A DNA stretch of 64,000 bases, from contig JBBRLQ010000015.1 in assembly GCA_038231275.1 (NCBI GenBank), positions 32,001-96,000 on the forward strand, given 5' to 3'. This DNA is from Polyangiales bacterium (lineage in GTDB: Bacteria; Myxococcota_A; Polyangia; Polyangiales; Polyangiaceae). The notes below the pieces were generated by a model. It saw nothing but the letters and a program-made list of their open reading frames with translations, had not been told where the DNA came from and did no database searches. Positions 1-64,000 of this stretch are shown piece after piece. The position numbers and the translations under genes were made by a program. Position 1 is the stretch's first letter, and each line of letters starts with the position of its first letter.

Positions 1-58
1 CCGCGACCCGCTCGCGCGCGAGGTAGTCCTCTTCCGAGACCCCCTCGAAGGGCTGCAT
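1..58 (-). CDS. N-terminus of a gene truncated by the window edge, possibly a Uma2-family endonuclease
   Basis: ATG at 58 reads MQPFEGVSEEDYLARERVA..., resembling the 'EEYLxxER' start of Uma2/DUF820 proteins; only 19 codons are visible. Confidence 0.35.
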   Translation of the reverse strand, partial: MQPFEGVSEEDYLARERVA

Positions 59-106
59 CCTCCTAACGTGGCAAGATCCGACGATGACGCGGGGCACGCG
101 GAAGCA

Positions 107-1372
107 TCAGCGGGCGAGACACTTCAGGACGCCTGCGCCAACCACGATCCCGGTGCCATCGGAAGCGACCGGGCCGTTCTCCAGCCAGCACACGCGCACC
201 TCGTCCGCGACCACGGCCTCCGGAAAAGCCAGGCCGGTCAAAAGCGCCACCGGCGGACCGCCGCCGCGTGGGAGCTTCATGAGCCTTCCCGCGGGCGGAG
301 TGGCGTTGAAGTACGTTCCCCCCATCGTGATCCAGACGACGTCGTTCTTGGTGAGGGCCAGCCCTTGCGCGCCGTCGGTGATGTGATCGACGAGCGTGTC
401 GCTCTGCGCTTGCCCGACCTTGCGGTGAACCAAGCTGCCGTACGGCTTCTTCTGGAGCTGCGATGAACCCTTGTTCAACCAGAAGACCTCGTCGCCGTCG
501 GCCACGATCCCGTAGGGCATGCTCTCACCGCCGCTCAACGTCGTGAGGGTCGGCGGGCTCGCCGCCGTCGCGACGCTGTAGATGATGCCGTTGAAGCGAT
601 CGGCGATGTAGAGCGTATCGTTTCCCAATGCCGTGTACGCCGGGAGGTCGAGGTTCATCGCCAACCGCACCGGTGTTCCCAGCGCGCCGCCGTTCAAGGG
701 CGCCGTCCACACGGAGGAGCTCCTCGACGTGGTCACGCTGATCCAGAAAAGACTCGTCGCCGTCGGCAGCGGGGCGACGGTGTTCGCCTGCGGCAAGACG
801 GGCGTGCTGGCGCCGCCGGTCTTCGGCATGCGAACGAGCTGCCCACCTTGCGTGAGGTAGATGTCCGCGTCGGAGAGGCCGATCTCGATATTTGTGAACG
901 CGTAGGCCGCGAGGAGCGTGGTCGCGGTGCCGTCCCACGCGACGCGAACGAGATCCCAAGAGCTGCCGCTGGCGAGCCTGCTCTGAAAGTAAACGGCATC
1001 CTTGTCCATCCGCAGTCGGACGTTCGCCACAGTGAGGTTCGTCTTCATCACGAAGGGCTGGCAGACACCGGCGGCACAGGCCCCACCCAAGCAGTCGTGG
1101 TTGCAGCTGCCGCAGTGGGCCGGATCGCTCGTGAGGTCCGCCTTGCATGCAGCGCCTCCATCGTCGTGGGCGGCTCCGTCGATGGCGGTCGCCGCACCTT
1201 CGGAGCCGCCGCCGTCGACACCACCGGCGCCGTCCGCCTCACCCGCCGCCGCGTCGGCCCTGGCCCCGTCGGCGGGCGCCCCCGCGCCGTCCCCGCTCGC
1301 ACCTCCGCAGGCCGCGCCGCCAAGAATGAGGGCCGTTGCCAGCGCCAAGGTCCCGAGTCGATGGTTCAGCAT
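107..1372 (-). CDS. Lipoprotein with Cys-rich motif and beta-propeller-like repeats
   Basis: Signal peptide/lipobox (LGGAAC), DGG/DAG linker, 'DPAHCGSCNHDCLGGAC' motif, repeated 'AVYF/LFW/VFW' blades typical of myxobacterial secreted proteins. Confidence 0.8.
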   Translation of the reverse strand: MLNHRLGTLALATALILGGAACGGASGDGAGAPADGARADAAAGEADGAGGVDGGGSEGAATAIDGAAHDDGGAACKADLTSDPAHCGSCNHDCLGGACAAGVCQPFVMKTNLTVANVRLRMDKDAVYFQSRLASGSSWDLVRVAWDGTATTLLAAYAFTNIEIGLSDADIYLTQGGQLVRMPKTGGASTPVLPQANTVAPLPTATSLFWISVTTSRSSSVWTAPLNGGALGTPVRLAMNLDLPAYTALGNDTLYIADRFNGIIYSVATAASPPTLTTLSGGESMPYGIVADGDEVFWLNKGSSQLQKKPYGSLVHRKVGQAQSDTLVDHITDGAQGLALTKNDVVWITMGGTYFNATPPAGRLMKLPRGGGPPVALLTGLAFPEAVVADEVRVCWLENGPVASDGTGIVVGAGVLKCLAR

Positions 1373-1388
1373 GGTTCCAACGTTGAAG

Positions 1389-1404
1389 AGCGAAACCCGT
1401 GCCT
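1389..1404 (-). promoter_or_regulatory. sigma54 (-24/-12) promoter of 107..1372
   Basis: Minus strand AGGCACGGGTTTCGCT = GG-N10-GC with GGCACG core. Confidence 0.6.
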
Positions 1405-1435
1405 ACCTTTGCGGCGGAAATCGTGGGCAAAACAC

Positions 1436-1476
1436 GACAGCGTGGCTGTCCGCGGCGTCGGACAGTGGTGTCCGAC
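1436..1476. promoter_or_regulatory. Two palindromes, candidate enhancer-binding-protein sites
   Basis: GACAGC-GTG-GCTGTC (1436-1450) and GTCGGACA-GTGG-TGTCCGAC (1457-1476), upstream of the sigma54 promoter. Confidence 0.45.
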
Positions 1477-1547
1477 TCTTGGGACGGCGACGTCTCGGTC
1501 GTCGAGACGGTCCGGCTGGCACGTGTTTCGCTCTGGCTCTGGCGCAC

Positions 1548-2316
1548 GATGACCATCCGCGCGCGTAGCGAAGAAAAGCACCGATCCACCGACCGCGGTG
1601 TCGCCGGCGGTTCACGCGGCCGCGTCATCGCGATCGCAGCCCTCGCGTGCGGGGCAGTCGTCCCGTGCGTCCTCGGCTGCCAGCGGACGAGCGACTACGA
1701 CCCTCCTCCCGCGTTGCGCCCCGACGCCGGTGACGTTCCGCCCGACATCGCCGACGCGGCGTTCGAGGGGGCCGCGCCCGGGAAGGCGCCGCCGCCCGGC
1801 GCCCCTGGAGCGTTGCCGTGCGAAGACGCCAGCGTCTGCCTCGACGTCGTGGGACCACCGCCGTTTCCTTCGCTCGCCGGTGAGGATGTCCTCCTGCGCA
1901 ACCTCACGCGCGGCGAAGCCGATGGTCAGCGCTATGGCATCGCCCACGACGGAGCGATCGTGCTCGTCGAAGCGGCGCTTTGGGCGACATCCGGCGAGCC
2001 GATCACCGCGGAGATATTTCTCTGGTCAGGGACGTCGCGCACGCCGCTTGGCGCGAGCACCCTCGCGGCAACCGCGTTCCCGACCTACGACGGGACCACA
2101 TCACCGAACGTCACCACGTTGTTCCGGATCGATCCGCCCATCTTCGTGAAGAGCGGAGACACGGTCGACGTGATCTTCCAGCCTTGGGCGTCGGCGGTGG
2201 GCGGCATCCACAAGGCGAACGTCGATCCCTCGAGCAGGATCGCCTACTCGGACCCGGCGATGGTCGTCCCGACGCAAGACTGGGACTTCGTCAGCCGCCT
2301 GCTCATGAGGCCGTAG
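1548..2316 (+). CDS. Hypothetical lipoprotein (start uncertain; ORF open from 1399)
   Basis: Hydrophobic stretch ending VLGC, PDAG/DAA linker, beta-rich C-terminus; strong GC3 codon bias. Confidence 0.6.
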
Positions 2317-2361
2317 AACCGCAAGCCTCGTCCACAAACCGAACACCCAACATTCCCACAA

Positions 2362-2502
2362 GCGGCTTGGCGGGCTCGCCCCTCCTTTGCCCCGTAAGGA
2401 CCCCACGCGCCGGCGCATCCGCTGCACTAGCCACTCACCCGCGTCGCCGGCGCGAGCGCGCCCCCCGCCAGGGGCAAAGGAGGGGCGAGCCCGCCAAGCC
2501 GC
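2362..2502. repeat. 141-bp element with 32-bp perfect terminal inverted repeats (MITE/REPIN-like)
   Basis: GCGGCTTGGCGGGCTCGCCCCTCCTTTGCCCC (2362-2393) is the exact reverse complement of 2471-2502; inner 10-bp IR at 2406-2415/2445-2454. Confidence 0.85.
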
Positions 2503-2541
2503 GGCGTAGATCCGCACCGCGATCCGCGCTAAACCCGCCCC

Positions 2542-4905
<2,364 letters not shown>

Positions 4906-4962
4906 CCCGCGATTTGTGTGATACTTTTTGGTGCCCCGGGCTCGTAGCCGGGACGCGAAGCC

Positions 4963-6087
4963 ATGTCGAAAGCTCCGTCACCGCTCCTCGGGTACAACAA
5001 CAACGTCCGGCACAAAAACCGGATGTTTCACGTCCAGACCGAAGACTCTGGCGTCAAGCACCCGCACATCATCACGCACCTCTTCATGGATGGCGGCCGT
5101 ATCCTCAAGTCGGTCAAGAAGAGCTACGCGGAGCACGTCGGCACCGATGGGATGAGCGACGTCGTCCGCAACATGATGAAGGATCAGCACAAGGAGATGC
5201 TGATCGCGCTGCGCGATGGGCAGTACGACCACCTCGTCGATCCGAAGGCCGCGGCGGCGAAGGCCGCGGCGGCGGCGCAAGCGGCGGCGAGCCAGACCGA
5301 GGCGTCGCCTGCTCCCACGTCGGCGAAGGCGCCGTCGCAGCGCCCGCCGTCGACGAGGCCCGCGTCGCAGCGGCCGCCGTCGGTGAAACCGGGGCCGCTC
5401 CCCAGCGCCGCCAAGCCAGGATCCGCGCGGCCGCCGCCGGTGTCGGCGGGTCCCGTCATCTCGACCGCGAAATCGCAGCCGTTCGAGGACGCGCCGGCCA
5501 CGACACGAACGCCCGCCCAGGCGAACGCCGCCGAGCTCACGCTCGACATCGACGCGCTCGAGCGAGCGGCGAAAGACGCCGAGACCACCGCGCCGATATT
5601 CGAGCCGAAGAACGATCTGCCACCGCCTCCGCAGAACCTTCTGCGCGACAAATCGGTGACCGGTGGCTACCGCACGCTGACGCCGGGGCCGGACATGCAG
5701 AAGCCGCTCAGCCGCCCGCCGCCGCCGTCGCAGCAATCGCAACAGCACCACCAGCAGGGCGGAGCGCGGCGGCCGCCGACGATGCCGCCGCGCAAGCCCG
5801 GATCGGGGCCTCCCGGGAAGCCCGGATCGAGCGGGTCGAGCCCCCCCGGCCGTCAGATGCCGCCGTTCGCAGCGAAGCCGCCGGGCAAGCCGCCGCCGAG
5901 CCGACCCGGCGATGGTCGCTACGCGCCGGCGCGCCCCGCCGCGATCTTCGGCCCGCCCGCGCGCCCGCAGCAGGCGCCGACGTCGTCCCTCTTCGGGGAG
6001 GATCTCATCAGCGACAAGTCGCTCGACGAGGTGATCCTGAGCTACCTGGCCGAGGATCTCGAACCGAACGACAAGAAGAAGCGGTAG
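4963..6087 (+). CDS. Hypothetical protein: folded N-domain, Pro-rich linker, acidic C-terminal helix
   Basis: N-term GYNNNVRHKNRMFHVQTEDSG; long P/A/S low-complexity region; C-term SLFGEDLISDKSLDEVILSYLAEDL. Confidence 0.85.
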   Translation: MSKAPSPLLGYNNNVRHKNRMFHVQTEDSGVKHPHIITHLFMDGGRILKSVKKSYAEHVGTDGMSDVVRNMMKDQHKEMLIALRDGQYDHLVDPKAAAAKAAAAAQAAASQTEASPAPTSAKAPSQRPPSTRPASQRPPSVKPGPLPSAAKPGSARPPPVSAGPVISTAKSQPFEDAPATTRTPAQANAAELTLDIDALERAAKDAETTAPIFEPKNDLPPPPQNLLRDKSVTGGYRTLTPGPDMQKPLSRPPPPSQQSQQHHQQGGARRPPTMPPRKPGSGPPGKPGSSGSSPPGRQMPPFAAKPPGKPPPSRPGDGRYAPARPAAIFGPPARPQQAPTSSLFGEDLISDKSLDEVILSYLAEDLEPNDKKKR

Positions 6088-6105
6088 CGCGCGCGTCTCG
6101 ATTTT

Positions 6106-9100
6106 TTACGGCGGCTTCCACGCGACCGCGGCGTCGCGCTCGGCGCTCATCCACGCGCCCGCTGCGGTGAACTCCTCGGCAGCCTTCTTCGCCGCCGCGA
6201 GCGACGCCTCGCGGTCCTTCTTCACCTTGGCGAGCGCCTTCGCGAGCGCGAAGTGGAGCTCGCCGCGCAGCTCGAACGGGAGCCGTTTGGTGGCGGCGAT
6301 CTCCTCCGCATGTTCGAGAAGCGGAAGCGCGACGGCGTGCTGGCCCAGCGCGACGTTGGCGCGCGCGAGGCCGATGATGTCGCCGGCCATCTCGGCGGTC
6401 GCCTTCCCAGAGCGCTCCTCGTCGATCGCGCGCGCGTGCTCGTACGCAGCGAGCGCCTCGGCGTTCTTGCCGGCGCGGAGGAGGACGTGCCCGATATTTC
6501 GCTCCGCGCGCGCGACCTCGGCGTGGGATGGGCCGAGCGCCTTGACGTAGATCGACCTCGCCTTCTCGTAGGTCGCGCGCGCGACGTCGAGCGCGCCGGT
6601 CTGCTCCTGCACGATCCCGAGATCGAGAATGGCGTCTCCGGTCTCCGCGTGCTCGAGGCCGAGCGCCTTCTCGTCGATCCCGATGGCGCGCTCGAGCAGC
6701 GCGGTGGCGCGCGTCGTCTCACCGCGCTTTCGAACCGACAGCGCGACGTTGATGAGCGCGGCGGCGACGGCCGGGTGGTCAGGCCCCAAGACCTTCTCGT
6801 CGATGGAGAGCGCGCGCTCGTAGCTGACGAGCGCGTCGTCGATGCGCCCCGCGTAAGCCTGCGCGACGCCGAGGCTGTTGATGACCTCGGCGACGTCGGG
6901 GTGCTCGGGGCCGAAGATCTTCTCGGTGACGGCGGCGGCCTCTTTGAGCGTGGCGATGGCGTCATCCACGCGGCGTTGATCGCGGAGCGCGCGGCCGAGG
7001 CGCATGAGCGACTTGGCGACGCGCGGGTGATCGGGGCCGAAGAGCGAACGCGCGAGCGCGAGGGCCTCGCGGTGCTTGGCCTCGGCCTCGACGTATTTGT
7101 GCTGGCCGCCGAACATCTGCCCGAGGCCGTCCAAGAGGAGCAGCTCGGCGAGGCCGCCGCCGCCCGCACGCTCGAGGGCAGCGCGCGCGCGTTGCTCGTT
7201 GCGCTGCGCGTCGGCCGCGTCGACGAGCATGCCGCCGCTCAGGCCGACCAGCGTGGCCCAGAGCTCGGCGGCGAGCTCGTCGGAGCGACCGGCCTCGGCC
7301 GCCGCGACGGCCAGGAGGAGCGTGTCGCGCGATCCTTTCACCTCGCCGATCGCAAACTCGAGGCCCCCGCGTAGCGCGAGCGCCTCCGCCTCGAGGGGAC
7401 GGTAGCGCAGGCGCGTGGCGCGATCGACGAGCGGCTTGACGGACGCGAGCGCCTCCTTCGCCTTGCCGGAGTCGCCGAGCGCCTGCGCGCGCGCCAACTC
7501 GACGCGGAGCGCGTTCACCTCCTGGAGCGTCGCGGGATCGTTCGGCGGCGGGACGCGCGCCGTGAGCGCCGTGGTATCGCTGCACGCCTTTATGGGCGGC
7601 AGCTCCGTGACGGCCCGCGCCGCGTTCTCGGTGGCGCCGCGATCGGCGTGCGCGAGGACGTCGGAGAGCGCGCGCAGGTGCTCGAGCCGGTCGTCGAGGC
7701 AGCGCGTCCGCAGCGTGAAGACCTGATCGGATTGATCGCCGCGCACGCGCGTCGCCACGCACGCGTCGGTGCGCGCCGCCGTCCACTCCGCCGCGTACGC
7801 GTCGAGCGCGCGACGTACGGCACGCGCGGCGTCGTCGGCGAACGGCGCGCCGGTCGAATGCAGCGCCGCGTCGACTTCCGCCTTGCGCGCGTCGTCCCAC
7901 GACCCCACCAGCGCCGCCTCGGCCCCCTGGCACATGCGCCCCTTCTGCTGCCCGCGCGCGCCCGCCGCGACGAGCGCGACGAACCCGATCACGAGCGCCG
8001 CCCCCACCACCATCCTCCGCCTCCGCGCCGCAGGATCGCGGGCGAGCGCCTCCAGGAGATCCTCCATCGTCGCGAACCGCGCGTCGGGCTTCGCCGACAG
8101 GCCACGAAGAAGCGCCTCGCGCAGGAACGGCGGCACGCGCGACGTCTTCGGCGCCTTTCGCACGGTCCCGCCGACCACCGAGGCCGCCAGCCCGCGCGGC
8201 GTCTCGCCATCGAACGGACGCTCGCCGTAGAGCGCCTCGTAGAGCGCGACGCAGAAGCTGAACTGATCGGTGCGCGCGTCGGTCGCCCGTCCGGTGTACT
8301 GCTCGGGCGCCATGTACTCCGGCGTTCCGACGACGAAGCCGGGGCGCGTGACGGCGTCGAGCGTCGCCGGCGTGTGCGGACCGCTCGCGGTTCGTGGCGT
8401 CCGTGGCGACTTGGAGAGCGGCGCGTCTCCTGGCGTGCGCACGACAGGCGGTGACGTATCGGCAACGGTGTGCGCGGGCGCGGTCTTCGCGCGGGCGAAG
8501 CTGTCGGGGTCGACCGCCGCGCCGTCCCCTTCTGCGGGCGCCCGCGCGAGGCCAAAATCGGTGACCCGAACGCGCCCGTCGTCGCCGACGAGCACGTTGT
8601 CGGGCTTGAAATCACGGTGAACGAGCCCCGCGTCGTGCGCGGCGGCGAGCCCGCGTCCGGCCTGCGCGAACACCTTCAGGACCTCCGCCTGCGATCGCTC
8701 TTCGCGAAGCCAATGCGCGAGCGTCGGACCCGCGACGAACTCCATCGCGATGAAGACGCGCTCGCCGAACGTGCCGACGTCGTGCACCGCGATGACGTTG
8801 GGATGCGCGAGACGCGCCATGGCCCGCGCCTCGCGAATCAGGCGCCGTTGCCGTGCCGCCGGCTCTTCTTGTCCTCCAGGATCCTCGAGGAGGAGCTTCA
8901 GTGCGACGCGCCGGTCCAGCTCCGGATCGAACGCCGCGTAGACGGCCCCCATCCCTCCTACGCCGACGCGGTCGAGGACGAGGTAGCGGCCGAGCGCCTC
9001 TCCGCGCGCGAGCGGGGCCGAGTCGTGCCTCCGCGGCGCCGCCTCACCGCCCGAGGGATGCGACTCGCCGGTGTACGCCCGCGCCGCGTGCGTCTCCGCC

Positions 9101-9147
9101 GCGCTCCGAGGGGCCTCGCCGTCGTCGTCGTCCTTGGGGGAGCTCAA
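6106..9147 (-). CDS. Membrane Ser/Thr protein kinase with TPR repeats
   Basis: GVGGMGAV, VALK, HRDFKPDN, DFG, GTPEYMAPE motifs; TM helix; 'GPDHP' TPR repeats. Confidence 0.95.
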   Translation of the reverse strand: MSSPKDDDDGEAPRSAAETHAARAYTGESHPSGGEAAPRRHDSAPLARGEALGRYLVLDRVGVGGMGAVYAAFDPELDRRVALKLLLEDPGGQEEPAARQRRLIREARAMARLAHPNVIAVHDVGTFGERVFIAMEFVAGPTLAHWLREERSQAEVLKVFAQAGRGLAAAHDAGLVHRDFKPDNVLVGDDGRVRVTDFGLARAPAEGDGAAVDPDSFARAKTAPAHTVADTSPPVVRTPGDAPLSKSPRTPRTASGPHTPATLDAVTRPGFVVGTPEYMAPEQYTGRATDARTDQFSFCVALYEALYGERPFDGETPRGLAASVVGGTVRKAPKTSRVPPFLREALLRGLSAKPDARFATMEDLLEALARDPAARRRRMVVGAALVIGFVALVAAGARGQQKGRMCQGAEAALVGSWDDARKAEVDAALHSTGAPFADDAARAVRRALDAYAAEWTAARTDACVATRVRGDQSDQVFTLRTRCLDDRLEHLRALSDVLAHADRGATENAARAVTELPPIKACSDTTALTARVPPPNDPATLQEVNALRVELARAQALGDSGKAKEALASVKPLVDRATRLRYRPLEAEALALRGGLEFAIGEVKGSRDTLLLAVAAAEAGRSDELAAELWATLVGLSGGMLVDAADAQRNEQRARAALERAGGGGLAELLLLDGLGQMFGGQHKYVEAEAKHREALALARSLFGPDHPRVAKSLMRLGRALRDQRRVDDAIATLKEAAAVTEKIFGPEHPDVAEVINSLGVAQAYAGRIDDALVSYERALSIDEKVLGPDHPAVAAALINVALSVRKRGETTRATALLERAIGIDEKALGLEHAETGDAILDLGIVQEQTGALDVARATYEKARSIYVKALGPSHAEVARAERNIGHVLLRAGKNAEALAAYEHARAIDEERSGKATAEMAGDIIGLARANVALGQHAVALPLLEHAEEIAATKRLPFELRGELHFALAKALAKVKKDREASLAAAKKAAEEFTAAGAWMSAERDAAVAWKPP

Positions 9148-9222
9148 CGCATCGAGGATACCTCGACCGTCGCGCGCGCGCCCGGGCGCGCCGTGCGCGA
9201 CGGTCCGTCACGACGTACGGGC

Positions 9223-9285
9223 AAAAAAAACGTGCCCAGACGGCCCTGCGCTCAATGAGGGGGAGCGCAGAGCAGCCTGGGCACG
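9223..9285 (-). terminator. Rho-independent terminator (third hairpin of the sRNA)
   Basis: Long GC stem 9285-9231 followed by 8 U (A8 at 9223-9230 on +). Confidence 0.8.
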
Positions 9286-9393
9286 GGGCCACGCGGTTGG
9301 GGTGGGTGGGGTTTGGGCCGCGTGGCCTTCAACGCGTGACCCAGCGGCGTAGGAGGGGCGCCGCCCAGGTCACGTCTTCTATCTGGGGTCGGG
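9223..9393 (-). ncRNA. Putative sigma54-dependent small RNA with three C-rich-loop hairpins (Pxr-like architecture)
   Basis: Stems 9374-9335, 9327-9287 and 9285-9231 with loops CCCCUCCUA, CCCAAACCCCACCCACCCCAA and CCCCUCAUU; G-U pairs form only on the minus strand; U8 tail; sigma54 promoter immediately upstream. Confidence 0.75.
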
Positions 9394-9403
9394 CTTCACG
9401 ATG

Positions 9404-9420
9404 CGCAAGGTGGACGCCGT
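9404..9420 (-). promoter_or_regulatory. sigma54 promoter of the putative sRNA
   Basis: Minus strand ACGGCGTCCACCTTGCG: GG (9418-9417), 10 nt, GC (9406-9405) with TTGC; predicted +1 near 9393. Confidence 0.65.
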
Positions 9421-9546
9421 ACCTTTCCTTTCGCGAGGGGTCTCACCGTCGTCGCCTCGTTCGGGGATGCAACCGGCGTGGCCCGAAATCGATTCCCGTC
9501 CAGTGAGGGGTCTCATCGCGCAGCTGTGCGGACGCGTCGCGCGCGC

Positions 9547-10725
9547 TCAGATCATCTTGGAGGCCGCGGCCTCACGCGCCTCGAGCACGCACGCACGCTC
9601 GTGGTCGGACACGGGGCACGATGCGTCGACGATCCGCGCCGGCGCCTCGCCCGCGAGGATCATGGTCCGCACCGCCGCGCTGCCCGCGAGGAGATCGAGC
9701 GCCGGGATGTCGTCGACGAACTCGTAGCGCTCAGTCCGGAAGCGGAAGGCGTCGGGCGCCTGCCGATGCGCGAGCGCGAGGAGCGCGACGTACGTGGCGA
9801 CGGGGCGAAACGCGCGCGCGTCGGTGACGTGGAGCTGAACGCCTCCGCAGATCTGCCCCGCGTGCTTGTGGAACATGGGACGAAACGTCAACGGCCGCGC
9901 CACGACGCCCGGCACGTGCGACCGGAGCTCCGCGAGATCCCGCGCGAGGCGCACACCGTCGAGCCACGGCGCGCCGGTGATCTCGAAGGGCCGCGTGGTC
10001 CCTCGTCCGTCGGAGAGGTTCGTCCCTTCGAGGAGGCAGCCGCCGGGGTAGACGAGCGCGGTGTCGATCGTCGGCATGTTCGGCGACGGCATCACCATCG
10101 GGCGATCCCACGCGGTCGCCAGCGCACCTCTCTCGACGCCGCGCGCCGCGAGAACCTGCACGAGCGCGCCGTGCCCCTCGACCTCCGCGCGCCACGCCAC
10201 GATCTCGCCGAGCGTGAGCGCGTGACGAATCGGCACCGCCTCGAGCCCGACGAACGAGAGAAACCCCGGCTCCTGGACCCGCCCCTCGATCTCTTCCCCG
10301 CCGAGCGGGTTCGGCCGATCGAGGACGAGCACCTTCACGCCGAGCTTGGCGCACGCGCGCACCACGAGCACCGCGGTCCACACGAACGTGTAGTACCGAG
10401 CGCCGACGTCCTGAAGATCGATGACCAGGAGATCGATCCCGCGCAGATCGCCGTCCTTCGGGACGAGATCGTCGAAGTGTGCACCATACAAGCTTCGCAC
10501 CGGCGTGCCGCGCGCGTCTCTCGCGTCGTCCACGCCGATCATGTCCTGCGCCTCGCCGCCATAGCCGTGCTCGGGGCCGAAGATGATCACGGGGCGCGCG
10601 CCGAGACCTTCGAGCACGTCGCCGATGTGACGGAGGGAGCGATCGACGGAGGCTGGGTGCGCGAGGAGTGCGAGGCGCTTCCCGCGCACGTGGTCGGCGG
10701 TCAGCCGATCGATCCCGAGCTGCAT
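9547..10725 (-). CDS. namZ: DUF1343/NamZ-family exo-beta-N-acetylmuramidase
   Basis: FGPEHG, DLQDVGARYYTF, LDRPNP, PIRHALTLGE, PSPNMP, EGTNLSDGRGTTRPFE motifs. Confidence 0.88.
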   Translation of the reverse strand: MQLGIDRLTADHVRGKRLALLAHPASVDRSLRHIGDVLEGLGARPVIIFGPEHGYGGEAQDMIGVDDARDARGTPVRSLYGAHFDDLVPKDGDLRGIDLLVIDLQDVGARYYTFVWTAVLVVRACAKLGVKVLVLDRPNPLGGEEIEGRVQEPGFLSFVGLEAVPIRHALTLGEIVAWRAEVEGHGALVQVLAARGVERGALATAWDRPMVMPSPNMPTIDTALVYPGGCLLEGTNLSDGRGTTRPFEITGAPWLDGVRLARDLAELRSHVPGVVARPLTFRPMFHKHAGQICGGVQLHVTDARAFRPVATYVALLALAHRQAPDAFRFRTERYEFVDDIPALDLLAGSAAVRTMILAGEAPARIVDASCPVSDHERACVLEAREAAASKMI

Positions 10726-10791
10726 CGGTCGGTTTTATCCGCGCGGCGACAGGACGCCAACGTTTCGGCGGCTCGGGCGTTCAAGAGGAGC

Positions 10792-11617
10792 ATGCTCGAC
10801 GTGCTGGTCTTCGTGCTCGCCCATCACGATCCGGCGATCCCCGCGACGATCGTAGCGGGGGCGTGGCTCGCGCCCTGGGGTGGTGTGTGCGTGCTCGCTC
10901 TCGTAGCGCTCGCGACGTGGGCACTCCTCGAGCGGCGCGGGCGAGCGGCGTGGCGCACCGAGACGGCCCACGTGGTCATGGCGACGGACGGGCCCTACCG
11001 GGCGTCGGCGCTGAACCTCCCGCGGACGCGCGCGCCAATCGGCATCCGACTCGCGACGCTACTGGCGCTCCTCGGCGCCTCGGCGACTCTGCCGTGGGTC
11101 GGCGTCGGCCTCGCCGAGGCGGTGGGGGCGCGGAACCCGCTCGTGCTCGCGGTAGCGCTGCTGCTCGCGGGGACCGGCGCGTGGATGGTGCGCGCGAGCG
11201 GGGGGGCGCTTTCGCATCGGAGCACGCGCGGAGCGAGCTTCGCGTGGATCTCTTCGGCCGCGGTCATCGCCGTAGCGCTCGGGGTCTGGTTTGGAGTGCT
11301 CGACGCATGCCTCGTCGAAGTGCATGGGCTCAAGGGCCTCCGCGCCGTGCTTCCCCTGGGGGACGTGCTGAGAAACGGTGGTGTCTTCTCGAGCTTTCGG
11401 CGGCCACGTCGCGCCCGTGTGGCGCGTGCTCCTCGTCGCCGCCATCGCCAGCGGCGTCGCTGCGCAGCTCGCGGCAGGAGCCGTGTGGATCGCGACGCGG
11501 CGACGTCAGCGGATTCCGTCGGCCGCACCGGCGCTCCTTGTGCGGCAGCCTCGTCAGCGCGGTTTCTCCGCGCGCACACGCCGCCCTCCATCAGCACACA
11601 TCCCGCCACCCTTCTGA
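10792..11617 (+). pseudogene. Multi-pass membrane protein, probably frameshifted near 11372-11397
   Basis: GAGGAG SD + ATG at 10792; TM helices, then off-frame Arg-rich text after 11397, while the +1 frame continues with a TM helix (FGGHVAPVWRVLLVAAIASG...) to a stop at 11617. Confidence 0.5.
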
Positions 11618-11675
11618 GGGTGCGACGCGGTGCGGGCTTGTGTGGCGGCGGCCTCGCGCGGTACGCGCGTCGCTC

Positions 11676-12635
11676 ATGAAGGTCGCTCTTTCCGCTCTCG
11701 TCGTCGGGCTCTCGATCGCGTGTGCACCGGGCTGCAGCTCCGCGCCTGACGACAACGCCGACACGGCGGAGTCCGCGAGCACGACGGCCAAGATCAAGAC
11801 CGTCTTCGTCATCGTGATGGAGAACCACGATTGGGCCAGCATCAAGGGCAGCTCGTCGGCGCCGTACATCAACGGTCACCTCCTTCCGCAAGCCGCGTTC
11901 GCCCAGAACTACCAGGGCGCGCCGGGCATGCACCCGAGCCTGCCCAACTACGTCTGGCTCGAGGCCGGCGACAACCTCGGGATCACGGACGACAGCGATC
12001 CCAGCACCCACCACCAAGCCACGAAGGACCATCTGGTCTCGCAGATCGTTCGTTCCGGTCGCGACTGGCGCTCCTACCAAGAGTCGATCGACGGAACGGA
12101 ATGCCCGCTCACCGGCACTCCTTTCCTGAGCCGCTACGTTCCGCGCCACAACCCGGCGGTCTACTTCGACGACGTGACGGACGGAAACGATCCCAACTCC
12201 GCCAACTGCATCCGCCACGTGCGCCCCTTCGGCGAGCTCGCCAAGGATCTGCACGCCGGCAAGGTGGCCGCCTACAATTACATCACGCCGGACCTTTGCC
12301 ATGACATGCACGGGCAAGAGATCTCGTGCCTCTTCGGCGATCAGATCAAAGCGGGCGACACCTGGCTCTCCAAGACGATCCCGATGATCCAAGCCTCCGC
12401 GGCGTACCAAGCCGGCGGCGCGATTTTCATCACCTTCGACGAGAACGAAGGCGGGCAAAAGCCGATCGGAATGATCGTCGTGAGCCCGTTCGGCAAGGGC
12501 GGGGGCTACACCAACTCGATCGCGTACACGCACAGCTCGACGCTGCGAACGATCGAAGACATCTTCAAGCTGACTCCGTTGCGCGGCGCTGCCAGCTCCA
12601 ACAACCTGAAGGATCTCTTCCGCTCGTTCCCTTGA
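11676..12635 (+). CDS. Phosphoesterase-family (alkaline phosphatase superfamily) lipoprotein
   Basis: Lipobox; VFVIVMENH, HPSLPNY, RHNP, TPDLCHDMH, ITFDE, YTHSSTLRTIE motifs. Confidence 0.9.
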   Translation: MKVALSALVVGLSIACAPGCSSAPDDNADTAESASTTAKIKTVFVIVMENHDWASIKGSSSAPYINGHLLPQAAFAQNYQGAPGMHPSLPNYVWLEAGDNLGITDDSDPSTHHQATKDHLVSQIVRSGRDWRSYQESIDGTECPLTGTPFLSRYVPRHNPAVYFDDVTDGNDPNSANCIRHVRPFGELAKDLHAGKVAAYNYITPDLCHDMHGQEISCLFGDQIKAGDTWLSKTIPMIQASAAYQAGGAIFITFDENEGGQKPIGMIVVSPFGKGGGYTNSIAYTHSSTLRTIEDIFKLTPLRGAASSNNLKDLFRSFP

Positions 12636-12727
12636 TTTCGCCGGGCACCTTTTTTTCATCCGCGTGGGGGCCAAGCGCCGCAGGCCCTTTTTGTGCTGGG
12701 CGTCCAGGTATGCAATAGTTGCGGCCC

Positions 12728-14092
<1,365 letters not shown>

Positions 14093-14099
14093 CGCGGAA

Positions 14100-16385
14100 T
14101 CAGAACGCGCCCTCGAGGCCGATGCTCGGGACGATGACCGGAATGCTGCCCGCGGTATCGGGCTCACACCGGTCGTAGGCGAGGGCGGAGGTCGGGTTGG
14201 GCGAGCACGTCACGTTGAGCACTTCGTGGCTCCCGGTGACGTTGAGCCCCTCGGCGACGAACGCGACGTAGCCGCTCTTGGTGAGCCAGCGCTTCTCGAT
14301 GCGCGCGTCGACGCGGACGAACGCAGGCAAGCGCTCCGTGTTGTACGGCGGTACCGGAATGTCGCGGATGCGGTTCGAATAAGGGCGGCCGGTGTAGGTG
14401 ACGAAACGCCCGCCGACCCTCCAGTTCGCGCCGAGATCGTACGCGGCGACGACGTTCAGGACGTGCGTGCGATCGAACTCGCTGAGGACCGTCTGGAGCT
14501 GATCGGCCGAGCCGAGGGGGTGCGCTTCGCGCGTCGAGCGCGACAACGTGTACGCGAACCAGCCGGTGAGTCGCTTGGTGAGCGGGCGGCGGAGGAGTAG
14601 CTCGAGCCCGAACGTTCGGCCGCGGACGCGCTGATCGAGGCACTCGTTCGCGTTGTCGATGTGGTCGATGCCGCACGTCGCCGTCGCATCGGTCAGATTC
14701 AAATAGTCGTGGAGGAAGAGCGTCGGCGTGAACGTCAACTCGAGCGGCAGCGCGATCTCGGCGCCCTGACTCAGCTGCAGCGCGGTCTGCGTGCCCTTGT
14801 CGAGGCGCCCGAGCTGCAGACCCGGCACCGGAACGATGAACGCCGGCGGCTGATGGGTGACGCCGAACGCCGAGAGCCACGTGACGCGCGGCGCCACTTT
14901 GACCCTTGTCGCGAGGCGTGGATCGAACGTCGGCACGGCGGCCGACGTCCCCGCCAGCTCGGACTTCGAGCCGAAATAGTCGACGCGCGCGCCGGGGACG
15001 ATCTCGACGGACGGCGACGCCTTCAGGACGAAGTCGCCGCGGATGCCCATCGCGAGATCCTTGCGTCCTGGATAGTTCACCACCTCACCGCCGTTCGAGA
15101 TGAGCGTGAAGCTGTCCAAGAGGACGTCCGCCCCGGCGCGGAGTCGCACGTGCTCTGCGAGGCGAACGTCGATCTCGTTGCGCACGCCCGTCAGGTAGTC
15201 GCGCACGGCGAAGTCTTTTCCGTTGCTCGTCTGATCGAAGCCCACGGTGACCGCCGTGCGAATGTGCCCGCTCGTTCCTAGCGCGTGATCCCACCGCACA
15301 TCGACGCGATGAAATTGAGTGGACGTGACGTCCTTGAGGCTGCCGTCCGCGGCGCGGGAACCCGCGGCGTCGAAGCTGCCGAACGTGAAGAGGCCGAGCG
15401 TGTCTTTGTCGTTCAGCTGCCACGACGCGCGCGCCTGGTAGTCGCCGTACTGGAGGAACACTCTCGGCGCGAGGAGCGTGAGGAGGAGGCCCGGATAGCC
15501 ATAGCGGCCCGCGACGGCGGCGTGCCCTCTGCCGCCGCCGAAGGGTGCTTCGACGAGCGCGCCGGCGTGGATGAGACTCGCGTCCCATTCGCCGTGGAAG
15601 GTGTCGGCGGGCGGCTTGGTGTGCCCGTCGATGATGCCGCCGGCGAAGCGGCCGTACCTCGCAGGGAACGCGCCCGGATAGAAGTCGACGTGATCGATGA
15701 GCCCCGGGTGGACCACCGAGCGGAGCACGCCGAAGTGGAACAGGAGCGGCACGCGAATGCCGTCGATCATGTAGCCCGTGTTGCCGGGCGGCGCGCCGCG
15801 GATGAAGTAGTAGGGGAGGCCGCTCACGATGGGCGTCACGCCGGGGAGCGCGTCGATCGCGCGGAAGGCGTCGCCGAACGCGCCGGGCATCTGACGGACC
15901 TCCGCGCTCCCGAGCTGCGTGCCGCCGACGTCCGGCCGCTGGCCCGCGACGCGAACCTCTTCGACCGCGTCCGCGGCGGCCGGCTTCGCGGTCGTCGTCG
16001 GCGCGGGCGGACTCGTCTCCGGCGCGGGCGTCCGTGGCGGCTCGTGAAACTCGACGAGCATGCGAATGCGCGCCTGCACGGCGATGTCGCCGCGACGCGC
16101 GGGCTCGAATCGAAACGAGGGCGCGCGCGCGAGGACGCTCGACGCGAACGGCTCGCGACCCTCGACGATGACAGCCCGCGCGACGTGCCCGTCCTTGTCG
16201 ACGAGCAACTCGACGACGACGCTCGCGTCACCGGCGGCGCCTTCCGGGTACGGCACGCGCCCCGTGTCGATCGCCACCGGAGGCACGAGCGCGGGAGGCG
16301 GCGAAGGGCTCGGCTCCGCGGCCGACGCGGGCACGGCAGCCAAGACACACGCTGCGAGAACGGCAGCCCATCTCGCGCGCGGCAT
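14100..16385 (-). CDS. TonB-dependent receptor with N-terminal TonB-C-like domain
   Basis: Signal peptide, 'YPEGA..VVVELLVDKDG..FRFEPA' domain, plug (RGAPPGNTGYMIDG, FYPGAFPARYGR), C-terminal Phe. Confidence 0.88.
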   Translation of the reverse strand: MPRARWAAVLAACVLAAVPASAAEPSPSPPPALVPPVAIDTGRVPYPEGAAGDASVVVELLVDKDGHVARAVIVEGREPFASSVLARAPSFRFEPARRGDIAVQARIRMLVEFHEPPRTPAPETSPPAPTTTAKPAAADAVEEVRVAGQRPDVGGTQLGSAEVRQMPGAFGDAFRAIDALPGVTPIVSGLPYYFIRGAPPGNTGYMIDGIRVPLLFHFGVLRSVVHPGLIDHVDFYPGAFPARYGRFAGGIIDGHTKPPADTFHGEWDASLIHAGALVEAPFGGGRGHAAVAGRYGYPGLLLTLLAPRVFLQYGDYQARASWQLNDKDTLGLFTFGSFDAAGSRAADGSLKDVTSTQFHRVDVRWDHALGTSGHIRTAVTVGFDQTSNGKDFAVRDYLTGVRNEIDVRLAEHVRLRAGADVLLDSFTLISNGGEVVNYPGRKDLAMGIRGDFVLKASPSVEIVPGARVDYFGSKSELAGTSAAVPTFDPRLATRVKVAPRVTWLSAFGVTHQPPAFIVPVPGLQLGRLDKGTQTALQLSQGAEIALPLELTFTPTLFLHDYLNLTDATATCGIDHIDNANECLDQRVRGRTFGLELLLRRPLTKRLTGWFAYTLSRSTREAHPLGSADQLQTVLSEFDRTHVLNVVAAYDLGANWRVGGRFVTYTGRPYSNRIRDIPVPPYNTERLPAFVRVDARIEKRWLTKSGYVAFVAEGLNVTGSHEVLNVTCSPNPTSALAYDRCEPDTAGSIPVIVPSIGLEGAF

Positions 16386-16405
16386 CCGACGAGTCGTACA
16401 CCGGG

Positions 16406-16873
16406 CTAGAGCGTACGGGTCATGAAGATGCTGAACGTGTCCTCGACGTACCCGTCGAACGGTCCACACCGCGCGAAACCCGCGCTCTCGTAGAGCCGGA
16501 GCGCCGGCGCGAAGGCCGCGGCCGAGCCGGTCTCGAGCCACAGGCTCTTCATTCCGCGCGCGCGCGCCTCGCCGATCAGGTGGTCGAGCATCGCGCGACC
16601 GTAGCCGTGGCCGAGGAAGGCATCGGCGACACGCATCGACTTCAGCTCTCCACGGTCGGCGTCGAGCTGCTTGAGGGCGCCGCAGCAGACGACCTCCTCG
16701 CCGAGCCACGCCGACCAGAACGTCACGCCGGGCTGCCGGAGCGCGTCGACGTCGAACGCATGAACGCTCGATGGGGGCGAGGTCGCGTGCATGCCTTCGA
16801 GGTGACGCGCGACGAGCGAACGGACCTTGTCGCTTGAAAGATCGTCGATTCGAAATCTCACGCTCGCGCCCAT
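16406..16873 (-). CDS. GNAT N-acetyltransferase (YedL-like)
   Basis: SPPSSVHA, GELKSMR, GHGYG, LETGS, LYESAGF, CGPFDGY. Confidence 0.9.
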   Translation of the reverse strand: MGASVRFRIDDLSSDKVRSLVARHLEGMHATSPPSSVHAFDVDALRQPGVTFWSAWLGEEVVCCGALKQLDADRGELKSMRVADAFLGHGYGRAMLDHLIGEARARGMKSLWLETGSAAAFAPALRLYESAGFARCGPFDGYVEDTFSIFMTRTL

Positions 16874-16989
16874 TCCGCCGCTCAAGGTACCCGGGACGCG
16901 CCGCCGGGCGACCACCATGGCGGCTCGCTCGCCCTCCTTCCGGTCGCGGGTTCTCTGACTTCCCGCGTTTTTCGTGGTAAATCCGCGTC

Positions 16990-17526
16990 ATGCGGACTTG
17001 GATTTCGCTCGGGGGGATTCTGATTTTGCCGCTCCTGGTCGCCTGCGGGCCGCGGAAGCCGGCGGAGGATGGGGCGAGCACGCCGAAGACCGACGGGCCG
17101 AAGGACGACGGCACCGGCGCGGTGAAGTGGGAGGGGGCGTCCGACGACGACAAGCAGACGAGGCAACCTGGCCCGCCCGCCGGCACGCCGCCGACGTCCG
17201 CGCCCGTCGGCCAGCACCGGACGGACACGTACGACAAAGAGCAGACCGAGATCGTGCTGAGGCGCGCCGCGCGGCAGGTAAAAGAGAACTGCGGCGAGGC
17301 GAAGGACGAGAATGGCAAGGCGTCGGGGCCGTGGGGCAAGACGAGCATCTCGGTGAACCTCGGACACAACGGCCGCTCGAAGGGGGCCACGATCCAAGCG
17401 CCGTACGACACCAAGCCCACCGGGCGCTGCGCGGTGCAGGCGTTCAGCGCGCTGACGTTCCCGCCTTGGGGCGGTGCCGACACGACGGTGGACTGGGAAA
17501 TCGAGATCGTGCAGACGGGCAAGTAG
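16990..17526 (+). CDS. Lipoprotein with AgmX/PglI-like (TonB-C-like) C-terminal domain
   Basis: LLVAC lipobox; VKENC...GRCAVQAFSALTFPPWGG pattern. Confidence 0.75.
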   Translation: MRTWISLGGILILPLLVACGPRKPAEDGASTPKTDGPKDDGTGAVKWEGASDDDKQTRQPGPPAGTPPTSAPVGQHRTDTYDKEQTEIVLRRAARQVKENCGEAKDENGKASGPWGKTSISVNLGHNGRSKGATIQAPYDTKPTGRCAVQAFSALTFPPWGGADTTVDWEIEIVQTGK

Positions 17527-17527
17527 C

Positions 17528-18955
17528 GTGGGCTACGACTACGACTTGCTCGTCATCGGCGCAGGACCGGCCGGCGAAAAAGGGGCGGTACAAGCCGCTT
17601 ACTTCGGCAAGAGGGTCGCGATCGTCGAGCGCGCCGAGCAACCGGGCGGCGCCGCCGTGCACACGGGCACGTTGCCGAGCAAGACGCTGCGCGAGACGGC
17701 GCTGTTTCTCTCGGGCTACCGCAACCGCGAGCTCTATGGGCTCACGCTCGATATGAACGCCGAGCTGGCCGTCCCCAAGCTCCTCTCGCGCAAGGACGCG
17801 GTCCGCGACCTCGAGGTCGCGCGCATGAAGTGGAACCTCGAGCGCCACAACGTCGACCAGCTCCGCGGCGTCGCGCGCTTCGTCGACGCGCACACCGTGG
17901 AGCTCACCGGCGGAGGCGGAGGCGGCGCGCGGAGGATCACGGCGGAGGTCTTCCTCATCGCGACGGGCTCCGTGCCGTTCCAGCCCTCGAACATCCCCTT
18001 CGAAGACGAGGACATCGACGACTCCGACACGATTCTGCTCCTCGATCGCCTGCCCAAGACGATGATCATCATCGGCGGCGGCGTCATCGGCTGCGAGTAC
18101 GCGTCGATGTTCGCCGCGATGCACGTGAAGGTGACGCTGCTCGAAGGCCGAACGCGCCTCCTCCCGTTCCTCGACCTGGAGATGGGCGAGCGCCTCCGAA
18201 GCGCGCTCGCGACGCTCGGCGTCGACGTCCGTCTCGGCGAGCAGATCAAGACGGTCGCGCGCGTCCCCGAGCGCGGCATCGTGTGCACGCTGGCGAGCGG
18301 CGGCGAGCTCGCGTGCGAGAAGCTCCTGTGCGCGTCGGGCCGCAGCGGTCGCACCGAGGAGCTGAACCTCGAGGGCGTCGGCGTCGTCCGCGACAAGCGC
18401 GGCTACGTCACCGTCGACGGCGACTACCGCACGGCCGTCGCCAACGTGTACGCGGCGGGCGACGTGATCGGATTCCCCGCGCTGGCATCGACGTCGATGG
18501 AGCAGGCGCGCGTCGCTGTGTGCCACGCGTTCGGCTTCACCTACAAGCGCGTCGTCAGCCACCTCATCCCCTACGGCGTCTACACGATCCCCGAGGTGAG
18601 CTGCGTCGGCCTCTCCGAAGAAGAGGCGCGCGAGAAGAAGATCGACTACGTCGTCGGCCGCGCGTTCTACCGCGACAACGCGCGCGGCAAGATCGTGGGC
18701 GACAAGGACGGCGCGATCAAGCTCGTCTTCGAGCGCGCCACGCGCAAGCTGATCGGGTGCCACTGCATCGGCGATCGCGCGTCGGAGCTGGTGCACATCG
18801 GCCAGAGCGTCATTACGCTCGGCGGCACGGTGGAGACGTTCATCGAGATGGTCTTCAACTACCCGACCCTCTCGGAGGCCTTCAAGTACGCCGCCTACGA
18901 CGCGCTCGCGCACTTCGACAAGCCAGGCTCGATCGCGCCGCAGACGCAGGCCTAG
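17528..18955 (+). CDS. sthA: Soluble pyridine nucleotide transhydrogenase
   Basis: GAGPAGEKGA, GGAAVHTGTLPSKTLRE (no redox CxxxxC), GDVIGFPALASTSMEQ, FNYPTLSEA. Confidence 0.93.
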   Translation: MGYDYDLLVIGAGPAGEKGAVQAAYFGKRVAIVERAEQPGGAAVHTGTLPSKTLRETALFLSGYRNRELYGLTLDMNAELAVPKLLSRKDAVRDLEVARMKWNLERHNVDQLRGVARFVDAHTVELTGGGGGGARRITAEVFLIATGSVPFQPSNIPFEDEDIDDSDTILLLDRLPKTMIIIGGGVIGCEYASMFAAMHVKVTLLEGRTRLLPFLDLEMGERLRSALATLGVDVRLGEQIKTVARVPERGIVCTLASGGELACEKLLCASGRSGRTEELNLEGVGVVRDKRGYVTVDGDYRTAVANVYAAGDVIGFPALASTSMEQARVAVCHAFGFTYKRVVSHLIPYGVYTIPEVSCVGLSEEEAREKKIDYVVGRAFYRDNARGKIVGDKDGAIKLVFERATRKLIGCHCIGDRASELVHIGQSVITLGGTVETFIEMVFNYPTLSEAFKYAAYDALAHFDKPGSIAPQTQA

Positions 18956-18978
18956 GAGCACGGTCGACTGCCCGCGCC

Positions 18979-19013
18979 TTGACTATACGTACGGCTATCC
19001 TAGCCTGTACGTA
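18979..19013 (+). promoter_or_regulatory. TA operon promoter overlapped by a palindromic operator
   Basis: TTGACT-N16-TAGCCT; imperfect IR TACGTACGGCTA-TCC-TAGCCTGTACGTA. Confidence 0.65.
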
Positions 19014-19015
19014 CG

Positions 19016-19243
19016 ATGATCAAGAACCTCACGCGCACGGGAAACAGCGTCGCGCTGGTGCTCGACAAGCAACTCCTCGAAGCGGCGCACCTCGATCCCG
19101 ACGAAGAGGTCGAGGTGTCCACGAACGGACGCGTCATCGTGATCTCGCCGGTTCGAAGCAAGCGCGAGACGGACAAATTCAGGCAAGGCGAGGAACGCAT
19201 GCACGCCAAGTTCGCTGGCGCCTTCGGCCGCCTGGCGAAGTGA
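19016..19243 (+). CDS. AbrB/MazE-family antitoxin
   Basis: LTRTGNSVALVLDK motif; 75 aa; GTGA overlap with the toxin. Confidence 0.9.
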   Translation: MIKNLTRTGNSVALVLDKQLLEAAHLDPDEEVEVSTNGRVIVISPVRSKRETDKFRQGEERMHAKFAGAFGRLAK

Positions 19244-19632
19244 AGATCCGCTTCCTGGGGCTGGAGGAGATTCTCGCGCTACACGCGGACCAAGTCGCAC
19301 GCTACGGTGGGACCGCGGGCGTGCGTGATCTCGGCCTTCTCGAGTCCGCGACGGCGATGCCCGCGGCCTCGTTCGGTGCGAAGTACCTGCATGGCACCCT
19401 GCCGGAGATGGCCGCCGCGTACCTGTTCCACGTGGCGCAGAACCACGCCTTCTTGGACGGCAACAAGCGCGTCGCCGCGGCCGCGATGTTCATGTTTCTC
19501 TTCCTCAACGACCTCGAGCTGGACTGCAGCGAGGACGAGCTCGTGGACCTGACGCTAGGCGTCGCCAGCGGCAAGGTCACGAAAGCCGACGCCGCCGTCT
19601 TCGTCGCCGCCCACCTTCGACCGACGAAGTAA
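19240..19632 (+). CDS. doc: Death-on-curing (Fic/Doc) toxin
   Basis: GVRDLGLLESA and HAFLDGNKR Doc motifs. Confidence 0.92.
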   Translation: MKIRFLGLEEILALHADQVARYGGTAGVRDLGLLESATAMPAASFGAKYLHGTLPEMAAAYLFHVAQNHAFLDGNKRVAAAAMFMFLFLNDLELDCSEDELVDLTLGVASGKVTKADAAVFVAAHLRPTK

Positions 19633-19936
19633 GAGACCGACCACGGGAACGTAGACCCGTGACGATCAGCGCGGCGACCATGCCGTCATGAACGGCGGCT
19701 TCTTCTCGGCGGCGCTCATGTCCTCCGCCGCGTAGTAGCCGGCGATCATCTGCGGATGGGACGCAACTCGTCGGCAATCGCGTTCGGTGCCGCAAGGACG
19801 GCCTGCGGTCTGCCGAGGTTTTCTCTACCTGGAGTGCCAGGACGACGCCGGAGGCGGCAATCACGACTGTCGCCCATACGCAGGCGACTTCCCTGCCTGT
19901 TGCCCCCCCTTAGCCGCGCCGCCCTGCGAAGTGCGC

Positions 19937-20557
19937 CTACTCCACGCTCCGGGCGAACACGAGCTGGGCGCCGTAATAGAGCGGGACCGCCAGTACCTTC
20001 CACGAGAACCGCGGTGTCGTGAAGCGGTGAAGGGCGACGAAGACGTCGGACGCGAGGAAGAGCGCGCCGGCGAGGGCGATGGCTCGGGAGCCGCTCACGA
20101 ACGCGGCGCACGCCATCGACGAGACGGCGAAGGCATAGAGTGCGACCGCGACGCGCAGGCGGGACGGAGCGCGGCGCACGAGCGGGGCGGCGAGGGCGAA
20201 GCAGAGGCCGAGCCCGATCATCACGCGGAGCATGGCGTCGGGGGTCGGGACCGCGCGCGACACGAACGCGGAGATGAATGCGACGTGCGCGCAGAGGAAG
20301 GCCATCATCCCGATGCGGAAGGGCCAGCCGGTCCCCGTTCGTACCAGCGCGACGTCGCCCGCCGCCGAAAAGAGGAGCGCGACCAGGACCAAGCTCCCGT
20401 ACGTGGTGCGGAGCGCCCCGCAGGCGAGCGCCACGCCGACGAACCCGGCCGCCGCGAGCGGCTTGCAGAGCCACTTGCCATCCTGCGATCCGCGGCGCTC
20501 GGCCACGAGAACGCCCACGCCTGCGAGGAGCGTCAGGAGGGCGAAGGCGACCCGCAT
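19937..20557 (-). CDS. YhhN/TMEM86-family lysoplasmalogenase-like membrane protein
   Basis: KPL, SAAGDVAL, AFLCAHVAF, LFLASD, LYYGAQ motifs. Confidence 0.85.
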   Translation of the reverse strand: MRVAFALLTLLAGVGVLVAERRGSQDGKWLCKPLAAAGFVGVALACGALRTTYGSLVLVALLFSAAGDVALVRTGTGWPFRIGMMAFLCAHVAFISAFVSRAVPTPDAMLRVMIGLGLCFALAAPLVRRAPSRLRVAVALYAFAVSSMACAAFVSGSRAIALAGALFLASDVFVALHRFTTPRFSWKVLAVPLYYGAQLVFARSVE

Positions 20558-20558
20558 C

Positions 20559-22559
20559 CTAGGCGATGTCTTCGTCGAGCCGTCGCATCCCTTCGAGGAG
20601 GAGCGCTTCGCTCGACTCCGTGATGACGCGCGTGGTCGGCACGAACGTGGGATCGAAGCCGAAGTCGCCTTCCTTCAGCTTGAGCATCGCGTAGAACGCG
20701 TCGCTGCCGGTCGTCTCGGCCCAGTGCGCGTTGACGACCGCGCCGTCGTCGAAGTGGACCTCGCCCGCGTCGCCGCTGCTGCGCAGCTTCAGCGAGCCGG
20801 TCTTTCGCGCGTGGAGGAGCACTTGGACCATGTCGGCGAGGCCCATCTCACGAAGGCTCCCGGAAACGCCGCGCTGGCCACGCGTCGTTTGACGCTGCGC
20901 GAGGAGCGCCTTCAGCTTCGCGACGAGGACGTCGGTCGGCGACAGCTTCGACGCATAGTCGAGCACGCCCATGTCGAACGCGCGCTGCGCTTCGTTGCGC
21001 CCCTGCTTTCGCGTGTGCATGACCCACGGGAGATCTTTGCCCCACGGCTGCTTGCGCGCTTCGGCGAGGAGCGTGAGGCCGTCCCCTTGCGGCAGGTCGA
21101 CTTCGCTCACCACGAGATCGACCTCGCCCACCGCGAGGATCTTGATCGCCTCGGCGGGCGTGCGCGCGATCTTCACCTCGAACCCCTGCTCGATCATGCG
21201 GAGCTCGAGCACCGTGGTCTCTTCGGGATCGGGGTCGATGATGAGCGCGATGGCGCGGTTCGAGAGCAGCTTGGCGCGCACGTCCTCGCCCATGAGCATC
21301 GTGCGGAACAGATCGAGCAGGTGCGGATCGAAGATGCCGTCGCGGAAGCCGTCCATGACCTCGAGCGCTTCGGCAGGCGAGAGCGTCTTCCGGTACGGGT
21401 TGCGCGAGTTCTGCGTGAGATCGGCGTACGTGTCGACGATCGCGAGGATGCGCGCGGAGATCGGGATCTCCTTGCCCGCCAGCGCGTCGGGAAAGCCGCC
21501 GCCGTCGTAGCGCTCGTACATGTGCATGACGGCGTTGAGCGTGTCGGACGGCAAGCGCACCGCTTCGAGGAGGCGCACAGGCGTGTCGCACGCCTTCTGC
21601 GCGGCGAGCTTGTGGCCGTCGTACTCCGACGCGTTGAGGCTCGTGAGGTGGTACTGCCCCATCTTGCCGAGGTCGTGCACGAACGCGGCAGCGCAGCACG
21701 CGATCGTCGTGTCGCGCGGGAGGTTCACGCGCTCGGCGAGGCGACGAACCAGACGCGCGACGAGCGCCGAGTGGCCGCGCAGATCGTTTCGTCCGTTCTC
21801 GATGAGGCTGACGAAGACGTTCAGCATCTCGAGGACGGCCTCGCTCGCGAACGTTCCGGCGGGCGGGCTCGACGGCACCGACGGCGGCGGCGGCACCGAC
21901 GGCGGCTTGAGGACCGAGACGGGCACCGGAGGAGGAGGAGGCAGCGCGGCGGGCTTGGGTGCGGGCGGAGCTTGCTTGATCTCGCCCTCGGTGATCATCC
22001 GCTCGCGCACGGAGAACTGCCCGCCGTCGCCGAGCTGGCGCATGGCGTTCTGCACCTGCGGATCGAGGCGCGAGAACGCGTTCTGCTCCCCGTTGTAATG
22101 CTTCGCGAGCCCGGCCTTCACGGCGGCAGGTCGTACGAGGATCGCCCGAACCTCCCGCGCGCCGGAGACGAGCGCGACCTCGTGCATCGTCTCGAGGTTG
22201 TCGGGATCCGCGGTCGCGACGCTCAGCGTGTTGGCGTCGGCGTCGAACAGCACGGGGAAGAGCGCGAAGCTCTCGGCGACCTTGCGCGGGATGAGGTCGA
22301 GCGTCGTCTTCGGGATCTCTGCCTTCGCGAGCCGCTCGGTCGTGATGAAACGCGTCTTGTAGTGGCTCGCGAGGGCTTTCAGCAGATCGCCCTCGCTGAG
22401 CAGGCCGAGCTCGAGGATGACCTCCTCCGCGCGCGTCTTGCCGCGCTGGACCTGCTTGATGACCGCCTCGTGCTGATCTTTTTTCAGCACGCCGGTCGCG
22501 AGTAGCACGTCCGCCGCTTTCTTCAGCGGGAAGCTGGCGGCGGATGCATTGGCAACCAA
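20559..22559 (-). CDS. MshEN-like + degenerate HD-GYP + pseudo-REC + DUF4388 signalling protein
   Basis: N-term LLATGVL..ILELGLLSEGDLLKAL, ATADP; HDLGK, ERYDGGGFP, EIPISARILAIVD; REC with Glu at the phospho-site; GSLREMGLADMVQVL...LLLEGMRRLDE. Confidence 0.85.
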   Translation of the reverse strand: MVANASAASFPLKKAADVLLATGVLKKDQHEAVIKQVQRGKTRAEEVILELGLLSEGDLLKALASHYKTRFITTERLAKAEIPKTTLDLIPRKVAESFALFPVLFDADANTLSVATADPDNLETMHEVALVSGAREVRAILVRPAAVKAGLAKHYNGEQNAFSRLDPQVQNAMRQLGDGGQFSVRERMITEGEIKQAPPAPKPAALPPPPPVPVSVLKPPSVPPPPSVPSSPPAGTFASEAVLEMLNVFVSLIENGRNDLRGHSALVARLVRRLAERVNLPRDTTIACCAAAFVHDLGKMGQYHLTSLNASEYDGHKLAAQKACDTPVRLLEAVRLPSDTLNAVMHMYERYDGGGFPDALAGKEIPISARILAIVDTYADLTQNSRNPYRKTLSPAEALEVMDGFRDGIFDPHLLDLFRTMLMGEDVRAKLLSNRAIALIIDPDPEETTVLELRMIEQGFEVKIARTPAEAIKILAVGEVDLVVSEVDLPQGDGLTLLAEARKQPWGKDLPWVMHTRKQGRNEAQRAFDMGVLDYASKLSPTDVLVAKLKALLAQRQTTRGQRGVSGSLREMGLADMVQVLLHARKTGSLKLRSSGDAGEVHFDDGAVVNAHWAETTGSDAFYAMLKLKEGDFGFDPTFVPTTRVITESSEALLLEGMRRLDEDIA

Positions 22560-22573
22560 AGGGTCTCCTCGCT

Positions 22574-23188
22574 TCAGACGCGGGTGCGAAGGTGGCTCAA
22601 GATGAGGTCGAGGGCAACGCGATTTTGGCCCCCCTCAGGCACGATGATATCGGCAAAGCGCTTGCTCGGCTCGACGAACGCGAGGTGCATCGGTCGAACG
22701 CTCTCGTAGTACTGCTTCCGCACCTGCGCGAAGGTGCGACCTCGGTGCTCCAGATCGCGCCGGATCCGGCGCATCAGGCGGATGTCGGCGTCCGTGTCGA
22801 CGAACACCTTCACGTCGAAGCGTGACCGGAGGCGCTCGTCGGCCAGGACCAGGATGCCCTCGACGACGATGACCGGCGCCGGGGCGATCAGGACCCCCTG
22901 CGGTGCCCGCGAGTGGCTTGCGAAATCGTAGGTGGGGCGTTCGACCGGACGGCCGCCCCGCAGCTCGTCGAGGTGACTGCAGAAGAGATCGAGCTCGACA
23001 GAGTCGGGATGGTCGTAGTTGACCTTGCCGCGCTCCTCGAACGAAAGGTGCGACATCGACCGATAGTAGTGATCCTGCTCGAGCAAGACGGAGCCGGTCG
23101 GCAGCGCGGCGAGGATCGACGTGGCGATCGTGCTCTTGCCCGACCCAGACCCACCGGCGATGCCTACGACGAGAGGAGAACCCTGCAT
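22574..23188 (-). CDS. udk: Uridine kinase
   Basis: GIAGGSGSGKST, QDHYY, NYDHP, RRIRRD, VRPMH, FVEPSKRFADIIVP. Confidence 0.95.
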   Translation of the reverse strand: MQGSPLVVGIAGGSGSGKSTIATSILAALPTGSVLLEQDHYYRSMSHLSFEERGKVNYDHPDSVELDLFCSHLDELRGGRPVERPTYDFASHSRAPQGVLIAPAPVIVVEGILVLADERLRSRFDVKVFVDTDADIRLMRRIRRDLEHRGRTFAQVRKQYYESVRPMHLAFVEPSKRFADIIVPEGGQNRVALDLILSHLRTRV

Positions 23189-23204
23189 TTCCGGGTGACG
23201 CGTA

Positions 23205-24266
23205 TCACGAAACGCCGCCGGCGAGCGCGAGCACCCGAGCCATTCGGTCGGGATCGACGTTGCGGCCCGTGAGCACCACGACCACGTCCCCCCCGCGCAG
23301 GGGGTCGGGCAGGCCTTGGAGGACCGGCACGAGCCCAACCGCGGCGCTTCCTTCGAGGACCAGGCCGAGGTCGCGGTGCGCATAGGCCATCGCGGTCGCG
23401 ATCTCGGCTTCCGTGACGACGACGACGCCCGCGATGGCCGACCGCGCGCGCTCGAAGGCGTCCACGGCGATGCCGCCTTCGAGACCCTCGGCGAGGGTGG
23501 GCGTGTCCTCCGTCAGGCGCACGAGCGCGCGGCCCGTCTCGAGCGAACGCGCCGCAGCCGGCGACGCCTCGCTCTGCACGCCCCACACCCTGCGCGCCTT
23601 CGCGAGGGCCTCACCGGCCTCGTCGGCCATGGCCACGGCCAGGCCGGTGCAAAGACCGCCGCCTCCGATAGGCGCGAGTGTGACGTCGGGGACACCGCCC
23701 ATCCCGCGCGCGATCTCGTACCCGAGGCTCGCGCCGTTGCCTGCGACCACGTCGAGATCGTCGTACGCGGAGACGAAGATGCCGTCCTCGCGCTCGGCGA
23801 GCTCTCGAGCGAGCGCCTCCGCGTCGTCGAAGTGCGGCGAGTCGCCGACGATGATCGTCGCCCCCCACGCGGCGATCTTCTCGCGCTTGGCCTGCGGCGA
23901 GCTGGACGGGACGACGACGACCGCGGACACACCGAGCATCTGCGCGGCGTACGCGACGCCTGCGCCGTGGTTGCCGGCGCTCGCGGTGATGGCGCGCGCG
24001 TTCTTGCCGCGGACGCGATCGATCGCCATGAGCGCCCCGCGCACCTTGAAGCTGCCGGTCACCTGGAGAGCCTCGAGGGCCAGCCACACACGCGTCTCGC
24101 CGCGGGGATCGGCGCGCGCGTCCAAATCCGCGGCGCGCACGACGGCGGTCTCGCGGAGGCGAGCTTGAGGAAAGCGCGCGGCGAGATCGCGCGCGATCTC
24201 GAGGCGCGGCTTGTCGGGAAAGGTCGCCGTAGACGACGCGCGAAGCGGTGCAGGGACGAGGCGCAT
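23205..24266 (-). CDS. PLP-dependent threonine/serine dehydratase family protein
   Basis: EALQVTGSFKVRGA, SAGNHG, PIGGGGL, LTGRNVD. Confidence 0.88.
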   Translation of the reverse strand: MRLVPAPLRASSTATFPDKPRLEIARDLAARFPQARLRETAVVRAADLDARADPRGETRVWLALEALQVTGSFKVRGALMAIDRVRGKNARAITASAGNHGAGVAYAAQMLGVSAVVVVPSSSPQAKREKIAAWGATIIVGDSPHFDDAEALARELAEREDGIFVSAYDDLDVVAGNGASLGYEIARGMGGVPDVTLAPIGGGGLCTGLAVAMADEAGEALAKARRVWGVQSEASPAAARSLETGRALVRLTEDTPTLAEGLEGGIAVDAFERARSAIAGVVVVTEAEIATAMAYAHRDLGLVLEGSAAVGLVPVLQGLPDPLRGGDVVVVLTGRNVDPDRMARVLALAGGVS

Positions 24267-24274
24267 CCCAGGCC

Positions 24275-25051
24275 TCAGCGCGAGAGCCAGAGGAGCGGCC
24301 TTCGGTACGTGGTGATCATGCGATCGGCGGGGATCTCGTGGCCGAGGCCCGGCACGATCTTCACGCGCGTGGGGATTTTCGCCTTCTTCAGCATCTCGCC
24401 GACCTTCTCGGTGTTCTCGGCGACCTCGTCGTTCTCGCCGGTCAGGAGGTACACGCGACGGAACTTGCGGCGCTCCTCCTTCAGGATCGCCTCGGTGTCG
24501 CCGAACCAGTACTGATCGTTGGCGGCGAGGATGAGCCAGCGGTCCCACTTGGACGGATCGCGGAGGCCGACCTGCATCGCGACGAACGCCCCCTCGCTGA
24601 AGCCGATGAGGATGTTGTGGCGCGTCTGGACGCGGTGGCCGAACTCCTCGCGGAGCGCGTGGAGCGTGGCGTCCATGATCTCTTTGCCGGACTCGACGCT
24701 GTTCAGCCAGCTGCGCGCGCCGCCGCCGCGGTCCTCGGGGCCTTGCGGGCAGACGACCCAGCCGAACTGCGTACCGACGCGCGCCCACTTGCGGCAGTCC
24801 TCGCTCGGGTTGCCGCCGCGGCCGTGGAGGTACATCACGACGGGACGGAGGCCGCGGCCGCGCGGACGGTAGTAGTACGCGTCCGGGTGGCCAGGGACCT
24901 CGAGACGGGACGGCTCGGCGATGGGGCGCGCGGTCTTGGCCCACGCGGCGGGCGCGATCGCCAGGATCGCGATCGCGGGGGCGAGCGCTACGAGGGCGAG
25001 GAGGAGGCGGCGCGCGGGGGACATGGATCGAGAGGCGCGCAGCATAGTCAT
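24275..25051 (-). CDS. Secreted alpha/beta hydrolase (esterase); start may be 25024
   Basis: Signal peptide; YLHGRGG, GFSEG nucleophile, GENDE, GLGH. Confidence 0.85.
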   Translation of the reverse strand: MTMLRASRSMSPARRLLLALVALAPAIAILAIAPAAWAKTARPIAEPSRLEVPGHPDAYYYRPRGRGLRPVVMYLHGRGGNPSEDCRKWARVGTQFGWVVCPQGPEDRGGGARSWLNSVESGKEIMDATLHALREEFGHRVQTRHNILIGFSEGAFVAMQVGLRDPSKWDRWLILAANDQYWFGDTEAILKEERRKFRRVYLLTGENDEVAENTEKVGEMLKKAKIPTRVKIVPGLGHEIPADRMITTYRRPLLWLSR

Positions 25052-25138
25052 GGAACGCCGCCACGCAACGCCTGAGACGCGCGGGGGATTCTCGCTTTCG
25101 CGGGAATTCGGCCGGATCGTCGAAAATTCGTTCGCCAG

Positions 25139-26041
25139 CTAACGATTCTTCGCCAGCTCGCGACCGAGCTCGAGGCCCAGGGCGGTCGCGTCGGCCTCCG
25201 ACGGCCACGCCACGCTCCGCTCGGCCCGTCGCATCTCGCTCCCGTCCGGGCGCGAAAAGAACGCGCGCAGGCGGAGCTTTTCCCCCGCGATCCGCTCGCC
25301 GAACGCCCCGATCGGCGTCTTGCAGTCCCCTTCCAAGGCGACCATCACACCTCGCTCGGCGGCGACGCACGTGGCGGAGGTCGGATCGTGCAGCGGCGCC
25401 AAGATCGCCCGCGTCGCGGCGTCGTCGGTCCGACACTCGATCCCGAGCGCCCCCTGACCGATCGCGGGCAACGAGACCTCGGGCTCGAGCACTTCCGTGG
25501 CCCGCCCTTCAAGGCCGAGCCGAACGAGACCTGCTCGGGCGAGTAGGATGGCGTCGTACTCCCCGGCGTCCACTTTGCGGAGGCGCGTATCCACGTTCCC
25601 GCGCGTCGGAACGATGTCGAGATCGGGCCGCACCGCGCGAATCGACACCTGACGGCGAAGGCTGCTCGTCCCGAGCTTGGCCCCACGCGGAAGCGCTGCG
25701 AGCGTCCCATACTTCGGCGAGACCAGGACGTCGCGCGGGTCCTCGCGGAGCGGCACGCACACGATCGCGAGCCCGTCGGGCAGGAAGCCCGGCACGTCCT
25801 TGACCGAGTGCACCGCGAGCTGCGCGCGGCCGTCGAGCAAGGCCTCTTCGATCTCCTTCACGAAGAGCCCCTTGCCGCCCACCTCCGACAGCGGGCGATC
25901 CTGGATCTTGTCGCCGGTCGTCACGATTTGCTCTTCGACGAGCTCGAGCTCGGGATGGAGCGCGCGCACCCTCGCGATGAATGCGCGGCACTGCGCGAGC
26001 GCGAGCGCGCTGCGACGCGTGGCGTACACGAGGCGAGACAT
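25139..26041 (-). CDS. hemC: Hydroxymethylbilane synthase
   Basis: TRRSALALAQ, GGKGLFVKE, AVHSVKD, GTSSLRR, RGNVDTRL, LEGDCKTP. Confidence 0.97.
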   Translation of the reverse strand: MSRLVYATRRSALALAQCRAFIARVRALHPELELVEEQIVTTGDKIQDRPLSEVGGKGLFVKEIEEALLDGRAQLAVHSVKDVPGFLPDGLAIVCVPLREDPRDVLVSPKYGTLAALPRGAKLGTSSLRRQVSIRAVRPDLDIVPTRGNVDTRLRKVDAGEYDAILLARAGLVRLGLEGRATEVLEPEVSLPAIGQGALGIECRTDDAATRAILAPLHDPTSATCVAAERGVMVALEGDCKTPIGAFGERIAGEKLRLRAFFSRPDGSEMRRAERSVAWPSEADATALGLELGRELAKNR

Positions 26042-26158
26042 GGGAAGGAGTCTACCTCATCCTCCGCGCGCCCACCCCCGCGGCCGGCTTCGAGGCGGTC
26101 CGTGACGCAGCGACGCGACGCGCGACGCACGGCGCGACGCCGCGAGGTACACTTGGAG

Positions 26159-26500
26159 ATGAGACAGATCAGCAGTTGGGGTCTCGTCGTTTTGCTATTT
26201 GCGCTCGCCAGAGACGCGCGCGCAGAAACCACCGCGCCCACCGCCACGATAGGCCTCGGCCTCACGATCGGCGGCGCGGCGCTCACCACGGTCAGCGGCA
26301 TCGTGTTCCTCGCGATGGACCTGTGCCGGCCCGATCTGCGCGGCGAGGGATGCCCGCCGCACGTCGAGCAGAAGGCTGCCGCCATCGGGCTCGTCGTGGG
26401 GATCCTCGCCCTCGCGATCGGGATCCCGCTCTATGCGACGGCCGATCACGATCAGAGAACCGCGGCGTACCGGCAAGCGGGCGCCGCGATCAATTTTTGA
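26159..26500 (+). CDS. Small membrane protein
   Basis: Signal peptide (ARA), two hydrophobic segments around a Cys pair, C-terminal Phe. Confidence 0.65.
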   Translation: MRQISSWGLVVLLFALARDARAETTAPTATIGLGLTIGGAALTTVSGIVFLAMDLCRPDLRGEGCPPHVEQKAAAIGLVVGILALAIGIPLYATADHDQRTAAYRQAGAAINF

Positions 26501-26525
26501 TCGAGCCGCGGCCCTTAGAAGAGGA

Positions 26526-27878
26526 TCAGTGCAGCCTGTCGTCGTCGTCGGGGTGCGCCGCGGCCGACGCTTGCAGCGCCTCGTGTTCACGCTTGTCGGG
26601 CTCGGGCGGCGGCGCCTCGGGCAAGTCGAACAGGTGCACGACGGCGCGAACGAGATCGGCGCCGTCCTCTCCCGACGCCGCGACCTTGAGGCGCGTCGTC
26701 GGCGCGTGGAGGAGCTTGTTCACCGCGCTGTCCATCATCTGTTGAAGCGCGGCACGGTCGCCTTCCGTGAGGTGCTTGAGGCGGCCCGAGAGGCTCCGCT
26801 CCAGCTCCGCGGCCAGGACCCCCTTCGTCTTCGCGCGGAGCGAGACGATGGTGGGCGCCACGTCGAGCCCGCGCGCCCAGGTCTCGAACTCGCTCAGCTC
26901 CTCGCCGACGATCTTCTCCGCCGCAGCGACCTCGTTCTGACGCGCCTTCAAGCCGTGAGCGACCTCGTGCTCGAGATCGTCGACGTTGTAGACATAGCAA
27001 TTGTCGATCTTCGTGTGGATCTCGGGGTCGACGTTGCGCGGCACCGCGATGTCGATGAAAAATAGGGTGCGCCCTCTGCGCGCCTTCATCACTCGCTTGA
27101 CCATCTCGCGCGTCACGACGAAGGAGCGGCTACTGGTGCTGGTGACGACGACGTCGGAGAGCGTCAGCTCCTCCTCCAGCTGCTCGAGCGGCGCCGCGCT
27201 GCCGCCGAACTGCGCCGCGAGCTGCGCCGCGCGCTCCACGCTTCGATTGCACACCCGGATCGAGCGCCCGCCCTTGCCGAGGCTCCTGGCGGCGGCCTCC
27301 GCCATCTCGCCGGCGCCGACGAGGAGAACGGTGTGGTTCGACAGATCGCCGAAGATCTTTCGCGCGAGGTCCACCGCGACGCTGGAGATGCTCACGGTCC
27401 CCGCGCCGAGCGCGGTCTCCGTGCGTACGCGCTTGGCCACCGTGAACGCGCGGTGCACGCAGCGGCCGAGGACGTTGCGCAGGGTGCCAGCGGCGACCGC
27501 CGCGTCGTAGGCGTCCTTCACCTGGCCGAGGATCTGCGGCTCGCCGAGCACCATCGAGTCGAGGCTCGATGCGACGCGGAAGATGTGTCGAACCGCGTCG
27601 TCGCCCGATTTGTCGTAGAGGCAATCGGTGAGATCGTCGCTGCGGCCACCGACGAGCTCGGCAAGGCCTTCGCGGATCGCGCGGAGGGCAGGCTCGATGG
27701 CCTCGCCGTCCGCGAGCACCTCGACGCGGTTGCACGTCGAGAGGAACATCACCTCTTTGAGCTCGCGCCGCTTGGAGAGGCGCGCGAGGACCTCCGGGAG
27801 GACGTCGGCGCCGACGGAGAGCTTCTCGCGCACTTCGACGGGGGCCGTCTTGTGTGACAGGCCGACGACGACGATCAC
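26526..27878 (-). CDS. hemA: Glutamyl-tRNA reductase
   Basis: GLSHKTAPVEVRE, STCNRVE, SLDSMVLGEPQILGQVK, GAGEM, DIAVPR. Confidence 0.97.
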   Translation of the reverse strand: MIVVVGLSHKTAPVEVREKLSVGADVLPEVLARLSKRRELKEVMFLSTCNRVEVLADGEAIEPALRAIREGLAELVGGRSDDLTDCLYDKSGDDAVRHIFRVASSLDSMVLGEPQILGQVKDAYDAAVAAGTLRNVLGRCVHRAFTVAKRVRTETALGAGTVSISSVAVDLARKIFGDLSNHTVLLVGAGEMAEAAARSLGKGGRSIRVCNRSVERAAQLAAQFGGSAAPLEQLEEELTLSDVVVTSTSSRSFVVTREMVKRVMKARRGRTLFFIDIAVPRNVDPEIHTKIDNCYVYNVDDLEHEVAHGLKARQNEVAAAEKIVGEELSEFETWARGLDVAPTIVSLRAKTKGVLAAELERSLSGRLKHLTEGDRAALQQMMDSAVNKLLHAPTTRLKVAASGEDGADLVRAVVHLFDLPEAPPPEPDKREHEALQASAAAHPDDDDRLH

Positions 27879-28720
27879 GGCAGGCCCGCCACGTGCGCCG
27901 CCGGGCCGGCGTCGCGGAGCAGATACAAGAGGAGCACGAGCATCGCGAAGCCGAAGCCGGCGATCGTGCCGTACGCGGCGCGACGACCTCGCCAGCCCGC
28001 CGCGGCCCGCAAGAGGAGCACACCGGCGATGAGCAGCCAGGTCAGGTACCCGAAGGCCGCCCGAAGGATGTCGGCGGTGCCGCCCATCTCTACCTGCCGC
28101 GCCCAGAGCGTGCCGATGAGGATGCCGATCGTGAGGAGCGGAAAGCCCGCGAGGAGGAACCGATGCTCGGCGCGATCGAGGGCATCGAGCGGTGGTAGAC
28201 GCTGGAAGAGCCCCTCGATGCGCTTCTCCTTCAAGAGACGCTCCTGCACGAGGTAGAGCGTCGCCGCCCCGAACGCCAAGCTGAAGAGCGCGATGCCGAG
28301 GAGGTTCGCGGTCACGTGGACCGGGAGGAGCGCGCTCTTGAGACGCGGCGCCTGGTCGACCATCTGCGTGCCGCCGCCGACGAACCGCGACGCGAGCAGG
28401 CTCGTGAGCGCGAGCGGCGCGACGAAGGCGCCGACGACGTCGATGCGGTAACGCACGCGCATCGCGAGGTACGCCACGCACATGATGACGGCGAAGACGC
28501 TCATCGGAAAATGAATGCCCTTCACCGGGCACGCGTGCAGGACGAGCGACCACACGATCACGTGCACGCCTTGGAGCGCCGCGCCGACCGCGATGAGGCG
28601 CGCGCCCCAGCCCGCCGGCACGCGGTTGGTGCCGAGCAGGACGCGCAAGAACAGGAACGTCGCCGCCAGGTAGACGAGCGAGGCCGCCAAGAAGAGCGCG
28701 TCCGCGACGTAGACGTTCAC
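27875..28720 (-). CDS. ccsA: Cytochrome c assembly protein (CcsA/HemX-like)
   Basis: About 8 TM; conserved His residues, LYLVQER, LPPLDALD, GWRGRRAA; translationally coupled to hemA. Confidence 0.8.
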   Translation of the reverse strand: MNVYVADALFLAASLVYLAATFLFLRVLLGTNRVPAGWGARLIAVGAALQGVHVIVWSLVLHACPVKGIHFPMSVFAVIMCVAYLAMRVRYRIDVVGAFVAPLALTSLLASRFVGGGTQMVDQAPRLKSALLPVHVTANLLGIALFSLAFGAATLYLVQERLLKEKRIEGLFQRLPPLDALDRAEHRFLLAGFPLLTIGILIGTLWARQVEMGGTADILRAAFGYLTWLLIAGVLLLRAAAGWRGRRAAYGTIAGFGFAMLVLLLYLLRDAGPAAHVAGLP

Positions 28721-28756
28721 GTGCGCAGTATAGCGCGCCGCGGAGCGCCCCGTGAT

Positions 28757-29197
28757 TTACAGGTTCTTCATCAAGAAACGCGCGAGCAGCTGCTCTTCCG
28801 TCTTCGGCTCTTCCGGGGAAAATTTGCCGATCTCGGCCTGCGCGTGGCTCTGCGAGCGTGCCTTCGCGCGATCCGGTGAGGAGACGTGCTCGAGGAACGA
28901 ACCGACGGGCACCCCCGTCCACCCCTGGACGACATCGTAGGCGTTGTCGCCCATGATCATCGAGCCTTCGAGCAGCTCGGCGCCGAGCTCGAGCAGGTAG
29001 GGCTTCGACTTCACCTTGCCGACGAGCTCGTTCGCGTCGATCGTACCGCTGACCTCACGGATCACGCGCACCGCGTCGGCGATCTTGTAGCGACGGCCCT
29101 CGGCGACGATGGTGAGCTCCGAGCCCTTCACGTCGATGGTGGAGTCGAGCATCCACTGGTCGAGCGCCTCTTGCGGGAAAAAGATCCGGTTGGGCAT
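28757..29197 (-). CDS. Conserved hypothetical protein
   Basis: 146 aa, strong codon bias, C-term EEQLLARFLMKNL. Confidence 0.8.
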   Translation of the reverse strand: MPNRIFFPQEALDQWMLDSTIDVKGSELTIVAEGRRYKIADAVRVIREVSGTIDANELVGKVKSKPYLLELGAELLEGSMIMGDNAYDVVQGWTGVPVGSFLEHVSSPDRAKARSQSHAQAEIGKFSPEEPKTEEQLLARFLMKNL

Positions 29198-29228
29198 CCT
29201 GACGTGTCAGGTTACACCAATCGGGCAA

Positions 29229-29843
29229 ATGGGTCCGCTCGAGGCGTACAGCGCGATCGTCGCCGAGCTCGGCGGCGCCTCCTTCGCCGCGCGGGTGTCG
29301 GAGGCCCGCGGCGCGTTCCAGTCGCGCACCGGCGCGTTCGGGCCCGAGGATCCCTGGTTCGAGGCGAGGAGCCGCGCGTTCTGGGACTTTGCGACGACGA
29401 GCGGCGGCCTCGCGCACCTCGCGGCGGCGGTTCCGGGGGCCGGCGCCTGGGTGCCCGCCCTCGCGCGCGCACACCGAGGGCTCTTCGTCGTCGAGGAGCG
29501 CGAGGACGACGCGATCGCGCTGCGATGCCTCCTGAGCGGCGTCGTGCTCTTCGTCGACGACGTCGAGCCCGGCACCCGGGACGCGCTCGCCGCCGCCAGC
29601 GCGCCGTTCGACGGTCGCGTCGTCGCCGGCGGGTCGCCGATCCAGTGCGCGCTGCTCCCCGGCGCCGTCTTCCACCCGGAGGACGCCGCCGCGCCCATCC
29701 GCAAGGTGCTCGACGCGGCGCGCGCCAAGGAGCTCGCGCGCGACGCGACGCTCGACGCGCTCCTCCGAATGGAGCTTTCGCTCCGCGCCCTCTCCCGTGT
29801 AAAGGCGAGCTACGCGTACCGCCCCGAGGCGCTGCGCGCCTGA
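29229..29843 (+). CDS. Hypothetical protein
   Basis: GC3-biased ORF filling the space before the oxidoreductase. Confidence 0.7.
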   Translation: MGPLEAYSAIVAELGGASFAARVSEARGAFQSRTGAFGPEDPWFEARSRAFWDFATTSGGLAHLAAAVPGAGAWVPALARAHRGLFVVEEREDDAIALRCLLSGVVLFVDDVEPGTRDALAAASAPFDGRVVAGGSPIQCALLPGAVFHPEDAAAPIRKVLDAARAKELARDATLDALLRMELSLRALSRVKASYAYRPEALRA

Positions 29844-29858
29844 GCGCCCTCCAGCCCC

Positions 29859-30590
29859 ATGCCTCTCCCGCCGACCTTCGACGCGCACCTCTCCTCCGCC
29901 CGCCCGCTCACGCCGCAGGTGCGTGAGCTCACCTTCCAGCGGGACGACGGGCTGCCATTCGCGTTCGAGGCCGGCCAGTGGGTCAGTCTCATCTTGCCGC
30001 TTCCGAGCGGCGAGGTCCGGCGCTCCTACTCGATCGCGTCGCGCCCCGACGGCTCTCCGCGCCTCGAGCTCGCCGTGACGCACGTGGAGGGCGGGCCCGG
30101 ATCGACTTACCTCCACGAGCTCCCGATCGGCACGAAGATGCGCATCATCGGCCCGCAGGGCTTCTTCACGCGCGGCAAGGGGGCGACGGCACCGGCGCTC
30201 TTCATCGGGACCGGCACCGGCGTGACGCCGCTCCGCAGCATGCTCCACGACGCCGTTCACCGCGCCGATCCGCGCGCGATGTGCCTCGTCTTCGGCGTGC
30301 GCCGCGAGGCCGACATGCTCTACCAGGACGAGCTTCGCGACCTCGCGAAGGGCCACCCCAACGTTCGTGTAGAGTACACATTATCGCAACCGGGCTCTGC
30401 GTGGGCGGGGCGGCACGGCTACGTCCAGACGCACGTTCGCGCGATCTACGAGGAGCTGGCGGCGCGCGGCGAGGGGGCGCCGCACGCGTACATCTGCGGG
30501 CTCGAGCGAATGGTGAGCTCGGTGCGCGAGCTGCTCCGCAAGGACATGGGTCTCCCGCGCGAGCTCGTGCACAGCGAGCGTTACGACTGA
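29859..30590 (+). CDS. FNR-like FAD/NAD(P)-binding oxidoreductase
   Basis: [33 protein letters not shown]. Confidence 0.9.
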
Positions 30591-30643
30591 AAAATGGTCC
30601 GAGCCCATTGCCTCCCAGCGTGAGCGGGCGCAGGATCGCGGCC

Positions 30644-31105
30644 ATGAAACTTCGGGTGAACGGCGCCGTGCGCGAGGTCGATGCGGACGGAGACATGCCC
30701 CTCCTCTGGGTCCTGCGGGACGTGCTCGGCCTCCCGGGAACCAAATACGGCTGCGGCGTCGCCCAGTGCGGCGCGTGCACCGTTCACCTCGACGGCAAGC
30801 CGGTGCGCGCGTGCGTCACGCCGGTCAAGACCGTGGGCGATCGCGCCGTGACCACGATCGAAGGGCTCTCGCCCGACGGATCGCACGTCGTCCAGCGCGC
30901 GTGGACCGAGGCCGACGTCGTGCAGTGCGGCTACTGCCAATCCGGGCAGATCATGTCGGCCGTCGCGCTCCTCGACGCCAAGCCCGAGCCCGACGACTCC
31001 GACATCGACGCGGCGCTCTCCGGCAACGTCTGCCGATGCGGCACCTACTGCCGCGTGCGCGAGGCCATCCACCTCGCGTCACGCCTGAAGCGAGGCGCGC
31101 GATGA
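30644..31105 (+). CDS. iorA: (2Fe-2S) subunit, isoquinoline 1-oxidoreductase alpha-like
   Basis: [33 protein letters not shown]. Confidence 0.9.
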
Positions 31106-33243
31106 GCACCGTTTCACGCCGCGAATTGTTCGAGCTGGGCGGCGGCCTCGCCATCGCCTTCGCCGTCCCGGTCGGACCCAAAGTCGCGCGCGCGGCCGGT
31201 CCGGCCCCCGGCGCGCCGCCCGCGCTCCCGCCGGCCAACGCGTTCCTGCGCATCGGCACCGACGATTCCGTCATCGTGCTGCTCGCGCACTCGGAGATGG
31301 GCCAGGGCATCTGGACCGGCCTCGCGATGCTCATCGCCGAGGAGCTCGACTGCGACTGGTCGAAGGTGCGCTCCGAGCACGCGCCCGCGGCGGCCGTCTA
31401 CGCGAACCCTCGCATGGGCATGCAGATGACCGGCGGCTCCTCGACCACGCACAGCGAGTTCGACCGCTACCGCACGGTCGGCGCACTCGCGAAGGACATG
31501 CTCCTCCGCGCCGCCGCCGCGCGCTGGAAGACGACGCCCGACAAGCTCACCGCGAAGAACGGCGTCATCACGCTCGGCGCGCAGAAGCTCACCTACGGCC
31601 AAGTCGCCGACGACGCCATGAAGCTCCCGCAGCCCGCGAAGGTGAAGCTCAAGGATCCCAAGGACTGGAAGATCATCGGCACGATGGTCCGGCGCATCGA
31701 CAGCCCCGAGAAGATCACCGGCAAGGCCGTCTTCGGGATGGACGTCCAGTTTGCGGGCCTCCGCACCGCCGTCGTCGCGAGGCCGCCGGCGTTCGGGGCC
31801 AAGCTCCTCACGGTCGACGACAAGGCAGCTCTCGCCGTCCCCGGCGTGGAGAAGGTCGTGCGCACCCTCGATGGCGTGGCGGTCGTCGCGAAGCACTTCT
31901 GGGCGGCAAAACAAGGCCGCGACGCGCTCAAGCTCGGATGGCAGGAGCCCGAAGGCGGCGGCGTCGACACGACCGCGCTCATCGAGCAGTTCCGTGCGCA
32001 AGCGAAGGCGCCGGGTGCCATCGCGCACGAGAAGGGCCAGGTCGACCCCGCGCTCTCCGGCGCGAAGACGAAGCTCGAGGTCGAGTACGACGTCCCCTAC
32101 CTCGCGCACGCTCCGATGGAGCCGCTCAACTGCGCCGTGAAGATCGACGGCGGAAAATGCGAGATCTGGACGGGCACGCAGTTCCAGACGATGGACCAAG
32201 GAGCGGCCGCGAGGATCCTCGGCATCAAGCCGCAGGACGTCTCGATCCACACGACGTTCCTCGGCGGAGGCTTCGGCCGTCGCGCGACGCCTGCGTCCGA
32301 CTTCGTGTCGGAGGCGGTCGTGGTCGCCAAGGCGGCCGGCGTTCCCGTCAAGACGGTATGGACCCGCGAGGACGACATCCGCGGCGGCTACTACCGCCCC
32401 GCGTTCGTGCATCGCGTGCGCGCGGCCCTCGGTCCGAGCGGCGATCCGGTCGCGTGGGACCACGTCATCGTCGGCCAATCGATCGCGGCGGGAACCCCGT
32501 TCGAAGGGTTCATGGTCAAAAACGGCGTCGACATCACCTCGGTCGAGGGAGTCGCCGACTCGCCGTACCTCGCGAAGACGCCGGCGATGCGCGTGTCGCT
32601 CCACTCGCCGAAGACCGCGATCCCCGTCCTCTGGTGGCGCTCGGTCGGCAACACGCACACGGCGTTCGCGATGGAGTCCATGATCGACGAGCTCGCGAAC
32701 CTCGCGGGCAAGGACCCGCTCGCGTACCGCCTCGCGCTCCTCGGCGAGAGCTCGCGTCACGGCGCCGCGCTCAAGCTCGCCGCCGACAAGGCCGGATGGG
32801 GTACCGCTCCGCCGTCCGGCCGCGCACGCGGGCTCGCCGTGCACGAGTCGTTCGGCAGCATCATCGCGGAGGTCGCCGAGGTCTCGGTCGACAAGGGAAT
32901 CATCCGCGTCCACACCGTGACGTGCGCCGTCGACTGCGGCACGGCGGTGAACCCGCTCGCCGTCGAGGCGCAGGTCCAGGGGGCCGTCGCGTTCGGCCTC
33001 ACCGCGGCGCTCCACGGCAAGCTCACGCTCGAGAAGGGGCGCGTCCTGGAGAGCAATTTCCACGACTACAAGCCGCTGCGTATGTCCGAAATGCCGCGCG
33101 TCGCGGTCCACATCATCCCCAGCAAGGCAAAAATGGGCGGGATCGGCGAGCCTGCGACGGCTCCGGTCGCGCCGGCCGTCGCCAACGCCGTCTTCGCCCT
33201 CACCAAACAACGCGTGCGCTCGCTCCCGATGCGCATCGCGTGA
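31102..33243 (+). CDS. iorB: Molybdopterin-binding subunit, isoquinoline 1-oxidoreductase beta-like (Tat signal)
   Basis: SRRELF Tat motif, [32 protein letters not shown]. Confidence 0.9.
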
Positions 33244-33254
33244 GAATCGATCCC

Positions 33255-33872
33255 ATGCGCCTCGTCCTTCCGCTCGTCCTCCCCCTCGCGCTCCTCTCAT
33301 TCGTCCTCCTGCCGTCGTGCGGCGCCAGCCCGCGCGACGCCGCGACGCCTTCCGGCCCACCGGCTTCGCGGGAGGCCGCGATCGCCGCGTTCGAGACCGT
33401 GCGCGCCGTGCTCCAGCACCCGCGTTGCCAGAACTGCCACCCCTCCGGCGACGCGCCTCTCCAAGGCGACGACGGTCGGCCGCACCTCCAGAACGTGCAG
33501 CGCGGCCCGAGCGGTGAAGGACGAGTCGGCGAAGCCTGCGCCACCTGCCACGGACCGGGAAATCTGCCGGCGAGCTACGGCGGCCACGTGCCGCCGGGTG
33601 TGGCGAAGGGCTGGAAGATGCCCCCGCCCGACATGAAGATGGTCTTCGTCGGCGTCGCGGCGGGAGCGCTCTGCGAGCAGCTCAAGGACTCGGCGCGCAA
33701 CGGCCACAAGGACATGGCGGCGCTGCGCACGCACCTCGCGAGCGATCCGCTCGTCCTCTGGGGCTGGGATCCCGGCGTGGGGCGCGCGCCGGTGCCCGTC
33801 CCTCACGACAAGCTCGTCGCCGATTTCGACACGTGGTCTAGAGCCGGCGCGCCGTGCCCCGACGCGAGGTGA
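33255..33872 (+). CDS. Diheme cytochrome c lipoprotein associated with IorAB
   Basis: Lipobox; CQNCH and CATCH heme motifs. Confidence 0.85.
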   Translation: MRLVLPLVLPLALLSFVLLPSCGASPRDAATPSGPPASREAAIAAFETVRAVLQHPRCQNCHPSGDAPLQGDDGRPHLQNVQRGPSGEGRVGEACATCHGPGNLPASYGGHVPPGVAKGWKMPPPDMKMVFVGVAAGALCEQLKDSARNGHKDMAALRTHLASDPLVLWGWDPGVGRAPVPVPHDKLVADFDTWSRAGAPCPDAR

Positions 33873-33876
33873 GCTC

Positions 33877-34680
33877 CTAGCTCGACGTCACGTCGCGCGA
33901 GGTTCCCTTGTCGCTCGCGCACGTGCCCTTGCCGCCGGTGAATGCGCAGGTCCACGTCTCAAAGCGATCCTTCACCGTGATGGTGCCGGTCTTCGCAGTG
34001 CCGTCCCACGCGGCGTCCGAGCTGACGACCACGGTGCCGTCGTTCACGCCGACCGCGAACCAGAACTTTCCGTTCAGGTACTCGAAGTCGGCGTCGATGC
34101 GCTCGTGCTCGCCCTTCACCGTCGCCGTCATGTGAAGGTCGAAGAGCATCAAGAGATCGGCCTGGCTCGGCGTGCCGATCGATTTGATCTTCGCGAACTC
34201 GGTACCGTCGATCGACGCGTCGTTCACCGTGCACGCCTCCGCACGGACCTTGAGCGTCACGTCGACGGAGCCGCCGTGGTAGTTCCTCATCGCCTGCATG
34301 CCGCTGAGATCGTAGGCGAGCGAGCCGCCGTTGGGGCACGCGCACGAGCCGGACTCCGCGCCGCTCTGGAGCGCGGGGCAGAACGACGTCCCCCCGTTCA
34401 CGTCGAGGAAGCGCAGGCTCTTCGCGGTCGTCCCTCCGCTGCCAGAGGTGCTGGTCGACGACGCGCCACCGATCCCGAAGCCGCCACCTTGCTGCGCGCG
34501 CTGCTGAGAGAGGCCAGTCAAGACCTGAGACTCACTGCCGGGAGCGAAGGTGCCGCTCGGGGCCGCGAAGCGCGCCTGGACCGCCAGGAAATCGGGCGTC
34601 GGTCCGAACGGATCGTGGGACGAGCTGGAGCAACCGACCACGCACGCGAGACCCGCGAGCACGAGCACTGAAGTATGCAT
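33877..34680 (-). CDS. Hypothetical Cys-containing lipoprotein
   Basis: VVGC lipobox, S/T/G linker, CACPNGG motif. Confidence 0.8.
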   Translation of the reverse strand: MHTSVLVLAGLACVVGCSSSSHDPFGPTPDFLAVQARFAAPSGTFAPGSESQVLTGLSQQRAQQGGGFGIGGASSTSTSGSGGTTAKSLRFLDVNGGTSFCPALQSGAESGSCACPNGGSLAYDLSGMQAMRNYHGGSVDVTLKVRAEACTVNDASIDGTEFAKIKSIGTPSQADLLMLFDLHMTATVKGEHERIDADFEYLNGKFWFAVGVNDGTVVVSSDAAWDGTAKTGTITVKDRFETWTCAFTGGKGTCASDKGTSRDVTSS

Positions 34681-34877
34681 TTTTGGAAATCCTCCGAAGA
34701 AAGCCGTCGTCGAATTGGACGGGCCTCGGGGAGGCTTTCATCAAGAGGCGTTCCGAATTGTAGGTATGAACGGTTACGGGCAGTTGCTCCTGCCGCGTGA
34801 ACGCGCGTCATCGGATCGGCGTGACCGCGCGGTTACGCCACGAGGTGCGCGATCGCGAAACGCGAACGCGAACGCGT

Positions 34878-36203
34878 TCAGTACCCCTTGCGGGCCACGA
34901 CCGAGTCGCCGACCTCGATCTCGCGCGAGGCGCCGGTGAGGTAGCAGGTGGAGCTGCCCTTCTTAACAGCGAGGACGCGGAGCTCGCCGACGACCTCTTC
35001 GGGGTACTGCGAGTCGTCGCGGCGCGGGATGCGCTCGGTGTCGGCGGGGCTGTCGCTCTCGAGCGCGATGCGCGTCGCGGCGCGCGGCGTGGCCATGCTC
35101 TTGTGCCACGAGTCGCCGCGCCGCACGACGAAGAGGCGGTTGCCCGGCTTGATGCCCGACGCCTCGCCCTTGTCGATGAAGACGACCTGCTGTTGCCCAT
35201 AGAACGGATGCGGCACGATGCTCGCGAGGATCTCGCCGCGCAGCTCTACCTCGTTGCGCACCGGCGGCACGACCTCGAACCTTCGCAGGATGGGCCCGAC
35301 GCGCGCGCCGCGCTCGATGGCGTCGAGCGACTCGGTCACCTGCGCGCGCGCGACGCGATCCTTCGCGTTCCACTGGTCCACCTTCACGGTGCCCTGGATT
35401 TGGATCATCTTGCCGTTGTGGACGTTCTTGATCGGACGGAAGATCGTGAGCTCCTGGCCGATCTTCACGTCGTGGTCGGGGCCGATGCGAACGTAGACTT
35501 CGTCGAAGTCGGTGAGGAACATCTTGTCCTCGCGCGCGCCGGTGATCTCTCCCCAGTTGATGGGATCGTCGTCGTCGATGAAGCCGTTGTCCCGGAGGAA
35601 GATCGTCTCCATCGGGAATTTGCGGCGGCGCTCGACGAGGTTGCCGCCGGTGGACGGGGAGGGTGTGGACGGCGTCGGGATGACCGCGTCGCCCTTCAGG
35701 CGAACTTGATCGCCCGGGTAGATCCAGTGCGGGTTCTGGATCTGCGGGTTATATGACCAAATCCGCGGCCACTGGTACGGGTTCCGGAAATACGAGTCGC
35801 AGATCCGCCAGAGCGTGTCGCCCTTCCGAACCTGGTGCACGTCGGCGTTCACGATCGCGGTGCCGTCCGAGATGCCGATGCTCGAGCCGCCGCCGAAGAC
35901 CGGACCGCGGTCGTCGCCGTGCATGGTGCCGGAGCCGCCGCTCTTCGGGCCCAGATCGAACCCGTCGCGCTCGGTGCCGGTGATGGGCCGCGACGACGAG
36001 CCGGTCGCGTTGCCGCCGCCGAGCACACCGCCGGGAGGTGGAGGCGCGACGGCTCCGCCGTAAATGGGGGCCGCAGGGGCGACGACGACCTGACCGCCTC
36101 CGCCCGCGGCGGGCGCGGCGCCGCCTGGTTGCTGCTGGGCCAGGGCAACGCCAGGAATCGCGAGCGCGAGCGCGAGCGCAATCGGAGAGATCGAGCGAAT
36201 CAT
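34878..36203 (-). CDS. LysM peptidoglycan-binding protein
   Basis: Signal peptide; HQVRKGDTLWRI...NPQIQNPHWIYPGD. Confidence 0.9.
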   Translation of the reverse strand: MIRSISPIALALALAIPGVALAQQQPGGAAPAAGGGGQVVVAPAAPIYGGAVAPPPPGGVLGGGNATGSSSRPITGTERDGFDLGPKSGGSGTMHGDDRGPVFGGGSSIGISDGTAIVNADVHQVRKGDTLWRICDSYFRNPYQWPRIWSYNPQIQNPHWIYPGDQVRLKGDAVIPTPSTPSPSTGGNLVERRRKFPMETIFLRDNGFIDDDDPINWGEITGAREDKMFLTDFDEVYVRIGPDHDVKIGQELTIFRPIKNVHNGKMIQIQGTVKVDQWNAKDRVARAQVTESLDAIERGARVGPILRRFEVVPPVRNEVELRGEILASIVPHPFYGQQQVVFIDKGEASGIKPGNRLFVVRRGDSWHKSMATPRAATRIALESDSPADTERIPRRDDSQYPEEVVGELRVLAVKKGSSTCYLTGASREIEVGDSVVARKGY

Positions 36204-37123
36204 TTCGTCACCTCGCGCCGCGGGGCGGGCGCATCGCCGGTCTGTGGCTTGATTCGTCGAGAGGCCTCCGAGCGCGGGAAATCCCGCTGGAGGCGCTGGT
36301 AGGTCTGGGCCGCCTTCTGCGGGTTGCCGAGCTTCTCTTGCGACAAGCCGAGCTTGAGGAGCGCGTCGGGGACCTTGTTGCCGAGCGGAAAGCGCGTGAT
36401 GACGCCCTCGAACTGCTCCGCCGCGCGCGCGAATTCGCCCTGCGCGAAGTAGGACTCGCCGCGCCAGTACGTCGCGTTGTCGGCGTTCGGGTGGTCCGGC
36501 CATTTGACGAGGAACGCCGCGAACGCCTCGAGCGCTTGCGCGTACTGCTTGTTGTTCACGAGCGCGAGCGCCGCGTCGTACGCCTGCTTCGCGGCCGGAT
36601 CGAGCGCGGACGGTCGCGGCGCGCCGTTCTGTACCGGAGGGCCCGCGGCGCCACCGTTCGGCGCCTCGTCGGGGATCGTCTCTTCGATCTGCTGGATGCT
36701 GCTGCTGACCACGCCGCGCTTGCCGCGAACGCCGGGAATCCCCTGGATCTTGATCGACGGGCGCGGCGACGTGTCCTCGGGATCCTCGCCGTTCAGCGTG
36801 CTCGACGTCTCGGCCGACGATTGCGTCTGCTCGGCCCCGTCGGGCGAGATGTGGACGACGCGCTGGCTCGGCGTCTTGACCGGTCCGACGCCCTTCGATC
36901 GCGGCGGCGGCGGCGGGGGCTGGGCCGCAGCCTCCATCTCCGCGGAGGTGAGGCGCTTCGCGTACTTCTCGTTGTCCTCTTGGACGTACGCGAGACTTTC
37001 GCTGAGCTGCGCGAGCTGCCGCTCCTCCGCGCTCTCACCGCGAGCGCAGCCGAGCGCAGACAAGAGGAGGAGAGGCACCCCCAAGACGACGAGAGGCAGC
37101 GCCATGATCACACGCGTTCGCAT
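36200..37123 (-). CDS. cpoB: Tol-Pal system TPR protein CpoB/YbgF
   Basis: Lipobox, coiled coil, HPNADNATYWRGE, GNKVPDALLKLG. Confidence 0.85.
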   Translation of the reverse strand: MRTRVIMALPLVVLGVPLLLLSALGCARGESAEERQLAQLSESLAYVQEDNEKYAKRLTSAEMEAAAQPPPPPPRSKGVGPVKTPSQRVVHISPDGAEQTQSSAETSSTLNGEDPEDTSPRPSIKIQGIPGVRGKRGVVSSSIQQIEETIPDEAPNGGAAGPPVQNGAPRPSALDPAAKQAYDAALALVNNKQYAQALEAFAAFLVKWPDHPNADNATYWRGESYFAQGEFARAAEQFEGVITRFPLGNKVPDALLKLGLSQEKLGNPQKAAQTYQRLQRDFPRSEASRRIKPQTGDAPAPRREVTK

Positions 37124-37211
37124 CCCCTCGAGCGTAGGCCCGCCGCACGAGACGGGCCAATTTCTGGGTTGCACTACGCCTGAGCTGGGTCACCTTTACG
37201 CGCCCCCGAAT

Positions 37212-38048
37212 ATGGGAGACTCTTGGGACCGAGGGAGAACCGTGCAGCCGCGTAGACGCAGAATCGACTTGAAGAAGACCATGTTCCTTTTGCCGAACAT
37301 GATCACGCTCTCGAGCATTTTTTGCGGGTTCTACTCGATCAGCGTGAGCGCCGACGCCACGAGCGACGACGACTTCTATAAGGCCTCCGTCCTCCTCATC
37401 TTCGCCCTGTTCTTCGACATGCTCGACGGGCGGGTCGCTCGCCTCACCAAGACGCAGAGCGCGTTCGGCCTACAGATCGACTCGCTCGCGGACGTCGTGT
37501 CGTTCGGGGTTGCCCCGGGCATCCTCGTCTACAAGTACTCGCTCCACCAGCTGGGGCTCGCGGGGCTGTTCATCAGCTTCCTGTTCGCCGGCGCCGGCGC
37601 GGTGCGGCTCGCGCGCTTCAACGTGCTGTCGATGGGCGAGGGCGGAAAGCCGACCAAGCCCGGCAAATACATCTTGGGCCTCCCGGTCCCCGGCGCGGCA
37701 GGCATCCTGATCGCGCTGGTCGTCGCGAACCACGCCATCGCCGGCAACCTGGGCGGCCCTCAGTATTTGTGGCCGATGACGGCGCTGACGATCTTCCTCG
37801 CGTTCTTGATGGTGTCGACGATCAAGTTCCGCAGCTTCAAGGACCTGAAGCTGAACGCGCGCAGCGTGGCGCTCGTCTTCTTCGCGATCGGCTCGAGCGC
37901 GGTCGTGTGGGTGAAGTACAAGCCCGAGTTCGTGCTGATCTGGCTGCTCGGCTTCTACGTGCTGCTCGGCCTCGTCGAGACCCTCGTGAACCTTCCGCGT
38001 CGCCGGCAGATCGATCCGGACGCCGAACGGACCACCCTCCCGCCGTGA
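37212..38048 (+). CDS. pssA: CDP-diacylglycerol--serine O-phosphatidyltransferase (alternative start GTG 37242)
   Basis: LPNMIT, DMLDGRVAR...FGLQIDSLAD, RLARFN, LMVS. Confidence 0.93.
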   Translation: MGDSWDRGRTVQPRRRRIDLKKTMFLLPNMITLSSIFCGFYSISVSADATSDDDFYKASVLLIFALFFDMLDGRVARLTKTQSAFGLQIDSLADVVSFGVAPGILVYKYSLHQLGLAGLFISFLFAGAGAVRLARFNVLSMGEGGKPTKPGKYILGLPVPGAAGILIALVVANHAIAGNLGGPQYLWPMTALTIFLAFLMVSTIKFRSFKDLKLNARSVALVFFAIGSSAVVWVKYKPEFVLIWLLGFYVLLGLVETLVNLPRRRQIDPDAERTTLPP

Positions 38049-38091
38049 CCGTCGGCGCCGCCTCGCGCGCCGTGCTTTAATCCCGGTCCGG

Positions 38092-39960
38092 ATGCTCGAC
38101 GATCTCTACCACCTGCGGGAGCGCGCGCGCGTGGCGCTCGGCAAGGGCGACCTCGACGAGGCGGCGAATCTCCTCGTCAGCGCCGCCGCGCAGACGCACG
38201 TCGCCGAGCACGACTACGTGTCGGTGCTGAAGCCGCTTGTCGAGGTGCTCCTGAAGCGTGGCGACGTGCGGAGCGCGCTGTCGGTCCAGTGGTACCTCGC
38301 GTTCGGCGAATCCGACGGATGGAAGACGGCGCTCACGTTGATGCCTCACGCGCTGCCCGTCGATCGCGCGCGCACGTTGGCGGCGGCCGCGGCGGCGACG
38401 GCCGACAAGAAGGCCGAGGCCGAGTACATGGCCAACGCCGCGCGCGAAATGGAGAACGCGGGCCTCGTCGCCGCCGCTGCCATTTACCGCGAGAAGTCGC
38501 AGGATTTCCGAGGCGCGCGCGCTCTATGGTCGCGGTTGTCGCAAGTGACCGGCACCGGCGCCGACGCGTACAACGCCGCGCTCGTCCAGTTCAACCTCGC
38601 CCGCTGCGCCAAGGCGTGCGGCGATCCGCGCCAGGCGCGCGAGGCCATCGTCGCGAGCGTGCGCTTGCTGGAGGAGGCGGCCGATCACTTCGAGAGCGTC
38701 GGGCAGCGCGAGCGCGCGTTCGACTGCTTCCAAGTGCTGGTTCAGATCGGTCGCGAGGCGAAGATGTTCGAGGACGTCCTCGAGGGCTTCGTGAATTGCA
38801 TTCGGATCCTGCGCGAAGATCACCTGAAGTATTTCGCGCTCCAATATTTCGAAGACGCGCTGTCGGCGGCGAAGGACAATAAGGAGTTCTCGGCGGCGGC
38901 GACGCTCGCGCGCGAGGCCAGCGAGTATTCGCGCGCGTTGGCGATGCCGTCGGCGAGCGCGCACTACACCCTCGTGCAGGCGTCGCTCTGGCAAGACGTC
39001 GCGCGCCACCAGCTCGAACGCGGCGCGCCGCCGGAGATCGCCGAGAACGCGCTCCTCGCCGCGGTGTTGGCGTACGGCGAGGTCGGCCAGTTCGCGAAGG
39101 TCGGACAGCTCTACGGAGAGCTCTCTGCGATGGATCTCGAGCCGTCGCGCAAAGACCACTACGCGCGCGCGTCGAAGCGCTACGCCGGGGTGAAGGACGA
39201 GCCGATCGATGCGACGCCGCTGCCGTCGCACCTCCGCCAAGACAACCATTTCCCAGACGTTTGGCACGTCGACTTGCTCGAGTGGGAGCAACAAGGAAGC
39301 GCCGCCGAGGCGTGCGCCGACGTGCTGCTCGACAAGAGGTGGCCCGATCTCATTCGCCGGAAGGCGCTCCTCGCGCGCCTCACGGCGTTCGCGGTGGAAG
39401 GGAAACCGGAAGAGGCGCAGGCGGGGGCGCTTCTCGTGGGCGCGCGCGTCCGCCTCGCCGAGCAGCTCGCGCAGCTCCAGCTCTACGTGGTCCTCTCTCC
39501 GCTGGAGAAGCTCTTCGAGCGACCCGAGCGCCAAGTGAAGGCGGCGGTTTTGTCGTCGATGCAGACGCTCTTCTTCAAGCGAAGCTTCATCACCGTCCGC
39601 GCGGGGCTCCGCGACGCCGACCCCGCGATCGTCGAGCACGCCGCGCGCGCGGTGGAGGCGCTCTATTTCCAGCACGCGTTCGATCCGCTCTCGCGCATCG
39701 TGCGCGAGGCGCCGCAGCCGACGGTGCGAGCAGCGGCGCTCCGTGCCCTCGCGCGGGTCGACACGCTGGAGGCGGCGGAGTTCTTGCTGGGTGTCCTCGA
39801 GCACGGCGCGCCCGTCGATCGCACAGCCGCGCTCGAAGGCTTGAAGCGTTCGCGCGGCGCCCGGTTCGTGGAGCTCGCAAAACAATCCTTCCGCGCCTCC
39901 GGCCCCGAGGTGCAGAGCGCGATTCGGGAAGTATTCCGCGCGCGTGGCATCGCGGCCTGA
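38092..39960 (+). CDS. All-helical TPR/HEAT-repeat protein
   Basis: Ala/Leu/Glu-rich helical repeats; C-terminal HEAT-like 'VRAAALRALA'. Confidence 0.8.
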   Translation: MLDDLYHLRERARVALGKGDLDEAANLLVSAAAQTHVAEHDYVSVLKPLVEVLLKRGDVRSALSVQWYLAFGESDGWKTALTLMPHALPVDRARTLAAAAAATADKKAEAEYMANAAREMENAGLVAAAAIYREKSQDFRGARALWSRLSQVTGTGADAYNAALVQFNLARCAKACGDPRQAREAIVASVRLLEEAADHFESVGQRERAFDCFQVLVQIGREAKMFEDVLEGFVNCIRILREDHLKYFALQYFEDALSAAKDNKEFSAAATLAREASEYSRALAMPSASAHYTLVQASLWQDVARHQLERGAPPEIAENALLAAVLAYGEVGQFAKVGQLYGELSAMDLEPSRKDHYARASKRYAGVKDEPIDATPLPSHLRQDNHFPDVWHVDLLEWEQQGSAAEACADVLLDKRWPDLIRRKALLARLTAFAVEGKPEEAQAGALLVGARVRLAEQLAQLQLYVVLSPLEKLFERPERQVKAAVLSSMQTLFFKRSFITVRAGLRDADPAIVEHAARAVEALYFQHAFDPLSRIVREAPQPTVRAAALRALARVDTLEAAEFLLGVLEHGAPVDRTAALEGLKRSRGARFVELAKQSFRASGPEVQSAIREVFRARGIAA

Positions 39961-39976
39961 CGTGTGCGACGATTCC

Positions 39977-41176
39977 ATGATGGCGCTCAAGTGGACGGCC
40001 CTCGCGGCGGCGTTCGTGCTCGTGGGTTGCTCCGACGACGGTTCGGGTGGTGCGACCGGGAGCAGCGGCTCTAGCGGGACCAGCGGGACGAGTGGCAGCA
40101 GTGGGACCAGCGGCACCAGCGGAACGAGCGGCAGCAGCGGAACCAGTGGATCGAGTGGCTCCAGCGGCACCAGCGGAACCAGCGGATCGAGTGGCTCCAG
40201 CGGTACCAGCGGCACCGACGGAGGCAACCCCAACGGCACCGGGCTCTTCCCCAGCTCGTCGATCTTCTACCAGGACATCTCCGCGGCGCCGGTCGACGCC
40301 GCATGGACCACGATCCGTCCCGCCGTCGACGCGCTCGGCGGCTTCGGCACCGGCGCCATCCAGATGAATTTCGAGATCCACGTCCTCCACGCCGACGCGG
40401 CGGTCGTGCCGCGCCCGTTCACGCAAGACGCAAACAACTTCTTCGTCGGCGAGTGCGACACCGCGCCAATCCCGGTCCCGCCCGGCGGCGCGATGGAAGC
40501 CGTGAACAACTACACGTGCGACATCGCGAACAACGACTGCCACCTCGTCGTCGTCCAAGGCAACCGCTTGTACGAGGGCTGGCGCGCGACGATCGGCGGC
40601 GGAACGGCGACCGGCAACCCTTTCATCAGCGGCTGCGTCGCGATCTGGGATCTCACCAAGGACTACTGGCAACCGGTGTCGGCCGGCGCCGTCTACAGCC
40701 GCGGAGATCACTGCGGCAGCGCCGACGCCGGGGGCTTCCCGATCGCCGCGATGCTCTTCAACGCCGACGAGGTCTCGGCCGGCGAGGTCAAGCACGCGAT
40801 CCGCTTCATCATGCCGAACGATCGGATCCGCTCCGACGTCTATGTGCACCCCGCCATCCACGCCGCCGGCAGCGGCGCGCAGGACGTCCTGCCGTACGGT
40901 GCGCGCCTGCGCCTCAAGGCAGGGACGGATCTCACGAAGCTCAAGCCGTGGGCCAAGGTCGTCGCGAAGGCGATGCAGAAGTACGGCATGTTCCTGTCCG
41001 ACGGCGGAAATCAGGCGCTCACGGCGCAGTCCGACAAATTCACGACCGCCAAGTGGGGGACCAACCTCACGCAGAACGATCTGGGCGCCTTGACGTTCGA
41101 CGACTTCGAGATGGTCGCCGGCGGCACGCGCATCCCGAAGAGCGGCAACTGCCCGCACGTCGTCCTCACGAAGTAG
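39977..41176 (+). CDS. Lipoprotein with Gly/Ser/Thr repeat linker
   Basis: LVGC lipobox; (GSS/GTS)n; folded domain with GARLRLK and KYGMFLSDGG. Confidence 0.85.
   Translation: MMALKWTALAAAFVLVGCSDDGSGGATGSSGSSGTSGTSGSSGTSGTSGTSGSSGTSGSSGSSGTSGTSGSSGSSGTSGTDGGNPNGTGLFPSSSIFYQDISAAPVDAAWTTIRPAVDALGGFGTGAIQMNFEIHVLHADAAVVPRPFTQDANNFFVGECDTAPIPVPPGGAMEAVNNYTCDIANNDCHLVVVQGNRLYEGWRATIGGGTATGNPFISGCVAIWDLTKDYWQPVSAGAVYSRGDHCGSADAGGFPIAAMLFNADEVSAGEVKHAIRFIMPNDRIRSDVYVHPAIHAAGSGAQDVLPYGARLRLKAGTDLTKLKPWAKVVAKAMQKYGMFLSDGGNQALTAQSDKFTTAKWGTNLTQNDLGALTFDDFEMVAGGTRIPKSGNCPHVVLTK
40058..40216 (+). repeat. 9-nt coding tandem repeat (GSS/GTS) with a 36-nt higher-order duplication
   Basis: AGCGGAACCAGYGGATCGAGTGGCTCCAGCGGYACC occurs twice in tandem. 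Confidence 0.85.
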
Positions 41177-41189
41177 CGGAGAGGACCGC

Positions 41190-42239
41190 TCACTCGCTCG
41201 CTGCCACGGCCGTCGCCTCGGCGATGATCTTGCGGAGCTTCACGATGCTCTCCGATTCGCCCATGACGATGAGCGTCGTGCCGTCCTGGATGGTGTAGTC
41301 CGGCTCGGGGTTGTACAAAAACGAGCGATCGGCCTCGCGCACGGCGACGACCAGGACGCGCGTCTCGCGGCGGATCGGCGTGTCCTTGAGCATGAGGCCG
41401 ACGAACGACGATCCCCCGCGCACCGTGATCTCTTCGAGGCGAAGGTTCTTGTCCTTGTCGCGGAGCATCTGATCGAGGAACTCGTTCACCTCGGGGCGAA
41501 TGAGCTCGCTCGCCATGCGGCGCCCGCCGATCTGCGTCGGGCTGACGACGCTCGTGGCGCCGGCCTTGACCATCTTGGGCGCCGCGTCGTCCTCGACGAC
41601 CTTCGACACGATGCGCGCCGAGGCGTTCAGGCTGCGCGCGCTCAGGGTGACGAAGAGGTTGTCCTTGTCGTGCGTCAGCGCCGCGACGATCCCACGCGCG
41701 GCCTTGATCCCGGCGGCGACCAGCACATGATCGTCGGTCGCGTCGCCGTGGATGTAGAGCATCTTGCCGGCGCACAGCTCGTCGCTCATTCGCTGCAAGT
41801 GCGGCTCGTTGCGGTCGATGACGACGAACGGTGTGTGCGTCGCGAGGAGCTCTTCGATGACGTGCTTGCCGGTGGAGCCTGCGCCGGCGACCACGATATG
41901 ACTGGTGAGCGAGGCGATCTGCTTGCGCATGCGATTTCTCCGGAGAGCCTGCCCGATGACGCCTTCGACGAGGAGGGCGGTCAAGTTGCCTTGGACGTAT
42001 GCGAGGGCGCCGACGCCGCTGATGATGAGGGCGATGGTGAGCGCGCGCGCACCAGGCACCTCGCCCATGTGCGACAGCTCCCCGAAGCCGACGGTGGAGA
42101 GCGTGATGACCGTCATGTAGACGCACTCGAAGAAGCGCCAGCGCCCGTGGCCGAGGAAGAAGAAGCCGACCGAGCCCGCAAACACCAGCGTGACGAGCAC
42201 CGCCAGCGCGGCGATCATCCGGCGGAGGAGGGCGTTCAT
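41190..42239 (-). CDS. Potassium channel with RCK domains (MthK/Kch-like)
   Basis: TLSTVGFG selectivity filter, GAGSTG Rossmann motif, GDAT, RCK-C. Confidence 0.92.
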   Translation of the reverse strand: MNALLRRMIAALAVLVTLVFAGSVGFFFLGHGRWRFFECVYMTVITLSTVGFGELSHMGEVPGARALTIALIISGVGALAYVQGNLTALLVEGVIGQALRRNRMRKQIASLTSHIVVAGAGSTGKHVIEELLATHTPFVVIDRNEPHLQRMSDELCAGKMLYIHGDATDDHVLVAAGIKAARGIVAALTHDKDNLFVTLSARSLNASARIVSKVVEDDAAPKMVKAGATSVVSPTQIGGRRMASELIRPEVNEFLDQMLRDKDKNLRLEEITVRGGSSFVGLMLKDTPIRRETRVLVVAVREADRSFLYNPEPDYTIQDGTTLIVMGESESIVKLRKIIAEATAVAASE

Positions 42240-43150
42240 CGGTGGGCGAGTATATCCGCCAGGGCGTCACTCACGTGCTCGAACGAGAAGCGGAAGCCGG
42301 CGGCGAGGAGCGCGGCGGGGATCACGCGTTGGCCGGAGAGCACCACGTCGGCGCGCTCGCCCAGCGCGGCGCGAACGGCGAACGACGGGGCGCGCATCAC
42401 CGACGGCCGGTGCAGCGCCTTGCCGATGCCGGCGGCCATCTCGTTCATGCTGACCGCGTTCGGCGCGACGACGTTGAACGGGCCGTCGAGCGTCGCGGTG
42501 TCGCACGCGAAGAGGAGCGCGCGGACGGCGTCGGAGAGGTGGATCCAGCTCATGATCTGCTTGCCGCTTCCGATCGGCCCGCCGACGAACGCGCGGAACG
42601 GCGGCAGCATCTTCTCGAGCGCGCCGCCGGGGCCGAGGACGATGCCGATCCGCGCGAGGGGCACGCGCGCTCCCGCTTCCTTCGCCGGGCTCGTGGCGGC
42701 CTCCCAGGACTCGCAGAGCTTCGCGAGCACGTCGGTGCCGTGCGCGCCGCCCTCGGTGAAGCGCAGATCCTCCGTCTGCATCCCGTAGATGCCGATCGCC
42801 GACGCGCTCACGTACACCGGCTTGCGACCGGCCTGGTGCGCGCGCGCGACCGCCTCGGAGACGAGCCGCGTGGAGACGACGCGGCTGTCCACGAGCACCT
42901 TCATGCGGGCGGGCGTCCACTTCTCGTCCATCACGCCAGCGCCGGCCAGGCCGAAGACCGCGTCGGCCTCTTCGACGTACCGCTGCCAGTTGCCGGGCAC
43001 CCCGGGATCCCACGGAACCGCGTGGATCGCGGGCTCGAGCTCGCGCGCGACCCCTCGCGTGAGGATCGTCACGTCATCCCCGCGCGCGGCGAGCGCCGCA
43101 CAAAGCGCGCTCCCGACGAACCCCGTACCACCGGTGACGACCGCCTTCAT
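42236..43150 (-). CDS. TIGR01777/YfcH-family NAD-dependent epimerase
   Basis: TGGTGFVG, SASAIGIYG, GSGKQIMSWIH, GPFNVVAP. Confidence 0.9.
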   Translation of the reverse strand: MKAVVTGGTGFVGSALCAALAARGDDVTILTRGVARELEPAIHAVPWDPGVPGNWQRYVEEADAVFGLAGAGVMDEKWTPARMKVLVDSRVVSTRLVSEAVARAHQAGRKPVYVSASAIGIYGMQTEDLRFTEGGAHGTDVLAKLCESWEAATSPAKEAGARVPLARIGIVLGPGGALEKMLPPFRAFVGGPIGSGKQIMSWIHLSDAVRALLFACDTATLDGPFNVVAPNAVSMNEMAAGIGKALHRPSVMRAPSFAVRAALGERADVVLSGQRVIPAALLAAGFRFSFEHVSDALADILAHR

Positions 43151-43204
43151 TTCCTCATAGTGCCGATTTGGCGGTCTTTTGGGAAATGCGGATACGATGG
43201 CGGC

Positions 43205-44239
43205 ATGTGGCTCCGTGTTCGTCGCTCGCAGGCCCTGGCGGTCGCCGCCGCGCTCCTCGTCTCCCTCGCGGCGGCGTGCCAGCCCGCGACGGTCGCCGAG
43301 GCGGAGGCCAAGGGGGACATCTCGTGGCTCGACACCAACGGCTCGGCGGAGGCGATCTCGGCGTTGGGGCGCCTCAGCGACAAGAGCCCGCGCGCGCTCG
43401 ACGTCCTGAAGAAGCGCGCGAGCTTCGACACCAACGCGTACATCGCGGCGTGGGTCGCGGCGAAGCGGAGCCAGCCGTGGGGCTCCGAGGTGCTGCGCGA
43501 CGGCCTCACCAACCCCAACCGCGCGGAGGCTGCGGCGTCGGCGATGACACGGAAGGACGCGCTCCTCGCGACGTTCGTTCCGGACATCGAGGGGGCGATG
43601 TCGCGTCTGTCGGCGGGGGCGTCGGGCGGATCGCTCGGCGCGCTCCTCGCTAGCATCGGACCGCCCGCGCACGCGGCGATCGAGAGGCGCCTGAAGGACG
43701 GCGCGTCGCGCGGCGCAATGTGCTCCGGCATCGCCGCCCCCGACACCAGCGCCGACGCGCGCGCCGTGCTGCTCGCCGTCCCCACCGAGTCGCGCGACCA
43801 CATGCTCTGCGTGAACGCCGTCGTCACGATGGCCGCCACCGACGACGCCACGATCACCTGGCTCGCCGGCACCGCCGAGCCGGGCCTCCTCTCCTCGGTC
43901 GCGAAGGCCTCGAACGTCCCGTGCGCGCGGATCCACACGCTGTGGACCAAGGCGCTCGCGGGCCGCACCGCGCAGATTTATTCGGGGCTCACCGTCCCCA
44001 TCGCGCTTTCCATCAAGCGATGCCCCGAGATCATGGATGGCGTCCTCAGCGACGCGCTCCAGCACATCCCCGGAGTTCGCGCGACGATCGTCCAGGCGAT
44101 CGATCCGTATGGCGGCGAGACCGGTCAGCTCAAGGAGACGTGCAAGATCCTCGCGACGATCGCCAACGGAGGAGACTCGGGGATCGTCCGCGAGCGGGCG
44201 CTCGATCAGGTCCAGCACGGCTGCAGGAACAAGCAGTAG
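43205..44239 (+). CDS. Helical hypothetical lipoprotein
   Basis: LAAAC lipobox; helical Ala-rich body with several Cys. Confidence 0.8.
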   Translation: MWLRVRRSQALAVAAALLVSLAAACQPATVAEAEAKGDISWLDTNGSAEAISALGRLSDKSPRALDVLKKRASFDTNAYIAAWVAAKRSQPWGSEVLRDGLTNPNRAEAAASAMTRKDALLATFVPDIEGAMSRLSAGASGGSLGALLASIGPPAHAAIERRLKDGASRGAMCSGIAAPDTSADARAVLLAVPTESRDHMLCVNAVVTMAATDDATITWLAGTAEPGLLSSVAKASNVPCARIHTLWTKALAGRTAQIYSGLTVPIALSIKRCPEIMDGVLSDALQHIPGVRATIVQAIDPYGGETGQLKETCKILATIANGGDSGIVRERALDQVQHGCRNKQ

Positions 44240-44243
44240 ACGC

Positions 44244-45812
<1,569 letters not shown>

Positions 45813-45815
45813 CGC

Positions 45816-46913
45816 TCAGGCCTTTTTCTGGAAGAGCTCGCGCTCGCCGAGGAGTCCCTCGGGCCGCAGCGCCATGAGGACGATCAGGACCGCCGCGTAG
45901 ATGATCATGCGGAGGGCGTTGAGATCGAGCGACTCGAACTCGCGCTTCAGCGCCTGCACCGCGCTAGTGCTCTGTGCGAGCTCGATCACCTTGACGCTGA
46001 AGGTGACGAAGATGCCGCCGATCGCGGCGCCGGTGACGCTCCCGGAGCCGCCGAGGATGACCATCGTGATCGCGTCGAACGATGCCTGGAACGCGAAGCT
46101 GTCCGGCTGCACGATCGGCGTGCCGTCGCGCATGATCGCCATCAGACCGCCCGCGAGCCCCGCGCCCACCGCCGCGATGACGAACGACGTCACCTTGTAG
46201 CGCGTGGGATCGACGCCCACCGACGCGGCCGCGATCTCGTCTTCACGAAGCGCACGCAGCGCGCGGCCCCACCCGCTGAATTTGATGCGCCAGGCGACGA
46301 CGCCGAGCAGCGCCGCGAGGCCGAACACCCAGAAGGGACCGGCGTAGAGCGGAATGCCGGCGTTCCTCGGCCCTGCGTAGCCGTTCTGCCCGCCGAGCTT
46401 GGAGAGGAGGACCGCGAGGCCGTGAAAGAAGCCTCCGCCGGCGTCGCCGCCCGTCGGGCTCTGCGTCTGGATTTGCGCGGTGGTGACGACGAGGCGCACG
46501 ATCTCCGCGAAGCCGAGCGTCACGATCGCGAGGTAGTCGCCTTTGAGGCGGAGGCTCGGCAGGCCGACGACGAATCCGAAGAGACCGCTCACCGCAGCCG
46601 CCGACACGAGCGCGGCGGGGACCACGATGAACGAGCGCGCGAAGGTGATCTCGCCGCCGCCGAGCGCCTCGTGGAGGTTGGCGGTTACCAGCGCGCTGGC
46701 GTAGGCGCCGAGCGCGAGGAAGCCCGCGTGGCCGATCGAGAACTGCCCCGCCATGCCGTTGATCACGTTGAGCGAGAGCGCCACGAGGACGTTCACCGCC
46801 GCGAGCATCAGGAGCTGCCGGATGGAGCTGTCGGTGATCGCTCGCTCCAGCCCGAAGTCGAGCGCCAGCACGACGACGAGCACGACGAGGCCGATGAGGA
46901 TCCCGCGACGCAC
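45816..46913 (-). CDS. livM: Branched-chain amino acid ABC permease
   Basis: [42 protein letters not shown]. Confidence 0.92.
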
Positions 46914-46931
46914 GAGCGCCCTTTTTTTACC

Positions 46932-47639
46932 CTACTTCACGACGCGCAGGTACGGCGGGAGCTCGCGCTTCTTGGACGGGCTCTTCTTGGCGGCGGGAGG
47001 CGGCGCGCGGTGATGATGGTTCGGCGCCGGCGCGGGGACCGGACGGGCGACCGGCTGGGGCCCGCGAGGCGAGCTCGGCTCCGCAGACGGCACCGCGACG
47101 AGCTGCGGCCGCGCGTCGGGCACCGCCTCGGGCGCGCCGCGCTTCTTCTTCGTCTTCTTCGCGCCTTTGTCCAAGGAGTGCTTGTCGGTCTTCGCATCGG
47201 CGACGCGGCGAGCGCCCCCCCTGCCCCCCTTCTTGGAGGAAGACGGCTCGGGAACCGCCGTGGGCCCATCGGCTTTGCTGCGTGAGGGCACCGCCTCCGG
47301 GCCCCGCGGCTGCTTGGCGATCTCGGGAGGGACCTCGTCCGGCCAGACCATCCCGCGACCGTCATCCCCCACCATCGCGAAGACGGAGAGCCACGGCACG
47401 ACGCAGTAGAACGGCGACCGGTTGAAGCTGAGCGTGCACGCCAGGCCCTCTTCGTCGAGGCGAAGGTCGGGGATCGGCACCGGCATGTTGAGGCCGATTT
47501 GGAGGACCAACTGCGGCTGCCGCTTGAACCAGGGCGGAACGACGACGCCTGCCCCCCGCGGATCCAGATGAACGTGAACGCTGCTCCGCTCGAGCAGCGC
47601 GAGCGCGACATCCTTCTTGGGCGGGAGCGGGTGCGACAT
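46932..47639 (-). CDS. sspB: SspB-like ClpXP adaptor
   Basis: HLDPR..VVVP, LVLQIG, TLSF, disordered linker, C-term YLRVVK (ClpX-binding-type tail). Confidence 0.8.
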   Translation of the reverse strand: MSHPLPPKKDVALALLERSSVHVHLDPRGAGVVVPPWFKRQPQLVLQIGLNMPVPIPDLRLDEEGLACTLSFNRSPFYCVVPWLSVFAMVGDDGRGMVWPDEVPPEIAKQPRGPEAVPSRSKADGPTAVPEPSSSKKGGRGGARRVADAKTDKHSLDKGAKKTKKKRGAPEAVPDARPQLVAVPSAEPSSPRGPQPVARPVPAPAPNHHHRAPPPAAKKSPSKKRELPPYLRVVK

Positions 47640-47704
47640 CTGGTGGTGGAAGGATAGCCTGCGCGCGCGGGGCGTGACGTACAAAGCCATGGTACACCGC
47701 CCGC

Positions 47705-48313
47705 GTGGCGGTTCGCACCTTCCTCGAGACCCCGCCGGTCCCGTGCAGGGTGCCCGAATCGGTGTTCGACGCGTTCGGATGGTGCGACAGCGATCGGCTC
47801 GAGTGGCGGCGTCCTGGCGACCTACTGGACGTGACAGCCCCACTGGACGGTTCGAACCCTGCGCGAATGGTCTTCGTCCTCCGCGAGCCGCGCGCGTTCT
47901 TGCCGATGGAGCTCGCGTGCCTCCACGCCTTCGGGCTGGGGCTCGTCGAAGAAATGGCCCTCGCGCCGTACGGAATCGACGACGCGACCGACGGCCTGTA
48001 CGAGTACCGCGTTCGTCCGGGCGATGCGATGTGGCTCGCCGCCGACAACCTCAACGCGCTGGTGTGGGGGCTCCACGACTGGGCGCATTTCCACAACCAC
48101 GGCCCGTTCGAGGCGCGCGCGTGGACCGAGCTTCAATGCGACGGCACAGCGCTCGCCTGGCTGAGGCGAAACGCCGGTGCGATCGGACTCGACGACGCGA
48201 CGCTTGCTCGAATCGAGGGCGAGCTCGTCCTGCTCTCGCTCGCGCGGTTCGCGGCGGAAGGCGTGGATGCGCGCGAGGTCGCGGCGACGTTGGCGGCGCT
48301 CGGTCGCTCCTGA
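47705..48313 (+). CDS. Hypothetical protein with His cluster
   Basis: GC3-biased ORF; LHDWAHFHNH...ELQCD. Confidence 0.65.
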   Translation: MAVRTFLETPPVPCRVPESVFDAFGWCDSDRLEWRRPGDLLDVTAPLDGSNPARMVFVLREPRAFLPMELACLHAFGLGLVEEMALAPYGIDDATDGLYEYRVRPGDAMWLAADNLNALVWGLHDWAHFHNHGPFEARAWTELQCDGTALAWLRRNAGAIGLDDATLARIEGELVLLSLARFAAEGVDAREVAATLAALGRS

Positions 48314-49048
48314 TCAGGCGGCCGCGGGCTCGGTCCAGAACGGCGTGGGGACGCTCCCCTGGATGCGCCCCGTGACCTCGCGAACGCCGCGCCAGAAGAG
48401 CCCCTCGATGGGCCCGAACTTCACGAGCCCTTTTTCGCGTACGTAGTCCATGTTCGCGCGGCTGTTCGCGGCGAAGGCGCGTCCCTCGATCTCACGAAGG
48501 CGCGCGAGCTCGCGCACGAGCGTCGCCTCGTCGGGCGCGTAGCGACGCGAGATCGCCCGGCAGTACTTGAGGTGACGGGCCTCGTCCTTCGCGATCTGCT
48601 CGACGATCTCCGCGGTCTTCGGATCGACCTTGCGGTACGCGCGGACGTGGAGCCCGAACTGCGTCGACGCGCGCTCCTCGATCACTTGCAAGAGCAGGTA
48701 CGCGCGCATCACGTCCTCGCGCGATTTCATCGGCTGGTCCATGACGCCGCCGAGGAGATCGTCGATGCGCTTCAGGAGCTTCAAGTGCTCGGGCACCTTC
48801 GGCGCGGGCACGCCGGTCCGCGCGAGGCACGCCATGAAGAGCTCTGCGTGGCGAAGCTCGTCCTCCTGGTGACGCTTCACGAGCTTCGCGAGATCGTCGT
48901 CCTCCACCCACGTGAGCAGGCGATCGAAGAGCGCGCCCTCGTCGCTCGCCTCGGCGTCGGCGCACGTCGCGAGGACATGCGCGCGCCCCTCGGGCGACGA
49001 GACGAGGCGTTCGAAGTACGCGAGGGTCAGGGTCTCTTGGAGGCTCAT
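48314..49048 (-). CDS. Ferritin-like di-iron protein
   Basis: E...DELRH and EE...DEARH paired ExxH motifs. Confidence 0.85.
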   Translation of the reverse strand: MSLQETLTLAYFERLVSSPEGRAHVLATCADAEASDEGALFDRLLTWVEDDDLAKLVKRHQEDELRHAELFMACLARTGVPAPKVPEHLKLLKRIDDLLGGVMDQPMKSREDVMRAYLLLQVIEERASTQFGLHVRAYRKVDPKTAEIVEQIAKDEARHLKYCRAISRRYAPDEATLVRELARLREIEGRAFAANSRANMDYVREKGLVKFGPIEGLFWRGVREVTGRIQGSVPTPFWTEPAAA

Positions 49049-49054
49049 GCGAGA

Positions 49055-49084
49055 ACAATATGACCAAATTGGTATTTTGGTCAA
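49055..49084 (-). promoter_or_regulatory. Promoter with overlapping inverted-repeat operator
   Basis: Minus strand TTGACC-N18-TATTGT, 6 nt before the ATG; TGACCAAA-N7-TTTGGTCA (49061-49083). Confidence 0.7.
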
Positions 49085-49131
49085 TCGGTCACATGCGGTT
49101 TAGTTGTAAGTGCTTGTTTGTATTGCGCCCG

Positions 49132-49890
49132 CTAGCTCGTGGCGCGCGCGAGGCGGTCGAACAACCAGGCGGGCATGTAGCGCGAGAGGCCCGTGAGGAA
49201 CGCGAGAGGAAGCGGGAACGCGATCATCGCGGGCCCCGATTCGAGTCGGTTCGCGATGACGCGCGCGGCCTTTTCGGCGCTCCACTCGAACGGACGCGCG
49301 TGCGTCGAGCCCTTCGACATCTCCGTCGCGACGAAGCCGGGTTGGACGTCGGTCACGCGGATGCCGGCCTCGTGGAGATCGAGGCGCAACGTCTCGAGGA
49401 ACGTGGAGACCGCGGCCTTGCTCGCCGCATACGGCCCAGAGTTGGGCAAGCCACGACGGCCGGCGAGGCTCGTCACGCCGACGAGGTGCCCGCCCTGGTG
49501 CGCGAGGAAGATCGGGATCGCGGCCATGAGCGTGGCCATCGCGCCGCGCGTGTTCACGTCGAAGACGCGCGAGACCTCGTCCCACTTCAGGGTGCCGGAG
49601 TGGCCGTAGTGACCGACGCCGGCGTTTGCGACGACCATCTCGAGCGCACCGAGGTCGGCGTCGGCCTTCTGCACGGCGGCGCGGATTGCGTCGGGATCCG
49701 CGACGTCGACGGGGAGCACGAGCGCGCGGCCCCCACGGTCTTCGATGATCTTTGCGACCGCGCGGAGCTCCTCTTCGCGACGTGCACAGAGGGCGACGTG
49801 GGCGCCGCGCGTGGCGAGCTCGATCGCGAGCGCGCGGCCGATTCCGCTGGAGGCGCCGGTGACGAGTGCGGTCTTGACGGGCATTTTCAC
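49132..49890 (-). CDS. SDR-family oxidoreductase
   Basis: TGASSGIG, NAG, YAASK, PGFVAT. Confidence 0.92.
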   Translation of the reverse strand: MKMPVKTALVTGASSGIGRALAIELATRGAHVALCARREEELRAVAKIIEDRGGRALVLPVDVADPDAIRAAVQKADADLGALEMVVANAGVGHYGHSGTLKWDEVSRVFDVNTRGAMATLMAAIPIFLAHQGGHLVGVTSLAGRRGLPNSGPYAASKAAVSTFLETLRLDLHEAGIRVTDVQPGFVATEMSKGSTHARPFEWSAEKAARVIANRLESGPAMIAFPLPLAFLTGLSRYMPAWLFDRLARATS

Positions 49891-49940
49891 GCGAGGATTA
49901 GCAAACGGGGCCCGGAACGCTCACACTTTCAACGCGCCTC

Positions 49941-50606
49941 ATGCCCGGACGCCCTCGCCTTCGCCCTAGCTCGCGCCCTCGCGCGCGCCTCGTCTCGCCG
50001 CTCGCCGCCGCGGGCGCGCTCACCTTCTCGATGGCCGCCGCGCCCGGATCCGCGCGCGCCGACGAGACGTTCGGCGTCTCCTTCGCGGTCGCCGAGGAGG
50101 AGAAGCACCCCGTCCAGTCCGATGCGTGGATCGAGGCGCAGCTCGCCTCCGCCGAGAAGCTCTTCGGCCCCCTCGGCGTCCACTTTCGCTGGACGCAGAA
50201 GAAGCCCCTCGCCGCGGAGCACACCCGCCTCGAGAGCCGCCGCGATCGCGACGTGCTGGAGGCCGAGCTGGAGCGCGGCGTCATCAACGTGTTCGTCGTC
50301 GCGTCGCTGCGTGACGTCGACGACCCGAGCCTCTACCGGATGGGCGTGTGCTGGCGGCGCGGCAACGAGGGCAAGCCCTACCTGGTGGTGGCAGCGTCCG
50401 CGAGGCCGACCGTCCTCGCGCACGAGCTCGGGCATTTCTTCGGCAACCCGCACTCGTCCACGCCGAACAACGTCATGAGCTACGTGCGCACCGACGCCGA
50501 GGTCTTCTTCGACGAAGGTCAGATGCGTACGATTCGCGTCTGGGCGAAGCGTCACGTCGCGGACAGGTGGGTCGTCCCGCTCGGCCCCGCGAAGTTCTTC
50601 CCGTGA
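49941..50606 (+). CDS. Secreted metzincin-type metallopeptidase
   Basis: HELGHFFGNPH zinc motif and NVMSY Met-turn. Confidence 0.8.
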   Translation: MPGRPRLRPSSRPRARLVSPLAAAGALTFSMAAAPGSARADETFGVSFAVAEEEKHPVQSDAWIEAQLASAEKLFGPLGVHFRWTQKKPLAAEHTRLESRRDRDVLEAELERGVINVFVVASLRDVDDPSLYRMGVCWRRGNEGKPYLVVAASARPTVLAHELGHFFGNPHSSTPNNVMSYVRTDAEVFFDEGQMRTIRVWAKRHVADRWVVPLGPAKFFP

Positions 50607-50635
50607 TCCGCGCGGTCTGAGGCGCTAGAGGCGCT

Positions 50636-52258
50636 CTACTTGCACTTCACGAGCGGCGCGAGCGGCGCGAACGTGAAGCCGTCGGCCGGCGTCTGCGTGT
50701 CGGCGTCGGTCATCGCCTTCTCGAGCGCGGCCTTGATCGCCGTGTACGTCTGATCGAATTTGTTCGTCGCGTCGGTCGTGGCGACGCACAAGAACTTCGG
50801 CGTGCCGCAGATGTCGACGGTCTCGCACCCCGGCGTGGCGGGCGCGGCGGGCTCGAGGTCCTTGTCGCCGTAGAGCGCTACGCCGGCGATGACGACGAGC
50901 CGCACTTGCTTGGGCGTCGCAGCGACGACGGCGTCGTACGGCGCGTTCGCGTCCCCGGAGTAGACGACGAGATCGGCGACGTACCCTTCCTTGATCTGGC
51001 CGATGCGATCGTCGAGCGCGAGGACCTTCGCGGCGTTCAGGGTCGCCATCCCCAGTAGATCCTTCGCCTTGAGGCGGTCGCCGAAGTGGCTGTTGTCCCA
51101 CGCGTCGGCGAAGCGCAGCTCGTCGAGCATGTTCTGGCTTCCGCCCATCGACCAGTCCGGCGCGAGCGCGACGACGAGGCCCGCGTCGAGCGCCAGCGGG
51201 ATTTGGGCGGTCTGCTGGTAGAGCGCGACGTTCGACGCCGGCGACCACGTCAGCTTCATGCCCTTCTGCGCCATCGTCGCGAACTCGGTCGCCGTGAACG
51301 CGGTGCCGTGCGTGATCGTGGTCTGCGGCGCGTAGAGGCAATCGGCGGGGCTCGACGAGCTGCCGAGCGTCGCGAACTCGCCGAGCGCCTTCGCGTTGGT
51401 CCCCTCGCCGACGTGGACGAGGAACGCCGTGGTGGTGAGGCTCGAGTAGTTGGTGCAAACGCCGCTGGGGTTGGACGGCGGGAAGAGCGCGCTGGTCTGG
51501 ACCTTGTCGGTCCCGAGGCCGTTCTGCGCCACGTCGATGGAGCGCGCGAGCGAGCCGAAGCACGCTGCGCTGGTGCCGGGCAGGCCGACGATGCTCGTGG
51601 TGCCGGCGATGAGGCCCTTGAGCTCGCCCCACTTGTCCATCTCGCAGCGCAGGCTCCCCGCGGCGTTGCCGTACGGCGTGCTCGCGCACCACGAGGGCTT
51701 TCCCTGCGAGTCGTTCGCGAGGCACTGCTTGACATCGAGCATCGCGGCGTACTTCGCCTCGCTCGTCCACTGCGTGTGATCCTGGTAGGTCGCGGCGGGG
51801 AGCCAGTCGGAGTCGTCGAAGACGTCGTAGAGGATGTGGTTGTGCGTGTCGATCATCCCGGGGGCGATGACGCTGCCCTGGATGAGCGCGGCGCCGGCCG
51901 CCTCGGGCTTCCCCGCGCATGCGCTGCCGGGCTGGACGCACACGATCTTGCCGGCCGCCACGAGGACCTGGCCGTCGATCACGGCGTCGGGCGTGACGAT
52001 CTTGCCGGTGAGGAGCAAGTTGCCGTTGCCGGGCGCGATCGCGTCGGGGGTGCCGCCGTCGGTGCTGCTGCCGTCGGTGCCGGGCGCGCCGTCCCCGTCC
52101 CCGCCGTCGGTGCCCGTCGTCCCGTCGGGATCGGTGCCGCCGTCGCCGCCGCCAGGCGGGATGTCGGCGCTCTTCGCGCCGCTGCATGCGAACAAGAAGA
52201 GGAAGGCGAGGCAGGAGGTGGGAGAGGCGAGTGAGGCGAAACGACCCGGGCGAGACAT
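50636..52258 (-). CDS. Amidohydrolase-superfamily lipoprotein
   Basis: LFAC lipobox, DGG linker, PGMIDTHNH, HVGEG, THG, LAPD, GQIKEGYVADL. Confidence 0.88.
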   Translation of the reverse strand: MSRPGRFASLASPTSCLAFLFLFACSGAKSADIPPGGGDGGTDPDGTTGTDGGDGDGAPGTDGSSTDGGTPDAIAPGNGNLLLTGKIVTPDAVIDGQVLVAAGKIVCVQPGSACAGKPEAAGAALIQGSVIAPGMIDTHNHILYDVFDDSDWLPAATYQDHTQWTSEAKYAAMLDVKQCLANDSQGKPSWCASTPYGNAAGSLRCEMDKWGELKGLIAGTTSIVGLPGTSAACFGSLARSIDVAQNGLGTDKVQTSALFPPSNPSGVCTNYSSLTTTAFLVHVGEGTNAKALGEFATLGSSSSPADCLYAPQTTITHGTAFTATEFATMAQKGMKLTWSPASNVALYQQTAQIPLALDAGLVVALAPDWSMGGSQNMLDELRFADAWDNSHFGDRLKAKDLLGMATLNAAKVLALDDRIGQIKEGYVADLVVYSGDANAPYDAVVAATPKQVRLVVIAGVALYGDKDLEPAAPATPGCETVDICGTPKFLCVATTDATNKFDQTYTAIKAALEKAMTDADTQTPADGFTFAPLAPLVKCK

Positions 52259-52302
52259 CCGGGGCAGTGAAGCACGAAGTGCGGGCAGGCGCCCGCCGTG
52301 GG

Positions 52303-53739
52303 TCAAAAAGACTTCACGACGAGCTGCGGCAAGGTCACGCACATCTCGTCGGTCGTCTGCTCCCCGAGGAGGACGTCGCCCACTGTCTTGTGCTGCGCGG
52401 AGAGCTCGGACGCCAAGTGCGCGTTGCCCATGGTGTTGTCGTACGTGCAGCGCAGGTGGAGCTTGTCGCCGGGGGCGAGCGGCGGGAGCTGGTCGATCGG
52501 CGCGTCGTACGCATAGAAGCGTTGCCACCCGAAGTCCCAGTGCGGCTCCTGCATCAGGCAGGCCTTGTCGCCGTTCGCGCGCTCCAGATCGACCTTCATG
52601 TCGACGCCGACCAGGTGCATATGCGCCATGATCCCGTAGAGGCGAACGCCTTGCGGGATCGTCTTCGGCACGGTCCACTGCATGGACTCCGTGTGCCCCT
52701 TGTTGTTCGCGGGGATGCGAAACTCGGGGCCGCTCGCCGGATCGTCGGGGCCGGGGAGGAGGCCATCGCCGCCGCTCATCGGGCCCGGGAAATTCCCAAT
52801 GCCTGCAGTGTACAAGTAATACTCGGGCTTCTGATCGACGAACCGGAGTTGGAGCTTCGTCGTGTCTGGCGCAGCCGCAGGGGCGCCGCCGGGGTGGTAG
52901 TGGATCTGCATCACGACGAGCGTGCTCGGCGCGAGGGGGTAGCCGATGTTCGAGGGCAGCTCGACGGGCAGCGCGCCGGGCGCCCACACGGCGACGACGC
53001 CGGCGTCCGTCACGCGCGGGCCGCCCGGGCAATCGTACGTGCCGTCGGCGCCGACGAGAGAGCGGCTCTCCCCTTTGGGGTCGGTGAAGACGACCGCGTG
53101 GTGAACCACCTTCGGGTTGCCCGGCACGACGAAGGTGCCATTCACGTAGCGCGTGGTCGTGAGCTTCGGATCGAGGACGAAGCAGCGGAACTGATCGCGA
53201 TCGCCGCCGGTGACGTACGGCGTCGCGGGGGCGAGCTCCGCGTTGACGCCAGGCAGCGAGCCGCTGCCAAACGAGAGTGGCCCCGGCGCGTCCTTCGGAT
53301 CGCCCTCCGGTGTTCCGTTGTCGACCCACGCGGCGAGCGTCGCGAGCTCCTGCGGTGAGAGGCGCGCGTCGTTTTTCCACCCGAACGGCGGCGTGCACTC
53401 GCTCGTCGTCACGGCGCCCCACGGCGGCATGAGCCCGCGCTGGGTCTGGTCCTTCATCGACCCCGCCATCGGACGCGACTCTTTGAACGTGAAGAGCGAG
53501 AACGGCGCGATACCGCCGCTGCGATGGCAGGTCTGGCAGTGCTTCTGGAGGATGGGCTCGACGTCCTTGTGGAAGGTCGGGCCGATCACGTTCACGTTGC
53601 CGTCGGCGGCGCCGCCGTCGACCGTGTCTCCGGCGTCGGCGGCGAGCTGCGGGCTCGATGCGCCTGAGCACGCCGCGAGGAGCGCAGCGGCCAGCAGCGG
53701 GGAAACGGCGAAGGGGGCGACACGGGCGAGCCACTCCAT
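52303..53739 (-). CDS. Copper type II (PHM/DBM-like) monooxygenase lipoprotein with N-terminal heme c
   Basis: LAAC lipobox; CQTCH...MPPW; VHH, IHY, HMH and DEMC copper-ligand motifs. Confidence 0.85.
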   Translation of the reverse strand: MEWLARVAPFAVSPLLAAALLAACSGASSPQLAADAGDTVDGGAADGNVNVIGPTFHKDVEPILQKHCQTCHRSGGIAPFSLFTFKESRPMAGSMKDQTQRGLMPPWGAVTTSECTPPFGWKNDARLSPQELATLAAWVDNGTPEGDPKDAPGPLSFGSGSLPGVNAELAPATPYVTGGDRDQFRCFVLDPKLTTTRYVNGTFVVPGNPKVVHHAVVFTDPKGESRSLVGADGTYDCPGGPRVTDAGVVAVWAPGALPVELPSNIGYPLAPSTLVVMQIHYHPGGAPAAAPDTTKLQLRFVDQKPEYYLYTAGIGNFPGPMSGGDGLLPGPDDPASGPEFRIPANNKGHTESMQWTVPKTIPQGVRLYGIMAHMHLVGVDMKVDLERANGDKACLMQEPHWDFGWQRFYAYDAPIDQLPPLAPGDKLHLRCTYDNTMGNAHLASELSAQHKTVGDVLLGEQTTDEMCVTLPQLVVKSF

Positions 53740-53770
53740 CTTCGAGGACCTCCAGGTGAGGATACCGGTG

Positions 53771-53786
53771 AGCAGGTCCCGTGCCA
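53771..53786 (-). promoter_or_regulatory. sigma54 promoter of the monooxygenase-amidohydrolase pair
   Basis: Minus strand TGGCACGGGACCTGCT (GG-N10-GC, near consensus). Confidence 0.72.
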
Positions 53787-53891
53787 CTCCCTCGAAGCGA
53801 AAATGTGGGACGCCTCGGAAGGGTGTCGCCGACCGTTCACGCCGCAGCCGCGACCTCCCGCTCACGTCGGGCTCGTTGTAGGTTGGGCGGG

Positions 53892-55331
53892 GTGAAGATC
53901 CGAATCGCCGCATTCGCCACCGTCGCCGCGCTCGCGCTCTTCCCCACGTCGAACGACGCTCGGGCGGAAGCGCCGTCGTCGCTCACCATCGACCTCGCCG
54001 TCGGCGGCACCCTCGACCTCGTGCTCGTGAAGGGCGGCACGTTCACGCAAGGCTCCCCAGCGATCGAGAAGGGACGCGCGGCCGACGAGGCGCAGCGAAA
54101 CGTGACCCTCTCGGACTTCTACGTCGGCAAGACGCTGGTGACGCGGAGGCAGTTCGGCGCGTTCGTCTCCGCGACGGCGTACCGAACGGAGGCCGAGCGC
54201 GGAACGTCGGGCGGCCATGGGTGGGACGGCACTACGCTCGTCCAGAAGAAGGAGTTCACCTGGAAGAACCCCGGCTTCGCGCAGACCGACGACGATCCCG
54301 TCACGATCGTCACCTACGACGACGCGATGGCGTTCGTCGGGTGGGCTTCGCAGCGCGCGCAGCGTCGGCTCGCGTTGCCGACCGAAGCGCAGTTCGAGTA
54401 CGCCGCGCGCGCGGGCACGACGTCGGCGTACTACGCGGGCCACAATGACGAGGACGCCCTCGGCATCGGGTGGTTCAAGAAGAACGCGGGGAACGGCACG
54501 CGGCCGGTCGCGAGCAAGACGCCGAACGCGTTCGGGCTCTACGACATGAGCGGCGACGTCGCGGAGTGGTGCCGCGATTTTTACGCTCCGTATCCCCTGG
54601 GCGACGCAACCGATCCGGTCGTCGACGCGCCCCCCGCGACCGACACGCCGCGACGCGTGCAGCGAGGCGGATCTTGGCTCAAGGACGTGACGCACGGTCG
54701 ATCGGCAGCGCGGGCGCGCAGCACGCCGGGGAGCAGGAACGCCGATGACGGCTTCCGGGTAGCGTCGAGCGATCTGGTCGGGAAGCCAGCCTTCGCGCCC
54801 ACCGCCCTGCCCCCCGCGCCGCTGCAGGTGCCCCTCACGACGTCGCCCACGAACGCGCCTTCTTCTGGCCCGGGATTCGGAGCCATCGCGCTGCTCGTCC
54901 TCGGAGGCGGAGTGGCGGCGCTCCTCTTCGCCTTCCTTCGCGGACGCGGTCGCCCGGCGGGCATCCCCACCTTCGGATCGGGGCCGGGCGACGTCTCGGT
55001 GCGGGTCGTCGACGATGGGTTCTGGCTCGGCGCGGGGCTGCCCGCCGGAACGCGTGTAAAATACACATGTTCCGTGCGCGGCGTGCCGGTGACCGACACC
55101 GTCAACGTCGACGGCGGCGCGCGCGGGACATTCGTCTACACCGGCGGCGCGCCGGTGAACGTGCGGATCCTCGAGGTCACGTCCGTCGACGACGACTACC
55201 CCCGAGGCGGCGGTGGGCCGATGTACCGCGGAGCCAACCCGAACCCCGTCTACGTGGGCGTCCCGGTCCGCAACGACGATCCGCCGGCTCCTAGCCCGCA
55301 GCCGTTCGGGGGGTATCCGCCTGCGTACTGA
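53892..55331 (+). CDS. FGE/SUMF1-domain membrane-anchored protein (lacks catalytic Cys)
   Basis: LPTEAQFEYAARAG, NAFGLYDMSGDVAEW, RGGSW, GFRV; C-terminal TM plus tail. Confidence 0.88.
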   Translation: MKIRIAAFATVAALALFPTSNDARAEAPSSLTIDLAVGGTLDLVLVKGGTFTQGSPAIEKGRAADEAQRNVTLSDFYVGKTLVTRRQFGAFVSATAYRTEAERGTSGGHGWDGTTLVQKKEFTWKNPGFAQTDDDPVTIVTYDDAMAFVGWASQRAQRRLALPTEAQFEYAARAGTTSAYYAGHNDEDALGIGWFKKNAGNGTRPVASKTPNAFGLYDMSGDVAEWCRDFYAPYPLGDATDPVVDAPPATDTPRRVQRGGSWLKDVTHGRSAARARSTPGSRNADDGFRVASSDLVGKPAFAPTALPPAPLQVPLTTSPTNAPSSGPGFGAIALLVLGGGVAALLFAFLRGRGRPAGIPTFGSGPGDVSVRVVDDGFWLGAGLPAGTRVKYTCSVRGVPVTDTVNVDGGARGTFVYTGGAPVNVRILEVTSVDDDYPRGGGGPMYRGANPNPVYVGVPVRNDDPPAPSPQPFGGYPPAY

Positions 55332-55350
55332 GCCTCGCGCGGCGGCGGCG

Positions 55351-58005
55351 ATGCGCGCGTACGTCGAGGCTGGGCCTCGGGCCGAGCGCACGCGGAGGAC
55401 GCTTCGCGCGTGCGGCGTGGAGATCGCGGACGCGCTCGACGGGTCGGCGCCGGTGTGGCTCGTACGCGCGGGCGCGTGGCCGGCGGAGAGGCCGCGCGCG
55501 CCGATGGAGAGCGCGACGGGGCGGCCGCTCGTCGCCCTCGGACGTGTGCGGGAGGCGCCAGGCGGCGACGCGCACGACGACACGCGCGCATGGGACGACG
55601 CGATCGCGACGAGCGGCGGAGATCTCGCCCACTGCGCCGGCGAGCTCCCCCCGATCGCGAGCGCGTATCTGGACGCGCGCGCCGCCGCGATGCTGGTCGC
55701 GCGCACGGGCGCCGGAGCGACGATCGACGCCGCGCTGCTCGACCTCATGGCGCACGCGGACTTGCGCGTCGTTCGCGTGCCGGCGCTCGACGTCCACACC
55801 GACGCCCGGCTCCGCGTCGCCGAGATCACGACGAGCTTCCAGCAAGGGGGCGCGGAGCGGATCGTCATCGCGCTCGTCCATGCGCTGCGCGAGCGCGGGG
55901 CTGCCGTGCTGCCGGTGGTCCTCGGGCGAGCCATGCGCCGGACGTTCGACGCGCCTGCGGAGACGCTCGATCTCTCGGCGATGCGCGGCGATCGTCCCGC
56001 GCGGACGGAGGCGCTCCGCGGGGCGCTCGTGGCGTACGGCGCCGACGTCGTCCACGCGCACCTCCTCGACGCGGACGATCTCGCGCGCCTCGCGTCGGCG
56101 GAAATCCCGGTGGTCGTTACCGTGCATAATGCACGCAATGGATGGCCCGACGGGCTGGCGTCGCTGCGCGCCGGCGACGCGGCGTTGCTCATCGCGTGCT
56201 CGCGCGAGGCCGAGAAGGACCTCCGCGCCGCCGACCTCCCCTGCCCCACGCGGACGGTATGGAACGGGATCGCCCCCTCGGCGGCGACGGCTTCGCGACG
56301 CGCGACGCGGCAGGCGCATGCGATCCCCGACGACGCGGTGCTCCTCCTCTCTGTCGCCAACCCGCGCCCGCAAAAGAGGCTGCATCTGCTCCCGTCGATC
56401 GCGCGCGCCGTCGAGCGGCGCCTCGGACGCGAAGCTCACGTGCTCGTGGCGGGGGACGCCTCACCGGCCGCGCGCGCGTCGCTCGACGCATTGACCGAGG
56501 CGATCGCAACCCACGGCGCCGCCGAGCGCACGCACCTCGCCGGATCCATCGACGACGTCGCGTCACTCTACGCGGCCGCCGACGTGCTCGTCGCGCCGAG
56601 CGCGTACGAGGGGCTGAGCCTCGTGCACCTCGAGGCGCTCTCGGGAGGCCTGCCCGTCGTGACCACCCAGGTCGGCGGCGCCGCCGAGATCGCGCACCCG
56701 GCGGTGCACCTCGTCGATCGCGAGGCCACCGCGGAGGACTACGCCGAGAACGTGGCGCGCGCGCTCGAGGACGGCCGAACGGGCGCGCTGCCAGCAGGCT
56801 TCACAGTCGCGCGGATGGCATCGAGCTATTGGGGGCACCTCGAGCGGGTCGCGCGAATGGCGGCGCCGCGACCCGCGCGCGAGGGCCTCCTGCTCGTGAC
56901 GAACAACCTCTCGACCGGCGGCGCGCAGTCCAGCCTCCGCCGCCTCCTCGTCGGCCTCGCGGCGCGCGGCGTCCCCGTGCGCGCCGCCACGCTCGAAGAG
57001 CGCGACGATCACCCGACGCCGGGCCTCGTGGCCCTTCGCGCCGCCGGCATCGAAGTGCTCGCGGCGCCCATGGCCAGCGCGCACGATCCCGGGGACACCG
57101 CCGACGCGGTCGCAGCGTTCTGCGATCGCGCGCCGCCCGACGCGCTCTTGTTCGTCAACGCGATCTGCGAGCACAAGGTCCTCCTCGCCGATCGCCTCTA
57201 CGACGTGCCGATCTTCGACGCGAGCCCCGGCGAGATGTACTTCGCGTCGATGGAGCGCTATTTCGCGCGGCCCAGGCCGGGCCTCCCGTACTCCTCGCCT
57301 CGCGACTACGGCGCACGCTTGGCCGGCGCGATCGTGAAGTACGAGGGCGAGGCGACGCGCGCGCGGGATGCGCTCGGCGCGCCGGTGCACGTGATCCCGA
57401 ACGGCGTTCCGCTCGACACGGCGCGGCCTCGGGCTTCGCGTGACGACGTGCTCGTCCTCGGAACGAGCGCGCGCATCGCCCCGCAAAAGAAGCTGGAGGA
57501 GCTGCTCCGCGCGCTCCGGTCGGCGGCGCCGTCGATGCCGAGGTTCGTGATGCGCATCGCGGGAGCGCCGGAGCACGGCGCCGAGGACTACGCGGAGGGG
57601 CTGCGGCGAGAGGCGGAGGGGTTGCCGATCGAGTGGCTCGGAGAGACCGACGACATCAGCGCCTTCCTCGCGACGCTCGATCTGTTCGTGATGGTCGCCG
57701 AGCCCGCGGGGTGTCCGAACGCGTCGCTCGAGGCGATGGCGGCGGGACTGCCGGTGGTGGCGACCGACGTGGGCGGCGCCTCCGAGCAGGTCGTCGACGG
57801 CGAGAACGGGCGGCTCGTGGCTCGCGGCGACGAGGAGGCGCTCTCCCGTGCGCTCGTAGACGGCGCGTGCGATCGCGAGCGCCTCGCGGTGTGGGGAAGG
57901 GCCGGCCGCGCGCGCGCTGCACGCCTGTTCGACGTGGAGCGAATGATCGACGACTACGCGCGCGTGCTCGGCGTTCGAGTCAGGGCTGGCGCTCGGGGCG
58001 CATGA
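55351..58005 (+). CDS. Tandem GT4 glycosyltransferase
   Basis: Two GT-B modules: GGAER...EGLSLVHLEA...GGAAE and GGAQS...GCPNASLEAMAAGLPVVATDVGG. Confidence 0.88.
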   Translation: MRAYVEAGPRAERTRRTLRACGVEIADALDGSAPVWLVRAGAWPAERPRAPMESATGRPLVALGRVREAPGGDAHDDTRAWDDAIATSGGDLAHCAGELPPIASAYLDARAAAMLVARTGAGATIDAALLDLMAHADLRVVRVPALDVHTDARLRVAEITTSFQQGGAERIVIALVHALRERGAAVLPVVLGRAMRRTFDAPAETLDLSAMRGDRPARTEALRGALVAYGADVVHAHLLDADDLARLASAEIPVVVTVHNARNGWPDGLASLRAGDAALLIACSREAEKDLRAADLPCPTRTVWNGIAPSAATASRRATRQAHAIPDDAVLLLSVANPRPQKRLHLLPSIARAVERRLGREAHVLVAGDASPAARASLDALTEAIATHGAAERTHLAGSIDDVASLYAAADVLVAPSAYEGLSLVHLEALSGGLPVVTTQVGGAAEIAHPAVHLVDREATAEDYAENVARALEDGRTGALPAGFTVARMASSYWGHLERVARMAAPRPAREGLLLVTNNLSTGGAQSSLRRLLVGLAARGVPVRAATLEERDDHPTPGLVALRAAGIEVLAAPMASAHDPGDTADAVAAFCDRAPPDALLFVNAICEHKVLLADRLYDVPIFDASPGEMYFASMERYFARPRPGLPYSSPRDYGARLAGAIVKYEGEATRARDALGAPVHVIPNGVPLDTARPRASRDDVLVLGTSARIAPQKKLEELLRALRSAAPSMPRFVMRIAGAPEHGAEDYAEGLRREAEGLPIEWLGETDDISAFLATLDLFVMVAEPAGCPNASLEAMAAGLPVVATDVGGASEQVVDGENGRLVARGDEEALSRALVDGACDRERLAVWGRAGRARAARLFDVERMIDDYARVLGVRVRAGARGA

Positions 58006-58807
58006 AGCCCAAGAGCAGTCCGAAATAGGTCGACTCCGCGTTCACCGGCGGACCGCCCCGCACCGAGACGTCGCCGGTCTCGAGCCGCACGTTCGTGCAG
58101 ACGAGGACCGGGCGCGCCTTGCCGCAGAGGCGCATGCCCACCACGTCGAGCGGCCCGCCTTCGTGGCGCGCGAATATATGTGTGTAGTCCACATATAGAT
58201 CGAGCAGCGGCATCTGGACGGTGCCGAGCGCCCCGACCTCGGGAGACAGGTTCAGCGGTCGCTCTGCCGCGTCGCCGGCGTGGCGCCACCCAAAAAGGAT
58301 GACGCCGCCCTTGCCGACGATCTCCGCGAGCTTTCCGTTGCCCAAGTATTGCCAGCCGAGGTGGCCCTGCGGGAGCTCGAGCCGCAGGTCCGACAGCGCT
58401 GCGTTGCCGAAGAACGACGCATCGAGTCCGCCGCGAACGATCGGACCGTGATCCTTCGCGACCGGCGCGCGCCAGCCCCCGGACACCGCCATCGACATCG
58501 CGCCCTCGACGCCCTTCACCCCGCCGCCCAGCGCGAACGCGTTCATGAAGCGCACGGCGACGCCGTGCTCGTGTCCGAACCCGACCCGCGCGCCGCCGAG
58601 CGTCAGCGAAGGGACCTGGAAGCTCCGGTCCGCGCCGCGCGTTCGGGTCACGCTCCCTTGCAAGCCGAACGTGTCACCCACGCTGAACCCCACCGTCTCC
58701 CCCTGGTGCATCGGCGGCGCGGGGTTGAAGAGGTCCTCGGTGGCGTGCGCGGGCGTTGCCGCGCAGAGCACGAAGAGAATCACGGACACTTCGAGGCGAG
58801 ATCTCAC
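57980..58807 (-). CDS. Hypothetical secreted/outer-membrane beta-rich protein
   Basis: Signal peptide (AHA), alternating beta-strands, terminal FGLLLGF. Confidence 0.7.
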   Translation of the reverse strand: MRSRLEVSVILFVLCAATPAHATEDLFNPAPPMHQGETVGFSVGDTFGLQGSVTRTRGADRSFQVPSLTLGGARVGFGHEHGVAVRFMNAFALGGGVKGVEGAMSMAVSGGWRAPVAKDHGPIVRGGLDASFFGNAALSDLRLELPQGHLGWQYLGNGKLAEIVGKGGVILFGWRHAGDAAERPLNLSPEVGALGTVQMPLLDLYVDYTHIFARHEGGPLDVVGMRLCGKARPVLVCTNVRLETGDVSVRGGPPVNAESTYFGLLLGFMRPERQP

Positions 58808-58816
58808 GCGCCGCTC

Positions 58817-59785
58817 TCAGAGTCCTTTGCGACGAATCATGTCGACGAGGGTCGTGCGGTTCAGCCCGAGGAGCTGGGCCGCGCGGTTCTTGTTTCCGTT
58901 CGTCCTCGCGAGCGCCTGCTTGATCAAGCTCGTCTCGTAGGCGTCCACGACGGCGCGCAGATCGATCCCGTCGGCGGGCAGCTCCGGGACTGCGTCGCTC
59001 GGCATGCCGGCGCGCCGAACGCGATCGGGGAGATCGGTCGGCAGGATGTTGGGGCCGCGCGAGAGGAGCACTGCGCGCTCGATGGCGTTCTCGAGCGCCC
59101 GGATGTTGCCCGGCCAGTCGCTCGTCTTCAACATCTCGATCGCCTCGGGCGCGAAGCCAACGACGTCGGTACGCCCGCTCCGCGCGGCGTGCATCGCGCG
59201 AAAGTGCTCGGCGAGGTGCGGGACGTCGATCGCGCGTTCGCGGAGCGGAGGCAGATGTAGGTGGATGACGTTGAGGCGGTAGAACAGATCCTCGCGGAAC
59301 CTGCCCCGCGCGACCTCTTCGTCGAGATCGCGGTTGGTCGCGGCGACGATGCGAATGTCGCACTTGAGGACGCGCGAATCGCCGACCGGCGAGTACTCGC
59401 GCGCTTGGAGGAGTCGCAGGATTTTCACCTGGAGCTGCAGCGGGAGCTCGCCGACCTCGTCGAGGAAGAGCGTCCCGCCTTCCGCCGCACCCACTCGTCC
59501 CTGGCGCGCGGCGTGCGCTCCGGTGAACGATCCCTTGGCGTGGCCGAAGAGCTCCGTTTCGAGCAAATTTTCGGGGATCGCGCCGCAGTTGATCGTGACC
59601 ATCGGCGCCGCGCTGCGTGGGCTCGCGTCATGGAGCGCGGCGACCGCGAGCTCCTTCCCGGTGCCGCTCTCGCCCGTCACGAGCACCGTGCACGACGACG
59701 CCGCGATGCGATCGATCAGCGCGAGCACGTTGATGATGCTCTCGTGCTGACTCACGATCTCCCCGCGGGAGGTAACGCGCGTCAT
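58817..59785 (-). CDS. sigma54 enhancer-binding protein lacking an N-terminal sensor domain
   Basis: [50 protein letters not shown]. Confidence 0.92.
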   Translation of the reverse strand: MTRVTSRGEIVSQHESIINVLALIDRIAASSCTVLVTGESGTGKELAVAALHDASPRSAAPMVTINCGAIPENLLETELFGHAKGSFTGAHAARQGRVGAAEGGTLFLDEVGELPLQLQVKILRLLQAREYSPVGDSRVLKCDIRIVAATNRDLDEEVARGRFREDLFYRLNVIHLHLPPLRERAIDVPHLAEHFRAMHAARSGRTDVVGFAPEAIEMLKTSDWPGNIRALENAIERAVLLSRGPNILPTDLPDRVRRAGMPSDAVPELPADGIDLRAVVDAYETSLIKQALARTNGNKNRAAQLLGLNRTTLVDMIRRKGL

Positions 59786-59940
59786 CGGCTTAACGAGCGA
59801 TGTTCGAGGCGAGTCCTGCACAAGCTCTCCCCAGGTTCCCCGGAGGCTCCAAATCAACGGCGAGCGATCTCCACCAGGGCACCATGGTGACCCTTCCCGC
59901 GGGGCAAATCCAGGGGCACTTTGTGGTACCGTTTCGGGCG

Positions 59941-61893
59941 ATGTCGAAGCCGCTCCGCGTCCTGATCGTCGACGAGTCCGAGGAGGACGCGTCGCTCGCC
60001 ATTCGCGAGCTGCGACGGAGCGGGTACGAGCCGGTGCACGAGCGATGCGACACGCAGGCGGCCTTCAAGGCCGCGCTCGAGTGGAAGACGTGGGACGTGA
60101 TCATCGCGGACTACGAGCTGCCGCGCTTCAACGGGCTCACCGCGCTCGGCATCGCGCGCGAGACGGGGCTCGATATCCCCTTCATCCTCGTCTCCGGCAC
60201 CATCGGCGAGAGCTTGGCGGTGACGGCGATGAAGGCCGGCGCGCAGGACTACGTCCTCAAGGGCGATCTCGCGCGCCTCCCCGCCGCGGTCGAGCGCGAG
60301 GTGCGCGAGGCCAAGGTCCGCAAGAAGCGGCGCGAGGTCGAGGAGACGCTTCAGCGCTCGTATCGCTCGTTCCGGCAGGTCCTCGACTCGGCGCCCGACG
60401 GGATCGCTGTTGTCCGCGACGACAAGCTCGTCTACGCCAACCACGCGCTCGCGGCGTGCTTCGGCCACGAGAGCCCCGACGATCTCCTGGGCGCGAGCCC
60501 GTGGAGCCTGCTCACGCGCGACGATCGCGCCGAGGCCGAGTCGTGGATGCGCGAAGTGCTCGAAGGAAGGAGCCCGCCCGCGTCCACCGCACGCCGTGTC
60601 CCTCCGCACGAGTACCTCGGCGTTCGCGTGGACGGCGCCGTCGTCGCCCTCGACATCAGTGCCTCGCACGTCGAGAACTTCGACGGCCTTCCCGCGCTCC
60701 TCCTGTTCGTCCGCGACGCGACCGAGAAGCGACGCGCGATGGCGCAGGTCATCATGGCCGATCGCCTGGTCGCGACCGGCATGCTCGCCGCCGGCGCCGC
60801 CCTCGAGCTCAACAACCCACTCTCGTACATCGCGTCGAACCTCACGTTTCTCGCCGAAGAGGCGACGAAGCTGGAGGCCGAGATCGGCAAAGACCGCGCG
60901 CACGAGATGGCCCAGGTCATCGGCGAGGCGAAGGCCGGCATCGAGCGCATCCGCGTGATCGTCCGCGATTTGCGGAGCCTCTCGCACACCGACGACGCCG
61001 ATCGCGGCCGCGTAGAAGTGCGCAGTGCGCTCGAGAGCGCGCTCAGCATGGCGTGGAGCGAGGTCCGCAGCGTCGCGAACGTGACGAAGGACCTGGTCGC
61101 CTCGCCGCGAATTCTCGCCAACGAAGGGCGCCTGATCCAGCTCTTCTTGGCGCTATTCAACACCGCCGCGCAAGCGATGGAGCGGAAGAACGCCGACGTC
61201 AACGAGATCCGCATCTCGCTCACGCAAGACGAGACCAACGTGATCGTGGAGATCGCCGACAACGGCCGCGGCATCCCCGAGGATCAGCTCGAGAAGATCT
61301 TCGATCCCCTCCACTCGACGAAGGTCGGCGCGGCGACGGGGCTCGGCATCTCGGTGGCGCACGGGATCGTGCAGTCGCTCGGCGGCACGCTCACCGTCAC
61401 GAGCGCGCTTCAGCGCGGGACCACGGTACGCGTCACGTTCCCGGCAGAGGCGCGCGTCCCCTCCCCCGCGCCGCTCGCCGCCACCGCGACGATGCCGCCC
61501 GAGCAAGCGCGCGTCCTCCTCGTCGACGACGAGCCCCTCATCTCGGCTTCGCTCCGACGCCTCCTGATGCGCGACTGCGAGGTCGTCATCGCCAACGGCG
61601 GCGCCGAGGCGCTGGCGCACCTGAAGCTCGACGACGGCTTCGACGTCATCTTCTGCGATTTGATGATGCCGGACGTCACCGGGATGGACGTCTACGCCGA
61701 GCTCAAGAAGGATCGACCGGAGATCGCTGAGCGTCTCGTCTTCCTCACGGGCGCCGGATTCACGCCGCGCATCCAGGAGTTCTTGAACCGCGTCTCGAAC
61801 GCGCGAATGGACAAGCCGGTCGACGTGCAAAAGATCCGCACCATCGTCCGCGATCGCAGCGCGTCGCGACGCCGGCCTTCGCCGCAGGCCTGA
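59941..61893 (+). CDS. Hybrid REC-PAS-HisKA-HATPase-REC protein with degenerate kinase core
   Basis: Two intact REC Asp; H-box AALELNNPL (His to Leu); N-box LALFNTAAQA; DNGRGI; ATGLG. Confidence 0.9.
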   Translation: MSKPLRVLIVDESEEDASLAIRELRRSGYEPVHERCDTQAAFKAALEWKTWDVIIADYELPRFNGLTALGIARETGLDIPFILVSGTIGESLAVTAMKAGAQDYVLKGDLARLPAAVEREVREAKVRKKRREVEETLQRSYRSFRQVLDSAPDGIAVVRDDKLVYANHALAACFGHESPDDLLGASPWSLLTRDDRAEAESWMREVLEGRSPPASTARRVPPHEYLGVRVDGAVVALDISASHVENFDGLPALLLFVRDATEKRRAMAQVIMADRLVATGMLAAGAALELNNPLSYIASNLTFLAEEATKLEAEIGKDRAHEMAQVIGEAKAGIERIRVIVRDLRSLSHTDDADRGRVEVRSALESALSMAWSEVRSVANVTKDLVASPRILANEGRLIQLFLALFNTAAQAMERKNADVNEIRISLTQDETNVIVEIADNGRGIPEDQLEKIFDPLHSTKVGAATGLGISVAHGIVQSLGGTLTVTSALQRGTTVRVTFPAEARVPSPAPLAATATMPPEQARVLLVDDEPLISASLRRLLMRDCEVVIANGGAEALAHLKLDDGFDVIFCDLMMPDVTGMDVYAELKKDRPEIAERLVFLTGAGFTPRIQEFLNRVSNARMDKPVDVQKIRTIVRDRSASRRRPSPQA

Positions 61894-61908
61894 TCGACCG
61901 CGCCTCGC

Positions 61909-62949
61909 TCAGGTCCCTTCGCCCTTGAGGACGAAGGCGAGGGCGGCTCCGCTCGTGTCGGCGAGATCGAGGCGCGGGCCCGGTGTCGTGAGCCACTCCG
62001 CGTGCTCGGCGGGGAGCGGCTCGATGGGGAGCGTGCGGACGTGGAGGTTCTCGGGAACGGCGTTGAACGCCGCGATGCAGACGTTGAGGATCTCGCTCAT
62101 CGCCGACGTCACCGCCTCGTTCGGGCTCCGCGTCTTGATCTGCTCGGCGACCTCGTGCTCCGGCAAGAGCATCAACTGCGCACCTTGCGAGATGACCGCC
62201 TCGAGGTTCGCCACGATCGCGCCGACGACGTTCTTCGCGTCGTCCGTGAGGAGGCACGTCCAGAGGTCTTTCGCGCCGAGATCGAGCGGCTTCTTCGACA
62301 CCGTGAGCTTGGATTTTTCGCCGGTCATCGCCGACATCTGCGCGACGAGCGCGTCTGCGGTCGGCAGGTGCACTGGAAACGCCGGCGCACGATGTCCGGG
62401 TGACGCGGCTTTTGGCGCGACGCGCGGCTTGGTCTCCGCGACCGCGGGCGCCTTCTCGCGCACGTCGGCGATCGCGTGTGTTGGAGCGCCGTTGGGCTCG
62501 CGCTCGAGGTGCGCGACCCGTCGCTGAAGCCGCTCTTGCGAAGCGCGAAGCTCACGTATTTCTTCGCGCATGAGGGTGAGCTCCAGCGACGGCGCCGCGA
62601 GGCCGACCAGCGCCGCATGCTCCGCCCCTTCGTCGCGACGCGCACGGTGCTTCGACGGCGACATCTGCGCCACGAAGGCCGCGGGGATCCAACGGCCCTC
62701 CTCTGCCTCGTAGCTGGCGCTCTCGCTGGACGCGTCGGCCATGAGGCGGCGAGCGTCACTCACGAGCGCGCGACCCTCGTCGCTGTTGGCGAGCTGGAAG
62801 AGGACGACCTCCGTGCCGGTCAGCCGCTGAATCGTCGGCCGAAGGACTCGCTCGTCGAGGGGGACCAGGCGCTCCACCTCCAGCACCCACGTCGCGGCGT
62901 CGCGGTAGAGTCGCCTCGGTTTCGCGCTGCTGAAATGTCCTACTCCCAC
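61909..62949 (-). CDS. Coiled-coil protein with CheC/CheX-like C-terminal domain
   Basis: Heptad REEIRELRASQERLQRRVAHLE; SAMSEILNVC (ExxN) motif. Confidence 0.7.
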   Translation of the reverse strand: MGVGHFSSAKPRRLYRDAATWVLEVERLVPLDERVLRPTIQRLTGTEVVLFQLANSDEGRALVSDARRLMADASSESASYEAEEGRWIPAAFVAQMSPSKHRARRDEGAEHAALVGLAAPSLELTLMREEIRELRASQERLQRRVAHLEREPNGAPTHAIADVREKAPAVAETKPRVAPKAASPGHRAPAFPVHLPTADALVAQMSAMTGEKSKLTVSKKPLDLGAKDLWTCLLTDDAKNVVGAIVANLEAVISQGAQLMLLPEHEVAEQIKTRSPNEAVTSAMSEILNVCIAAFNAVPENLHVRTLPIEPLPAEHAEWLTTPGPRLDLADTSGAALAFVLKGEGT

Positions 62950-62956
62950 GTGAAAG

Positions 62957-62983
62957 CGAACGGCTCCGGGGGTCCGACCTTTA
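62957..62983 (-). promoter_or_regulatory. sigma28 (FliA)-like promoter
   Basis: Minus strand TAAA-N15-GCCGTTCG versus consensus TAAA-N15-GCCGATAA. Confidence 0.45.
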
Positions 62984-63104
62984 GTCTCGGCGATCTGCGT
63001 CGTTCAAATGGCGCGAGGCGCCTCGGCGCTCTTCTCCGCGTCGTCGGCCAGGGCGACGATGAAGAAGGGAGCGAAGGCGCCTCGATTTCTTTCGAACCAG
63101 GCGA

Positions 63105-63617
63105 TCAGCGATTGCCCATCGCCATCTGCGGCTCGCCGGCGCGACGAGCGTTCGCGCGCGTCGTCGTCTGCGCGGGCGGCTCCGACGCGAGCCAGGTCGA
63201 GAGCGGCTCGCAGGCGGAGAGGTGGGTGCTGTCCAAGAGGACCTGCGCGCCCATGCGGGTCTCGGAGTCGACGATGATCGGCGCGACGAGGTTGACCGTC
63301 GGGGGAACGTCGGTGCCGGGAGCGGCGAAGACGAGCATGATCGACCACGTGCTCGGATCGTTCCCGATGCCCGCCGCGATCGCCGCGTTCATCATGGCCT
63401 CCTCGCCGTACTGGACCGCGAGCGCCTCGAGCGAGATGACCGGAAACGCGAGTGCCGGGTTCGTCGCCGAGTGCAGCCACGCGATGGGCGAGCCCTCACG
63501 CTGGCGGATGAGGAGGAACTTCGTCTCGTTGGCGAAGCCGATCATGCCGGCCGGAAAATCGATGAGATCCTTCTCGTCGATGGTGATGGTTCCGAAATTC
63601 GTGGTCTTGAAATTCAT
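63105..63617 (-). CDS. fliW: Flagellar assembly factor FliW
   Basis: TTNFG...FPAGMIGF...WLHS...LAFPVI...TVNLVAPIIV...GAQV. Confidence 0.88.
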   Translation of the reverse strand: MNFKTTNFGTITIDEKDLIDFPAGMIGFANETKFLLIRQREGSPIAWLHSATNPALAFPVISLEALAVQYGEEAMMNAAIAAGIGNDPSTWSIMLVFAAPGTDVPPTVNLVAPIIVDSETRMGAQVLLDSTHLSACEPLSTWLASEPPAQTTTRANARRAGEPQMAMGNR

Positions 63618-63667
63618 GTCGATGCTCCCTGGCTTTTGTTTTGTCGTGACGAGTCGCAAATGTTCGG

Positions 63668-64000
63668 TCAGGCGTTCGCCATCAGCGCCATGGCGGCGCG
63701 GCGGTCGGCGTCCTTGAAGGCTTCGATCACGCTCTGGCAGGCCTCGAAGCCTCGCGTCGCTCCGATGAGCTCGACCATCCCCTTCACGGCGGACACGTTC
63801 GACCCTTCGATGGACTTGGGCTCGAGCACCGCCGGGATCACCTTCGGCGCGCCGGCGCCCGGCGTCGCCTGGAAGAGAGCGGGCTCCGCCTTGCGCAGCT
63901 CGCCGGGCTTCGCGAAGCTTACGATTTGCAGCGTTCCGACCACCGATCCGCCTGCGCGGACAGTGCCATCGGGCGAGATCGAGGCGTCTATCGACGCCGG
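63668..64000 (-). CDS. flgF: Flagellar basal-body rod protein C-terminus (FlgF/FlgG family), truncated by the window edge
   Basis: ISPDGTV...VGTLQIV, IEGSNVSAVKGMVELIGATRGFEA rod C-terminal motif. Confidence 0.8.
   Translation of the reverse strand, partial: PASIDASISPDGTVRAGGSVVGTLQIVSFAKPGELRKAEPALFQATPGAGAPKVIPAVLEPKSIEGSNVSAVKGMVELIGATRGFEACQSVIEAFKDADRRAAMALMANA

Follow-up and report, generated by a model that had tools for sequence, protein, structure and literature searches.

Between a gene of the exo-beta-N-acetylmuramidase family (namZ) and a Ser/Thr kinase gene of a Polyangiales bacterium, the minus strand appears to encode a short structured RNA. The question that this locus raises is whether the RNA is the product of a gene of its own and, if so, how it would act. 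We analysed a stretch of 64,000 nt around it (here called the window). An earlier note, made from the sequence of the window, had proposed a sigma-54-driven small RNA with three C-rich loops, related to Pxr of Myxococcus and distinct from a leader of the kinase gene.

Structure and surroundings of the predicted RNA

Three hairpins with C-rich loops, followed by a U8 tract, were found exactly where the earlier note had placed them (Table 1). RNAfold returned just these three hairpins for the minus strand, both as minimum free energy (MFE) and as centroid structure (−91.8 kcal/mol, z = −6.12), and none of 200 shuffled sequences was as stable. With the plus strand, the z-score was −2.86 and 2 of the 200 shuffles were equally good. 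The claim that the G-U pairs favour the minus strand is borne out by this difference. We conclude that the three-hairpin structure exceeds chance. The loop of hairpin 2 consists of C and A only.

Table 1. Positions of the RNA features, upstream motifs and neighbouring genes in the window
Feature	Position	Strand	Details
Hairpin 1	9374-9335	minus	7 + 7 bp; loop CCCCUCCUA at 9358-9350; in MFE and centroid folds
Hairpin 2 (core module)	9327-9287	minus	perfect 10-bp stem GGCCACGCGG/CCGCGUGGCC; 21-nt loop CCCAAACCCCACCCACCCCAA at 9317-9297
Hairpin 3 (long terminator hairpin)	9285-9231	minus	11 + 11 bp; loop CCCCUCAUU at 9262-9254
U8 tract (T8 in DNA) of intrinsic terminator	9230-9223	minus	read in the sequence; kept in the family alignment
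Proximal promoter-like motif	9408-9380	minus	TTGCGC 9408-9403, N17, CAGATA 9385-9380; preceded by A-rich tract GAAAGGAAAGG 9432-9422
Distal ECF-sigma-type promoter-like motif	9497-9470	minus	GGGAAT-N18-GTTG; −35 9497-9492, −10 9473-9470
namZ (exo-beta-N-acetylmuramidase family), upstream gene	9547-10725	minus	Pfam NamZ_N 1.3e-55, NamZ_C 1.1e-43
Ser/Thr kinase with TPR repeats, downstream gene	6106-9147	minus	Pfam Pkinase, TPR_12
NtrC-type enhancer-binding protein gene	12719-14092	plus	3.3 kb from the RNA, divergent from namZ

A terminator scan passed over the U8 site of the window itself, probably because the loop of the preceding hairpin has 9 nt and the limit of the scan is 8 nt; the equivalent site was flagged in two related loci (L044 and L027, see below). 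A 14-codon ORF runs across hairpin 1 and was rejected as a coding sequence, since hairpin 1 varies among relatives and the ORF is not conserved in the family. The G+C content of the source genome is 69%.

Pfam searches with both flanking ORFs agreed with the NamZ and kinase assignments of the earlier note. The motif TATCCT that it had read 7 nt ahead of the kinase start codon (TTG 9147) is present at 9160-9155. In the closest relative, L001, the NamZ protein is 80% identical and the kinase 77% identical from residue 3 on; L001 also keeps GAGGTATCCT and the identical 7-nt spacing to the TTG AGC of the kinase. The intergenic DNA of the two loci is 82% identical over 284 nt in BLASTN and about 88% identical in a trimmed alignment. 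The conserved block extends from about 9497 to 9222 and begins ~100 nt upstream of the transcript proposed in the earlier note. Outside this block, the flanks of the window and L001, including the 3′ end of namZ, hardly align, and the presence of the RNA explains, for annotation, why this intergenic block is unusually conserved. The gap between namZ and the kinase gene that holds the RNA is 400 nt long in the window and 311 nt in L001, where the U-tract ends only about 22 nt ahead of the kinase start. In hairpin 1 of L001 the loop is unchanged, and two changes in the stem result in G-U and U-G pairs, which form only on this strand. These two sequences by themselves showed weak covariation: a single pair had changed on both sides, 5 cells were broken, and 229 of 500 shuffles scored equally high.

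An RNA family recognised by covariance models

We collected relatives by a scan of genome contigs with the NamZ protein, which yielded 80 loci from Polyangiaceae, Labilithrix and Myxococcales MAGs and isolates, and examined ±10 kb around each namZ. BLASTN with the intergenic region found no match in these 80 loci beyond L001. The window and L001 served to build a covariance model of the three hairpins (R1), which produced full-length matches in 31 further loci, one in each, with E values from 3e-11 to 1.4e-3. The family is thus visible only with a covariance model. As a guard against circularity, a second model (R2) was built from 30 of the R1 matches; neither the window nor L001 nor the truncated L014 went into it. 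With R2, the window scored 77.6 bits (9221-9378, minus strand, full length; E 1.5e-17) and L001 reached 70.5 bits. In 1.38 Mb of sequence, the model found a single match of at least 47.8 bits in each of 33 of the 80 loci, and the remaining matches, mostly terminators read on the reverse strand, reached at most 24.2 bits. Together with the window, the family has 34 members.

Conservation and covariation among relatives, which the earlier note had named as a check on its proposal, were found with R2 and in two alignments. In the model-fitted alignment (30 sequences), 95.8% of the cells were paired and 30 of 38 pairs had changed on both sides; none of 500 shuffles was as high and slid controls were 27-48% paired. 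An alignment of this kind leans towards its model. In an independent alignment by MAFFT and RNAalifold (33 sequences; the truncated L014 was left out), the paired cells amounted to 96.7% and 15 of 22 pairs had changed on both sides, again with 0/500 shuffles as high and with slid controls at 27-51%. It gave the same two helices as the model. The first corresponds to hairpin 2 (9 pairs, 5 of them changed on both sides, 98% paired) and the second to hairpin 3 (13 pairs, 10 changed on both sides).

The core of the family runs from a linker (C)CUUGA through a stem (for example GGGCUUGCGCG/CGCGCAAGCCC) enclosing the loop (A)GCCCCUCCCCC(AC) to a short terminator hairpin with its U-tract. The stems vary. 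The core loop CCCCUCCCC (CCCCTCCCC in DNA) occurs in 29/34 members and CCTCC in 33/34. The stable, covarying stem is predicted to hold the CCCCUCCCC-type loop single-stranded, and the putative intrinsic terminator follows directly. Around this core the members differ. At the place of hairpin 1, a loop CC[CU]UCCU[AG] is found in 12/34 members; some groups have a hairpin there that is not C-rich and others have none. The terminator loops are short, GNRA-like or CAG, except in the window and L001, which alone possess an extended terminator stem with a third C-rich loop. The core loop of these two is a C-rich variant without U, and the hairpin-2 loop of the window has no CCUCC core. On this comparison, the form seen in the window and L001 is derived: the core loop lost its U and the terminator hairpin was lengthened to carry a third C-rich loop. 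Single-sequence folds predicted one to three C-rich apical loops in 30 of the 34 members and none in the other 4, in whose MFE fold the C-rich loop is hidden. The predicted structures demonstrate that lineages add zero to two further hairpins with C-rich loops to the core, the window being a case with three such loops.

The RNA was compared with Rfam 15, in which a model of Pxr is included; 6C is also represented by a model in Rfam. Across the whole 64-kb window nothing reached the gathering score, and at E ≤ 10 the region 9000-9700 gave just one chance match to an lncRNA. Eight member loci likewise gave nothing at the gathering score. In full-text searches of the literature available, work on small RNAs (sRNAs) of Polyangiales myxobacteria comprised reviews only, none of which describes the present RNA. 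A search combining Sorangium, small RNA and C-rich found no description of it, and one for the loop motif nothing relevant among the matches listed. The window shares with the other members the match to R2, the covarying C-rich-loop stem with terminator and U-tract, the syntenic position as a single copy and both upstream motifs described below. Judged by comparative sequence analysis, this is a real RNA, conserved among soil-dwelling myxobacteria of the Polyangiales group, and it founds an RNA family that is missing from Rfam 15. The analysis yields a covariance model for this family, lists 34 members, defines the conserved loop and proposes two candidate promoters.

Proposed action of the C-rich loops and comparison with related RNAs

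The reading that we favour, with moderate confidence, is that the locus is a stand-alone sRNA gene of an uncatalogued, Polyangiales-type family and that its product's C-rich loops block initiation by pairing in trans at Shine-Dalgarno (SD) regions. The loops complement strong SD sequences: CCCCUCCUA is the complement of UAGGAGGGG, as the earlier note had pointed out for loop 1, and CCCCUCCCC is that of GGGGAGGGG. The exposed CCUCC or C-rich loops would pair with the G-rich SD (GGAGG) of target mRNAs, and translation initiation would be blocked, as shown for 6C and proposed for cuckoo-type RNAs. By analogy with these RNAs, repression through loop pairing at ribosome-binding sites is plausible. 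In a duplex scan of the three window loops against 43 start regions, the mean energy was −13.0 kcal/mol, compared with −12.7 kcal/mol for random segments (the loop-1 query was offset by a few bases). Exact complements of the loop near members numbered 14 sites in 1.39 Mb; none lay at a shared gene, and they were not recurrent.

The main rival to pairing with mRNA is titration of a protein by the conserved RNA, whose C-rich loops would act as a decoy, either for an RNA-binding protein (poly(C)/KH-type or other) or for the ribosome or the SD. A near-invariant loop on covarying stems would be expected of a seed and of a protein-recognition site alike, the modular number of one to three C-rich loops resembles that of sponge RNAs, and no target enrichment emerged from either the 43 start regions or the exact complements in 1.39 Mb. 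However, the loop complements a strong SD exactly, no candidate for a binding protein is linked to the locus (the neighbours are namZ, the kinase gene, an unassigned ORF and purL), and the experimentally studied analogue 6C works by base pairing, according to the available account (PMC6486639). We therefore regard a protein decoy as unlikely and retain SD pairing as the preferred reading.

The comparison with described RNAs supports placing the predicted RNA in a known kind, the anti-SD-type sRNAs with C-rich loops. The best mechanistic analogue is the 6C sRNA of Actinobacteria. Its C-rich loops are reported to pair with G-rich ribosome-binding sites, with neither Hfq nor ProQ being needed, in the part of the literature available to us (PMC6486639). 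As far as that account describes it, 6C is like the present RNA short, comes from hosts of high G+C content and carries C runs in hairpin loops; it differs in phylum, synteny and promoter motifs. Membership in 6C was not indicated, the window and eight member loci being without any Rfam match and the distribution found here not being actinobacterial.

The cuckoo RNAs of Alphaproteobacteria (ar14/RSs0680-CcsR/NfeR1; Rfam RF02344) share with the present family a conserved anti-SD-like C/U loop motif, variable stems and a terminal terminator. In the available description, every hairpin loop of these RNAs carries CCUCCUCCC, which is termed anti-SD, and the hairpins are adjacent and modular, numbering two to four compared with one to three C-rich ones here (PMC4615179). 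The same source, as far as available, mentions stress induction of some members, driven by alternative-sigma promoters, and a genomic context that is preserved, as in the present family (PMC4615179). There is no homology, however: the ar14 model reached 11.3 bits on L044 (gathering score 58.8) and did not match the window. The loop motif of our family is CCCCUCCCC or CCCUCCUA and not CCUCCUCCC, none of the three window loops (CCCCUCCUA, CCCAAACCCCACCCACCCCAA, CCCCUCAUU) equals CCUCCUCCC, and the phylum is Myxococcota. Moreover, one loop joined to the terminator makes up the constant module of our family, unlike that of the cuckoo RNAs.

Two further Rfam models gave sub-threshold matches on a family member. 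P6 scored 25.8 bits on L044, a match that corresponds to the terminator read on the reverse strand. The best score on a member apart from P6 was obtained with the Rhizobiales-2 RNA motif (RF01723; 23.3 bits, gathering score 40), which has the same outline of a hairpin, a hairpin with a C-rich loop and a terminator hairpin. With E = 0.47-1.3 on L044 and the window unmatched, this sub-threshold result is a resemblance and no membership. The present RNAs would add a third, independent lineage to the pattern, seen in high-G+C organisms, of C-rich loops directed against G-rich ribosome-binding sites.

Genomic context and upstream motifs

The RNA lies in one syntenic neighbourhood made up of namZ, the Ser/Thr kinase gene, orf374 and purL; homologues of orf374 and purL flank it in many loci, and the NtrC-type regulator gene divergent from namZ is present in 60/80 loci. 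Its exact position varies: it is found between namZ and the kinase gene (window, L001), right after namZ, or beyond the kinase gene, with which it shares the strand; in other loci the two are convergent. Twenty-two of the 34 members share the strand of namZ and 12 lie on the other one. In 16/34 members a convergent ORF comes next downstream, within 100 nt, and in 3 the next ORF is co-directional; crude gene calls based on GC3 placed no ORF near the others. In Pfam searches, 25 neighbours of members comprised kinases, one M50/PDZ protease and one beta-helix protein, with no match for the rest, and no functional link emerged from these 25 genes.

We considered whether the RNA could be a cis element that lacks a trans function: in one version it would be the structured 3′ UTR and terminator of namZ, in the other a 5′ leader that attenuates the kinase gene. 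The RNA does lie between the two genes on their strand in the window and L001; the terminator scan found no terminator between namZ and the RNA in the window, so that read-through from namZ may occur there, and in L001 the U-tract comes close to the kinase start. Furthermore, in 26/80 loci a kinase gene lies no more than about 135 nt behind namZ, an almost contiguous and operon-like arrangement. Against this stand the fixed location combined with free orientation and the convergent next gene in 16/34 members, which point to an independent sRNA gene and exclude a leader or a namZ 3′ UTR as the function of the family. In addition, conserved promoter-like motifs lie directly upstream of the RNA and the kinase gene retains its own TATCCT, 7 nt from TTG. 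A cis element is thus quite improbable, and the argument of the earlier note for a stand-alone RNA, which had rested on that kinase motif, gained support from the orientation data. The results support a stand-alone, strand-specific sRNA gene that would end at its terminator (9374-9223 of the window, minus strand). Across the family, the predicted gene keeps its place among namZ, the kinase gene and purL, flips strand and carries its own conserved upstream motifs.

The first of these motifs, TTGnnn-N16-18-[CT]Annnn, occurs at the equivalent place in 29 of the 32 members with enough upstream sequence, compared with 20% of random 210-nt windows. In L001 it reads TTGCGC-N17-CAAATA. The −10 part is atypical, and a scan with the E. 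coli-type sigma-70 consensus found no promoter in the window, L044 or L027. Transcription from the proximal promoter (TTGnnn-N17-CAnnnn) would start near 9374, at the foot of hairpin 1, and give a short form of about 150 nt. By eye, an A- or T-rich tract usually precedes this motif in the members. A 9-codon mini-ORF (TTG 9408 to TAG 9379), which is kept in L001, was dropped as a leader peptide, since the same bases form the −35, spacer and −10 of the motif found in 29/32 members.

The second motif lies farther upstream and matches the consensus of SigH/SigR-type ECF sigma factors, given as GGAAT-N18-19-GTT in the available account (PMC10012870). GGGAAT-N18-GTTG occurs once in the window, where 0.02 matches were expected; in L001 the two boxes are preserved and still 18 nt apart, although the spacer has 5 changes. 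In the family, 16/34 members carry GGAAT-N18-GT[CT], the spacer being N18 in every case (background 0.034 per kb per strand), and the other 18 lack it. No ECF sigma gene was found by Pfam among the 44 ORFs of the window. In the clade of the window, transcription may also begin at this distal GGAAT-N18-GTY site, near 9464, which would produce a second, long form of about 240 nt from a candidate stress-responsive promoter and tie the RNA to a stress response. The transcript and its ends are here inferred from these motifs and the terminator.

The earlier note had placed a different promoter in front of the RNA, a sigma-54 site with a start near 9393. The sequence ACGGCGTCCACCTTGCG at 9420-9404 does have the GG-N10-GC spacing on which that proposal was built. 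In L001, however, the −24 GG is lost (GG-N12-GC there), GG-N8-TTGC is found at the site in only 2/34 members and TGGC-N7-TTGC in 0/34. Moreover, GGC-N7-TTGC occurs 13 times in the window (11.1 expected), and at least 13 times in 38 of 100 shuffles. With the site lost in the closest relative, present in 2/34 members and no more frequent than by chance, the sigma-54 claim fails. What had been taken for a −12 TTGC is the −35-like TTG of the family-wide proximal motif, with which the proposed site overlaps.

Kinship with Pxr fared no better. A sigma-54-dependent, Pxr-like developmental sRNA would fit the GG-N10-GC spacing, the three stem-loops and the NtrC-type enhancer-binding protein gene, which lies 3.3 kb away and is syntenic in 60/80 loci. 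The immediate neighbours of the RNA, in contrast, are namZ and the kinase gene, with no adjoining gene for an enhancer-binding protein, and no Rfam model matched the window. Pxr of Myxococcus xanthus is described, in the literature available, with a predicted sigma-54 promoter, an enhancer-binding region and pxrR beside it, none of which is found here. In the available reports this studied myxobacterial sRNA is confined to another suborder, the Cystobacterineae (PMC5684412, PMC11928866), whereas the relatives of our RNA are Polyangiaceae, Labilithrix and Myxococcales MAGs and isolates. C-rich loops are absent from the text of the Pxr paper searched, in which the term 'C-rich' has 0 occurrences. 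Together with the promoter results, these findings largely refute the sigma-54/Pxr reading, which we regard as very improbable. Still less probable, to the point of being negligible, is a dispersed palindromic repeat of the REP or MITE type or a chance group of GC-rich hairpins: hairpins are frequent in a genome of 69% G+C and the covariance models gave weak partial matches to other hairpins, but the 64-kb window contains no second copy (a test that the earlier note had named), each of 33 loci in 1.38 Mb contains exactly one strong copy, and the match is strand-specific, syntenic and covarying.

A wider reading of the sRNA gene can be offered tentatively, as a possibility that we do not hold to be the likelier outcome. 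The family might be the first order-wide riboregulator family recognised in Polyangiales, a modular and stress-linked anti-SD sRNA that arose independently of the alphaproteobacterial cuckoo RNAs and the actinobacterial 6C. Two promoters would drive it, including a stress promoter of the ECF-sigma type (SigH/SigR-like GGAAT-N18-GTY), and it would act, through one to three CCUCC loops and free of chaperones, as a brake that broadly slows translation initiation under envelope or redox stress. The dose could be tuned in each lineage through gain and loss of C-rich loops, and in the lineage of the window, the motif would have left the core loop and moved to two new ones.

Upstream of the RNA, the window also contains a direct repeat, TGAGACCCCTC, at 9514-9503 and 9446-9435, which is not kept in L001. 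Labilithrix luteola DSM 27648, which has been cultured and fully sequenced, encodes one member of the family (locus L018, 15769-15897; computed to lie at about 5,370,954-5,371,082 on the plus strand of NZ_CP012333.1), and this makes the prediction directly testable.

Start of the kinase gene and sequences upstream of the RNA

The TATCCT element of the Ser/Thr kinase gene downstream of the C-rich-loop small RNA lies exactly 7 nt from the TTG start codon both in the window and in L001, the closest relative among the 80 related namZ loci. This conserved arrangement suggests that the kinase mRNA is leaderless or that its leader is very short. The terminator of the small RNA in L001 ends just ~22 nt before the TATCCT/kinase-start site. 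The sequence GAGGTATCCT is found at window positions 9145-9170 (minus strand) and is kept in L001 at 2703-2722.

On the other side of the RNA, the distal ECF-type motif (GGGAAT-N18-GTTG) is flanked by a direct repeat (see table) that is not kept in L001. A related sequence, GACCCCTC, adjoins the -35 element of the proximal promoter-like motif in one clade of the RNA family (L044, L032, L052 and L041). In the Labilithrix luteola locus (L018, ~15560-15700, plus strand), the proximal motif is located ~212 nt 5' of the core loop, the C-rich loop of hairpin 2. The additional RNA would hold one more predicted hairpin, read by eye, with the loop GCCUCCCCG; this putative hairpin is another sign of a modular loop number.

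Genes near namZ and the RNA

In 60 of the 80 related loci, an NtrC-type gene is syntenic, divergent from namZ and ~87% identical, a degree of conservation that is unusually high for enhancer-binding proteins of myxobacteria. We found no link between this regulator and the RNA because a sigma-54 motif was not found in the RNA family. The 559-aa ORF that separates namZ from the NtrC-type gene had no tblastn match at E≤1e-20 in any of the 80 related loci; on this basis, it looks as though a conserved neighbourhood has received a lineage-specific insertion here.

Proteases of the RseP-like site-2 type activate ECF sigma factors in other bacteria. Such a gene was located near the RNA in a single locus (L022) among those scanned, ~1.2 kb upstream and on the opposite strand.

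Other genes of the window

The FliW-family gene adjoins the ORF with a flagellar rod/hook domain. Flagellar-type genes are unexpected for a Polyangiales-like genome because classical myxobacteria are not known to have flagella. The ORF at 39944-41176, with a weak Pfam match to the Collagen triple-helix family, has a product that is, by prediction, a Gly-X-Y-type repeat protein.

Features near the RNA and elsewhere (window coordinates unless a locus is named)
Feature	Position	Strand	Remarks
Direct repeat TGAGACCCCTC	9503-9514 and 9435-9446	-	flanks the ECF-type motif on both sides
559-aa ORF	10995-12674	-	no Pfam hit
NtrC-type response regulator	12719-14092	+	Response_reg, Sigma54_activat, HTH_8
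RseP-like site-2 protease	L022, 14381-16045	+	Peptidase_M50, PDZ
Small ORF, 75 aa	19016-19243	+	weak MazE-antitoxin-type match, 24.0 bits, below the cut-off of 24.7
Tandem 9-nt units (~15), GGN-rich	40038-40240	+	inside ORF 39944-41176
FliW-family protein	63105-63659	-	next to the rod/hook-domain ORF
ORF with flagellar rod/hook C-terminal domain	63668-63943	-	Flg_bbr_C
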